DNA of 64,000 nucleotides from Dimorphilus gyrociliatus. Taxonomy: Eukaryota > Animalia > Annelida. Under the pieces are notes generated by a model. That model did no database searches. It saw only the letters and a program-made list of their open reading frames with translations, and was not told the DNA's origin. Shown here piece after piece: positions 1 through 64,000 of this stretch; position 1 is the stretch's first letter; every line of letters starts with the position of its first letter. Location of the stretch: positions 310,001-374,000 of the forward strand of contig CAJFCJ010000010.1 of NCBI GenBank assembly GCA_904063045.1, in the 5' to 3' direction. Both the position numbers and the translations under genes were made by a program.

Positions 1-14
1 GCAGACAACCCTTA

Positions 15-24
15 AAAATGGCGG
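15..24 (+). promoter_or_regulatory. YY1-like AAAATGGCGG motif just upstream of the first dlg exon; a second CGCCATTTT copy lies at 253-261
   Basis: Direct match to the YY1 consensus CCGCCATNTT (reverse strand). The same motif occurs at the 5' ends of the ZnF, CHIC and TMEM165 genes in this window. Confidence 0.45.
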
Positions 25-63
25 TTCTCAATTAGATTGAAAACATCGGGGAAGCGATGCTTG

Positions 64-2805
64 ATGGCTTATTTTTCGAATACTCAGTACCGAGAAAATG
101 ATGAATATAGCTATGGAGAAATTGATAAGCGAGAAGATTTTTGTCTTGCCAAGCCAGAAATCGTCAGGTAACTGCGATTCGCCATAAACTGCGATAGAAA
201 GTAGAATATTTCAACTGGATAAAAACGATAGTTTATTTATTATTACATAAATCGCCATTTTGATTAATAGAGTTAATAGAAACATAGTACTGCATCTCAA
301 GTTATAAATATGTCACCATAGTAACAATGCTCATAAATTGACTGATTTAGAGAGACATGACTGCTAGGTGGCGTTGGCTAAATATTTATAGCATCTGTAG
401 GCATCTGCTGCAACATCTGTTTTTTATGCAGAGGTCCCAGGCGTATACAGTTAACGAAGGGATCGAGCGGATTCGGCTTTAACATAATTGGAGGAGAAAA
501 TGGATCGGGTATTTTCGTCAGTTTCATATTAGCTGGTGGACCTGCTGACTTATCAGGTGAGCTTAGGACAGGGGATCAGTTACTGTCTGCCAACGGACAA
601 GACTTACGGCATGCTACTCATTTCGAAGCTGTTCAGGTTTGTGTTTAGACCTCAATAGATATATAAAGAGTATACGTGTAAATATATAGATGCAATGTAC
701 GTTATATTTGTACAAATATTTGATGCAATATTTAAGAGTTTTTCCTTATTTTCTTTAAAAAGTGAATTTAAAAAATATATTAGCATGAAAATATTGCATA
801 ATCTATTTTGTCAATTAACATAATAGTCGAAATTATTGCCTGTGAAAATAGTATATTATCTCTAGAGCTTTATGACAAAATTGCTTGCTGTATGTAGGTT
901 AGTTTTCATCAGAATTTTATGACAAATAGCCGTAATGGAAATTTTTTAGCCAAGAAGAATATTACTGGAAGGTAACTTAAACATATTAATTAAAATTAAA
1001 AGAGGATCGCCAGAGGGTAATATATTGCTCTTTGTAAAATACAAAGTAACATAAAGATAATTACTAAAACATTCATTTCGCAGTAGTCAAGCGCTAGAAC
1101 GCACAGTTTTTTTCTTCATGATACATTGATCTAAAACCAAATAGTGTGACAAATAGCGCCCTCTGAACTTAAATGGTCCAAGACTTTGTTACATCCCGTC
1201 GTTTCCCTTCAATCAATTAATTGCCTAATTTAGAGTGAGTTATTTATTAGAAACGCCCCTTGAATATTCAAATTGATTGGGATAATTTGCATATATAAAA
1301 GTCGTGACTAGAATTAGGTCGATTTTTAAACATTAAGAAGTTAAATGTTATTGATCGGAACCAGATGTTATTTTTGTGAATATAAAATATTGTTTTTTAC
1401 ATTTTTCAATACTAAACAGTAAATTTAGACGTTCTTTTATTGTTTAACAGGTTTTAAAACGCAACCAAGAAAGTATTGAATTTGTTGTTGAATATCGTCC
1501 TGACGATTATAACAGAGCAGAATCACGATTACACGATTTACGGGAGCAGATGCTTACGACAAGCCAGCTTAGAACGACGCATAAAAGAACATTGTACGTT
1601 CGAACCTTATTCGATTACAATCCATCAACAGACAGCGGTCTGCCATCCCGGGGTCTGGCCTTTAAACATGGTTTCATACTACACGTTACTAATGCATCAG
1701 ATGACGAATGGTGGCAGGCAAAAGTCCTGCTACCCGTCCCAGAGGAAGATATATTTGGTATCATTCCTTCGAAAAGAAGGGTTGAGAGAAAGGAGAAAGC
1801 TAGATTAAAAAATGTAAAATTTTCCCAAACGCGTGATTTGAATTCGGGCGACAAGAGGAAAAAAAATTTTGCCTTTTCGAGAAGGTTTCCATTTATGAAA
1901 AGCAAAGAACACTCGGGTTCGGAGGAAGTTAGTGATGAAGAAGAATGTATAAGATCTTACGAGCCAGTCAGCCTGCAGCAAATTAACTATTTTCGACCTG
2001 TAATTTTATTGGGATCTCTCAAGGACCGTTTTAACGACGACCTAATTTCTGAATTTCCCGATAGCGTAATTATGCTTTTTATAAATTAAATTAATTCTTT
2101 AAATATAATAAATTACTCTACTTTCAACTCTTTCTAATCTTGTAAATAATGCAATTTACATTCAGTTTGTTTTCTCCTCTATAGTTTTCGTCTTGCGTTC
2201 CGCATACAACAAGACAAAAGCGGGAATACGAAGTAGATGGTCGGGATTATCATTTTGTAGAATCTCGAAAAAAGATGGAAAAGGATATTGAAGATCATTT
2301 ATTTATCGAAGCTGGACAATATAATGATAATCTCTACGGAACTAGTATTGAAGCTGTTCGACAAGTTGCTGAAAGTGGAAAACATTGCATTTTAGATGTA
2401 AGTGCAAACGCCATCAAGAGATTACAATCTGCTCAAATCCATCCTATTTCTATACTCGTAAAACCGTTAAATATTGAACAAGTTACAGAATGGCATGTGA
2501 GTTTAGGTACTGACAATGCTGAAAAAATATTCGAAAGAGCCATTAAACTAGAATTAGAATTTGCTGAGTATCTGACTGGTAAGTATCTTTGTAAACGCCC
2601 AACTTTTTTTTCTCTTTTTTTTCTATCTGACAAAATCCTTTTGCTCTATTTATTATCTATAAACAGTGTTAAATATATAAAATTACTTAAAAACACAGCT
2701 ATCATCAGTGGAAAAACTGTGGAAGAAATATATTCATTAGTCAAAAAATTAATCCAAGATCAATCCGGTCCAGTCGTTTGGCTTCCATCCAAGGAAAAAC
2801 TCTGA
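64..2805 (+). CDS. dlg1: Discs large MAGUK (PDZ3-SH3-HOOK-GK), 474 aa as assembled; upstream exons outside the window cannot be excluded
   Basis: Exons 64-167, 432-636, 1451-2065, 2185-2578 and 2699-2805 are all GT-AG and phase-consistent (1425 nt). PDZ: [46 protein letters not shown]3: LYVRTLFDY...[14 protein letters not shown]: [14 protein letters not shown]: [23 protein letters not shown]...[16 protein letters not shown]-terminus VWLPSKEKL is typical of Dlg. Confidence 0.95.
312..325 (+). promoter_or_regulatory. RFX X-box in dlg intron 1
   Basis: GTCACCATAGTAAC matches the X-box consensus GTNRCCATRGYAAC. Confidence 0.5.
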
Positions 2806-5800
2806 ATGAAGGATGATTAATACTAAAAAGTGTGTGTACATATTATATAATCCATATATATATATATATATATATATGCATGAAATGCTGTAGAAATTCA
2901 CTGTTTGATTATGTTTTCTTTTTATAGTACCTTTTCTTGTCATTATTTATATAGAAATGGGAAATAGTCATTTCTCAACTGAATTATTTATTTTGTGGTA
3001 TTATTTCATTCATCAGAAAACGTTCTCCAAAGCAAATTTTTATCATATAAACTGAAACATTAGCATCATCCCGTAAAGGTTAATTCTAATTATATATATA
3101 AATTCTATTAATTCAGCAATTCTGCCATCTACCGCCTATTTAATTCATAGAATTTTATACAACCCTTAAGATGTTTTGCCCAACGGATTGCTTTAGAAAG
3201 TCGAGTGGTTTTTTTTGAGTGCAAAATCCGTAAGATGGAGACATAGTCTTTTTGTGTTTTATCAGTGAACGACTTTTCAATAAAACACTAACAATGTTTG
3301 TTAGAATTGAACAGATAAAATATATAAAAAAGAAAATATACATGAAATATTAACAAAAATAAAAGATAATAACAAAAAAAAGCTATTTTCAGCATTGCCC
3401 TTCCTTTCTTTCCTTTGTTTTATTTTCTTTTTGTTTTATTTTTCAAGTAGTCTTGTCCTTTGTTGTTTATTTTATACATTACTATTATAGTTTGTTAATA
3501 AATTCGTTAAATATTTCCAATGTCTTATACTATTCTAAATAGAACAACACTTAGTCTAAGTTGAAGAAAAGGGAATGAGCGGGGAGAAGGTGAAGGAGGA
3601 ATAAAATCTTCTTGGTAAAAAAAGATAATTGACAAGGTGTATAATTATTGAACAATACAAGGATATTGAAGTTACTATTTTCGCCTTACGTGTTCTAGTA
3701 TATCACCGTATAAATATTAATTTAAATAATCTGTCATGCGTATAGACCACCGAAAGCAGGTGCAAATTTTTGTTTAGAATACACGGTATAATTCTATAAT
3801 ACGACATGACATATACGTATATATTGTCGTGTATATATTATGGTTGATTATTGGGGAAATAACAACTTTTGTTAGTTTAACACCAAGTTAATTCTAGCCT
3901 GTCCGTTCGGTTTTAGTATAGAATTCAACCAACCCAGCGCCGTGTGTATTATTATGTAAATGAATGTACGAGGCGTTGATTGATAAATCGAGCAATATTT
4001 TCCAGTTTTACGAATTTTTTAAAAGGAGAAGAAAATTTAATTATAAAAATGATGTCAGCAAAAGTATATAAATAACGTGTTGAAATGATTTATTAGATAA
4101 AAATCATATAAACATGAATTATATTAATATTTATATTTATCATATCATATCAAATATACTGTATTAATAGCTGGGAAAAAAACATGGATACCTATTTCTT
4201 TTCTCTACTTTTCCTTTCTATTTCCTCTTTTTACACCATCTTTTCCCTTTTCAAAATAAAGTGTTTCAACGAACAAACGAAAATGTTACTTTAAACTATA
4301 ATTACTAAGAGACGCAGATTTTCACAGCATCTCTCGCTATTTTTCTCGATAGAACAATACTATCATTAGGTAAGAAAAAAAAACGGTCAATGTTAAGGCT
4401 ATTCCTAATTACATATAATAAATAGTTCGTTAACAGTTCACAGCGTAGGCAATTAATCATGCTGTTCTTTAACAGCTTTAATAATTCTCCCTTTTTTCTA
4501 CTCTTACCCACCATCCTTCTCTTTCTTCGTTTACAGAAGATCTTTTGATTCAATGAATTTCTCTTGTAATTTATAATAATTAAATCCGTTCGGAAAAAAA
4601 ATAGAATTGAAAGTTGTAAAGGAACAGAATCGTCCCTGTTTAATGTTAATGCTGAATAGATAATGAAATCTGTCGCGGTGTCTTTGAACTCGTACGTTTG
4701 TCTATAATTAGATGCTAGCGAAACGCCGGTTCCGTTCACTTCTCACTATTTCAACACTTGCCTTTTATAAACAGAACCTTACTAAAATTCCATAGTTAAT
4801 TGATGCTCTTTCGCTAAAAAAAAAGGAGGTGGGAAAATAGTAAAGTACTAATGGATAAGAGAAAAAAAAGGCTAAGGAGTACCATTGATAAAAGTAACAT
4901 AAATGGAGAGAAGTAGAGAGACAGGGCTTTATATTAAAGAGGATAAAAAGTTATTTTTAAAAGATTCTATAGGTTTAATATGTCACCAAGCTTGCTCTTT
5001 TATATAATTTATAAGGATCAAAATGAGTTTAAAATCATCAATTTCTGGATTATAATTTTTTGTATAGACTTTATATATTACCTTTAATTAAGTTAGATTT
5101 TTGTACGTAACGTATAAGAGTTTAATTAAGGATTTAAAATAAAAACAGTATGAAAGGAAGTGAAAAGTGATGAATTCAAGAGAATTTATAAGCGGGAGGT
5201 ATGATTCTATTTTTAAATTTATCACCTTTCCTTATTTCGGTTTTAACTCTCAAAAAAACCGTTCGTTTTACACGTCGTAGTTGAATGACGAGTTTAATGA
5301 ACATAAAGTATATAATAAATGACTAATTGCATTTAGGAAGTGAGGAATAGTGGGGAGGGATCCCATTGCAAAGAACCAATACATTATTGGAGTAGAATAA
5401 GGAGGGAGAGTGATTTGTAAGTGGCGCCCTCTTCCATTTACTTGAGTGGCAAGTAAGAACGGCCTACCATTCTAATTGTACCCCTCATCTGGAAACTATC
5501 TATGCAAACTTTTTTCTTTAGAAGAAGAAGAAGAAAACCAGATTTTTTAAGGACAGAATCTCTTTATATTATACAAGTAAGGCAAAAAGTTCGCAGGTAA
5601 TAAAACGTGAGTTATACGTGTAATAATTATTTAAAAATACTCTTTGCATTATATATCCGCCTTCTATCTTCTTTTATATAGAATATATTACGTAAAGTTC
5701 GACTTAAGTAAATAATGGAGTAGAATGGATATTGACTAACACGTTATAACTGACTGAGTCTGAAACTGATCCGATAACAAAGGAGACCGAAAGAAATCTA

Positions 5801-7529
5801 CTATTGTATTTTAACCTTAGAGGGAAGCCTTGATATTGTACTATTATATAATACGTCGGGTTGAAGAAGAAACGTTTGCCGAATATAAACAAAAGAAGAA
5901 GTATTAGATTTCATTGTGTAATAGATCCATTTTACTTAAAATCCCTCGTTTTCCGACTTTTTACCTTTTAATTTCCGATATGCTTATATTGTATTTACAG
6001 CTGCTCAAATTTGAAGAGAAAATTTGCTGTTTTGTAAACAAATATGAAATGGATGATGGCGAGGCAGTTTGGTAAACACACTTGAATAATGCAATATTAT
6101 GATAATATATTTTAAACTTTAGCATCCTTTAACAAAGACTTCAAAGTGAACGCTTAGCAAGTCATAAGTGGATTATATAATATTCAAACAATAAGAATTA
6201 GATATATATCCCAAAAGTAAAGATTAAATTAACCGAAAGCTTCTTTCTTCGTCTCGTTCCTTTCCTACCCTTCGGTAACTTGTCACGTCTAGCGAATAGA
6301 AAAACCTTTTTTGAGTACCGTTTTACGGTTGGATAAAGATATTTGAAAATATCTTAAGCAAAACGAAAGGAAACGAAAGGAAAGTAGGAAAAGTAAAAAA
6401 TTCTATTTCTATAGAAAAATGAATGTTTAATGAATAAATTAACGCTATTTACAGGAAATAAAAAAGTCAACTTTATCGCTTTCTATATTTATAATACATC
6501 CCATACAAAATATGGAAAGTTTTAGAGCTATATAAATTGATATAGTTCACTTGAACAATCAACTTGTCAATAGGGAAATGTGACCTTTGCTATTATAACA
6601 ATTGTTATGCTAAGAATTATTTTACCCTGTACATTAATGAACACATATAATAAACGTCATATTGTGGGAATTCTAAAGAACGAAATATGTTTGAATAGCA
6701 GTATGCAGGTATAACAATGTCAACAAGCAGTAAATATACGGCATATTAGCAAAAATTGCACGCACACATATATATTTAAATAAGTCATTTAATAAGTTTT
6801 TTTTCAAATAAAATGACCTTTATTACTTTTTCAAGAGTTTGAATAGTAGCACTTGAGGAACCGTCATTAATGGAAGAGGAGATTTCTCATAGGTGGAACA
6901 GTTTATATTCAACCGTCAATTACCTTACATAATAGAGTAAGAGGGGTTTGTCTAAGCGAAAGATGTTGTGTCCATTGGCACATTTCCAGTTGATTTATTA
7001 AACGTTCAAGAGAATTGAATAGCGTTCAAAAAGTTATTAAAATAGTTCATTTTCACTTCTTTTACCGTTTTTTGAAAGAATTTCCCTATCAGAAGCTTTA
7101 TACAAAATGCTACCGGCTCTAACATTTTAAGCTATTTATTTACAATAAACGCCACGTTTGAGGCGTTATGCAAAACGTTACTTTGATCTCGTTGCCCGGG
7201 GCCTAAATTAGTCTTTGAAGGCACGTGAATCAATTGGTCACGTGATTTTTTAGACAAAGTTGCATTTGTGAACCTATAGAAAGTATTCAATGAAGGATGG
7301 AAGAAAATAAACGGATAAAGATGATTTTATATCACCTAACGACTTCCGTTATCTTTTCCAAAAAGAGAAAGAAAATTATCTTTTAAAAGAATAAAGATTT
7401 CTCCTCTTTGATCATGATACTTTCCTTCTTTTATAGATTAATTTTTTTTTTTAAAAAAAAGAAAAGAAGTGTGTTGGTAGATAAAATAAAAAAAAGACTT
7501 TTCTTCATTATCTAACTTCCCTTCATTAA

Positions 7530-7551
7530 CTCTCTCTCTCTCTCTCTCTCT
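7530..7551. repeat. (CT)n microsatellite
   Basis: ctctctctctctctctctctct seen directly. Confidence 0.9.
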
Positions 7552-10385
7552 TCTCGCCACTCATTACTTTCCCGTTATTTTTACACACTATATAATTTAA
7601 GCGAAGATTTTTCGTACTTAATTATCAGTTTTGTTAATTTTAAACTGAGATAAAAATCAGGAAACGAGTACGCGTATCTCATCAAGCGGAATAAAAATAG
7701 CAACTTAAAGAAAAAGCTATTGTAACGTTTTTCTTTCTACTAAATGAAAATTAAAGGAATCAAATGATAGGTTATTATCATCCGTTATGGAAAATATAAA
7801 TGATACGTTACAAATTTTTCTATTGTTAAGGATATTAGAAAAGAACATTTGACGCCTTTAGGCGGTATATTTTTTGGGCTAAAAGCAGAAATAAAACATT
7901 AATTGTTCATGCATGAGAGAATTAATTGCCTTTTAAATTGTATAAAGAAATAAAGACCGGATGTCACATTTTATTACAAACTGAACAGCATCAATTTTTA
8001 TGAGAGTTTTAGCGATTTCTTGTCAAAAGTCGTGCTGAAATTATCGTCAACTTTTCTTCTCTTCAAAAGACCCTTTGATAATGAACTTTTCATTAATAAA
8101 GTGTTAAAAAAAACCTAATAATCTATATCCCTTTTCTCACCCCTACTCTATTTATTGGCGTTCCAACGCTATTCCTTTGATATGGTAACAAATTTAAAGG
8201 TAACACCTCATTTTTAATTATTTCCGGTCAGCTTTTTCTTCAACAGGCTATTTTTCACTCTACGTATAATTTTTTTTGTTGAAGGGAGGAGATAAAACTA
8301 ATTTGTCTTCTATTTATATATAGAATTAACTGAAAAATGGGTGGCTGGGTGGGAGGAAGAATGGGTGGAGGGGGAAGGGGAAGATTTTAGAGAAAAAAAT
8401 GGCACGAAAGGTAAAGCACGAATAATTACGCAATTGTCCATTTATCATTCGACCCTCACCCTTTTATAATTTCGTATTCTTTAGAACGTTTTAAATTATT
8501 CGTCAGCCGTTATTTATCGCTTGCGCGATCTTGTCAGCGTATGCGTGTGGATACGTTTGAGCGTGTGTGTGTCCATTGGAGGATAAAGAATAAAATAACA
8601 TTTTCCCTCCTATTCCACCTTTTCATTTCGATAAAGATACGTGTATATTACTCTATTTAATAGGCCTATAATAAAAGTGGGAGTTTTCAGATGGTTGAAT
8701 AAAGCGAGCGGGGGCTATCACGCACATACTAGCGTTTATAAGCTGTTCAACGGATGTAACGAATAAGTTCGATGGTCCATACTATCCATGACAAAACACT
8801 TTCGGTTTCATTAGTCTAATTCTTATATTTGACCATTGTAGATGATTAAAAGAAACATGAAAAATTTACAGTTATTGAACGTTCAAGTGGTCTACTTAAA
8901 GAATCTTGAAAAACTGCGTAGCCGTTAAAGAATGTTTTTTAAGAGGTTAAAACTTTTAGAAATAATAAAGAAGATGACCAGTTGAAATGTAAAATAAGAA
9001 CCTAGAGACACTTCGAAACACGCATTTAAACACAGCTTCTTATTCCGTGACATTTATAACCGAAATAACCGAGTAAGCGTATAACTAGCTTACCCCTTAA
9101 CCTTAAAAATTCCAGTACTAGTAAGAAATCTTAGACCCCCCATACGCCTTTTAAAGACGCCCAAAAAATGCAATAATCAACAGTGACGAAGATAAAATAG
9201 ATCGTCAATAAAAGAGAGATTAAAATAAAAAAGGAGAAAAGAAGCGGGAAAAGATTTTTTTTCTATTACTGCCAAAGAGACGTTTTAAAAATAGGCTGAT
9301 AGACGCAGCATGGAGCGTCATTCCCGGTGTGAGCTAGCGTGATTTTTAGAAGGAAGTTTGAAATCGAAGAATATGTAATTCTCTTACTTTTTTCATAGTC
9401 TCTCTTTTTACTAGGTCAAATCGACCGTGAAAATATACATGTTAAAAAGTTCTACTACCCCTGCCACTCATACCACCCACATTATACAAGTATATATATG
9501 ACTGTATAAGAGAGCGTTCAGTTATAAAAAAGAAGTACATGAAGGATGTTTTGGTATTTTGAAAATTTGCAATTTTTCTTATATCTTTGAAAAGCATCAA
9601 CTCTGCATAGGAAATTTTCTTCCCAAGGCCAAAAAGACTTGTCAAGGCCATTTCCGTTCAAAACATTAAATTTACAACTGTTAAAAGCAAGAGTCCACTT
9701 CCTGTCCTCTTCCGATCTGATTTTCATCCATTTAGTTTCATTCATTCTAAGTTGGTCGAAGTTGTCTATTGTTCAGTTTATTTAAAATGAACTAACTACT
9801 TCTAATTCCATTGGCACCTTAAAACAGTCCCGTGCATGGGGATTCTTATTAACGAATGAATACGCTAATAATGGAAGTTATGTAATTTAACATTTTTATA
9901 AACTTTACGAATGTGAAATTCAAGTCAATTAGTATAACAGTTAAGAGAGGGAAATTATTAAAATAACAAACGGAGAATTGCAAAGTAACGCGCCTATTAA
10001 GGACAAATTTTTGACTAGGGCATTGGTTAGCTATCAGGTAAAAGAAGCCGAGATAGTGACAGATAATTCGTTAAACGTCGCCTGTCGAAAAAACGGGCTA
10101 TTAATTATCAATATGGTCGTAAATTAAAGCCTTAGACACCCACCTAAGAAAATTCCACATAGCTTAAAAACTCTTCAGTACGAAGTAAAACTTAAAGCTT
10201 ATCCAAACCTCTTAAAAACTGATTTAAAAATTCTTCTTCGATGAGGAGACCGGATATGTTGTTAACTACTAATAATTCATTAAAATACTACTAAACCTAT
10301 CAATCAAGACTTCGATTTCGAATGACCATGGGTCAATCAAGGTCAGGATCGCATCTGTCATATTTTCTATTATAAAAGTGTATAT

Positions 10386-10484
10386 GAGGGAAAAGAGAAA
10401 GAAAGAGAGAGTGATATAGAGAGGGAGGAGAAGGAGAGAGAGAGAGAACGAGAGAGAAAGAGGGGCGAGAAGAGAGAAAGAAGG
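10386..10484. repeat. GA-rich polypurine tract
   Basis: About 100 nt made almost entirely of G and A (gagagag arrays). Confidence 0.85.
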
Positions 10485-11047
10485 TTAGCTATTAAAAAAA
10501 TTATCTATTGTGGCGAAAATTAGGAAACTCCCTATAAATCTAAAGATCAAAGTTGACAAACGTCAAATACAGTTATTACGTAAAAATAACTTATAATTGC
10601 AAGTTTGGTTCCTTGGAAAAAAAGGGAAAAAATCAGCCCACACGCGCCGATTTGGGGGTGTGCGATTTTGGTTGCGAAATTTTGGAGACTAATTAAGCGT
10701 ATACGCGCCCTTTGTCGATTGTTAGAGGTAGGGGTGAATGTTTTTCTCTACATCTCTCTCTTTCATTCCATCTTTCGATCTTTTACCCGTCTCATTCCAC
10801 CTCCCTCCTGTACACCCCCCTTGGCCAAGTTTTTCATTGAAAGATGGTGGTATGAGATATTAGGGTTTCTTTTTCTGGTTTAAAAGTTTTAGACATTAAG
10901 AGATCAATTCAATACTTTCTTTACCCTTTAAAATGTATAAGTTGAGTGGGAAATCAAAATATTGGGCTATGTAAGAAATATAACCCTTTTCCAATAGCTG
11001 AGTATCGTATTTAGGTATATGGCCTATGAGATAGCAATCTTATTTAA

Positions 11048-11250
11048 CTCCCCCTACTTTTCACTCTCTCTTTTTTCTCTTTCTTTCTCTTTTTCCCTCT
11101 CTCTATCCAATTCTCTCTTTCTTTCTGTCTGTCTGTCTCTGTCTCTGTCTCTCTCTTTAGTCGTCTACATATCTCTCTCACTCTTTACCCCGATCTCGCA
11201 TATACACACTCTCCTTTCCTTTCTCTGCTATTTCTTTTTTCTTTCTTTCT
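11048..11250. repeat. CT-rich polypyrimidine tract
   Basis: About 200 nt of tctctc/ctgt arrays; this explains the spurious SLSL-rich ORF 11019-11372. Confidence 0.85.
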
Positions 11251-14210
11251 TTCTTATTTCGCCCTTGTCCAAAGCAAGGGTCACTTGGCAACAGATTGTC
11301 TTATGCCTTCTTGGGCATGATAAAAATTTCAAGATGAGTGAACTGCATTCATTTTTCAAACTGAAAAAGTAAAGGAGTGGAACTGATTTCATACGCAGGA
11401 AATTGAGTGGAGAAAGGTAAATTGTAATGAAAACGGTAAAGAAACGCTTGAGGCCGTTTTTCTTCCTATTTTTCTTTTTTGAAAAAATTTTTCTTCATTG
11501 TACTTTATATTGAAAAGGGTCAAAAGATTATTGGTTCCTGTTTGTCAATTATTTTAAAGGAACTGTTTAAGTTAGACTTTGAAGTTTCTTGTTCAATTTT
11601 TGCAATTAGCTTCAGGCTATTCTAGTTTGTTTGTTGTATAAATGACTATTAATGTACAATCTTTGGAAGACAAGGTAGAAATGATGTTGATCTTAATGTT
11701 CCATTAATTGCCCTTTTGATGTATCTCCGTGTTTTTCGGAGAAAAAGGGATTCTTTGTTTCGAAAATGGCTTTTTTAAACATCTATAAGATTGAATCTGA
11801 GTTATTTACTGCTGGAATCGTTATTACTTTTAGAATTAGTAAATAGATCTTGTACGATACGATTTAATGATATGGAAAAGAATCCAATAAAAGGCTCTTA
11901 CTATCAGTTTCTTCTCATCAAATTCAAAAAAGTGTAGATCCATCAAATAGTATAAATAGCAGTAATGTTTATACATAGTAAAACATAAAAACGCCGAAAT
12001 GTCCCTATTTGCCTATAGTTTTGTATATTTGTCTTTGCCCCATCATAACCATTAAGTATTTTAGAGATAAACACATTTCCAGTTTAATAAAGAACATCTA
12101 AAATAAGGAAGAGGCATTTTTTGCAATTTTCGTTAGATTAACGTAAATAACGAAGGAAATTAAAATATGATGGTTGAGAGGAGAGGGATGGGAGGAGCGA
12201 GAGGGAGAGACAGAAAGGCAGAGGGATGAGAAGAGCAAAAATAAAAAGTAGATAAAGATAATTAGATAATTAGATAAGAATTTTTCTGGCTTCTGTGACA
12301 GAGTAAGCAAAAACGGGAATTTTTTTGTCAATGTACCTGTCCTCTTCTGAAAGGACTTATAAGAATCAATTAGAATTGATGTAGATTTCGTGAAGAGGGC
12401 TTAAAAGAGACTGATTTCTTTAATAACTAGTGAACCTTACCGTTAATGTTAAAAGAATTTTTAATGAAAGTTAAATATTTTTTCAAATAAAAATTCCTAA
12501 CTATGGCAAAATGAAGCGTGTCAGTTTACGCCTACTTAAGCGCAGAAAATGCTAGGAAACGACGATGTTTTCGACCGGCGTAATGTTACGTAAGTGACAG
12601 TGATTTAAAGCATGTGCGAATTCGTCACTAGAGGATATGGAACAACTAATAATGTGAATCTATTCCATACGTTCAAGAATAACGTTTTATCTGTAGAAAG
12701 AGTGTATAAGATGAATAAGTAATGACTGAACGCAGCATGTACAAAGAACGCCGAATATGCCCTTAAGGGTGGCTGTCAGGTGCCAGATTGACCGCTGGTC
12801 GTCTTTGTTTAGTGTTTTTCACCCCGTTTTTGATTATGGTTGATAAGCAGTTTTCACATCTGTGTTAGTCTTACTAATTGGCGTAAAAAACTAGTCCCAG
12901 TAGTAAAATGAACACAGGAAAGACTCATCAATTCAATATCAACATTAACCTTTTCATTTCGGTTTTATTCTCCAGTCACTTATATAAATAGGCGCAACAC
13001 TACTACTACGTAACTTTACTTTTTCTCAGTTAAACTTGAACGGATTCTGGCCTATTTAGCAAGTTCAACTGTACACCTGAGATAATTTATTCATAATTCA
13101 AATATATTATGCAGATTACACGTACCGATCCCTCCCACAACATAAATAATGTAGTAGTCGTGTGTGTGTGTAGAGATTTTAGGGTCCCTTAACGAATGTT
13201 TATAAATTAGGAAAAAGATATACACAGTCGTACGCTATTTGTAATTAAAACGTTGCAATTGCTCGCGGGTGGCCCAATCGTAATTAAACCCCGAATTGAA
13301 ATCAGTAGCAGATTCGTAAACAATTAGGCATGGAAAACGAGAAAAACGAACGAAAGAACGGTTTTCCCTCCTTATAAGTATTTTCATTACGCCCATTAAA
13401 GCTATTTCCCTCCATTGCACCACCCTAAATAAAAGATAGAAAACTTTATCTCTGAAAGAGGCATATAAACACATGACGGATAGGTGATAGTTGTAAAATA
13501 TGATGTTTTTATAGGCCGTAATCCAAACATTCCCTATTTGGCTAGAAGACTATATTGGGGATGTTATGGCATAAGTGGTCGGTGACAACCGAGATAATCC
13601 AACTGAACACCCAACAAAATGCATGAATAATCGCGTCATGATTGATAGAATCTGCTCGTATATCAAATTTATGGCAATCTGGTTTTTGTTAAATTCCTTA
13701 ATATTTTTGCCCTGAACGTTTTCCTTTATCAGCATATATTCCTATACCTGCATACGTGTACACAGTTATAACTATATTTAAATACATTTCTTATATACAT
13801 ACATAAAAATTCCATTCCTTTAACCTTAACCAATCATCCAACTTAATATGGTATGCTGTTATCGTTACGGCGATAAGTTACGCATTCTTTAACATTATTT
13901 AACTTTATTATTGAATATATTTATTTAACATATGAATAAGAAAAATAATTTTAGAACGGGTTAAATGTATTTTAAGCATTTTTTATATTCATTTAATTTT
14001 CATAATGCCCATTTAAAGGCTGTTGTAATTTGTAAAGAATGTGCTTTAATTTTGTCAATAAAATTAACTTATTTCTTCTCTATTTCACTTATTCTTAAAT
14101 AAATTGTTGTTATGCAGTATATTTGGCGCCAGGGTTACCAACCGCTGAGAATCACACGATCGTTTGATGTTTATATCTTAATCTTCAGGGTGTCCCATGA
14201 ATATTGATGA

Positions 14211-14236
14211 GTCACGTGACCATAGCGTCGACCAAT
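14211..14236 (+). promoter_or_regulatory. Candidate promoter of the C2-DH gene: palindromic E-box GTCACGTGAC plus CCAAT box
   Basis: gtcacgtgac at 14211-14220 and ccaat at 14232-14236, about 120-140 nt upstream of ATG 14354. Confidence 0.5.
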
Positions 14237-14353
14237 AAGTAGCCGTGTGATTTTTCTATCCAGTTTAGTCTGTTAGTTGTCTCCGTGTTGGATGTTTCAC
14301 AGTTATCTGTGCCCTACAACTGAACGGATATTTATTTAGTAAGAATTAAAACA

Positions 14354-17300
14354 ATGGATAGAAAGTCGGATATATTTCGAAATAGAGGTAAACTATTTAA
14401 TCAACAAGAGTTTTATTTCTTCCTTCGAAGCTAAAAGATAGGAATAAACCTTTTTTTTATATATGTATACTATACAGTATATAATGTACATAAAGTATAT
14501 ATTTGTTTATTTGTAAATAAATATTTTCTTTTTCTTGACAGGCCAAATTCAAATATCAGTATTTGCCAATTCAGGAATGTTGACAGTGCACAGTAAGTTT
14601 CCCCTAGACGATTCAATTAATTAATTGCCTAAGAAAATTAACGCCAATTTTCATACTGACTTTTGTGATGTCAATTTAAAAACAACTGTTTTCTACAGTT
14701 ATTCAAGCGAAAAATTTTAGCAAAACAGAAAGTATCCAATTTACCTCCATTAGCATCCATTTTCAATCAGAAATGGAGGGTCAGAGTTCAACATCTGTTC
14801 GAACCTCTCAAGTTCAAGGTCATTCACCCTTTTTCGACGAGAAGTTTACATTGTAAGTTGATTACGGAGATAAGTACATATTTGTTAAGCAATCTTTTAA
14901 CATTTCTTAACCTCTTTTGGAAAATAGCGAGTCTGATGGATTTGATAAAAGGAGCCGGCTCATTATATCGGCCTACGTTTCAAATAGCCCCTGGTAAGCA
15001 ATTAATAACTATTATATTCAATTAAAAGTTCAAGTACTTATGACAAACTTCATTTAATCCGTCAATAGCGATATTTACATAATCGGGTGCACTTCATTCA
15101 GCATACGTAATTTCCTCCGAGGAAAAAAGGTAAGATAATCTCTTTGTTCTTGTTTGCTTAAGATGCGTAAGATTAAACTGACAAACGTAGGCGGCGCTCT
15201 AATCACCCTTAATTGCTGCTGCCTCTTGCGTTTTCTCTTCCGAGAGAATTTATGTGTTTGTAATAAATAATGAAAATGGCCCATTTCACGGGTAGCATCT
15301 TCTTTTATCTTATTTCTTTTTTAACGGCTTATAAAGTGGGTCGTCAGTTAAGTATTAATTACATTTGAAATTAATTGAAAAAGTCAGTTTTGTGTATTTT
15401 AATTAAATATTCAAAAGCGAATGGGCGTAAAAATGAAAAATAGATGTTTTTTTAAAAAATACTCTTAGCAGATGACTAAGTTAACAATAGTTCTTCCTGG
15501 GAAAACAAACTACATTTTTGCGACAGATGGCGTAACTACAATAGCGTAAAAATTTTTGTTCATATAATAACTCCATTCAAAGCGACTAATGGTCACCTCG
15601 ACCTCTGCTACTATTATTGAAATTTTGCTCAGCTAGTAATTATTCATTATTGATTGCTTTGGTCCAGCATGAAGGGATACTTTTTACTGACACAACCAAA
15701 CTTGGAAGCATAGAAGTTTTTTTTTAAATACTCATTCATGCGTTAATAAAACCTGTCATTCTAGCTTAAAAAGCATAACTTAAACAACAACAAAAGAAAG
15801 AAAAACATTAAAAAATATACCGTATACAATATGTAAATTGAACCTAGCCTGACCCAAAAATTAACGGAACTCTAAAACGATATAGGTTGTAAAGCGCTTG
15901 GGGTGCATTATAACTCTAATCTAATTGGTCTATTGAATTTTTAAAAGAGGTGAAAAGTTATTAATGAATTATTTTCGAATAATTTCGCCAATAAAATGAA
16001 TAAATTAACACTATAATTCCTTAAATAAATAATTTCTTCTTTGTAACGTAAATAGACAAATAGAAATAAAATTAAATTAGAATTAATTTAAAGTTTTTTC
16101 TTTAAAAAAACAACAAATAACTTAAAAATTTATTGAAAAGGAAAATTTTTTCAATGTTTCACGGTCATTAATAACAAGACCGTTAAGGAGACACATTGAA
16201 GAGATATCTTATCTAAAAATTAACTTAATGTCTGTTTTCCTTTCATTGATCTTAACTTTTAAAATTTAATGCAAACGGCATGTGGAGTTTTGACTTTGGC
16301 TCGTTTTCATCTTTTTTCTTCGAGATTAGGATAGTTAGTTAAATGGGAAGTTAATTTTTTAAAAATTTCTTTTTAATTAGCTTTTAGAGAGAATTTTATC
16401 TAGAAAAATTCTATTTGATGTTTATCAATTATCAATCTTCCTATCTTCATTTTTATTATTCTTTTTTTACATTTCTTGTCTTATTTCGTTCTTTAAGCAA
16501 CTAATTAGTTAATTAACTAATTTGTTTACTTACTGACGCCTTTATTAATTAATTAGACGCTTAAGTATTGGCTTTATGATTCAAAGGGGAAAAAAAACCT
16601 CTAACTTGGCAAGTGTGATTAATGATTAGCTTAAAGAGAAATTTTACGCGTGTCGTCTATGCGTTAAAACAACATGACGCAACTTTTATGTTTCCTTTGT
16701 AATAAAGACAATGATCTATGACTTGTATTAATTTACTTTTAAATACTATTCAAACAGGTTATCAATGAATGGTATTATCTTTTACCGAGAAAACTTGGAC
16801 TAAGAAAACACCTGAAGTCTAGACAAGAAGTGGTGCCACCTACTTCTACGAAAGACTTTGCCGATAGATCTATGACAACGTCAAGCAAATTGGATTCTGC
16901 TTTTTGTTCTTCACCCAGCTTGTATCATAATAATTCTATAGATTACAGAAGCCATAGGGCAACTCCTTCAGGCTGTTCAGCGGGAGAAAACAACTGGGAT
17001 TTTGTTAACTCGGATGACGAATCGGACAAAGAAAATAGAATTATTAGTCCTATAGTAGAGAGGGAAAGATTTCTAGATAAAAGGTTACTTAGCCCTATCG
17101 GGTTATTTGTACCTCCCACACCATCAATAGAAAGTTACTCAAGGGTTGGACCAGTTGGTCGTCTTGTCAATCACGAACTACATTTCTTCAAGAAAATACA
17201 GCAAGGGAAATTACACTACTCTGCTCCTTTGAGACATATGATCTTGAAAAATGAACAACATTCGTCGTTATTTTTAAACATAGAGAAATTGGGTCAATTA

Positions 17301-17801
17301 TCGAACTTTGTCTATAACCAAATGAAAGATCTTACTTGCGATTCAAGTTCAATTTCCGAAATTGCCAGAATCTATAGCAACTGCAGTAAAACCTTGAAAG
17401 AAGGTTACGAATTCTATTTAAAGAATATTTCGTCATCTTTAAACATTTATTCGAAATTGAGTAAGAAAAGGATATTCAAAGAGTTTCTTGCCGTAAGTAT
17501 GCCTTTATTCTATTATTAACAATGGTATATATGTATATAAAAGAAAACAAACAGTCTAATTTATTTATTTCTTCCCTCTTAGGAACATAATAGAAAAGAA
17601 TTCACTTTGTTAGAATACATCCAACTACCTGGAATGCATTTACGCCATCTCGTGGACAATTTTGAAAATATTCTACAAATAACACCCAGAAGCAATGACG
17701 GACTCGATAACATTTCATCCATAAAAATTGTTTTGTTTGACATTCTTGAAACGCATGCGATAAGGATAAATACTGATTCAGACGAGAATAAAATATCTTA
17801 A
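14354..17801 (+). CDS. C2-domain + RhoGEF (DH)-like protein, 439 aa; PsGEF-like, with an RGS3-type C2
   Basis: Exons 14354-14387, 14542-14592, 14699-14852, 14928-14993, 15069-15129, 16758-17492 and 17583-17801 (1320 nt, phase-consistent). C2: GQIQISVFANSGMLTVHIIQAKN...PFFDEKFTF...RLIISAY...IIGCTSFSIRNFLRGKKVINEWYYLLPRKLGLRKHLK, resembling the RGS3 C2 ending GWYYLLGEHLGRTKHLK. DH: LVNHELHFFKKI...PLRHMIL...LFLNIEKL...YEFYLKN...FKEFL...TLLEYIQLP. The first exon is less certain than the rest. Confidence 0.75.
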
Positions 17802-20800
17802 TTAAAAACCATATTTTGTTACATTTTTTCTTGATAAAGGACGGAAAAGAAGGGAAAAACAAAGTTTTTCTTAGTCATTAAATATTATAGACGATAGTTA
17901 ACTCTCTGGAACGAAAAGATATAGGCGGATACGGATAAAAACATGAAATTATCATTAGTCTTTTTCTATCTTCCCTCTTCCTTTGATAGAAACACTATCC
18001 AGACATTCAATTTCCCCTTTATTCTCTAACATTCCACAACAGCTGGAAAATGTATAGCTACTATATCTTTTCATCAATCTTTAACAAAATAACGGAATAT
18101 ATTACATAACAGAAAATAAACGAGTGTTAACGTATTAGAAAATATACAACTATGTAAAAACCTTGTTTTGAACAAAGTTGACAAACTGTTTCTTTTATTC
18201 GTTTTGTTATTTTGTTTTTAGTTTGTTTACATGAATAGTGATGTTATCGTTTTCTTTCTTCTACCGTTAAGTTAAATCAATCTTGATCGTGCTAATTAAT
18301 AGTTTGGCGAGTACTATACAACCTTGAGTAGCGTAAGAATGTTTAAAAAAACTCTAACTAAATGGTATTTACTCTTATCGTAAACAAAGTTAAGCTCTAA
18401 ATAATGCGTTCGAGAGGGTTTTTTTGCCTTTTTATTTACTTTTAAGACGCTTTAGAAGTCATTGTTACTAAGAGGGGAAATAAAAAGGAAGGCAACGGGG
18501 AAAGAGAAAAAGAACAAGTTTGCGCAGAATATTAAATAGAAACCATACATTAAAAAACAGAAATTTGTTTCTTATTATAAGAAAATAAGAAAACGTAAGA
18601 AAATCTGAATGCTTTAACTTACGAGTTGATAACGTAAAAAGTTTTCGTTATGCTGATGGATAAATAGCCCGAATACATAATATTTTATGCTAACCCTATT
18701 AATAGCAGATGTTTAAAAGTGTTAAAAAACAAAATCTCTCTTTCGTCTAGCTATCTTCCCTTCTCTCTCTCTTTCTCTCTTTTTTTAAACATAATTAGTA
18801 GTCAGGCTAAGTAAGAAAAAGAAAGGTTTATTACCTTACTGTCAACAATAAGATACTCATGAGAATTCTTTGAAATCTTAGATAAAGTTAATTTAGCTTG
18901 TTTGTTTTCCTTGTTACATGTAGATAAAAATTTCCGCTCTTGTTTTTTTACCTTGTTTTGAGAGCTTTGTTGTTTTCATCCAACCCACCTCTCCTATCAT
19001 TTACAATAAGAGGTAGGAGATAACGAAGGAAGAAAAGAAAGGGGGTAGATTAATTACTTTCGGGATGGAAAAACTTTTTTTTTATTAAAAAAAAAATGAC
19101 TAGAAATAACAATCTTATTTTTTAAAAATTCTATTTATTTATCCTAACGAAAAGAAAGAGAAATGTTTACGTTATCTTAAGAGGAAAATCAATTATATAA
19201 TGTACAGTACGAGTGTTTATATACTTTACTCTTGCGTTTGAACTATATCGTACATTAGAATGGCCAGCAGAGCGCTTTAGGGTGTTAGAGGATCCTTAGG
19301 AGGTAATAATTAGGAGTTTAACCGCTAAAATTACTTTTCATTATTAAGGAATAGCTGAAGTAACTTTCATAAAAAAATCCTCTATAGGGATGATATTGAT
19401 CTAACTTTCCTCTTTAATTATCAATAATTACATGTTCTTATACGTCTTTTCTCTGTTTCTCGCCTTATTATATATTCTTCTTTAATTATATGTTAGATAG
19501 CGTTAATTCTTCTCATTCACTCTTCTATATACTTCCATTATAGATATTGTTACTATTGCAAAGTTTAGATTATTATTACATATGACACAGCGTGAATCAT
19601 GTTCAAAAGCCTCTTTTTTTTTAATACTCATTTTGTTACTTTACTCTTTACAATGGAAAGCTTGTCTATTAAATTTCTTATGTAATTTTCTTAAGAAGGA
19701 GATTAAACATCCTCGAAAAAAAATTCTTAAACATTACATGTTCACTTTATTTCTCTCGTTCTCTCATTTTCTCTTTATCGTTATCTTTATCTTTCTCTTC
19801 CATTATCGACTTCTGTTTTTTCTCGTTTTTATATTAATTTCTCGCTCAAAGAGGACTTTTGGGCAAAGCCTTTTTTCCCGACAAGTATCTTCCGTTACCG
19901 ATAGATGGCAACCGTGTACGAGTAACTCGATATCTTCGAAAATCTGTGACATTATTATGTAATAGATATTGGGTATTATATTTTTATCTTTAACGCTACG
20001 AAAATCAATTTATTGTAAAGATTTAGAAGATAGCACATTTTTTCAATTAATTGAAAGAATGACACCGTTATTCCCGAAGAGATACTCCTGCTAAGAAACT
20101 CATTTAGTTTAAACTTAAGCGTTTAGCTCTTTTCAATCCTTTCAAGTTCATTCTTTCGATCCCCTTAGCGTTCAATCATTTCCTTTACTTTTCGAAATCC
20201 CATATAGAATATGGATTTTTTTTTTTCATAAGAATAAGTACTCAAGTTGCTTATTTCCAGCTATGCGACCGGCTTAAGAGCTAGGCGATTATCACTTAAG
20301 TGTGATTAAAAATATTACATATTTGAAATATTGTCAGGAATGGCAGTTAGCACTAGTATATTTAGGAGTTTGTTTCAAATAGACCATTATAAATTTCCTT
20401 TTTGAAATAGTAGCCTTGTTAAAAACTGTCAATCTTAATGAACGTAATTAAATATTTCCCCAAATCCGAAAGATGTCGCATAGAACATTTTGGTTCGTCG
20501 ATATTTACGCCACCTATGTTTATGCGATTCATCGCCGCCAGAGGGAATATATAGTAAGGTTGGACGAGAAAAGAAGGGGTTACGCGACTGGGGGGGTAGT
20601 GGATGCTAGATGCAGGAGGGGGGTAAGGAATGGGTTATTCAAGCAATGTGTGATGAATTTTTAAAGCCCAAGGTGTAGTTCGATGATGTAATAAATTGTT
20701 CTTCTTACAAAATATTTCTTTCATGTTTGCTTTGTACTAAACAGTATTACAAAGGTAGAAGAAGACAGGCGTTGAATTGCATAATTTATAATATTGACCA

Positions 20801-21171
20801 AAGTCAATATATTAATGAATTGGAAATAAAAAAAAGGGGGCGGATCAATCTTCCACACTTGTTAGGTGAAAACAAATAGATAAAGAGGCTCTAACACAAA
20901 AGTGATCTTTATAGACGTCATGCAAACACTCTCAGATTTCTATCTTCAACAATATTTGTATTAGTTTTCTTTCTTTTTATCATTCAACAACAGAAAAATG
21001 TTCAAAGCGGATTGAAAAAAAATTAAACTACCTATAGACGGCGACACAGTTGTCGTGTTTTAATGATTTTTATAAGCGTACCTAATCTAGCGCCTCTTAA
21101 CAATAGACGTCTGTAATGGTTTTCAAATACGTGTTTGTGAATAATTTACTTTTTCACACGCTCTTTCATAT

Positions 21172-21203
<32 letters not shown>

Positions 21204-21687
21204 CTGTATATATATATATATTTCTTCTCCCCGTACAATCCCTATTCAGTTCTTTCTACTTTTCTTCAATTGAAAAATTAATTTACCTTTTAAAAATATT
21301 ATTACAAGGTTTTTAACAATAAAATTTCAATGAAAAATCTTTCAAATCAATTCATTTTACTTTCTCTTTGACTCATTCTTCAATGTCAATTCTCTCTTCA
21401 ACCTACATACGATAGAAGGTGTTAATACTGTAAATTAATTAATCAAGTAATTTATCCTCCCTTTTCTCATTGTTTACCCTGTTAAATTATATAATCAATA
21501 TATAATTATAGACGGAGAGAATTGAATTCTATTATTTTACAAATAATCCAATGAATTTAGAGAAAATAGCTATAAATTAGAGATATATTCAGATTATTCT
21601 ACGGCACGATTTTGTAGTTTTTTCGCACAATCTTTAAATTATTTTTTAATTTTACGACAGCAATTAATATATATTAACTATCGTTCA

Positions 21688-21701
21688 GTAGCCATAGCAA
21701 C
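21688..21701 (+). promoter_or_regulatory. RFX X-box-like site in a CpG-richer island downstream of four-jointed
   Basis: GTAGCCATAGCAAC matches GTTGCCATGGCAAC at 12 of 14 positions. Confidence 0.4.
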
Positions 21702-22798
21702 CAGTCAATGATTGTAGAGCAAGCAGCCGCCGTTGATTTATACGCTCGACCAATTTACATTTAAATAGAGGCACGCAGAGGTGCAAAAACCTATAGATAA
21801 TTATAAATCAACGAAGGAAAACGGTCGCAGGTGCGTCGATGGCGATTTAAATGCTCGGTGGGGAGTAGAATACTTCACATGTGTTCCTTGTCGCACTTCT
21901 CTTTTTCCATTATGGAACATTTTTTACTTTCACTTTTAATTTGAGCTGTTTTCTAAAAGTGTCTTTGTAACAGAATGAAAAGCACCGAGAAGCTATTACC
22001 TCATTCAAGAAGTGACGCCCAAGTCTTTTATATATAATAAGTTACTCATACAAAAAGAATCATGGTTATCAACTATTCAAGACGAGTCCTTTTTAGAGTT
22101 TTTGTATGTTAAACAAAGACACTCATTTGTCAAATTCTCTCTTGCAATTTTTTTTACGTACCAGATGAACTTGTTTGACGAAAGTATTCCTTCGTACCTG
22201 CTTCTGTCTACAAGTACTTAAAATTGTATACATCGCTTTCATCCCTACTTGTACATCTTACTCCTACGGATGTTACCTTTCACTTGTCGGATCTTTTGTC
22301 TTTGTAATATGTGTAAAAATCCTCATTAAAATCGATTAATTATCAATAATGTCTGTTACTTTGAGTTTAAAAAGAAGCTTTTAGAAAGCGTTATCTATGA
22401 TCTGTCGACAGATTGCTGATCAAAGATAACAATAACATACAAAAATAGTTCATGTAAATGCCGTCAATTTATAAATGTTCTTACCTTTATAATTATATTT
22501 ATCGAATAGCGAGATACGAAACATTTTCAGCATAGTTTTCTGTCATATTCTATAGATTTTTTAATAATAACCTATTATTAATTAAAGTATTAATTAGTGT
22601 AATTTTTAATTAAATATTTGAGCAAGAATGATTTTATGACTTTAAACAGAATTTATTAACGAAAGCGCGCGCGAGCGCGTCTAACCCGTAGGTGAGAATG
22701 TCCGCGCAATGCATCAACAATTAGGCAGAGGGTGATACAAAGATATGCACAGTAGATAATTAGTTTTATCAGTCTGATAAGGTAATCTAAACACCGTA

Positions 22799-24140
22799 TT
22801 AAAGCAGATTGCTACAAGACCTCACATGGTCAAGTACATTCTTTATTCTCTCTTTTAACATGATAATATTCTTCTGAGGAAGATATGGCAAGTACTTTTC
22901 GAAAATTGGTTCAATTTTCTTCAACTCCTCTACAAGTAAAGATTCGACATTATGGTGAATATTCTTTAATCTTTCTATAGTTTTCCGTCTGAAGATACAA
23001 GTAGAATTCAGAAGCCGATCGTGTAAATGTTTATACCTGTCAAGAATTCTATAGGAATGTAACAATCCCGATTCATTGTCGAGAAAAATAAGAAAATCTT
23101 GAGCTTTGTATAGATTATGAGCCGAATTAGTTAAAGATTGTTTATTCCATTGTAGATTGTGTAAATTGTTAACAATTCTGTCAACATTTCCAGTAATATA
23201 GTCGAAAATTATCATATCAGTCCATTGAATTAACTCGAGAATTCTCCTCGAATCTTTAATTGTTTTATTGGTTAGAGTAAAATGCTCAGACCTATATTCT
23301 TCAGGTATGTAGGCGGGAGACAGATTTTTTACAAAAGGTGTCAAAATAAGCGGATTCGAGTCCATCCATCTTAGCTCCTTAACCTACATTGAACAATATG
23401 GGAAGAGAAAGAAATAAAATTAAATACAGCAAACATATATATAAGATGATAATAAAAAAGATGAAAAGAGGTTATTTATAGTTGAATTGAATGAAAATAA
23501 AGATAGTGAAGAGTCGGGTAAAATAAACGATTACTCTTCGGCTTGGATTGGCGCAAGTAAGCTGTTAAATAGAATCAGATACCTTCCTTAAAACCTCATT
23601 CATTCAATGAAATTCTCAGTGGACCGTTTAGTGACCCGTAATTCACCCCTACCCATCAATTTACCCAAAGGAATTGATCAACCCAATCGCCTCAAAAATA
23701 CCTATTACTGATGTTATTATCGATAGAAGAGATGGTAATTTAATCTCTACACACGACACTGTAGACTAAAATTTGTAACTGACCTGTTTTTTAACATAAT
23801 CGAAGCGTTTATCGTTTGGAATAGACAAACTAATTGGCAGAATATTATAAATATCCAATAATTTAGATAGCAGATAGGAGAACACTTCGCCTTGCATTAA
23901 ATCAGTATTTAATCTATAGCGAATACAAGCTTTATCGCCATTTTCTAAGGTTGCGAGACGATTTTGCATTCGTCCGCATCCATCTTCTAATTTTATAACA
24001 CTTGAATTTGAGACTTTGTCAGTTTTCCGTTGGATTTTTGAGTACAGTTTTTCACTTTCATCATCCCAATAAATCTTATCAGATAAAGATGATTTAGCAA
24101 AGAGTAACGTTATTATTAGCAGCAAAGTTATCGGCTGCAT
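22799..24140 (-). CDS. fj: Four-jointed / FJX1 family Golgi or secreted kinase, 313 aa
   Basis: Exons 24140-23784 and 23383-22799 (phase 0). Hydrophobic N-terminus MQPITLLLIITLLFAKSSLS. Family motifs: GCGRMQNRLATL..G.KACIRYR.N.D.MQGEVFSY.LS.LL, LIQWTDMIIFDYITGNVDR, catalytic FLDNESGLL, and CIFRRKT. A probable 5' UTR intron runs from 24374 to 24247. Confidence 0.93.
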
Positions 24141-25112
24141 CGTAATTAAATGATGTGACGCTTTTTAATTTCAATTCTTTTCTTGGGTTCTAAAACAGCA
24201 TCCAATTCTTCATCTTGTCAGTTTCGTTTCTATCATTTTTACTCTACTGTTTGCAAAAGAAATAAATAAAAATTAAGATAATGTTCATATAAAACAAGGG
24301 AGAAATTGATTTGTAGAAATTATGGAGATGATAAAACGTAAATCCGTTAAATAAGGGTATAAGAAGTAACGTACCTTGGGAGAGATTTTATCTATAAGCC
24401 CCCTTGGTAAGCAATTGGTTTATGGAGAAAGTAGCGTTCCTTATCTTTTCTTGCAATCAAATCCAACAAAAAAAAAGGAAAAAACTGCTCGGGTGCTGTG
24501 AACGAAACGTGTCGCGACGTTAATCGACAGCGACAACTCGTGCGGTGAGCTATATTCGTACAATACGTTGCCGAAGTGTGAAAGCCCAACGTTCATTGGA
24601 CGGCCAAAGTGAGACTCATGAATATTAATTGTTAACATCGTAATTATTGCCGGCGTTCTCAACGGGGGGGCAGGTTCCTTCTTCTATGTCCTTTGTGTTT
24701 TTACCATATTAGTAATATAAGGAATATATACAAATAATAAAAATTTACGTGGTTTTACATTTCTAAAGGAAAAACAGTCTAGCTAGCGTCAAATTAAATT
24801 GTAATTTTCAGTTTCCGACATGTAATTTTCTCTGAAAGTTGCTCTCCATGGCGTTGGAATAATAAAGGTATATAGGCTTAGAAATTTTTCAACGACTATT
24901 CAACGCCACAACGGGGTGTCGTATTCGATTTGTGAATGTCTGCTGAACTTTGTATAAGCTTGTTTATTTATTTGTCTTGGTTTATTTATCTCTACTATAT
25001 AGTATATTTTACAGATTACATTTCTTTTTTATTATTATTAAGTCTATCTTTTCAAGACATTCAATCAATCAATTTCATTCCTTTCCTCCCCCCTCTTCTA
25101 CCTACCTATCTA

Positions 25113-25148
<36 letters not shown>

Positions 25149-25638
25149 TATATATATCTTTATATGTCTTAACCAACTTTTCACTTTATCCCTATCCCCA
25201 TTCCTTTACTCTAATTAATATCTTTATAAGTTATTGATTTTTCCCATTCCTTTCTAAATTAATTATCATGTAAGTTCTATTAAGATCTTATTAAACATAA
25301 GCTCACTGTACAATATTCTTCCATAATATAATATAATAAGGTGTGAAATTTGTCAAAAGAGGGGTTGGGGTGTGGGAGTGAATAGGAAGGCTAAGTAGGT
25401 CTTTATTGAATAGTTTTTGCTGATGCACAAATTGTCTAAAGATATCATATCTACAACATTTTAACAGAGAGAGTATTGTAGATGCACCGCTTCTATTGCA
25501 GTACTACTACTACTAATGCAGATGCAAACTATAAACCTACAAACTAGCCGTAAAGTGTAACCCGAAACCACCTACCAGCAGTCTAAAAGTAGAACTGTTT
25601 CGGACCAGCATTTAGTCGAGAATTTTTGAGCGAAGGAG

Positions 25639-26655
25639 ATGGCTAGCGGTCAAGTAATACAAGTCCGCCTGAGACGTAATGATACATCACAAGTTTGGGG
25701 ATTTAGAATGAAAGGAGGAGCTGAGAATGGGATGCCTTTGTTCATTGAACACGTTGCTCCTAACGGTAGAGGTGGTAAGGCTGGTTTATCAGCTGGTGAC
25801 GTGATTCTTTCAATTTGCAATGTTCCGGCGCAACATATGACACATATGCAGGCCAAACAGGAGATGCTTAGAGCCGGAAACGAATTGGATTTTGTCGTTG
25901 CCAAGTAAGCGAAGGAGATATTTTCTCTTTCCTTTCAATAATTTTCCATATTTTTCTATATTAATATATAAATAAAAAAGATGATTAAGGACCAATTTTT
26001 TTTCCTTATGAATCATACGCTGTATTTAGTAACATTGCTAATATTTCTTTTTTCCAATAGAGGTGCAATGAGTCAAGCTGGATCGGCTGCAGCCCAGGCG
26101 CAAGAACCTGAACAACGTGTGGAAATTGTAGAAGAATCTCATATTAAACTTGGAGGGCCGACTTTCAAAAATATTAAACCAAAAACCTATCAAATCTTGG
26201 AAGAAGAGATGCAATCTGGAAGAATGGTGAGAAAATCACCACCGGTCGAAGGTTTTTATTTTTCTAGATCAGCCATAAATTTATTTCTATCAAAACATGT
26301 AGGCTTAATTAGTGCCAACCTTAGTATAAACTTGAAAAGTTCTCTCGTCAATAGGCCGATAAATAGGTATAAACTAGTAACTTATCGTAGTATTAGATTG
26401 TTTATTTATACAATTGTTTAGCTATAAAACTAAACAAAAGATAAAACCCCATAAGCTACTTTTGTTAAAGGATCAATCAAGCATAAAATATTTCTTATTC
26501 TATCTTTCGATTACGAAAATAACTTATTTTTTTTTTATTTGTTTTAAACAGGACAAAGGCCTGCGTCGATATTTGATAGGAAAAAGGAAGAAAGATCCGA
26601 CTATCTTAATGCTAAAGGAAAGTCTATTCAAAGAGCTTTTGGTGAAAGGCATTAG
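25639..26655 (+). CDS. Small PDZ protein of the Zasp/ALP/Enigma type with a ZM-like motif and no LIM domains; last-exon frame ambiguous
   Basis: Exon 1 (25639-25904) has the PDZ VRLRR.DTSQVWGFRMKGGAENGMPLFIEHV.PNG.GGKAGL.AGDVIL. Exon 2 starts at 26061 (KPKTYQILEEEM). Exon 3 starts at 26552. The preferred model uses donor 26251 and ends QRPASIFDRKKEERSDYLNAKGKSIQRAFGERH*. Confidence 0.75.
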
Positions 26656-27167
26656 AAAATATCTCTTAATAATATTTTAAATAACTTCCTAATTGTTTCT
26701 TTTTTTTCAATTATTCTATAAAAAAGAGAGTGAAATTTTAACCGGAAATAGTATGCTCATATAATAGATTTTGATTTTGAATATTAATATTTGAATGAAT
26801 AGTAAAAAAAACGAGAACAAATCAGTTTTAAAAAATTCGAATAGTGTTTTTTTTAGATTTCTTTTTTTTTTTTTAAAAAAAAAGAAGATTATTCAATTCT
26901 TTTTTTTCTTGTTGGTCTTTCTATAGAAAAACAGTTAGAGCTATTTTTCTCGATTTCTTATGTTTTTTTAGTATTTTTTTAAAAAAAAAATATGATTATT
27001 AATGTATACTGAATAGTTTTATTTTTAACTTAGTTACCAGTGGCGACATCTATACGACATATTTTTTTTAATTCATGAATACTACTTTTTGTTTTAAAAC
27101 AATTAACTCAAGGAATAGTTAGGTTTTATAGCAATAGATTTTTTTATTAAAAAAAAGGGGATTTTTT

Positions 27168-30100
27168 TTATACGTTGAACTGTTGAATTTTTCTTTTTGA
27201 ATTTGCAAAAGTTTTGTTTAAAACGTTTATCTTGTCGTCTTTTATAGAGTTGTTTTGTATTGAGAGTATTCTTAAAGATGGTAACTTTTCAAGGTTCTCC
27301 ATCAGTTCCATAGCAGTTACATATCCAAAATTACAGCTACCAGCCTCTAATTTAACTAATTTCTTATTAAAGTTCGTAATTGTCCTAAAGAGGACACTTG
27401 CTCCTTCGTCGTTTACTTCGTTACCGTTAAATGATAATTTTCTCATATCTGGAATATTTTTAAGCATTTCCGCCATGGAAATGGCTCCCTTAATACCAAA
27501 ATTACAGCAACTTGCGTATAGCTCTTTTAAATTACGATTTGATTTTGATAGGATGCTAAAAAGCTTTGCTGCTCCCTTGTCATTAATCTTATTGTTACTA
27601 AGATTAATGATTTTTAGTTGTTTTAAATTCTGGACAATTTCTGCTAATTGTTTTACTCCTTCGGTTGAAATTTGGCAACCATCAACGTAAAGTTCGCAAA
27701 GTTTATTCTCAGTTTTTAATACTGACGAAAATATTGATGAAGAACCTCTATCCCCAATGAAGTTATTATTAAAGGCTAATCTCTTCAAATTTGGTAAGTT
27801 CTTAAGAGTTTTTGCCAATTGTAATGCGGCTTCCACAGTAAAATCGCATTCTCTGACAGCTAATGTATTCAATTTAGTGTTTGTCTGAGATATGGACACA
27901 AATAAAGCAGTTGCTCCAGTGTCTTTGATCGAATTAGAGGATATGTCAAATACTTCTAAATAGGGAATATTTCTCAAGGCTTTAGCTAATTCCACTGCTC
28001 CGTGAGCATCAATTTGACAAGAATTCATTATTAAATCAGTTAACAAATGATTATATTTCAATATGGATGAAAATATATGGGTTGCTCCTTCGTCCATAAT
28101 GGGGTTATCATTCAGTCGAATTTCTCTTAAATCTGGCATTTTACCAAGGGATTTCGATAATTCGTAAGCGGCTGAAAATCCAAGATTACAATGATTTAAA
28201 TATAAAGCTTCCATATTTCTACTACGACTAGATATCGAGGAAAGAATGGAACAGGATGAATCTTCATCAAAACAATTATTATCAATAGATAAAACTTTAA
28301 GATACGCCAGCTGTTTTAATGATTCTGCTAATTTAAATCCACCATTAAGTCCAATTTTACAGGACGATGCGTAAAGTTCTTCCAAATACTTGTTGTTATT
28401 AGAGAAAACTTGAAAAATTTCGAATGAACCTTCATTTCTAATGGAATTATCATTTATAGAAAGAATTCTTAATTTTGGTGATTTCTTTAGAGCACCTGCC
28501 AGACTTTTTGCACCTGCTACTTCAATTCCGCAATTTACTATTCTTAATTCTTCCAATTTATTGCTATTATTATTCGAAATTGAATTGAACACCCCTATCG
28601 CTCCGTCATTTTCTATAAAATTATTACTTATATTAAGTATTTTTAATTTCGAAAGATTCTTTAAAATTTTGCCTAAACTCTTAGCTCCGTAATGGCCAAA
28701 ATTGCATTTTGCCACATTCAGCTCTTCTAAGTTTATATTCCATACTGATAAGGATTTGAATAAATTCTCGGCTCCCTGATCTGTTAGACTATTATCGTTT
28801 AATGATAATACCCTTAAATTACGTAGTTTTATCATTGCTTCATTTAGGTCAGTCACACCAGCAAATTCGATGTTACAATTATTTAAGCATAATTCTTCTA
28901 ATCTTTGATTCCATTCGATAATTGTTTGCGATAATAATTTAATTCCCAAATTTAAGATTGGATTATGATTTAATACAAGAATCTTTAATTCTGACAGATT
29001 TTTCAAAGCGTAAACTAAATCTTGGACATCGTTCGCTTGCATATTAGTATTTTCTAAATATAATTTTTCTATTCGATGATTAACTAACTGAATAGCTTGA
29101 TAGACCAAATGATGATGACTAAGACGATTATCACTTAAGTATAACTCTTTCAAATCTGGTATGACCATTAACACTTTTACCACATCCGTAATAGCTAGAC
29201 ACTCCGATTCCAGTTTGTATAGGACTAACTCTTTTAGCTTGCTTTTGCCTTCAACAATACTCGATAATATTGTCTTTATACCATTCTCTTTAATTGGATT
29301 TGATTCAAAGCGTAAAATTTCCAATTTTTTAAGGTGACTAACAGCTTCTGCTAATTTTAAAGCCCCCTTTGCAGTATATCCACAATTAGCAACCAAAACG
29401 TGACGTAAATTTACCGAGTCTTTAGGTATTTCACTAAATAATTCAACTATCCCAGCGTCATTTACTAGATTTCCATTAAGAGATAGAAAGGTTAAATTTT
29501 TTAAGACTTTTAGTGATTTAGCTAAATCATTAATCGATTTTTCAGTAAAACTGCAATAATTAGCATTTAAGTGAGTTAATTTGGTGTTTTTCTTGGAAAA
29601 GGAGGAGAAAAACTTTTGTGCACCCTCATCATAGATAAAATTAGCTTGAATATCAATTTCTTCCAGGAATGTTAAATTTTGTAACGCAACTGCAAATTCC
29701 GCAATGCCATCTATGCCGATACTGCAATTACTCATTTGGATTACTCGTAGTTTATGATTGTATTTTGAGATTGCACTAAAAATGGCTTTTGTACCACGAT
29801 TTTCCAACCGATTATTGCTTAAACAAAGTTGATTTAAATCTGTAAAATTTTCCAATAGTTTTGAGATTTCAATTGCAGCTTTTGAACTGAAACTGCAATC
29901 TTTAGCATAAATCTCTTGTAATTTCTCATGATTCGATGCCAAAATATCGAAAATCGAAATAATTCCTTCGTCTTTTATACGATTTTGATTGATGTTTAAT
30001 ATTTTTAATTCTTTTAAATGACTAAGACATTTGGATAATTCGATTGCGCCTAGTTTGCCAAAATTACAGTTTTCCAAATATAGCTTTTCCAAGTGTTTTG

Positions 30101-33100
30101 GAGAAATTTTAGTAAATATTGCAATAATACCATCGTCTTTAATTGGATTATCCGATAAATTCAACTCTGAAAGATTAGTAAAGTACTTTAAAGAAGAGAC
30201 CAAATGTCTCGCTCCCAAAGAACCGAAAGATGAGTCATTTAAGATTAATTTCTGTAAGATAGCTTCGCTTGAAAGATTGTAGCTTATCATATTTATTCCA
30301 TCATTTTCCAGCCTATTTGAACCTATAACTAGATTCCTCAAGTATTTTAATTTTTGGAGAATGTCACTTAACCTTCTAATTCCGTTTTTGGTAAGAGCAC
30401 AATTATAAACATCCAAATGGGACAATTTATTGTTTGCCACCAATAGACTTTCAATTACTGCCTTTAATCCTTCATCTTTAATAGGATTATTACAGCAAAC
30501 TAGCTTTGTTAAATTTGGAAGGCTTCTTAAAGTTTTAGCCAATTTTATTGCTGTCGAACATCCGAACTGACATCCATCTAGACTAATCTCTGATAACTTA
30601 TTATTAAAATCGTAGAAGACTTTAAAGATTTTATAGGCTCCTTCGTCTTTGATGAGGTTATTATTTAAGTTTAAAATCCTCAATTCTGGTAAATTTTTTA
30701 ATGTAGAAGATAAAGATTTCGCTGCAGCAAGTCCAAAAGAGCAGTTACCAATCTCTAATTCTTCTAATTTTAGATTACTTTCAGATATGGTATTAAATAT
30801 AGCCTTCGCTCCTTCCTCCTTGATACTATTATTATTCAGGTTAAGTCTTTTCAAATTTTGAAAATTTTTAAGTGTATCACCTAATTTAATTGCCTCGTTA
30901 ACTTCCAGATGGCAATCTTCTAAAGAGAGGAGTATAATTTTCTCCGAGTAAATGGAAGAGAAAACCTTATTCGCCACCTCTTCCATTAAATAATTTGAAT
31001 CGAAATTAATGGCTACTAAATCAATCAAATTCATTAGCATCTTTGACAATTCATCGGCCTTTGTAGAATTTAAATTACAATGTCTTAAAGATATCTCTTG
31101 TAAATTCGTATTGAATTGAGAAATAATGCTAAATAAACGATTAGCTTCGTTATCCTCGAATAGGACATTATGGAATATTATTCGATGAAGATTGGGTAAA
31201 GCTTTTAGCGTATTTACTATTTTTTTTATAATGTGACTATTAAGCTGGCAATTAGTTAGGTTTAAAGAGTCTAAATCTATACCCGTTTCTTCTATTTCAT
31301 CCAATATTAACTTTACAACTTGGTATGGTATACAGTTCCCTCCAAAATCCAAAAAGGAAAGTCTGGGTAGCTTCTTAATTACTTTACTGATTTTCTGACT
31401 GCCACACGAACTAAAATTGCAATTGCTTACATTCAACTCCACTAGCTTTTCGTTTAATTCAGATATTTTAGTAAGGAAATTAGAAATTACTTTATCTTTG
31501 AATGGATTATCGTTAATGTATAAACTGTGAAGATTAGGTAAATATTCCAATGATTTTATCAATTCTAAACCAGATTTAGGTCCAAGATTACAATTATTAA
31601 TATATAACTTTTGCATGGAATAGCTTACAGGAGATATCGATGAAAAGAAGGAGCATGCAGCAACTTCGTCCAAATGATTATCCTGAATATCTAAAGTTTC
31701 CAAAAGAGGTAGTTTTTTAATAGTCTGCCCAAGGATTATAATTCCGTTCGATCGAATACCACAATTCTTTATTAACAGATCTTTCAGGTTATGGTTTGTA
31801 TTTAGTATCCCTTGAAATATTTCAATACTTCCCTTATCAGTTAAATTGTTATTGGATAGGGAAAGGGTTTTTAATTTGGGCATTTTCCGTAGAGCCAATG
31901 ATAGTTCAGCTGCTCCAATAAGACCAAAGCCACAATTACCTATTAATAGTTCGTTTAAATTTGCATTTGAAGATGCTAAAGCTCTAAAAATGCTTACAGC
32001 TCCATCTTCTTTGATATTATTACCTTCTAAAACAAGTGTTTGTAATTTTTCAAGGTATTGAAGCGTTTCTGACAACTCAAGAGCACCAGGTGGACCAAAG
32101 AGGCTATTTTTTACGTCCAATTTGACGAGATTATGATTAAACTTTGATATAGCTCTGAATAGAGCGATTGATCCTTGATCTTTGCTCGTGTTATTGGGAA
32201 GAGACAATTCAGTTAAATTTGATAAATGTTCAAAAGAGGATGATAAACACTCAGCTCCATTAGTATTCAATCCGGTATTACCAATGTATAATGCTTTTAG
32301 AGATTTTGATTCGGAAATGACAGTCTGTAAACATTTTATACCATTTTCTCCTATTCCATTGAAATTGATAAATAAAATTCGTAAATTTGTCAAGTTTTTC
32401 AAACCATTTGCTAGTTTTGTAACGCTGTTATAACCGAAACCACAGTTTTTTAATCCTATGATTTCTACAGTACCACTTCCTATTGATAGAGCATCCGAAA
32501 TTGCAATTAAACCTTCGTCTTGTATTGGATTATCATTGCAAATAAAGTTTTTTAAAACCTTAAGTTTACTTAGAGCATCAGCAATCTTTAAAGCTCCTTT
32601 TTCCGTTATTTGGCATTTATTGATGTCCAAAGATATTAATTTCTCATTAAACTCTCCTATAACTTCAAAAAGAGATTTCGCTCCTAAATCTGTAATCGGA
32701 TTTCCATAGATGCTTAATATTTCCAACTGCGGTAAGTTTGATATAGCCTTCGATAGGGCATTTGTACCTTCCACACTAAATCCACAATTGTAGGCGTATA
32801 TTTCAGTAAGATTTTTATTAATTTTTGACACCGATCTAAATAAGTTCATTGCTCCTTCGTCTTTAATCTTTATATTCCCTATGTCAAGAAGTGATAAATT
32901 TGATAAATGAAGGAACACTTCTCCTATCTTTCTTCCTCTTGGTAGATTTGTTGATATTTTAAGAGTAGTAATAATATGAGCAAAATTTTTCAAAGCAATA
33001 ATTACGGCACTCCATTGATCTTCGGATAAATCATCCTTAAAAGTTATAGCTGTTTGATCTCCTAGAAGTTTACAAGCTTTGCCCAAGAATGGAATTTTTT

Positions 33101-36100
33101 CCAAAGTTATAGGATAGTTTATATCAGTCCACATGCTCATATTTTCAGTGATGTAATTAATTAAGGAAGAAAAATCATTTAATTGAGTATTTCCATTAAA
33201 TTTGGTTAATTCATCTAACTTGTTAACTATTCTTAAATTCGACGAATCACCAATGAGCTTTGCAAGACTCTCTAAGCCAATAATACCAAAATCACAGTTT
33301 TCTATATAAAGTTCCTCTAAATGTTTGCATTGTTTCAGAGATTTAAATACAGCGACTGCACCGTCGTCCTTAATACTGTTACCGGAAATGTTTAGAATTT
33401 TTAAGCTATTAGAAAATAGTCTAAATGACTCGGCCAATTTCTTTGCTCCAGGAATACCAAAACCACAATTGCTTACGTTAAAACTTGTTAATGCCGATGA
33501 ACATTTAGATAAGGTATTAAATATTTTTATTGCTCCATTGTCACTAATCCAATTATCCGATATGTTTAAAGCTGACAAATGTCTTTGCTTTTCAATAACA
33601 GCCAATAATTCCTGAATAGATTCTATAGTAAAATATGTATTTTGAATGTTCAATTCGGTTAAATCATCTTGAAAGTTGGATAATATCTTAAATAGGATTT
33701 TAGCTGCAATATCACCAACGAAATTGTTCGAAAATTGAAATATTTGCAAAGTTTTAAAGTTATCCAAAGATTTTGAAAAGTTAACAACTCCGTCGCTATC
33801 TAATTTGCATAATTTCAATTTGCATAATTTGTAATAATAACCATAATTGGCTATCGAAATATTCTGTTCTAATAGAAGTTTTTGCATATAATTGTTTCGT
33901 AGGAAAAAATCCAAATCGTTATTCTTGCAGAGCTGATTATTTCTAATATTCTTCATAATTTCTACTGATTTCCTGTTAATTTCAATATTTTTATCATTAC
34001 TTTTCAATAGAAATTCTAACTGTCCAATTAATTGTTGTAAAGTTATTAAATGTTCATTTTTATCGATAGAATTGAATTGTTTGTCGGATACCATACGAAT
34101 AAAGTTGATAAGACGAGAGCTCTTTTGGAAATCGTTAGTTAGTAATATACCTTTTAAATTATTAATAAATTTACATAGGTAAAATACTAATTGAAGGTAA
34201 ATTTGAATAGTATCGTATTCAACAATGTTATTATAGACTTTAATAATTCTTAATTTGTTAAATTTCTTGATAATTCCACTTAATTGATGTTTATTTTCGC
34301 TATTTTCAATGCATCCTTCCATTTCGAATGATTTTAGATTAAAATAAAGCATATTCAATGATAAATTTGTAAAACAATTCCAATCGAATTGAACGTGTTT
34401 AAACGATAATTCTTCAATCGATTTCCACCGTTGTTTTATAATAGTAATCAATAATCGATTTGAAATTTTTTTCTTATTCAATTTTAAAGCGCTCAATCCT
34501 TTTCTTTTAACTATTAAATCCTTTGATCCTATTAATTGACCCACATCTGTAATGATTCGATTATAGGCTCTTTCATCTTTATATTTGACAAAGTCCATAA
34601 CGTTTAAATAATTTCCAATAAATTCCTTTTCATTATTAAATAACGTTTGCAAATAGTTTGTAAAATTTTGTTGATTTGTAAACGAGTTAAGGCGTTTAAT
34701 AACGTAATTAGACGCAAAGAATGCTTGAATGGATGAATGAATAAATTTTATCTCGCATGTTGCGGTTGGCAATTGTAAATTATTGTTAATTATATATAAA
34801 AGGCCGTTAAAGTAATCATTTCCTTTTTCAAGCATCATTCCATCTTTACTTTGGAAGGCGTCACTTAGTATAATTCTGTCTTTATTGATTGTATCGAAAG
34901 AAATCTTTGAGAAGTATTTGAAAACGGATTTAAATTCATTTGAAGTTGTATCGACTCTATTCTTTTTGCATATGATTTGAATAAACTGCTCGTAAATTGA
35001 GAATTTATTTTCCGGTAGTGTTCCTTCCTTTTCCTTCCATATTTTGCTAATTAAAAATCCAAACAACGGAGTTGAATAAAATGATGGATCGATCTTTTTT
35101 AGTTGTATATATTCAATAATTTCGGCTCCTCTGTTTTCTTCCAGCTGAAGATTTAAATAATTTTCTAATTGGCTATCGTGAAAGCCGTTTAATTGGAAAA
35201 CTGCATCGAAATTGTCTCTTATTTGTACGGCTCTCCATTCTCTAGACCAAACAACTATTGGAAATGGAAAATCCTTCCCTTCAATTAAATCGTAAATCTC
35301 ATTATCGACTAACTGAAATTGATCAGCGCTATCTAAAAATAAAATAATATTTCTAGACGCTCTCGTATTAGACGCTTTTTCATTTAATAAATGTATCATT
35401 ATTTCTTTAGTTAGCCAGGGAACTTGTGAAAAATTTTGCTCCCAAATAGCGTCCATTAAACTTTGTTTTTTGGTAATTTTGTCTAATGATAGGTGAAGAA
35501 TCATTTCAATTCTAATCATATGATACGCACGACGAACCCACAGCATAATTAAGCTATAAGCGTGTATTGTTTTGCCCATTCCCGGCGGGCCTTGTATAAG
35601 AATTCTTTTATAATCATCCTTTAAGACAGATACTATGTAATTACTATCATCAAAACCATCAATAATTTCCTGTTGATTGCCAACAGTCTTTAATCCAATA
35701 ATTGTCATAGGAATGGATAAATCCTCTATCGATTGAGTGTCTTTTTCGAATAGCGAAGTTGATACAATTGAAAACTTCTTTTTGGCATTTTCAGTAATAG
35801 CTTCGGCGGCGTTTAGCCAAGTTCCGTTGATTAGATTGGCCAAGTTTTTATATTCAAAATTTCTTATCGACGATAAAGAATCCGTAACTTCTAGAGTTTC
35901 CAAATATAGAAGTTTTTGAAAGAGTACATTAAAGCAATGTAAATTGAGAAATGTTGACGTATCGACATTTCTTTGAATTTCTTCAATAAAACTCTCCGTT
36001 AAAAATTTCCTCTCCTTTAACTCAAGTACGAATTTTAAAACGTCTTCATCGCTTAAAACTTCCCTGAACTTATCTTTATAGATGTTTATAACAGCATTCT

Positions 36101-36137
36101 TTCTGCCAAATCCTGATAAATCAATGAAATTATCCAT
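27168..36137 (-). CDS. Intronless giant NLR: death-fold-like N-terminus, NACHT, about 75 RI-type LRRs (NLRC3/NLRC5-like architecture), 2989 aa
   Basis: A single 8970-nt ORF, with an in-frame stop just upstream of the ATG. Walker A ILIQGPPGMGKT (35568-35591), Walker B IILFLDSADQ (35319-35333), sensor-1 VVWSR, YSTPLF and winged-helix FIHSSIQAFFAS. These are followed by alternating LxxLxLxxNxIxDxG and LxxLxLxNCxFGxxG repeats. Confidence 0.93.
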   Translation of the reverse strand: MDNFIDLSGFGRKNAVINIYKDKFREVLSDEDVLKFVLELKERKFLTESFIEEIQRNVDTSTFLNLHCFNVLFQKLLYLETLEVTDSLSSIRNFEYKNLANLINGTWLNAAEAITENAKKKFSIVSTSLFEKDTQSIEDLSIPMTIIGLKTVGNQQEIIDGFDDSNYIVSVLKDDYKRILIQGPPGMGKTIHAYSLIMLWVRRAYHMIRIEMILHLSLDKITKKQSLMDAIWEQNFSQVPWLTKEIMIHLLNEKASNTRASRNIILFLDSADQFQLVDNEIYDLIEGKDFPFPIVVWSREWRAVQIRDNFDAVFQLNGFHDSQLENYLNLQLEENRGAEIIEYIQLKKIDPSFYSTPLFGFLISKIWKEKEGTLPENKFSIYEQFIQIICKKNRVDTTSNEFKSVFKYFSKISFDTINKDRIILSDAFQSKDGMMLEKGNDYFNGLLYIINNNLQLPTATCEIKFIHSSIQAFFASNYVIKRLNSFTNQQNFTNYLQTLFNNEKEFIGNYLNVMDFVKYKDERAYNRIITDVGQLIGSKDLIVKRKGLSALKLNKKKISNRLLITIIKQRWKSIEELSFKHVQFDWNCFTNLSLNMLYFNLKSFEMEGCIENSENKHQLSGIIKKFNKLRIIKVYNNIVEYDTIQIYLQLVFYLCKFINNLKGILLTNDFQKSSRLINFIRMVSDKQFNSIDKNEHLITLQQLIGQLEFLLKSNDKNIEINRKSVEIMKNIRNNQLCKNNDLDFFLRNNYMQKLLLEQNISIANYGYYYKLCKLKLCKLDSDGVVNFSKSLDNFKTLQIFQFSNNFVGDIAAKILFKILSNFQDDLTELNIQNTYFTIESIQELLAVIEKQRHLSALNISDNWISDNGAIKIFNTLSKCSSALTSFNVSNCGFGIPGAKKLAESFRLFSNSLKILNISGNSIKDDGAVAVFKSLKQCKHLEELYIENCDFGIIGLESLAKLIGDSSNLRIVNKLDELTKFNGNTQLNDFSSLINYITENMSMWTDINYPITLEKIPFLGKACKLLGDQTAITFKDDLSEDQWSAVIIALKNFAHIITTLKISTNLPRGRKIGEVFLHLSNLSLLDIGNIKIKDEGAMNLFRSVSKINKNLTEIYAYNCGFSVEGTNALSKAISNLPQLEILSIYGNPITDLGAKSLFEVIGEFNEKLISLDINKCQITEKGALKIADALSKLKVLKNFICNDNPIQDEGLIAISDALSIGSGTVEIIGLKNCGFGYNSVTKLANGLKNLTNLRILFINFNGIGENGIKCLQTVISESKSLKALYIGNTGLNTNGAECLSSSFEHLSNLTELSLPNNTSKDQGSIALFRAISKFNHNLVKLDVKNSLFGPPGALELSETLQYLEKLQTLVLEGNNIKEDGAVSIFRALASSNANLNELLIGNCGFGLIGAAELSLALRKMPKLKTLSLSNNNLTDKGSIEIFQGILNTNHNLKDLLIKNCGIRSNGIIILGQTIKKLPLLETLDIQDNHLDEVAACSFFSSISPVSYSMQKLYINNCNLGPKSGLELIKSLEYLPNLHSLYINDNPFKDKVISNFLTKISELNEKLVELNVSNCNFSSCGSQKISKVIKKLPRLSFLDFGGNCIPYQVVKLILDEIEETGIDLDSLNLTNCQLNSHIIKKIVNTLKALPNLHRIIFHNVLFEDNEANRLFSIISQFNTNLQEISLRHCNLNSTKADELSKMLMNLIDLVAINFDSNYLMEEVANKVFSSIYSEKIILLSLEDCHLEVNEAIKLGDTLKNFQNLKRLNLNNNSIKEEGAKAIFNTISESNLKLEELEIGNCSFGLAAAKSLSSTLKNLPELRILNLNNNLIKDEGAYKIFKVFYDFNNKLSEISLDGCQFGCSTAIKLAKTLRSLPNLTKLVCCNNPIKDEGLKAVIESLLVANNKLSHLDVYNCALTKNGIRRLSDILQKLKYLRNLVIGSNRLENDGINMISYNLSSEAILQKLILNDSSFGSLGARHLVSSLKYFTNLSELNLSDNPIKDDGIIAIFTKISPKHLEKLYLENCNFGKLGAIELSKCLSHLKELKILNINQNRIKDEGIISIFDILASNHEKLQEIYAKDCSFSSKAAIEISKLLENFTDLNQLCLSNNRLENRGTKAIFSAISKYNHKLRVIQMSNCSIGIDGIAEFAVALQNLTFLEEIDIQANFIYDEGAQKFFSSFSKKNTKLTHLNANYCSFTEKSINDLAKSLKVLKNLTFLSLNGNLVNDAGIVELFSEIPKDSVNLRHVLVANCGYTAKGALKLAEAVSHLKKLEILRFESNPIKENGIKTILSSIVEGKSKLKELVLYKLESECLAITDVVKVLMVIPDLKELYLSDNRLSHHHLVYQAIQLVNHRIEKLYLENTNMQANDVQDLVYALKNLSELKILVLNHNPILNLGIKLLSQTIIEWNQRLEELCLNNCNIEFAGVTDLNEAMIKLRNLRVLSLNDNSLTDQGAENLFKSLSVWNINLEELNVAKCNFGHYGAKSLGKILKNLSKLKILNISNNFIENDGAIGVFNSISNNNSNKLEELRIVNCGIEVAGAKSLAGALKKSPKLRILSINDNSIRNEGSFEIFQVFSNNNKYLEELYASSCKIGLNGGFKLAESLKQLAYLKVLSIDNNCFDEDSSCSILSSISSRSRNMEALYLNHCNLGFSAAYELSKSLGKMPDLREIRLNDNPIMDEGATHIFSSILKYNHLLTDLIMNSCQIDAHGAVELAKALRNIPYLEVFDISSNSIKDTGATALFVSISQTNTKLNTLAVRECDFTVEAALQLAKTLKNLPNLKRLAFNNNFIGDRGSSSIFSSVLKTENKLCELYVDGCQISTEGVKQLAEIVQNLKQLKIINLSNNKINDKGAAKLFSILSKSNRNLKELYASCCNFGIKGAISMAEMLKNIPDMRKLSFNGNEVNDEGASVLFRTITNFNKKLVKLEAGSCNFGYVTAMELMENLEKLPSLRILSIQNNSIKDDKINVLNKTFANSKRKIQQFNV

Positions 36138-37328
36138 TGTATAACTTTGTTTTTACCTGCCAAAAAAAATTACAACGAAACGATTATAACATCTAAATAA
36201 GATATAGAGATATTCATCAATACCTATACATATTTCTATTAAATAAATATATAGACATAATTTAAATAAATAAACTATTTAAATAGTCTTGTATTAATTA
36301 AATAAAAACATTTAAATGCATTAAAATAAGGAGAAAAAATTTTTTTTACATGTTTAAACTTGTAGGATTTTTTATTTCTTACAAGTTTATTACTTCACGC
36401 ACACACGTATATATACTAACATATATATATATAAACGGTATATATACTGTATATATATTATTATATCTAAAAACCTTTATTCTATAGGCTTTAACCTGTC
36501 AATTACTAAAAAATAGGAAATAATAATAATCCCAAGTGAATAGTAGCAACTATATTAGAAGAAAAAGTGAAAGGGGAGAAAACTATGCACAAACCTTTAC
36601 TAATGAATAGCTTGAATCGAAATGGCTAAAAGAATAGAGGATAGGTCGACAGATGAGAGAAAATATAATAAAAAAGAATATTGAGAGAAGAAGACAAGAG
36701 ATAAATAGTTTATATACATATATATATGTAAACAATAGAAATTACAATACTACATATATATATATATATATATACATACTAATATATATATATATATATA
36801 TTATTGGTACTAAAGAGCGTAGACAGAGAAATAAACGTTTAACAAATCTTTATAAATACCTTATGTGATGGAAACTAAAAGGAGAGGTTGGCTGAATATT
36901 ATTATTAGTTAATCCAACATAATACGCATATTTTTAATAAATGCCAATAGATCCTTTATGACTAAGGTAAAGATTTCTTTTGTCGGATTATTCAATAAAA
37001 AACAAGCCGTAGGTTTTTTTTTTAATATTAAAATAAATTTAAAGTTTTGTTTTTAAGTGTGATATATGATAGAGGGCGTTCCTATTGCTTTTTTGCTTTT
37101 TCCCTCCTCCATATAAAGTCGATAGATTTTTTGCCTACAATCAATTTACTTTAGGTATATTTGTTAATTGAATGTAAATTGAAGGTATTTTTTAATTGTC
37201 AATACAAATAAAAGGTTATATTTGCAAATTCTAATTAAAAATGATTAGATAGAAATATGTGAAGATATTATCTACTTCTTCTTCTTCTTTTTCTTCTTCA
37301 ACTACTACTACTACTTTTAAAGTGTTCT

Positions 37329-38392
37329 CTAAAGTTCGTCATTGTCACTTGGTTTCTTTTGCTTATTATGATTTTCATCTCCTGTATACATAGTTATATA
37401 TTTAGATATATATTAGTATTTAGTATTTAAATTTTAAAAAAGAAATATGTCTTACTCGTCTCGCATAATTCCCCTAATATAGCTTTTATATGAAATGTAA
37501 AACGCTTATTTCGACCTTTACATTCTTCTAAGGCATCATTTGTACAATCCCACCAATGGCAGACATTTTGTAAAGATTCACACCTTCGCCTAGTCTTCTG
37601 ACAGGGATCGGAACAAATGGATAATTTCATTGATTTCATAGATTTAACGTAAAATTTTTGATGAGAATTTTTGCATTTTGGCGATTTCATCGATTCTTCT
37701 AAACAAGACACAAGCTTGTCTAATTTGGAACAGTCAGCCTTAACATTATGTGATAAACTTTTCTTATCATCGTATTTCTGCGTTTTACAATTACTAACAA
37801 GATCATCGCATTTATCGTCATCATCTTTGTCCTCCTCATCAATATTCAATCCCTTTCTCCTACCTACGGTTAATAATATACATATCTGAAAAATGATATT
37901 TTTATATTTAAACTAATACCAACCAAACGGTGAGAAAGTTTTAAACACTCTATAATTTCCATGGCACTTTCCTAAGGCTTCTTTTGTGCATTGGTTATAT
38001 TCTTTATTACTTTTAACATCATCACATTTCCTTCTTGATTTAATACAATCCGCGGAGCATATTTTGTCAATTTCTTTTATAAAATTAAGGGGTTTCCTTA
38101 CTTTACATCTTTCATAGCTATTATCAACACAGGTTGAAACTTCTAAAAGAAGTTGGCAGGATTCTTCTACATTATTCCTGTTACCTTGAAATTTTTCTTG
38201 TAAAGTAATACAATCCCAGATAAAATTTTCTTCCTGACAATCTTTACTATCTTTAGGGTCTTTACCGTCAGTTACTACTAGAAATATATAATATTATCCA
38301 CATAGTATCGATCTAGCTAATTGGTAAATAATAAGAAAGCAACCTATTAGTAATATCTGTAGAGATAGAGCAAAAAAAGTGATTAACTTCAT
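37329..38392 (-). CDS. Uncharacterised 287-aa signal-peptide protein with two tandem Cys-rich modules, an acidic linker and C-terminal NDEL
   Basis: Exons 38392-38344 (MKLITFFALSLQILLI), 38277-37920, 37859-37456 and 37381-37329 (...KKPSDNDEL*). Introns of 66, 60 and 74 nt are GT-AG; total 864 nt, in frame. The ORF track shows only exon 3. Confidence 0.8.
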
Positions 38393-40012
38393 CTGGCACG
38401 TTAAAAGTTGAACTTGGATATATTTGAAAAATTAACTTTTTATGAATTTATATAGCCCCATATATTGATAAAAATTTCATATTTTATTAAGTTGTAGATA
38501 ATCTATTGTAAAGTAGGCTAGAATTGAAAGATTATCAGTTTGTTATATACTTTTTAAATGAATAGAGAAAATAAAAGACTTTATGTAATAAACTAAATGA
38601 ATGTAAATATATAGTTACTATTTATACTGTATGTATTGTATATGTATACATATCTATAGACTATATGAATTAAACATTTCTAGTACTATAGATCTATTAA
38701 TAAAGCAATTTCTTTATCAATTGAACTCTGAAATAATAAAAAAAAGAGAATCCACCATATACACTACGGTACTCTTGTATAATTTTTACAATCTGTTACT
38801 AGCATTGTAAAATTGTCTACCTGTTTCTCTTTTAATCATTAATTAATCCTATTTTTTTAAGCTTTTATTCCAATAAAAGAAGAATAATTTTGTATTTTGC
38901 AAGAAATTTTATTCATTTTTATCTATGTATTTTCAATCCAGCTTTTTTAACGTATCAGGTTAGAAAGGTATTGGATAATTTTTGAAAACTAAACTTAAAA
39001 GATTTAGGGCGATAAATCTCATTTTCTTTTAAATATAATATAAACAAAAAAAGAAATTATTGATAATCCAATACCTTTTCCTTTTTCCCCACCATCCACG
39101 TCCATCCGGATAATTTTATATTTTTTTCGTTTCTTATCTCACAAATTATATACTTTATACGACACGTTTCTCTCCATGTATAACAATCAACAAATTAAAG
39201 AAATAAAACGAATAGCAAAAAAAAGAACCAATATAACATAGTGACAGCAATTTATATTCATATATACGTTATAACATATAAAACGCAATATATTCTTGTA
39301 TATAGATATATAAATTTACTAAATTACATAAAGGTTAGTATACGTGCAGTATAGTATTTTAATTCAACATTTACTTAGAAACATAGAACAATGTATATTT
39401 AGAAGTGTTTGTTTTTTTTTTTGCTTTGCACGCATCCTATTTTGTAACATAAGTATAATAATGAATTTGTTAAAAACTTAATAGAATTTACTTTTGCTGC
39501 TGTGCGCGGATTCGATAACGCAAAACGAGTCGAATAAATGTTCAAACAAATAAAAAAAAATTGCGAAAAAAAAACAAAAGAAAAGAAAAAAGTCTTCACA
39601 CGTAACGTACACACATACTCAAAATATCAGAACAAAAGAACTCTCATTAATTCATGAAATATCTTAACTCGCGCTTATTTTCGTTTTGTATAACTTTTTT
39701 ATTTCTTTTCTCTTTTCTTTTCTTTTGCTTTAAAAAAAAAAAGTTAAAAACAAGCTTTTGAAAAAAAAAAGGAAAAAAAAATTTTAAGAGTTTTAAACGA
39801 GATCACATTTAAAAACAATTCACTCAAGCATTAGAAAATTTTTTATCGGCTCATTTGCATATACGAAAAACTGCACAGGGATTCTTGAAAACGATCAACG
39901 AGCATGAAAAAAATAAATAATAACAATAAAAAATCTCGTAACGTTATGTAAAACTGGGCCGCATTTGCTTTAATATTAGTATGTCTTTTTAAATGTAAAT
40001 TTAAGTGTATAT

Positions 40013-40015
<3 letters not shown>

Positions 40016-40062
<47 letters not shown>
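40016..40062. repeat. (TA)n microsatellite in the PAN3 3' flank; similar TA runs occur near 2855, 21180, 25110, 36750, 52990 and 54130
   Basis: Uninterrupted TA run seen directly. Confidence 0.9.
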
Positions 40063-40065
<3 letters not shown>

Positions 40066-40413
40066 ATTTTATAAAAGCATGGGTATATATTTATATCTAT
40101 ATATCCATAAATTCATATTTTATGTATATATATATATATATATATACATATATATACAGATGTTAATATCGTGGAAGAATTACTATGGTTTATGAAACAA
40201 TTATATAGTTTTAAAAAAATGCACATATTTTTTGGCTTAATAAAGAAAAACTTCATTAGATTTTTTTTTTATATCAACAGAAAAAAAAACGAGAATAAAA
40301 ATATTGCGGTTTTTTTTTTTAACATAATATTCTATAAGAAATTATACAATTTAAAAAAAATAAAGCTGTTTCATCACCATATTATTCTTACAGATCGGTA
40401 AAATTCTATTGAC

Positions 40414-43400
40414 TTAGTAGTTTAAACTACTAGGCGGTGTTAATAATTCATTTATAACTGTTTCAAAACATTGTTTCAATTCCGCATAGGTAACAAGTAG
40501 TACGCTTTGTTCATCACGCGAACTCAGACAAATTCTTTCGCTTGAACCCGCATCCAATTTATTCAAGCAATTGACGATATGAGCCAAATCCACCCACGGT
40601 ACACCATTTGAATCCACTTGATGGAACAGATAGTCCCTAAATAGTTTCAACATATAGCGATCTCCTGTTTCTGACCAAGCTGGATCCATTTGATGCTCTC
40701 CTCGTTCATTCGTTAACCCTAGCTTGGCTATGAGTCGGAAAAGACGACCATTCTCAATTTCCTGTCATAAGTAAAGATTTCTTTGACTCATTGTATAATG
40801 GAACTAATTCAATTTCATATCTGGGCACATTATCGCAAAGAAGTTGGTATATTTCTAATTTATATTAATACTAGCAGCTTGTATTACGTTAAAAGATTCA
40901 ATATACCTTGGATAGTTCATTTTCTAAAACATCTCCACGCAATTGAGCAGCATCTAACTGAGTGTAGAATCTGGCTCCAATCATAGGCATTATATCATTT
41001 ATAGATCTTGGAGATCCCCTCGATGGACTAAGCAAGTAAACGATAACATTCCGTAGATCCGTTGAATAATTTCTTGACACCAATTCGATAGAAGCTGATA
41101 CTCGATCGCGTTGTATTCCAGCAACTGAATTACATGCCAAAGCCAAAATAACCTTTCCCAGATAGGTTAAGTCCTCTTGCTATAACGGAAGAGATGAAAG
41201 AAGGGAGAAAAGGAAAGAAACAAAATTATTAAATATCAGATAGTATTAATTAGATGTATAAATTCAAAAAGAAACAATATCTGTATACTATATATGTATA
41301 TAAATGCATATATAGGCGATATAGTGTACTGTATATAGTACTATTAATTTAGTAGCAGCTTTATAAAAATTAGTACTATTCATATTACAGGAGCAGCTAT
41401 TTCTTTAAAATTCAGTATATAGAAAAGATTGAAAAGAGCTCGACCAATAGATAATTGATGGCAGTTTAATTAAAAACAATAATTAATGTGAAATAAATAA
41501 TAAAACACTCGAAACAGAAGATTGAAATTTTTTTGAAAAATATACGTTTCAAGACTATAAAAAAGGTCTTGCTAAAAACCTGATAATGTCTGATCCTTTG
41601 GTCCGAATGTCTGACATCAGTGCGTGCAGGTGAACCGCTCTGACAACAATATATAGTGCATGAACTACAAATATAGACTACAAGCAAAAATAGGAATTTT
41701 CTTAACGTTTATAAAATAAGAGATAGAATGTTGTCCTAATGAAAATTATTATATATACAATAAATATACAGTATATATACAGTATATATATAAATATTAT
41801 ATTACGTATTCAAAGACAAAATTTTAAGACAAATAAATATCATTGTTGTCTATTTTGACAGTTTAAGGTCACTTATGATTAATTATTCTGCTCATCCCTT
41901 TTTAGTCTTACAAATCTCTTGAAGCAGTTTTTCCAAGGTTATTAAAAACATATTTTTATTGACTTTATATTTTAAACTAAGTAAAAGATTCTTATATCTT
42001 TAATTAAACTTTAATAAGAAAGTAGGAAGAGAAATAACAAAAAAAAACGTATAACAAAACTACTAAACTCAATACCAAATAGCTATATAATCATCTTACC
42101 TGATAATGGGATGTTACTGCAGCTGGATTGGCTCCTTGGTTTGCATCAAATGTTAGGACATCCATCATACCAACGCAATTGAACCGAATCCTACAATTTT
42201 CAGAAATTTATAATAATTAAAAGTAGTGGTAACTTTTATATTTATATCTTATAATTATTCACCTGGATTTATCTGTGATGATAATCTTGGACGGATCAAC
42301 CACTCTACAAGCTAACCCATTAGAATGCATCAATCTTAGAGCGGACGATAATTGAACAACGTAAGACCATAAAATATTTTCAGGAAGTAAAACTGGCTGT
42401 CGACCCCCATCAGCCAGATTCGGTCCTTTGGACAAGTGTTTGCCCATAATTGTTTCAGAACCCGGATGATAATCATAAGCAAAGACTATAGCTATAAAGA
42501 AAATATTTATAAATTATTATCTTTGAATAATATTAAACTGATATAATCTGATTAGTTCTCGCAAACTTAATTAATATCTAAATTTTTTTTTCTTTATTTA
42601 TCATTTAGTAAATACATGCAAAAGTAGATAAATGAAATTTCAGAATACGATCTCATTTCATATTTATATGAAAATACAATAAGGGAAACTTACAATGATC
42701 GTGAAATGCCTTAGTTGTAAAAACATGACGTAGTGTCACAATATTCGAATGTTCTATGGCCTTCCAGGCATCAACCAGAGCAATTGATTTTGGTTGAGTT
42801 AATCGAAAACCTAATGAATGAAATATTTCAAAAACAATAACTTTAATTATTAGCAAATACCAACCATGAACTCTCCTAAGGCAATAAGTGTAACTATCTT
42901 TAGTATTTACACCTTTATAAACAGATGTCGTATAGCCAAACAAAGTTGATGTCTTATTCGTATTTGTTTGTGGAGGTTCTAAAGGATAAATTTGAGTAAA
43001 ATTGTCGACATCTCGAGGAATATCTGTATGTTGCTCCGGATCAATTGTTAGCAATGTAAGAGCTTGCTTTCGAAGAATCTCCGATTTAAGTTCATCGGGA
43101 ACAAAAAATCCAGATTGATTGCCAAGTCTCTCTTTCATATGGGCTACATGCGGTAACGGGCCAGGATGCGCTGTATAGTTTGGTATAATCTGATAAAGGA
43201 AAACGAAAAAAAACAAAAACAAAATAAAATTTTTCAAGGTAAAAAGTATTTTAATAATATTTACAATGCCCGGTTGCTGCTGGTGATTTTGCTGCTGAGT
43301 TTGCTGCTGGTGATGATCCATATCAGGGTAATAATTATAATAAGTCGTACCTCCAACATTTTCTTGCTGTTATAAAAATGAACAAACAATTATTACAGTT

Positions 43401-46400
43401 TTAACCTTAATACCTTATAAGGAAAAGTTAATTCGATTAAAGAAATGTAACATCACCATATCAAAAAACAAACATAAAAATTCAACAAAGAAAATAATCT
43501 GACTAACCTGCAGCCTCTGAGTTGATTTAGCTGGAGTTGAGTGTTGGGATGAGCCAACAGAAACTGGTGAACTTAAAGTTCGTATACCATGGTTTCCGTC
43601 CATTGGAGAAGGACTGTGTCTTGGACTCTCTCTCATCAACGGTACCGGTTCTAATGAAATAATATAAGGCATGTAATACATCCTTATTTCAATTTTTCAA
43701 AATCTTTCATATAATAAACTGGTGAAGCCAAGATAAAAAACAAAAAGTAAAGAAACTTCACAATTTTTGAAGATAATTTGTTTAAAGTTAGTTGTACGAC
43801 TGTTAGAATAAAAGTGCGTATTACAAAGCTAACTACGACAAGATAACGCATAGAAATGATGTTCTAAAAATAGATATGATAGATAGCTAAAAATATGCGC
43901 TTATACGTATATATGTACTAGTGCGGGATTTAAGCATCACCAATGAGCTGCTTTATATAAAATATCTTAAAAAGGTAAACGTTGAACTACAAACAACTCT
44001 TAGTTATAATGTTTGCTTTGCTCTCAGTCTTTACAAAACGAAGTATTTTGCAATTTTACCATTACTGGAAAACTTAATATAATAAATCATTGTAATTGAT
44101 CATCAAGCGAAGAAAGACAAAAAGGGTAATATTAGCGGAAAGTTTTTAATTTTTATGAAATATTTTCTATAATCATTAGCCTTGTTTATATGCTTCAATT
44201 TTTAGTAAAAAAAAGTATACTTTAAATATTTTTTAGCTGCTTTCTAACAAATTGTCAACGATTTTCTAAAAATAATGTTATGTATTGAAGAAATTTACAA
44301 CAATTATCCTAGTAATTAAAGATAAAAATTTACGATAAAGATTTGAAATAATTCTATAGTCATTACTGTATGTATTATCATTTATGTATAGACAGTATTT
44401 ATTAGCCGTTTAAGGGTATATCCATAAATAGCGGCACTATATTCAATCGAAATGTTGGGGGTGTTAAATAACAAGAACTGTTTGAATTTTGTTGAATTTA
44501 ACAATGCACAATGTACGAGAAAAATGATAAATTGACATAAAACTAAGAAACTATCGATCGTTTCGTAATTGTAAAAGTATATTGAAGATTAACGTGCTTG
44601 TACATTTCACTCATAATAATAGAGTCGCCGGCATGATTTGGCGAATATTATATCTTTACGTTTTTCTTCATGTGTGCAATGGATTTATAAACGTATTTGG
44701 TAGGTAATTAGGAAAAATATTAATTAAGCTCAAGCCCCCGACTTAATAGAATAAAAAGAAATTAAATTGAGTAAGAATTAATGTGTATCATCATCGTATC
44801 AGAGCCAGACTGCTTTCTTGGCTTTGGTAATTGGGGAAGTTGGTCAAGCTGCTCAGGACCATGTGGAACGCGCCAAAGAACTAAACCTTGTCTAGGAATT
44901 GGTAAAGGATCTACGCAAGAAGAATCTTGCAATACATATGCTTGTCCAGGTATAAAAATTTGTCATATTTTTTCATCATGTCTAGTATTGTTAAAATATT
45001 TTCAAAAGGGCTTTTGTACGCGGAACATTTTATATTTCTAAATTTTTCAATGAAAGAAACTAATAGAACGAACTATAATTATTATTTCAATACAGTAAAT
45101 GGTAAATGGTCCGTTTGGTCTGAATGGAGTTCTTGCGATTCGTATTGCGGAGCAGGAAAAAAAACTAGAACTAGACAATGTAACAATCCAAAACCTGCTA
45201 ATGGCGGATTAAATTGTAATGGCATTGATGTTAAGAGGCAAAATTGTCAGAAAATTAGCTGCTCATGTCAGTTTAATTATTTAATCAGAAAAGTATAAAA
45301 GATAAAGTAGACAAGCTAAAAAAAGTGATGAAAAATGCATTTGTACCAGATGCACTTCTAACAGATCTGAAATCTTTCTTAACAATTCTCTCTTCCCTAT
45401 TTTATTCATTGATATCGAAAAAATTAGTAGAGAGCAAAAATTATTTTCGGAAATCACGACCTTTAAAATTTATCCCCTTAACATTTCTTTATAGAAATTA
45501 ATAAACGATGTTTTCTATTATTGCAGTAAGAAAATATAGTACTTGGGGAGTTTGCACGTCAAAATGTCAATTAAGCAAACCAAATATCTGTACCATTAGT
45601 TCAATTAGTGGACAAAATTGTTATGGAAATGGCGATGCAGTCAAAAAGTGTAGAATTGAAACTTGCAAAGGTAATAACTGTACATATTAATTAACGTAAG
45701 TAATAGAAGACTAATATATAGGAATTTTACTTAATTCAAAAGAAGTTTTATTAGATTTGCATATTTAGAGTTCATAAATTAACCCCTATATATCTTCGTT
45801 GTATTGCCTATTAACAGCAAAAATTAACTTTTGCAGCTGAACTCTCTACACTATACCAAATTGTTTCCACTTCAGGACTCCATCCGGAGCCCCTTATTAA
45901 ACAAAAAAGTAGAAGTAAATTGGAATGTGCAGCCATTTGTAATTCAGATATCAATTGTACTAATTACATTTTTGAGACTCTGTCAAAATTTTGCAACATC
46001 TTTAAAAAATTAATAATATAAATAACGAATAAGTTAATAATAATTAACTTTTAAATTGCAAAGAATACTAATTATCATTCTGTTCCATTTTATGTTTAAT
46101 ATAGCCTACTATTAATTGACAACTATGTACAGGAATATTCAGAAAAAACAACATTTACTATTGATCCTGGCGACCTCCAACAACTAAATTATTCTTTACC
46201 TCTTTTTTATTTCAATAACTGATTTAATAATTTTCTATCTAATCGTTAAGGATACAAAAGGAAAACTATTACTCACGTTGCGGTACATGGATCGAAGGTG
46301 GAGGCCTAGAGAGAGGCACAGTAGATAATACGGCTGGTCCACTAGAAACCGGATATTGCCCATGACTGGATCTAAAGTCCGCGATCGTTTCAGCACTTCT

Positions 46401-46934
46401 CTGTAAAATTTGTTCATTATTGCCTTTGGCAGTTATGTAAAATTATTGTTATGACGGAATAGTCTGTCTCGAAGTAGCCTATATTATCAGATGCTACAAA
46501 CTTAAGATGGCGCTTAAATTAATACTTGGCTGACAGTATATCATATAGTTAGTTTGACCGATTTCCCGACCATCTATTATTAGAAATTTAAAACCAAATA
46601 TTAAACCTTGAACATGGGCGAATGCATGCGAGGTCTCGTTCCCATTGAAGCGAATTGTTCAGAAAGACCGTCCATGTTCGGTAAAGGTTTTCGCTAAAAA
46701 ATAGAAAAAGTACGGTAGATAATTGATCTTTACGATCGTCATGGCATGTCAAACCGGTGAAAAGTTTGGTCCATGTCCGAAATCTGCAAAACCATTCGCA
46801 TTATTTACCGCATTTGATGTGAAGGTTGCTGTAAAGTATTCGTCCCCGTTACTGCCATCTGTTGGCAATTGGTATCCTTCAAACTTTTCGACGCCGTCTC
46901 CAGTTTGTCGCTTTCCAGGCATAACAGGCTCCAT
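40414..46934 (-). CDS. PAN3: PAN2-PAN3 deadenylase subunit PAN3 (pseudokinase, coiled coil, C-terminal knob)
   Basis: Eleven phase-consistent exons: 46934-46755, 46693-46607, 46400-46277, 43650-43508, 43366-43265, 43189-42865, 42810-42694, 42491-42263, 42190-42100, 41179-40907 and 40761-40414. Hallmarks: [74 protein letters not shown] and PWVDLAHIVNCLNKLDAG. Confidence 0.96.
44633..46021 (+). CDS. Secreted 237-aa protein: signal peptide, three thrombospondin type-1 repeats and a C-terminal PAN/apple-like module; nested antisense in PAN3 intron 3
   Basis: Exons 44633-44699 (MIWRILYLYVFLHVCNG), 44803-44949 (WGSWSSCSGPCGTRQRTKPC), 45096-45266 (WSVWSEWSSCDSYCGAGKKTRTRQCNNPKP), 45527-45670 (YSTWGVCTSKC) and 45837-46021 (SKLECAAICNSDINCTNYIFETLSKFCNIF). 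All introns are phase 1; 714 nt in frame. Confidence 0.85.
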
Positions 46935-48460
46935 GTTTTATCAGCTAATCACACAATTAACAACAATCAGTCTTAAAATTTGAATTCCTAGATTTCAATG
47001 TCAAAGCGTCGCCTTTATTAACTGGACAATACAGCTGTTAACGCTTTTTACGTTTAATCATTTTTTTCAAGCAGTTCTCTTGGTTTTTGAAATTGTTTTG
47101 AAAAATGAACGTCTTTATATCCGACCCTAAACGGGATTTTCTTCATATGTCTCCCAAAGTCGTAAAAAACGTCGATTTTTATCGATATTTGATTTCGCTG
47201 ATCAAGGCTGCGCGCGCAGGTCAAGGTCGAATAATTATTTTTCGTTTTTTTTTAATGATTAATTTTAGGATATAGTTTGTGTTATTTTAAAATTTATATA
47301 TGATCAATCGATAATAGATTTGTATTGTTTTGAAAAATTTATAGGATAATGTTCGAAAAAGTTTACCGGTGAATTCTTCCAAACATTCATTGGTCCAATC
47401 TATCATTTTTGTCGTCTGCTTCATTCTGTTTAATATTTTAATCAAAGATTATAACTTCTACTGATAAGAAAAGCACAAAGATAGCAATTAGCATATGTTT
47501 GGAATTCTAGATAATATTCTACTTTATCTATAATTTATCAAAAATATATAAATTCCAAAATATTTTGTGGAGAGAGAGAGACTTTATGATTACTTGTTAT
47601 TTTAAACTAGATTTTACCTTAGCAACAATAATTGAGATTGAGTTTCTAATTAACTTTTAGCAAGCTAATACTCACTCACACTAATGGGCATAGCAAGTGT
47701 TTTGATTAAACAATGAGGATCAAGACTGTGAGTGATTAATGATAATCAGCTCAAACATTGACCTCCAAAGTCGGTAATAGCATTGAATCCTATTTAGAAA
47801 AGATAAACATTTATAAATTCAACCTTAGCTGTCTCCTTGAACACAATGAACTTTTTTATACTTAACACAATTGTCATTTGCTGTATGACAATCTTCGTTT
47901 CATGACTAAATGCTATCGTTAAACAAGACAAGAGAGGAAACCTAGAATGATTTCTTTTATTCGGATTAATGCAGATTGTATTATAATTCACTTTTATCTA
48001 AAGTTATATAAAAAATGTAACTTAGTATCACAACTTAATAATATTCCTAAAGACAGCTGTTATTTCAAAAGCTATTATTTACGTTAGCGCAAACTTATCG
48101 CAAACTAGGAAAGTGGATTCTTTCTAAAATAGAGATAAGGTTTTAAATTAGTATTATTTCTTACTCTATCTAATAAAAACTTGTTGTCAATTCACTTGAA
48201 TACTGAAAGACTGATTTGTTATCAATAATCTTTTCGTGTGTGCATTAGCAGACGACAAAATATAAAGACTGGTTAGAAAAAAGCGGTAGATTTCCATTAA
48301 CCGGTCGATTTTTGTTTACTGCTCCAGGTGTTTGTATATGCTTTGTGTAGGACCAGTCTAAACCAACCAAATAATCGTATTTTGTAATAAAACAATCTTC
48401 ATATTAAAAAATTATAAATAATATTATATTAATAGTTTTTGAAATTGGTTGTTTAGAAAA

Positions 48461-48470
48461 ACCGGAAGTG
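48461..48470 (+). promoter_or_regulatory. ETS/GABP site in the zinc-finger gene promoter; YY1-like GCAGCCATTTTGG at 48857-48869
   Basis: ACCGGAAGTG is an exact ETS consensus. It lies in the intergenic region shared by the divergent PAN3 and ZnF genes. Confidence 0.5.
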
Positions 48471-48953
48471 TTAATTAAATGCCAAGCTAAGCCATATTTG
48501 TGTTTCCTGTCCTGCTTTCCCAGTCGAAATTCGATGCATAATTCGCATTTTTTCGCGTTTGGAGATTCATAAAAGTTTTAAAACGTAAGCTTTTATAAAC
48601 TTTAAAGTTCTTACGTCATGTTTATGCTTAGTTAATCATGAGACAATGTTTTATCAATTGGATTTTGCTGCCTACTTAAACTTCCAATCAGGCATCGTCA
48701 ATTGATGTTTATTTCGTGTGTATTTTCCGTTTAGCTTTCGTTATTGACAATCAAAACATGAATTTTGATTGTAATAAAATTTTTAATAGCATTTCAATTG
48801 CGCGTAAGGAAAATAATTAAAGATTTCATAGTTAACTATGGGTAAATGGGGGTGGGGCAGCCATTTTGGTCTTGAACACCTTAATTATCGCTATAGCTTT
48901 GATACATGTTTGTTTCCTTGAGTCTAACTAATCGTATCTAACTTAAATACAGC

Positions 48954-51840
48954 ATGTCAGCCGACTTCCAGTGTGGAAGTGGCGCGATTCACGAAACTTC
49001 TGCAACAGATGGCGCCTATTCGGAGGAGGAAAACAAGGCTATTAGTGATTCGGGTCCAAGCTTAAACTTGGATACTGAAGAAAAATTCGAAGTTCCACCT
49101 GTATATGAAACCCTCGAGGATGTGCCTAATAAGGAAAATATAATTAATTGCGAAGAACCAAATACAGCGGGTTTGGAACCAGACGAACCGGATGAGCAAA
49201 TTCAACACGAGGAGATAATAGACGAAGAAGTATCAGGTATAATAGCAGATGACATACCAACAGATACAAGTCAAATGGGTGATATCTGCCATGTCTATGG
49301 TGAACAAGATGATACTGAGGATCAATTTGGAGAGGTTGTTCAAGAAGAAGAGCAAAGAGACGACAATAAACTGCTATTCGTTAATGAGTGTGGAGAAATA
49401 ATAGAACCTCCAGCTGGTGATTACATAACCGAAGGAAACGTTATTATTCGTGTAGGATCCAACAGTGATGTGTATGAATGTGAAGTTGCAAATTCTGTAG
49501 ATATTGAGGAGATAAATGATTCTGACATTCCTATGGAGCGCGAACAAACAATTCCTAACGATGAATTTGAAAGTTCAGATGCTAGCTTGATCTCATCTGC
49601 CCCCCTATCTGCTGTTATGGACTCAACTCAAGACGATAGATTCTTCTTGAAGAGTCCAGATTATCAGGACCACGATCCATTTCTTTCTTCTGCTCAGGAC
49701 CAGGAGTCTTCCTGGCAAATGTCTAATACAAATGATGCAGATCCTTCATATATTCCGAAAGGAAAACGTAAAAAAGAAGCAAGAGAATCCAATAAGCCAT
49801 CAAAGATACCAAAGTTAACGAAAGAAATCCCGAAACGAATTAGATTTCCTACGGGACCTGCAGGTCTACCAAAAATGCCTTTTCCTGTTGCTCCACCGGA
49901 TATATTTCCCTTTCCAAGTCGCTCCGACACGACAGAGACTAAGGCTGCTTTAAACAAATTAAACGATTTAACAAAACTAAACCTTCAGAAAGATGGAACT
50001 GTTTCAGGAGCAATGTTTGTCCAAAAAAGCCTCGAAAGGGAGGCGAATAGCAACGAATTAGCACTAACAATGACAAATGTCAGGCACCATCTTTTTGGAA
50101 AGAAAAACGTAGAAGAAACTAAATGCAACGGAACTGGAGGTTGGAGGGTAGTTAAAGGAAAACAACCATCGAATATTAATTCTAAAACGAACCTACTAGA
50201 CATATTGACACCTACCAAACCTCCACCTCAAAACTTCCAAACATTACAACCGCCGCCAATTGGTCCCAAAACCACTTCAATTACTGCTTTCCCACCTAAC
50301 CGACCAGGAGTTGTTCCGCAAACTGTTGTTCCCAAGATACAAAACGGAAGAAGTGGATTTATTGCTAGACCTCTTGATCCGTACCAAGATCCTCCTGCTC
50401 CCTATCCAGGTTCTAATCCCTTAACGCCGGTGATAATACCCACTGAAGGTCTCCCTCCAGCCGTCAAAATTGACGAAGTACATTCCAGAGCACCCCAAGG
50501 TTAGTGTTACACAATTTCTTTTTAAACAAATTTAGAATTACAAAATAGTATACAATTGTCCTACTTAAAACCTAACTTTTGTCAGAGCAAATCGTAGATA
50601 GCTATCAGACATGGATATTTAAAAAAAAAAAGAAAGAATAAGCAAAAATAAATCAAGGTCATTAAGAGAAAACCTTACCCACTATTAAATAAATACTAAA
50701 CAACAATAAGCAATAGTAAAGTTTCAATTTTAGGTCCATTTTCTAAAGTTTTAAATAATTATCAGAACATTTCGATTTCTCTTTAATTTCTAAAATAATA
50801 TGTATTAAAAGAAAAAAAAGAACCGTCAAATTAACAGCTACACCTATATAAAAGCTATTTAATGAGTACATATAAAAATCAGCCTACTTCTTATACTCAA
50901 GGTTCAGGGCAACCTAATCTTGTTATTTTTAAAAAACTTAAGGAACAATATCAGAAAAAATAAATAGAAGAAAGTGATAAAAGAGTAACTTGAAGTTTTG
51001 TTATTTACAATACTTCAGTATTAGTTTGTTTAATTAAGAATAAAATAACATTACTTTAATCTTTTCTCCCTACAAATGTATCTTATTTACCTTTTTACAG
51101 CAGGTGTAAAAAATGGTCGACATTTTAAATGTAACCAATGTACCTACTCAACAACAACGCCTTTATCCCATTTCCGACACTGGTTGACGTCACATTGCTC
51201 CTTTAAACCATATGAATGCTATTATTGCCGTCATCAAACACATACATTAGAACTTCTTAATCGCCATTGTGAAATAGAGCATAGGGTTCATGACAAATTT
51301 TATAGGATTGTCAAAGAACTTGAAATGAATGCTGCCAAGCGATATAATGAAATTTTTGGTATGGCACTGAGGGTCCCTATGGAATGGGCAGGTAACCCCC
51401 ATTTACCACAACAACCACAACAGCAACAAAATCAACAAATGCCTCAACAAGCAATTAAAAATGGCCAAAATTTTGTTCATCCTGTATCTGGAAAACCTCT
51501 AAAGGTTCATAAATATAGGGTCGATAACCTTATATCTTGTGGTCTTTTGAGTGTCGATGAGGCTAAATTACCACCGATCCAAATGTCGGCAATACTGATG
51601 CAGAGGCTAAGATCAGAAAATGGAACCCTGCTTCTCCCACCGCAGTCTGTTCAACAAATGCCCCAACAGCAGCCCCAACAACAGCAACCACAACAACCGC
51701 AACAGCAGCAAGTGGCACAAACAAATAAAGATACGAAAGATTCAGACTATGAAAGCAGTTCACCGCAGAGTGATGATAAATTGAAGCATTCACCGAATAG
51801 TTCACCTGCCCAAACAACATCCGGTGCGCAGGTTAGTTGA
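48954..51840 (+). CDS. C2H2 zinc-finger protein with a long acidic/Pro-rich N-terminus and Gln-rich C-terminal part; 3' end uncertain
   Basis: Exon 48954-50499 joins exon 51101-51831 (NAGNAG acceptor, phase 1). Two fingers: FKCNQCTYSTTTPLSHFRHWLTSH and YECYYCRHQTHTLELLNRHCEIEH. A donor CAG|GTTAGT at 51831 implies further exons. Confidence 0.8.
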
Positions 51841-52900
51841 TCTCAGCCTCTTTTCTCTCTTGCTCTCTCTCTCTCTCTCTTCCGTGCCTTATTTGTAAAT
51901 AAGATTGCCTTGTAAATAAGAAAATTAAAAAGTTACTGTGTAATGTGTTCTATACAATAATTTTTCTTTTTATATGGATAAAAATAGAATTTTCCATTTC
52001 TCACAATATTATTCATTTTATTTTCTTCCGTTCCAGTTCAAGAGAGTAAATAATTTCCCTGCGAAATAAAGTAAACGTACAAAAGTTTTTACAGTATTAT
52101 TGAAAGAAAACAATGAAAAAAATAAGATAAAAACAAAAAAATAAGCAACTTTCCCTTCAATCATCATTCCTTAATCTACCCACCCCCGTACCATTGCTCT
52201 ATTACTCCCTATATTCATTTTGAGAAGAAAAAAATAAACACGACAAGAGATAGAATGTATTTTCTTGGCACTATATATATATATATAGTAATATTTTTGT
52301 TTCACTTGTAGAATTGCGTAAATTGATCATTAGCTCGCAATTCAAACTTGTTATTTTTTGTCTTATTTCAACAAAATAAGGAATTTTAAAAAGTATTAAA
52401 TTAATAGGGAAATATGAAAAATATCTTTTTCTTATCATAACAAAAACTTTTAACATTAAGATAAAAAGAAAAGAAAATAAGGAAATTAAAAGAATTGTAT
52501 TTTCTGTTTCTTATCGATGATTTTTTTTTGTTGCATTGAAATTTTTACCCCTTTTCCTGCTTCACCATCCTCCCTATCCCTCGTTCCCTTTTATTGAATA
52601 ATGTTGTCTTTAATGGAATAATTCTAATAATTCATAAAATATTGTTTTTTTTTTTTTTTAATTTTAATCCTGTCAAGCGTAGAATATTTTTGTTCTATTT
52701 TTAAATTGTACATAATACTTCGAAAGCAGAATGCTCAAAAAATTTGTGGTCGCCAGATAATCATTTTTTTTGTTCGCCAATTGTATGTTTAAAAGTGTAT
52801 AGATACGGTTGATGTGCATAAAATCCTTATCTATGCTCAATTATATATATAGTTTGTACTTCTAATTCCTCTTATATGAGATGTAAAAATTCAAATTAGT

Positions 52901-52910
52901 GTCACGTGAC
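52901..52910. promoter_or_regulatory. Perfect palindromic E-box GTCACGTGAC (USF/MiT-TFE CLEAR-type)
   Basis: Seen directly. Related CACGTG sites occur at 7221-7245 (two), 14211, 58005-58015 and 60901. Confidence 0.4.
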
Positions 52911-55092
52911 TGCTGATTAGAGGCTTAAGTAATAAAACAGATGACAATTGTTTACACAAACTTATGTGAAGATATACAGTTTGTGAATATTATATATATA
53001 TATATATATATTATATGTTATATATGTATATGTATATAATATTATATTTACATAGTGGTAACGTTTCCCAAATTTTATGAATTAAACGGGGACGCTTTAT
53101 CAATAATGAGATGATAGATTTTAAATTTATAACTGGTATAAAAAAAAATATTTAAATTTGAAAACAGAGAAGATTTCTAAATTATAAAGCGTCGACCAGA
53201 AAACTGTGATGATAATTTTTTTTGTTCTTTGTTAATTTTTCTTTATTATATTTTTTTCATGCAAAAGAAAATTCGTGTTAAACTTGTGTATTGGGAATAT
53301 TTTTTCAAGAAAATCGTGCAATTTATCGTATGTTTGTTGTGATTCGTCCAGTTGAAAAACGTAACAGTAGCGAAGATTTATTCTAATACAAAAAAAACTA
53401 TTTTTTTTACACATATACATTTAAAAAAAACAAACAAACATAAAAATATGATAAAATATTTACTTTTTATAAAGAATTCTTTATAAAATATGTCTTACAT
53501 TCTTAAACGATAAGCGCAAAGTTGCCAATTGAATTCTCTTATTTGGGTGTTTCAAAATGGCATATTGTATATAAATATCAAAATATACTGTGCGATATTC
53601 TAAACACATTCTTCATTCTGGACAATAATTTACAAGTCTATGAATTATTCTATTAAATTGTAAATCAAAAGTGAAATTTATTGATATACAGTATCTTTCT
53701 ACATGTTTATATGAGACTTTTTCTCTCTTTAATACTATTCAATCAGTAGATGGCATTACTAGAGTTAATTAACGGAATTATATAAATAATTCTCTAGTAG
53801 ATAGTTTTTAATGCATACTATAATCGAGATATATATATATATGCTAACTTCATCGGTGATTTAATAACATGCTAATTAATTGTAGTATATTTATAGGCAA
53901 TTACATTTAAAAAAAGAAATTCAATTGAAATAGAAATAACTTTAATGCTGACATTTAATAAGAATAGAAAGAGAGCCAGAATCTTCTATAGTTTAGTGTT
54001 AAATTCATTTTATATCATATAATCATAAAGCTTTGAACCAATAAAAGAAAAATAGAATAAATAAGACGAAAGACAAAAAAAAATACTATCTTTTCTTTTA
54101 TAGAATACATAATACATAGTATATATTCATATATATATATATATATATATTCAACTTTAAACAAATAGATCATTTATTTTTAGTTTAAAACAGGCCTTAA
54201 TCTTTCCAATAAATTTACTGTCTTCTATTCTACTTTTAACTACATTTGATGTGATTTTTAATTATCTTCAAGCAATAACATTGACATTTGTGAAAAGTTC
54301 AAATGCTTTTATATTATTTTAATTATATAAAATGGATATTTATTAACTAATCATATAGATTTTTCTCTTATATTATATTGAATAAGTAAACTTTCTTTTG
54401 CTATTTAAGTAGATCATTATTGACAGAGATGCTAGTTTTACAAGGTTGTTTTTTAAATGACCTAAATAATATCCAATTTTTTTATGTATATATAAATACG
54501 TATATCCACCCACCCTACCTGCATTGCAGTATAATTAGCCTTGAATTCACAAAGCGACGAATAATATATAAAAATATATACCATTCGTATATGAAACAAG
54601 ATATACGTTTCCCACGTGTATTAATAACATACTCAAAATAGAGTTTGTCTCTATTATGAAGAGGCAAAAAGGGGAACTTAAGCGTGTTCATAATTAATTA
54701 AAATATGTTGTTTTTTGTATGCTCTAATTGAACAGAATAATAAATTCTCTAGAAAGTGAATGAATGGGAGAGAAAAGAAATTTCTAATTATTTCCAGTAT
54801 TAGTTAATTAAATATGATTAAAGATTTCTCTAATCAACTCACGTGTTTAAGACGATTAATTAAGGCTATGGACACTGTACGCTTTAATTGTCAATTGGTA
54901 ACAGTTTCGTTTCATTAAAACAAAATTTATTTATAAACCCGTTGGAGAAAGTAAAATCTTTAGTTATAGAGAATATAAAGATGAATTTGAATAAATTTAG
55001 GTTATAAAATATATATATATATATAAATATATATTGATTTTTATATATAAATTCATCAATTAAACTTCATAAATTTACTTTTTTTTTTATAG

Positions 55093-56013
55093 TTTAAACT
55101 TTGAAAATAAAGGCAAATTACATCAAGAGATTTTGAATAGCCTGCAGAATTCCTTTGATTCCAAATTGGAATTTGTTCAAGGAACAATATACATTCAAAC
55201 AACTAACGGTCCAGTACTTCTGGCTCTATCGTATAACACTGTATCTGATAATAGTAATTTCCTACCAAAACACACCTGTTCGAGATCTAGCAATTCAAAG
55301 ATTGAGAAAGACATTGATGAAGCTTTTAATTCGTCTCTTAAGTGTGATGTAGAATCAGCTAAAACCATTCGGAAAAACCATAATACACAATTAGATCTGC
55401 ATAGAACTAGCTCGTCATTAACCGAACAGACTGACAGTATTGGAGGAGTTGAAACCAAGGGTAATTACAATTAGTTTCTCAGTCGTAAATGATCATTTTA
55501 TATCGACTAGTATCAGCACTGAAGGCCTATGAACATAGGAAAACAGGAAGGAGACGGCGTAAATCTCTAAATAACGTAATAGTTTTAGATGAGGAAGCAA
55601 CGACTAAAGAGGAGGAGGCACCTATAGCGAAGATAACGAGACGTAAACGGTTGAAAAAACTTGATTCGAAGGTTTCCTTCTTCATATTTTAGAGTTAGCA
55701 TAATCAACCAGTCTTTCTTTAATTAAATTTCTAGAAAAACACGGAAGAGACTTCTAATTTTATATCATTTGAAAATGTACTAACTACAAGAAATTATCAA
55801 CAAAACAATACGAAAGAAACGACTAGAGAGAAATTACGTGAAGAAGAAATTCGAAAGTATCTTCACGAAGACATTTATGAGGAAGAAGACTTTGATTGTA
55901 GTGATTACAATCCAGTAGATTTTGAAAATTTACCGAATCTACCATTCAAGGAGACAAAATTTGGAAAAACGTATGCCAGAAGACGACGATTGGATAGTCA
56001 ATTAACGTTTTAA
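55093..56013 (+). CDS. Orphan coding exons (basic NLS-like and acidic segments) with no start codon; either the 3' end of the ZnF gene or a separate gene
   Basis: Exons 55093-55460, 55511-55671 and 55735-56013 are open, GT-AG and phase-consistent. They contain RKTGRRRRKS and ITRRKRLKK and end FGKTYARRRRLDSQLTF*. The first acceptor is phase 2; a candidate upstream exon is 52941-52978. Confidence 0.65.
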
Positions 56014-56869
56014 AACTCATACAAAATCAAGGTTTTCAGTTATAAATATTTTTTAAAGTATACATATCTGTATATAAACATAAACAAAGGTTTCTAAATG
56101 TTTTTGTCTTTTTTAGGATATCATACAATTTCAATTAATGAAGCAAATGAATAAATAAAGGCTTTGTTTTAATTACAATAGTTATTTTTACGTGCCACAA
56201 TTACATATATTAATATACACGGTATATAAATTTATATATACATATATATAGGTACAAATGTATATATATATATATGTTGTAGTCTTTTTTTACGATAGGG
56301 GGGGGAAAATTCTAGAATCACGTACAGCACTTAAGTTGTACTTATAGAGGACTTGCTTTCAGAAAATCATTTTCTGACAGATTACTTTTTCTAGATCAGA
56401 TATCCGACAAACAACCCTAAATTGAGTTTGATACTTGTAAAAGATACGTTTAAAGGTAAATATCGGGAGTCGACGAAAGAATGGATAATTAATACGAAGA
56501 TATAAATATTAACTTTGACAATGAAGACATCGCTAAAATATATTTCAATATAAATCATATCTTCCCTAAAGATTATAACCGTTTCTTTTGTTTTATAGCA
56601 TTTCTCTTTTGAAATACATTTTCCTCTCTCCCTCTTATTGTATCTTTTCATTTCTTAGTATATTGATTAATAGAGTAAACAATATTATGTGAAATTAAAA
56701 TGTATATAGTTCATCACTTAATATTTTTTATCTCTAAAATAAGTTTCAAATAATTCGAAACTTACAAGAGTATAACAGTTTTTTCTCATCAAAAAAGCAT
56801 TTTCTTTCTTTTGTAAAGAAAAACAAAATACTCTTCTTCCCTTCTCAAGATTAAGTTAAAGAGGCAACT

Positions 56870-57850
<981 letters not shown>

Positions 57851-58958
57851 TTTGGATAATGTGCGCGGATTTACTTCGAATTTTTAGTTTTCTTTAATAT
57901 TTCTTAGAAAGAATAGTATTTTAATGTAAATATTTTATGGCTTATTGCCAGACGTAATTTTCTTTTTCATTTGATCACATACGAAAGTAGCTATACTAAA
58001 ACTTGACCACGTGACTTCCTTTTTACAAATTCAAGCATGGTCAGAGCACCAAAGGTCTGAATATAGCTATTTTTTCTCAAATGTGTAACATATATCTGTA
58101 TTAAACTTGTATATTTGTCAAAGAAATTTACTATTACTTTTTATGCTTTAGGAGTTTCGTCTTACGTATATGCTGAAAGCAAAATTTCTCCTAAAGTCAT
58201 TGCCGCCATCATGAAAATCGGTCCGTCTAAAAGAACTGTGTATAACTATTTACTTAAAAGGCTTCATTGCCCTTTTTTCAAAGAAGCTTGATATGGTAAG
58301 TTTGCTTACAACTATTAGAGGTACTTTCGATATTTGGAACAAATATCTATCTTGTGAACTATTAGCAATACCAACACCTGCAAACTCAGAACTCATGATG
58401 ATTTAAAAAGTTTAACTCTCATCAAAAGATGCCTGAATAAGAGATATCTTTCAGTCTAGTTCTAGTTGCTTATATTTTCTTATCGACAGAATTGGAATGT
58501 TTAGAAGGATGTTAAAGCAAAATGGCTGCCAAGACTACATACTTAACAATTGTAAGTTAATACTTTAAAATAGCCTTAGTTTAAGTATAGAAATGATGAT
58601 ATGTTTTACCGAACTTTCTGTGGATACACAAACGAATGTAGCGACAGGCTGTCTGACCAATAATATTAATAATAAATTAGAGAGGAAGTGATTTTTATAT
58701 TGCAATACTTTAAGCATTGTTTGTTTTTTAGCTAAGAAATTTGCATCATCCAGTATGTGAGACAACAAGCGTAGAATATGCAGATAGCTTCACGAAAGAA
58801 ATTTATTATAAGAATAAATAAAATTGTTTTGTTTTTCGTTCTCATGCTATATTTACAGTTATATTACAATACTTAAAAGTAGTAAGAATAAAATAATTTA
58901 ACATGAATACCAATTCATTTTAAAAAACCTATAACATATCAGACCTTATCCTAATTTT

Positions 58959-60743
58959 TTAATCATCCGGGTGTATAACGAAGGCTGATAATGCAAAGAT
59001 AATAAAAACAACTCCTCCAATAATCGTAACAGTTCGTATTGATATCTTTTGAGCTATAAATTTTCCACCTAATACAGCTAATCCTGTGCACAAAGAATGA
59101 CCAATACATCCACCTATTATGACTCCAACAACTTCCTGAAAAAATTAAAAGAAATTTAACAGTCATCAACAGTGATCTTAGCAACAAATTCCAATTATAA
59201 AGCTTATCAAATGGTTGAAATCTTATTAAGCAGGTTTACTAACGATTCCAATATTTTGATCTTTCATCTAAATTGTTAAGTGATAAATCACAAATAACAT
59301 ATGAAATACTTGTTTTCAATTTAAAAAAACAAGAAATTACATATACTTCGATGGTAATAATCGATGAAAGGTGCAATTGAAAGAATGATAAATTTATGAA
59401 CTTGTTCTAATGTTACGAAATACGAAAGCTTTTACACTAACAAACAGAATAACTTACTTCTCTGGCAGCAAGTATAATTGTTGCTAATTGCGACCGATCT
59501 CCCCATTCAGCGAGGAATGTAAGAGTTAAAGCCTAAAGCGAAAAATAATTGTAATTTATATAATATTAAATATTTTATAAAGACAAACCTGTAAAAATAT
59601 TCTAGAAAAACATTTATGAAATATATTTCGTTTTGGAGATCTAATGATACCAGTTTCGAGGTCCATTGAGCTTTCAGTCTGCCAAGACATAATTATTAAT
59701 CATAATAAATAACAAAAAAACTTGCAAAGTACCTCTTCTTCTTCCTTCTTCTTAAGTTCACCTTGAACTTCTTCATATTCTTCTTGACCTTCATCATTTG
59801 ACATATAATATCCTGAAAAATCATTTTTGAAAGGCTTTATTAAGTTGTTTTCCATATTCTTATACAATTAAGAATTATATTTCCTTGGAAAATTACATGG
59901 TTTTATATTATATGATATGATAATCTACCTTCTCTTAACATTTTTAAACCAAACACAGCGAAGAGCAATGATGAGACATAGTATGTTAACCACCGAGGTA
60001 TAACAGTAGTGGCGAATCCGAGAAAGGCTGATAGAACAGTCATTAATCCTAAGGCACCCATTGCACCTACGAAAACAGTTAGTCTGGAATGTCTCATAGC
60101 CATAATGGCTGCTATAAAAAATGTTTTGTCCCCCAATTCAGAAACAATAATCACACTCAAGGAAGCTACGAAGGCATGAATAAATCCAAGATCAATTTTC
60201 GTTTGCTCCAGAAGGTGTCCATGATGTGCTGAGTCGGCAACGTCCTGTAGAAATTAATGATTCACATTTAGCTTTTCCTGGTTTTAAATACCGTATCTAA
60301 TATATAAACTATAAAATTAAGATAAATTGAACACGTATGAAGCATATGTTCGAAACTCAGACGATAAACTAGCTACAACCCCTCTTAGTACTAATAAGAA
60401 AAAAATTAGTCGTCTTTTTTATATCTTGAAATATCTAGACTAAAACAGGAATAATGCTTATAATTATAATGTAACATCCTGAGATATTTATGAACGTATT
60501 GTGAAAGTAAAGTAATTCAAGCAGCAATTACCAAACGAAAATAAAAGAGTGAAGAGAATTCTAGGTTTTAGATAGAATATCTGCACCCTGACTTTAAATG
60601 GACAAAATTATATATGGCTAAAAGTATTTAAGATTTTTAACACTTACTGTTTCCGTTGCTTGACTGTTTATAGCAGTTGATACTAAGACTGGTAAACTAG
60701 ACAAAATCGCTAGAAATGAAGTAACTGCAGTGACTGATTTCAT
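58959..60743 (-). CDS. TMEM165: GDT1/UPF0016 family Golgi Ca2+/Mn2+/H+ antiporter TMEM165, 277 aa
   Basis: Exons 60743-60648, 60244-59929, 59812-59733, 59678-59589, 59532-59458 and 59135-58959 (834 nt). Both signature motifs are present: SELGDKTFF and FLAEWGDRSQLATI. Confidence 0.96.
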
Positions 60744-60878
60744 CTTGATATATTTTTTATTTATTGGTATCTATAGATCGTATTATTAACGAGTTTTAAC
60801 CAGACTTTAGTCTTTCAAGGTGTCTTGGTGTTAGTAAAAATATAAAAGACACCTAAAACTCATTAGTTTGTTGTACCA

Positions 60879-60891
60879 GCCGCCATTTTGG
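60879..60891 (-). promoter_or_regulatory. YY1 site GCCGCCATTTTGG in the TMEM165 promoter, next to CACGTG at 60901
   Basis: Exact CCGCCATTTT match about 140 nt upstream of the TMEM165 ATG. Confidence 0.55.
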
Positions 60892-61459
60892 CTTTGAACG
60901 CACGTGGAATTCTAAATCCCAACCTTCATCCGTTTGAAAACTTAAAAAAATTCTTTAAAATACTAGAAAGAAAACCGATCAGTAGCATTTGTTAACCTTT
61001 CATGTTTGTAAATAATGCTTATAGAATATTATAGGAATAGTATTTTAAAATGATTTTCATTATCAATTTTAAAATGAATTATTCTTGTCAAAGATGTATT
61101 AAAAAGATTAGTCTGGTTTCTATCCCCGTCCTAAAAATAGCTCATTATTTGCGAGGCGAACACTGTCTGCCTTTGTGATTCACCGCGCCGATTTATGAAT
61201 ACTTTTAGGGCGTTTATTCACTGAAATGTCAAACATAACAAATGGTTGGGATTTGCGTCGTAGGAAAGTTATGCTTTGAACAAAAGTAAACAAGTTATAA
61301 CTCTGGTCGAAAACCATGACATGTTTCATTGTACTTTTGAAAGTGTTTTGCATCGAGGTAAACGTTTTGTACATCTATTTGTTCATGTTAAATTTCACTA
61401 TCCTAGGGTAAAATTATAATAGCTAATTTCCATTAATTCACAGCAAGTTAGCATAGAAT

Positions 61460-63422
<1,963 letters not shown>

Positions 63423-64000
63423 TTCTTTCTAATCAGTCTAGAAGAATCTAAAATCTGTTGGAAAGAAAGAATTGATATAATATATTGAAACTATTAATAA
63501 AATAGAACGTATTATTAAATATTGATGTATTTATATTTATTAATATATATATAATATGTATATACAAGTCTGAAGTAAGAAAATGAAATTTCTCACAGTC
63601 GGTCTGTTCCACTTAGAGAAATAAATTAGGCCAGATTTTTATAGTAAAGGAGTGCAGGCAGAATGAAATATACCTTCACATGTCTATTGTCGTGAAAGAC
63701 CACAACATGTAAATGAGAATATTAACGATACAACTAATACTGTATACTGTACATGAGTGATAGACATAAAGATCTAACAAAAAAAGCTGAAAGCTATCTT
63801 ATTACTCTTTCGATAGTCTCCTTGAATTTGTTCTAGTTTAGCACTAAATTCTATGTCTTAGTTTAAATTCTATTAAATTGCAGTTTGATTGCTCTACAAA
63901 TTCAAATACGTAGGAATATTTATATAATCCAATATTCACTACGTGGGTGTAGTTACAGTACAAGCTTTCTATTCCCTTTGACTGCTTTAACACACTTTTC

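Follow-up and report, generated by a model that had tools for sequence, protein, structure and literature searches.

Among the vertebrate NLRC proteins, NLRC5 has been called the largest, with 1866 aa and 20-43 predicted leucine-rich repeats (LRRs), and its LRR region was modelled earlier as a multi-turn helix (PMC3848420). In NLRC4, the repeats are arranged at about 20 per turn (PMC4598782). The repeats of ribonuclease inhibitor (RI), 15-16 in a chain of about 456-461 aa, form a horseshoe that is joined to neither an NTPase nor a death-fold domain. Single-exon genes that encode both NACHT and LRRs are reported for the clade C AqNLRs of sponge, Capitella NLRC, Lottia NLRD and Nematostella NLRX by Yuen et al. 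(2014; PMC3879445). According to one comparative paper, no annelid has an NLR homologue apart from Capitella and two tubeworms (PMC8476170).

That statement is contradicted by the genome of Dimorphilus gyrociliatus, reported as 78 Mb with 14,203 genes (PMC10192322), which holds at least 98 NACHT matches. The gene described here is one member of an intronless NACHT family that numbers about 100 loci in this genome, an expansion that has not previously been described; at least 64 matches to the N-terminal domain of the family were counted, and at least 13 Pfam CARD domains that are possible partners lie elsewhere in the genome. All paralogues examined (25-32% identical), of which neighbouring ones are named DgyrCDS8240/8241, are uninterrupted open reading frames. 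The nearest is 32% identical and there is no recent duplicate. One paralogue is longer, with 3237 aa and about 87 repeats.

The gene lies at 27168-36137 of the window, by which is meant the whole 64,000-nt stretch of DNA that was analysed; it and all its features are on the reverse strand (-). It is a single reading frame of 2989 aa with an ATG start and a TAA stop, its coding sequence having no intron, whilst neighbouring genes in the window are broken into short exons and the runner-up reading frame has 516 aa. An identical protein is already present in NCBI/UniRef as an unnamed prediction, and no fragment proteins turned up when its final 400 aa were used in a word search. A candidate polyadenylation signal, AATAAA, lies 20 nt past the stop codon (27143..27148). 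A candidate promoter or regulatory element is provided by a conserved non-coding block 87-183 nt before the ATG (36224..36320), which is about 95% identical at the orthologous locus of a sister species, where the rest of the flank aligns poorly. This block contains three ATTTAAAT palindromes at spacings of 33-34 and 17 nt, the same in both species. The motif occurs as a single copy in two of 13 paralogue upstream regions, and the full set of three in none of the 13.

The N-terminus (aa 10-116; 35790..36110) is predicted by AlphaFold2, from a 12-sequence family alignment, to form a six-helix domain with pLDDT 84-93. When the model was compared with 48,161 chains by VIA-align, nearly all of the top 50 matches were death-fold domains, with CARDs first: the Apaf-1/caspase-9 CARD disk (Z 9.3), the CED-4 CARD (Z 9.1, rmsd 2.7 over 96 aa) and the NLRC4 CARD (Z 7.5). 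The death domain of FADD (Z 8.5) and pyrin domains scored nearly as high. The top alignments take in 96 of about 100 residues. The Pfam CARD and Death profiles gave no match to this region, and the structural assignment is made from a predicted fold at Z 7-9, a range for which the tool warns that scores can mean a common helical arrangement. Membership of the death-fold superfamily is supported by the model, and within it the domain is provisionally called CARD-like.

Next comes the NACHT NTPase module, including its helical and winged-helix domains (aa 171-545; 34503..35627). Pfam NACHT matches aa 178-329 with 38.3 bits against a cut-off of 26.7, and a Foldseek search with a model of aa 1-1140, of moderate quality (mean pLDDT 67.8), was led by NLRC4 (E 6.6e-26), NLRP14, NOD2 (7e-23), NLRP9 and NLRP3, with probability 1.00 for both NLRC4 and NOD2. 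The sequence itself is divergent: the NACHT has no match among PDB sequences at E 0.01 and only 250 at E 0.001 among 1.84 billion representatives. Within the Walker A motif GPPGMGKT (aa 183-190; 35568..35591), G183, G188 and K189 show no variation among 14 members of the family. The Walker B motif, LFLDSADQ (aa 266-273; 35319..35342), has Gln in the extended position that is Glu, mostly as DGADE, in 12 of 12 aligned paralogues; DSADQ is found only in this gene and its orthologue. Sensor-1 reads WSREW, and Pro357 is invariant in the family. The winged-helix motif FIHSSIQAFFAS (34710..34745) contains the invariant His467, and its family consensus, FxHLSFQEFFAA, is one that we take to be a hallmark of animal NLRs, as in NLRP3, NOD2 and NLRC4. 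The conserved winged-helix His of NLRs contacts ADP. Thus, a NACHT-class STAND NTPase with both Walker motifs is present, and the helical and winged-helix domains with the conserved His are recognizable from the family motifs and the moderate-quality model.

The remainder of the protein is dominated by LRRs. A register table and HMMs built from the gene's own repeats place 73 in-register RI-type units in aa 797-2989, 37 of them Asn-type (mostly 29 aa) and 36 Cys-type (28 aa), which alternate without exception; six units carry T, S or L in place of the Cys, and the register slips by one residue in two of the Asn-type units. These are C-terminal RI-class beta/alpha units of 28-29 aa, as is characteristic of animal NLRs, and Pfam LRR_6 scores 201 bits. 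Block 1 consists of six repeats (aa 797-967; 33237..33749; pLDDT 70-89). The register is then broken at aa 968-1080, first by an island without repeat motif (aa 968-1028; 33054..33236; pLDDT 29-43, two helices) and then by two beta/alpha units at aa 1029-1080 that appear in the AlphaFold model. The latter begin block 2, which runs unbroken through 67 further RI-type repeats to the C-terminus (aa 1029-2989; 27171..33053) and whose hydrophobic autocorrelation peaks at lag 57. The surroundings of the island (aa 901-1100) are 68-80% identical to the orthologue and rank with the most conserved regions of the tail. Ahead of block 1, strand/helix alternation in the model suggests another five or six degenerate LRR-like units (aa 548-700; 34038..34496; pLDDT 55-73), followed by a low-confidence linker (aa 703-778; 33804..34031; pLDDT 31-47; aa 701-800 are 64% identical to the orthologue). 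The total is therefore some 75-81 repeats if the degenerate units seen in the model are included. Among solved structures, the repeats match ribonuclease inhibitor best in sequence (E 2.4e-36, whole chain), then NLRP5, 14, 9 and 3. It is plausible that the solenoid makes several turns, about 3.5 if the number of repeats per turn is that of NLRC4.

Much of this had been anticipated in an earlier, sequence-only reading of the locus, which called an NLR with about 73 well-formed and a few degenerate repeats in the A/B alternation of ribonuclease inhibitor, far more than in vertebrate NLRs. The repeat count and alternation agree with the register and the PDB match, the NLR identity with the NACHT motifs, the Foldseek leaders and the predicted death-fold N-terminus, and the contrast in number with the published values for NLRC5.

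The history of the gene can be followed in the sister species, whose syntenic orthologue (L013:902-9892) is intronless, collinear, 2996 aa long and 65% identical, with a downstream flank that is also syntenic. The alignment requires five small in-frame indels, 7 aa in all. The nonsynonymous distance is 0.237. The synonymous distance is 0.97 when only four-fold sites are used and 1.7, a saturated value, by the Nei-Gojobori method, so that omega lies at about 0.14-0.24. These values, with so few indels, show that the gene is real and under purifying selection; the sequence-only reading had already deduced selection from its intact frame. The diversification of exposed beta-strand positions that the same reading implied was not borne out, pN being 0.25 at these positions, 0.26 in loops and 0.23 in helices, at synonymous divergences near saturation where weak positive selection at a few sites would escape detection. 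Orthology is one-to-one with repeat number preserved, and for 34 of 36 double repeats the best match in the other species is the positional orthologue (mean identity 61.5%, versus 29% between repeats). Since individual repeats have retained their own sequences in the two species, the tail resembles an unchanging array of particular surfaces rather than a rapidly diversifying one, and since about 75 repeats have been kept one-for-one in both, the long tail is in use and is not a by-product of repeat slippage. The strict one-to-one conservation, the concave-face positions that are no faster, the lack of a recent duplicate and the Walker B Gln in place of the family Glu are all features unlike those of arms-race immune receptors.

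The explanation that seems best, and that we believe will probably hold as a whole, is that this is an intact, selectively maintained annelid NLR gene of NLRC-type architecture, whose product combines a CARD-like death fold, a nucleotide switch of NACHT, helical and winged-helix domains, and about 75 RI-type LRRs. By analogy with solved NLRs and with the published NLRC4 and NLRC5 values, the LRRs would coil into a right-handed spring with about 3.5 turns, which would keep the ADP-bound NACHT closed whilst presenting a very long binding surface. The gain or loss of a ligand could then permit nucleotide exchange and oligomerisation, and the clustered CARD-like domains may bring in a partner that has a death fold, for example a caspase or an adaptor.

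Alternatively, the gene may encode an NLR that is conserved but not a receptor, serving in structural scaffolding or regulation rather than as a pathogen sensor, with the giant solenoid as an assembly platform and the NACHT as a slow or hydrolysis-defective nucleotide lock. NLRs with such roles exist: NLRP5 and NLRP14 are components of the oocyte cytoplasmic lattice, and NLRC5 and CIITA are transcriptional co-activators. We judge this alternative unlikely, but not so unlikely that it can be given little weight, because the syntenic orthologue with all its repeats in place, the purifying selection, under which the rate of change at exposed beta-strand positions does not exceed that in helices or loops, the distance to the nearest paralogue and the gene-specific conserved upstream block all favour it. 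The Walker B Gln of both species does so too, although its effect on the NACHT is assumed from general P-loop NTPase knowledge, and the selection analysis could have missed positive selection of the kind that near-saturation hides. NLRP5 and NLRP14 are also the best NLR matches to the repeats in the PDB, which may only reflect repeat similarity. However, a family of about 100 members is typical of lineage-specific immune expansions, and the predicted death-fold signalling domain and an otherwise complete set of NACHT motifs have been kept. A bolder proposal, which we think distinctly doubtful, is a 'housekeeping' giant NLR that is not a pathogen receptor, conserved one-to-one and bearing some 75 individually conserved surfaces on an LRR spring of roughly 3.5 turns. 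Its NACHT, having lost the Walker B glutamate, would be locked nucleotide-bound, and the protein could serve as a fixed, multivalent scaffold or stand guard over many host proteins at once. If this were true, extreme LRR elongation would be a way, taken repeatedly, of putting the NLR chassis to a new use outside any arms race, since giants of 3000-4500 aa also occur on other low-GC contigs.

The sequence-only reading also took the lack of introns, beside neighbours split into short exons, as a sign of retroposition or of very recent lineage-specific amplification, and the size of the annelid family could be read in the same way. Such an origin is now very improbable. No intron-containing parent was seen among the paralogues examined, all of which are uninterrupted, and the orthologue is intronless and syntenic despite near-saturated synonymous divergence; a processed retrogene was rejected on these grounds. 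Single-exon NACHT and LRR genes in sponge, Capitella, Lottia and Nematostella (PMC3879445) also argue against it. The repeats show no sign of recent duplication, their 29% mean identity being without neighbour effect and no DNA-level tandem repeat being found. An assembly artefact or a dead gene left open by chance, the former raised in the sequence-only reading and misassembly being a risk in repeat-rich genes, is scarcely credible, since the independent assembly of the sister species carries the same 9-kb frame with five small in-frame indels and an omega well below 1, the repeats differ too much from one another for an assembler to merge or multiply them, and stops make up about 8% of random codons at the window's GC of about 30%, so that a 2994-codon open frame (chance about e^-237) is not accidental.

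Animal NLRs are shown by this gene to reach a greater size than was known, its tail of about 75 repeats being roughly two to three times that of any described member, and it exposes a large family of NACHT loci in a 78-Mb genome. The unusual size claimed for it at first thus holds against described NLRs but is not unique, given the 3237-aa paralogue and longer unnamed proteins; it is not the largest NACHT-LRR. D. gyrociliatus is small, transparent and culturable, which makes it a workable system for asking what a long LRR solenoid binds and whether it serves as sensor or scaffold.

The soybean Rps11 'giant NLR' is likewise an unusually large NLR within an expanded family, but it belongs to the NB-ARC NLRs of plants, has LRRs of the plant type and a 27.7-kb gene (PMC8571336), and is not homologous in NTPase subclass or repeat class. 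Closer in form are public giants for which no names or published descriptions were found: P0156 (4025 aa), P0157 (3887 aa) and P0160 (4468 aa) from ENA/JGI environmental assemblies, and the fish LOC125254758 (up to 5191 aa). In each of these, a single NACHT at the N-terminus precedes 28-aa LRRs in a very long array. The three environmental ones are single uninterrupted frames on low-GC contigs, and P0156 shows Asn/Cys alternation in 48 of 56 adjacent pairs; however, identity in the repeats is only 22-26% and most of the giants lack the alternation. The single-exon invertebrate NLRs share the placing of NACHT and LRRs on one exon, the death-fold N-terminus and the large lineage-specific expansions (55 in Capitella), but the portion of PMC3879445 drawn on here reports no LRR arrays of comparable length. 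Like ribonuclease inhibitor, the protein strictly alternates Cys-type repeats of 28 aa with Asn-type repeats of 29 aa, but it has about five times as many, joined to a STAND switch; it was rejected as a member of that family because its repeats number about 75 and are accompanied by a NACHT and a predicted death-fold domain. It also resembles the vertebrate NLRC proteins (NOD1/NOD2, NLRC3, NLRC4 and NLRC5), which have a CARD-type death-fold N-terminus, to which its predicted CARD-like domain may correspond, a NACHT with helical and winged-helix domains and the conserved His, and C-terminal RI-class LRRs of 28/29 aa. In contrast to these, its NACHT is divergent with a Walker B Gln for Glu, its coding sequence is intronless where vertebrate NLR LRRs are split into repeat-sized exons, and it carries about 75 repeats in 2989 aa, as against the 16 of NLRC4 and the shorter array of NLRC5.

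The coding sequence at window 27168-36137, on the minus strand, is one ORF running from ATG to TAA and specifying 2989 aa, according to the ORF list and its translation; the second-longest ORF of the 64-kb window encodes 516 aa. At the window GC content of ~30%, ~8% of random codons should be stops and thus, by our own arithmetic, an open frame of 2994 codons is not a product of chance. Pfam recognizes a NACHT domain at aa 178-329 (38.3 bits, cut-off 26.7) and LRR_6 (201 bits), and the protein has only one Walker A. Motif, HMM and register analysis places 73 repeats between aa 797 and the C-terminus, with 37 Asn-type units (mostly 29 aa) alternating strictly with 36 Cys-type units (28 aa), the sole break being at aa 968-1080. 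Degenerate extra units in the model of aa 1-1140, two at 1029-1080 and five or six at 548-700, bring the total to ~75-81, so that the count and the Asn/Cys description of the sequence-only reading are borne out. Among solved structures, ribonuclease inhibitor (RI) is the top sequence match to the repeats (E 2.4e-36, over its whole chain), followed by NLRP5, 14, 9 and 3, and the alternation of 28-aa Cys-type and 29-aa Asn-type units is common to RI and the window protein. At the DNA level, the gene showed no tandem repeats with a period of 84 or 171. The array is broken by a non-LRR island at aa 968-1028 (window 33054-33236), where model confidence is low; few parts of the tail are as well conserved between species as the region around it, aa 901-1100 (68-80% identity).

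The predicted structure of aa 10-116, built on a 12-member family alignment, is a six-helix bundle with pLDDT 84-93. In exhaustive structural comparison with VIA-align, the top 50 hits to this model were almost only death-fold domains, with CARDs leading: Z was 9.3 for the Apaf-1/caspase-9 CARD disk, 9.1 for the CED-4 CARD (rmsd 2.7, 96 residues), 8.5 for the FADD death domain and 7.5 for the NLRC4 CARD. Pfam gave no credible match to this domain, the CARD and Death profiles included; Foldseek gave no significant E-value, though CARDs headed its list; and a sequence search with aa 1-800 against solved structures gave no match at E 0.01. We would thus call the N-terminus a divergent death-fold, CARD-like domain, an assignment made, like the aa 1-1140 model, on shallow alignments of 12-14 sequences. 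The latter model, of moderate quality (mean pLDDT 67.8), retrieves NLRC4 first in Foldseek (6.6e-26), then NLRP14, NOD2, NLRP9 and NLRP3.

The NACHT module contains Walker A GPPGMGKT, sensor-1 WSREW and Pro357 of the helical domain, as well as the winged-helix motif FIHSSIQAFFAS, in which His467 does not vary among family members; the consensus of this motif in the family, FxHLSFQEFFAA, is the hallmark of animal NLRs. The Walker B (aa 266-273, window 35319-35342) reads LFLDSADQ in the gene and in its sister-species orthologue, whereas the last extended Walker B position is Glu in all 12 aligned paralogues, mostly as DGADE. In P-loop NTPases generally, an acidic Walker B residue at this position aids hydrolysis, and the Gln found here may slow ATP hydrolysis.

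One close relative came up in a word search: it lies on a 16-kb contig of run SRR23372229 and encodes a protein of 2996 aa. The DNA downstream of it aligns collinearly with window 26808-21592 (74-90% identity), Fam20C/four-jointed-like exons included, and the relative is therefore the syntenic orthologue from a sister species. Protein identity between the two is 65%, and the 9 kb contain five indels that together amount to 7 residues. With dN at 0.237 and dS at 1.7 by Nei-Gojobori (saturated) or 0.97 at four-fold sites, omega is ~0.14-0.24, falling to a minimum of 0.04 in NACHT. Within the repeats, the non-synonymous proportion is 0.17 at scaffold positions 1, 4, 6, 9 and 11, 0.25 at the exposed beta-strand positions 2, 3, 5, 7 and 8, 0.26 in loops and 0.23 in helices. 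There is thus no hotspot on the concave face, and diversifying selection there, which the sequence-only reading had proposed to look for by dN/dS, was not seen, in a test whose power, like that of the selection tests as a whole, is reduced by synonymous saturation. The 36 double repeats have a mean identity to one another of 29% (maximum 52%) with no neighbour effect, and for 34 of them the best match is the positional orthologue (mean 61.5%). These sequence comparisons show an old array in which each repeat keeps a conserved identity of its own and repeat number is constrained.

The two species differ at 54.5% of four-fold sites in the NLR gene, against 30% in the adjoining syntenic genes (window 21600-26800 versus L013:10430-15780, on the sister-species contig). 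Old balanced haplotypes were considered as a cause and dropped, since the excess was not upheld at a second NLR locus, where the figure is 55.6% against 50% in the neighbours (G000:C10:1607001-1617000, L024, versus L023:6960-16959); an identical neighbour protein in both sister-species sequencing runs shows these to be from the same species. The contrast at the first locus therefore reflects unusually conserved neighbours. Synonymous divergence is very uneven between regions, and the Fam20C/PDZ neighbourhood is unusually conserved in its non-coding DNA also (74-90% identity).

The gene belongs to a large family. Searching the assembly (77.9 Mb, 349 contigs) gave at least 98 NACHT matches, essentially all above the Pfam cut-off and many of them located on small, unplaced contigs; the predicted family-specific N-terminal death-fold domain was matched at least 64 times, and both counts are lower bounds. 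NCBI and UniRef already contain the exact 2989-aa protein, listed as an unnamed prediction. Two database entries, DgyrCDS8240 and DgyrCDS8241, correspond to paralogues from the 1.76-Mb contig that also carries the gene; they are assigned to Dimorphilus gyrociliatus, a miniature annelid whose NACHT repertoire appears to be undescribed. All family members examined are uninterrupted ORFs with the ATG just after an in-frame stop, and all the longer ones examined have the 57-aa double-repeat periodicity. The nearest paralogues are only 32% identical over the N-terminal 800 aa and have ~27 and ~48 repeats. The gene is the second-longest open frame of the family, after a paralogue at G000:C38:147729-157442 (L014:730 onward, into L015) with 3237 aa and ~87 repeat lengths, whose frame proved to be one continuous ORF when these adjoining stretches of one contig were joined. 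With 65% identity between successive 57-aa units, the array of this paralogue has been amplified or homogenized recently; the opposite mode of evolution is seen in the array of the window gene, which is old and diverged (24% identity at lag 57). Open frames of ~2440-2490 aa elsewhere in the genome are two-NACHT ‘double NLR’ genes, and one of 2945 aa on contig C193 was rejected as inflated in length by an N run (1393 X).

The missing introns had been read as a sign of retroposition. However, the orthologue and the paralogues examined are intronless throughout, and according to Yuen et al. (PMC3879445) a single exon encodes both NACHT and LRRs in the clade C NLRs of a sponge, an organization shared by one NLR each of Capitella, Lottia and Nematostella, which makes intronlessness an old family trait rather than the result of retroposition of this gene.

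Upstream of the gene, a block of ~100 nt lying 87-183 nt before the ATG (window 36224-36320) is ~95% identical to the sister species in a flank that otherwise aligns poorly. It contains three ATTTAAAT palindromes (including CATTTAAATG and CTATTTAAATAG) with spacing kept in both species; among 13 paralogue upstream regions, two have a single palindrome copy and none has the full set. The sequence TTTTTTTTGGCAG, ending 20 nt before the ATG, resembles a splice acceptor, and a donor-like GT is found a further 67 nt upstream, at the end of the block (window 36157-36223). Neither site is conserved in the orthologue or paralogues, and a 5'UTR intron is therefore only a possibility. When the last 400 aa of the protein served as query in a word search, no match was obtained at E 1e-30, which is neutral as to transcription. 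Elsewhere in the window, plus-strand ORFs at 48954-50504 (516 aa) and 51076-51840 (254 aa), both without a Pfam match, lie in a stretch of strong GC and AT skew (50001-52000).

The protein probably functions as an NLRC-type switch, in which the LRR solenoid would hold the NACHT domain closed and supply a binding surface, and activation would lead to oligomerization and signalling through the death fold; candidate partners are canonical CARD domains, of which the genome encodes at least 13 at other loci. The NLRC4 LRR is right-handed with ~20 repeats per turn and a pitch of 32-34 Å (PMC4598782), a geometry which, extrapolated to the 69 uninterrupted repeats, would give ~3.4 turns extending ~115 Å along the axis. 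The strict one-to-one conservation of the gene, the lack of a concave hotspot, the Gln in Walker B and the upstream block specific to this gene all speak for a serious, though less likely, rival to the NLRC-type switch, namely a conserved scaffold or regulator.

The sequence-only reading had made its claim of unusual size depend on equally long RI-type NLRs not being already common and described. Such proteins do exist. A search with aa 1-800 against 1.84 billion representatives gave only 250 matches at E 0.001, none of the best 150 being longer than the window protein, but 1001 aa of repeats, used as query in a word search, aligned over >90% of their length with dozens of NACHT-bearing predicted proteins of 2000-5191 aa. 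Three giant unnamed proteins from environmental assemblies are each encoded by a single uninterrupted ORF: P0156 (4025 aa, 12.1 kb, L028:6001-18078, ERZ25068803), P0157 (3887 aa, 11.7 kb, L029:6001-17664, ERZ25084387) and P0160 (4468 aa, 13.4 kb, L030:60-13466, JGI 3300017829). Their genes have a GC content of 31-35%, and each protein has one NACHT, one Walker A and ~90 or more 28-aa LRRs; a simple motif count gives 91, 93 and 90 repeat cores, respectively, against 67 in the window protein, and Asn/Cys alternation holds for 48 of 56 adjacent pairs in P0156. No literature description of these three was found. Thus, the window protein is, as judged from predicted sequences, not unique among those known, but it is extreme among described animal NLRs: NLRC5, which has been called the largest, is 1866 aa long with 20-43 predicted LRRs, placed by modelling in two full circles (PMC3848420), compared with 2989 aa and ~75-81 repeats here.
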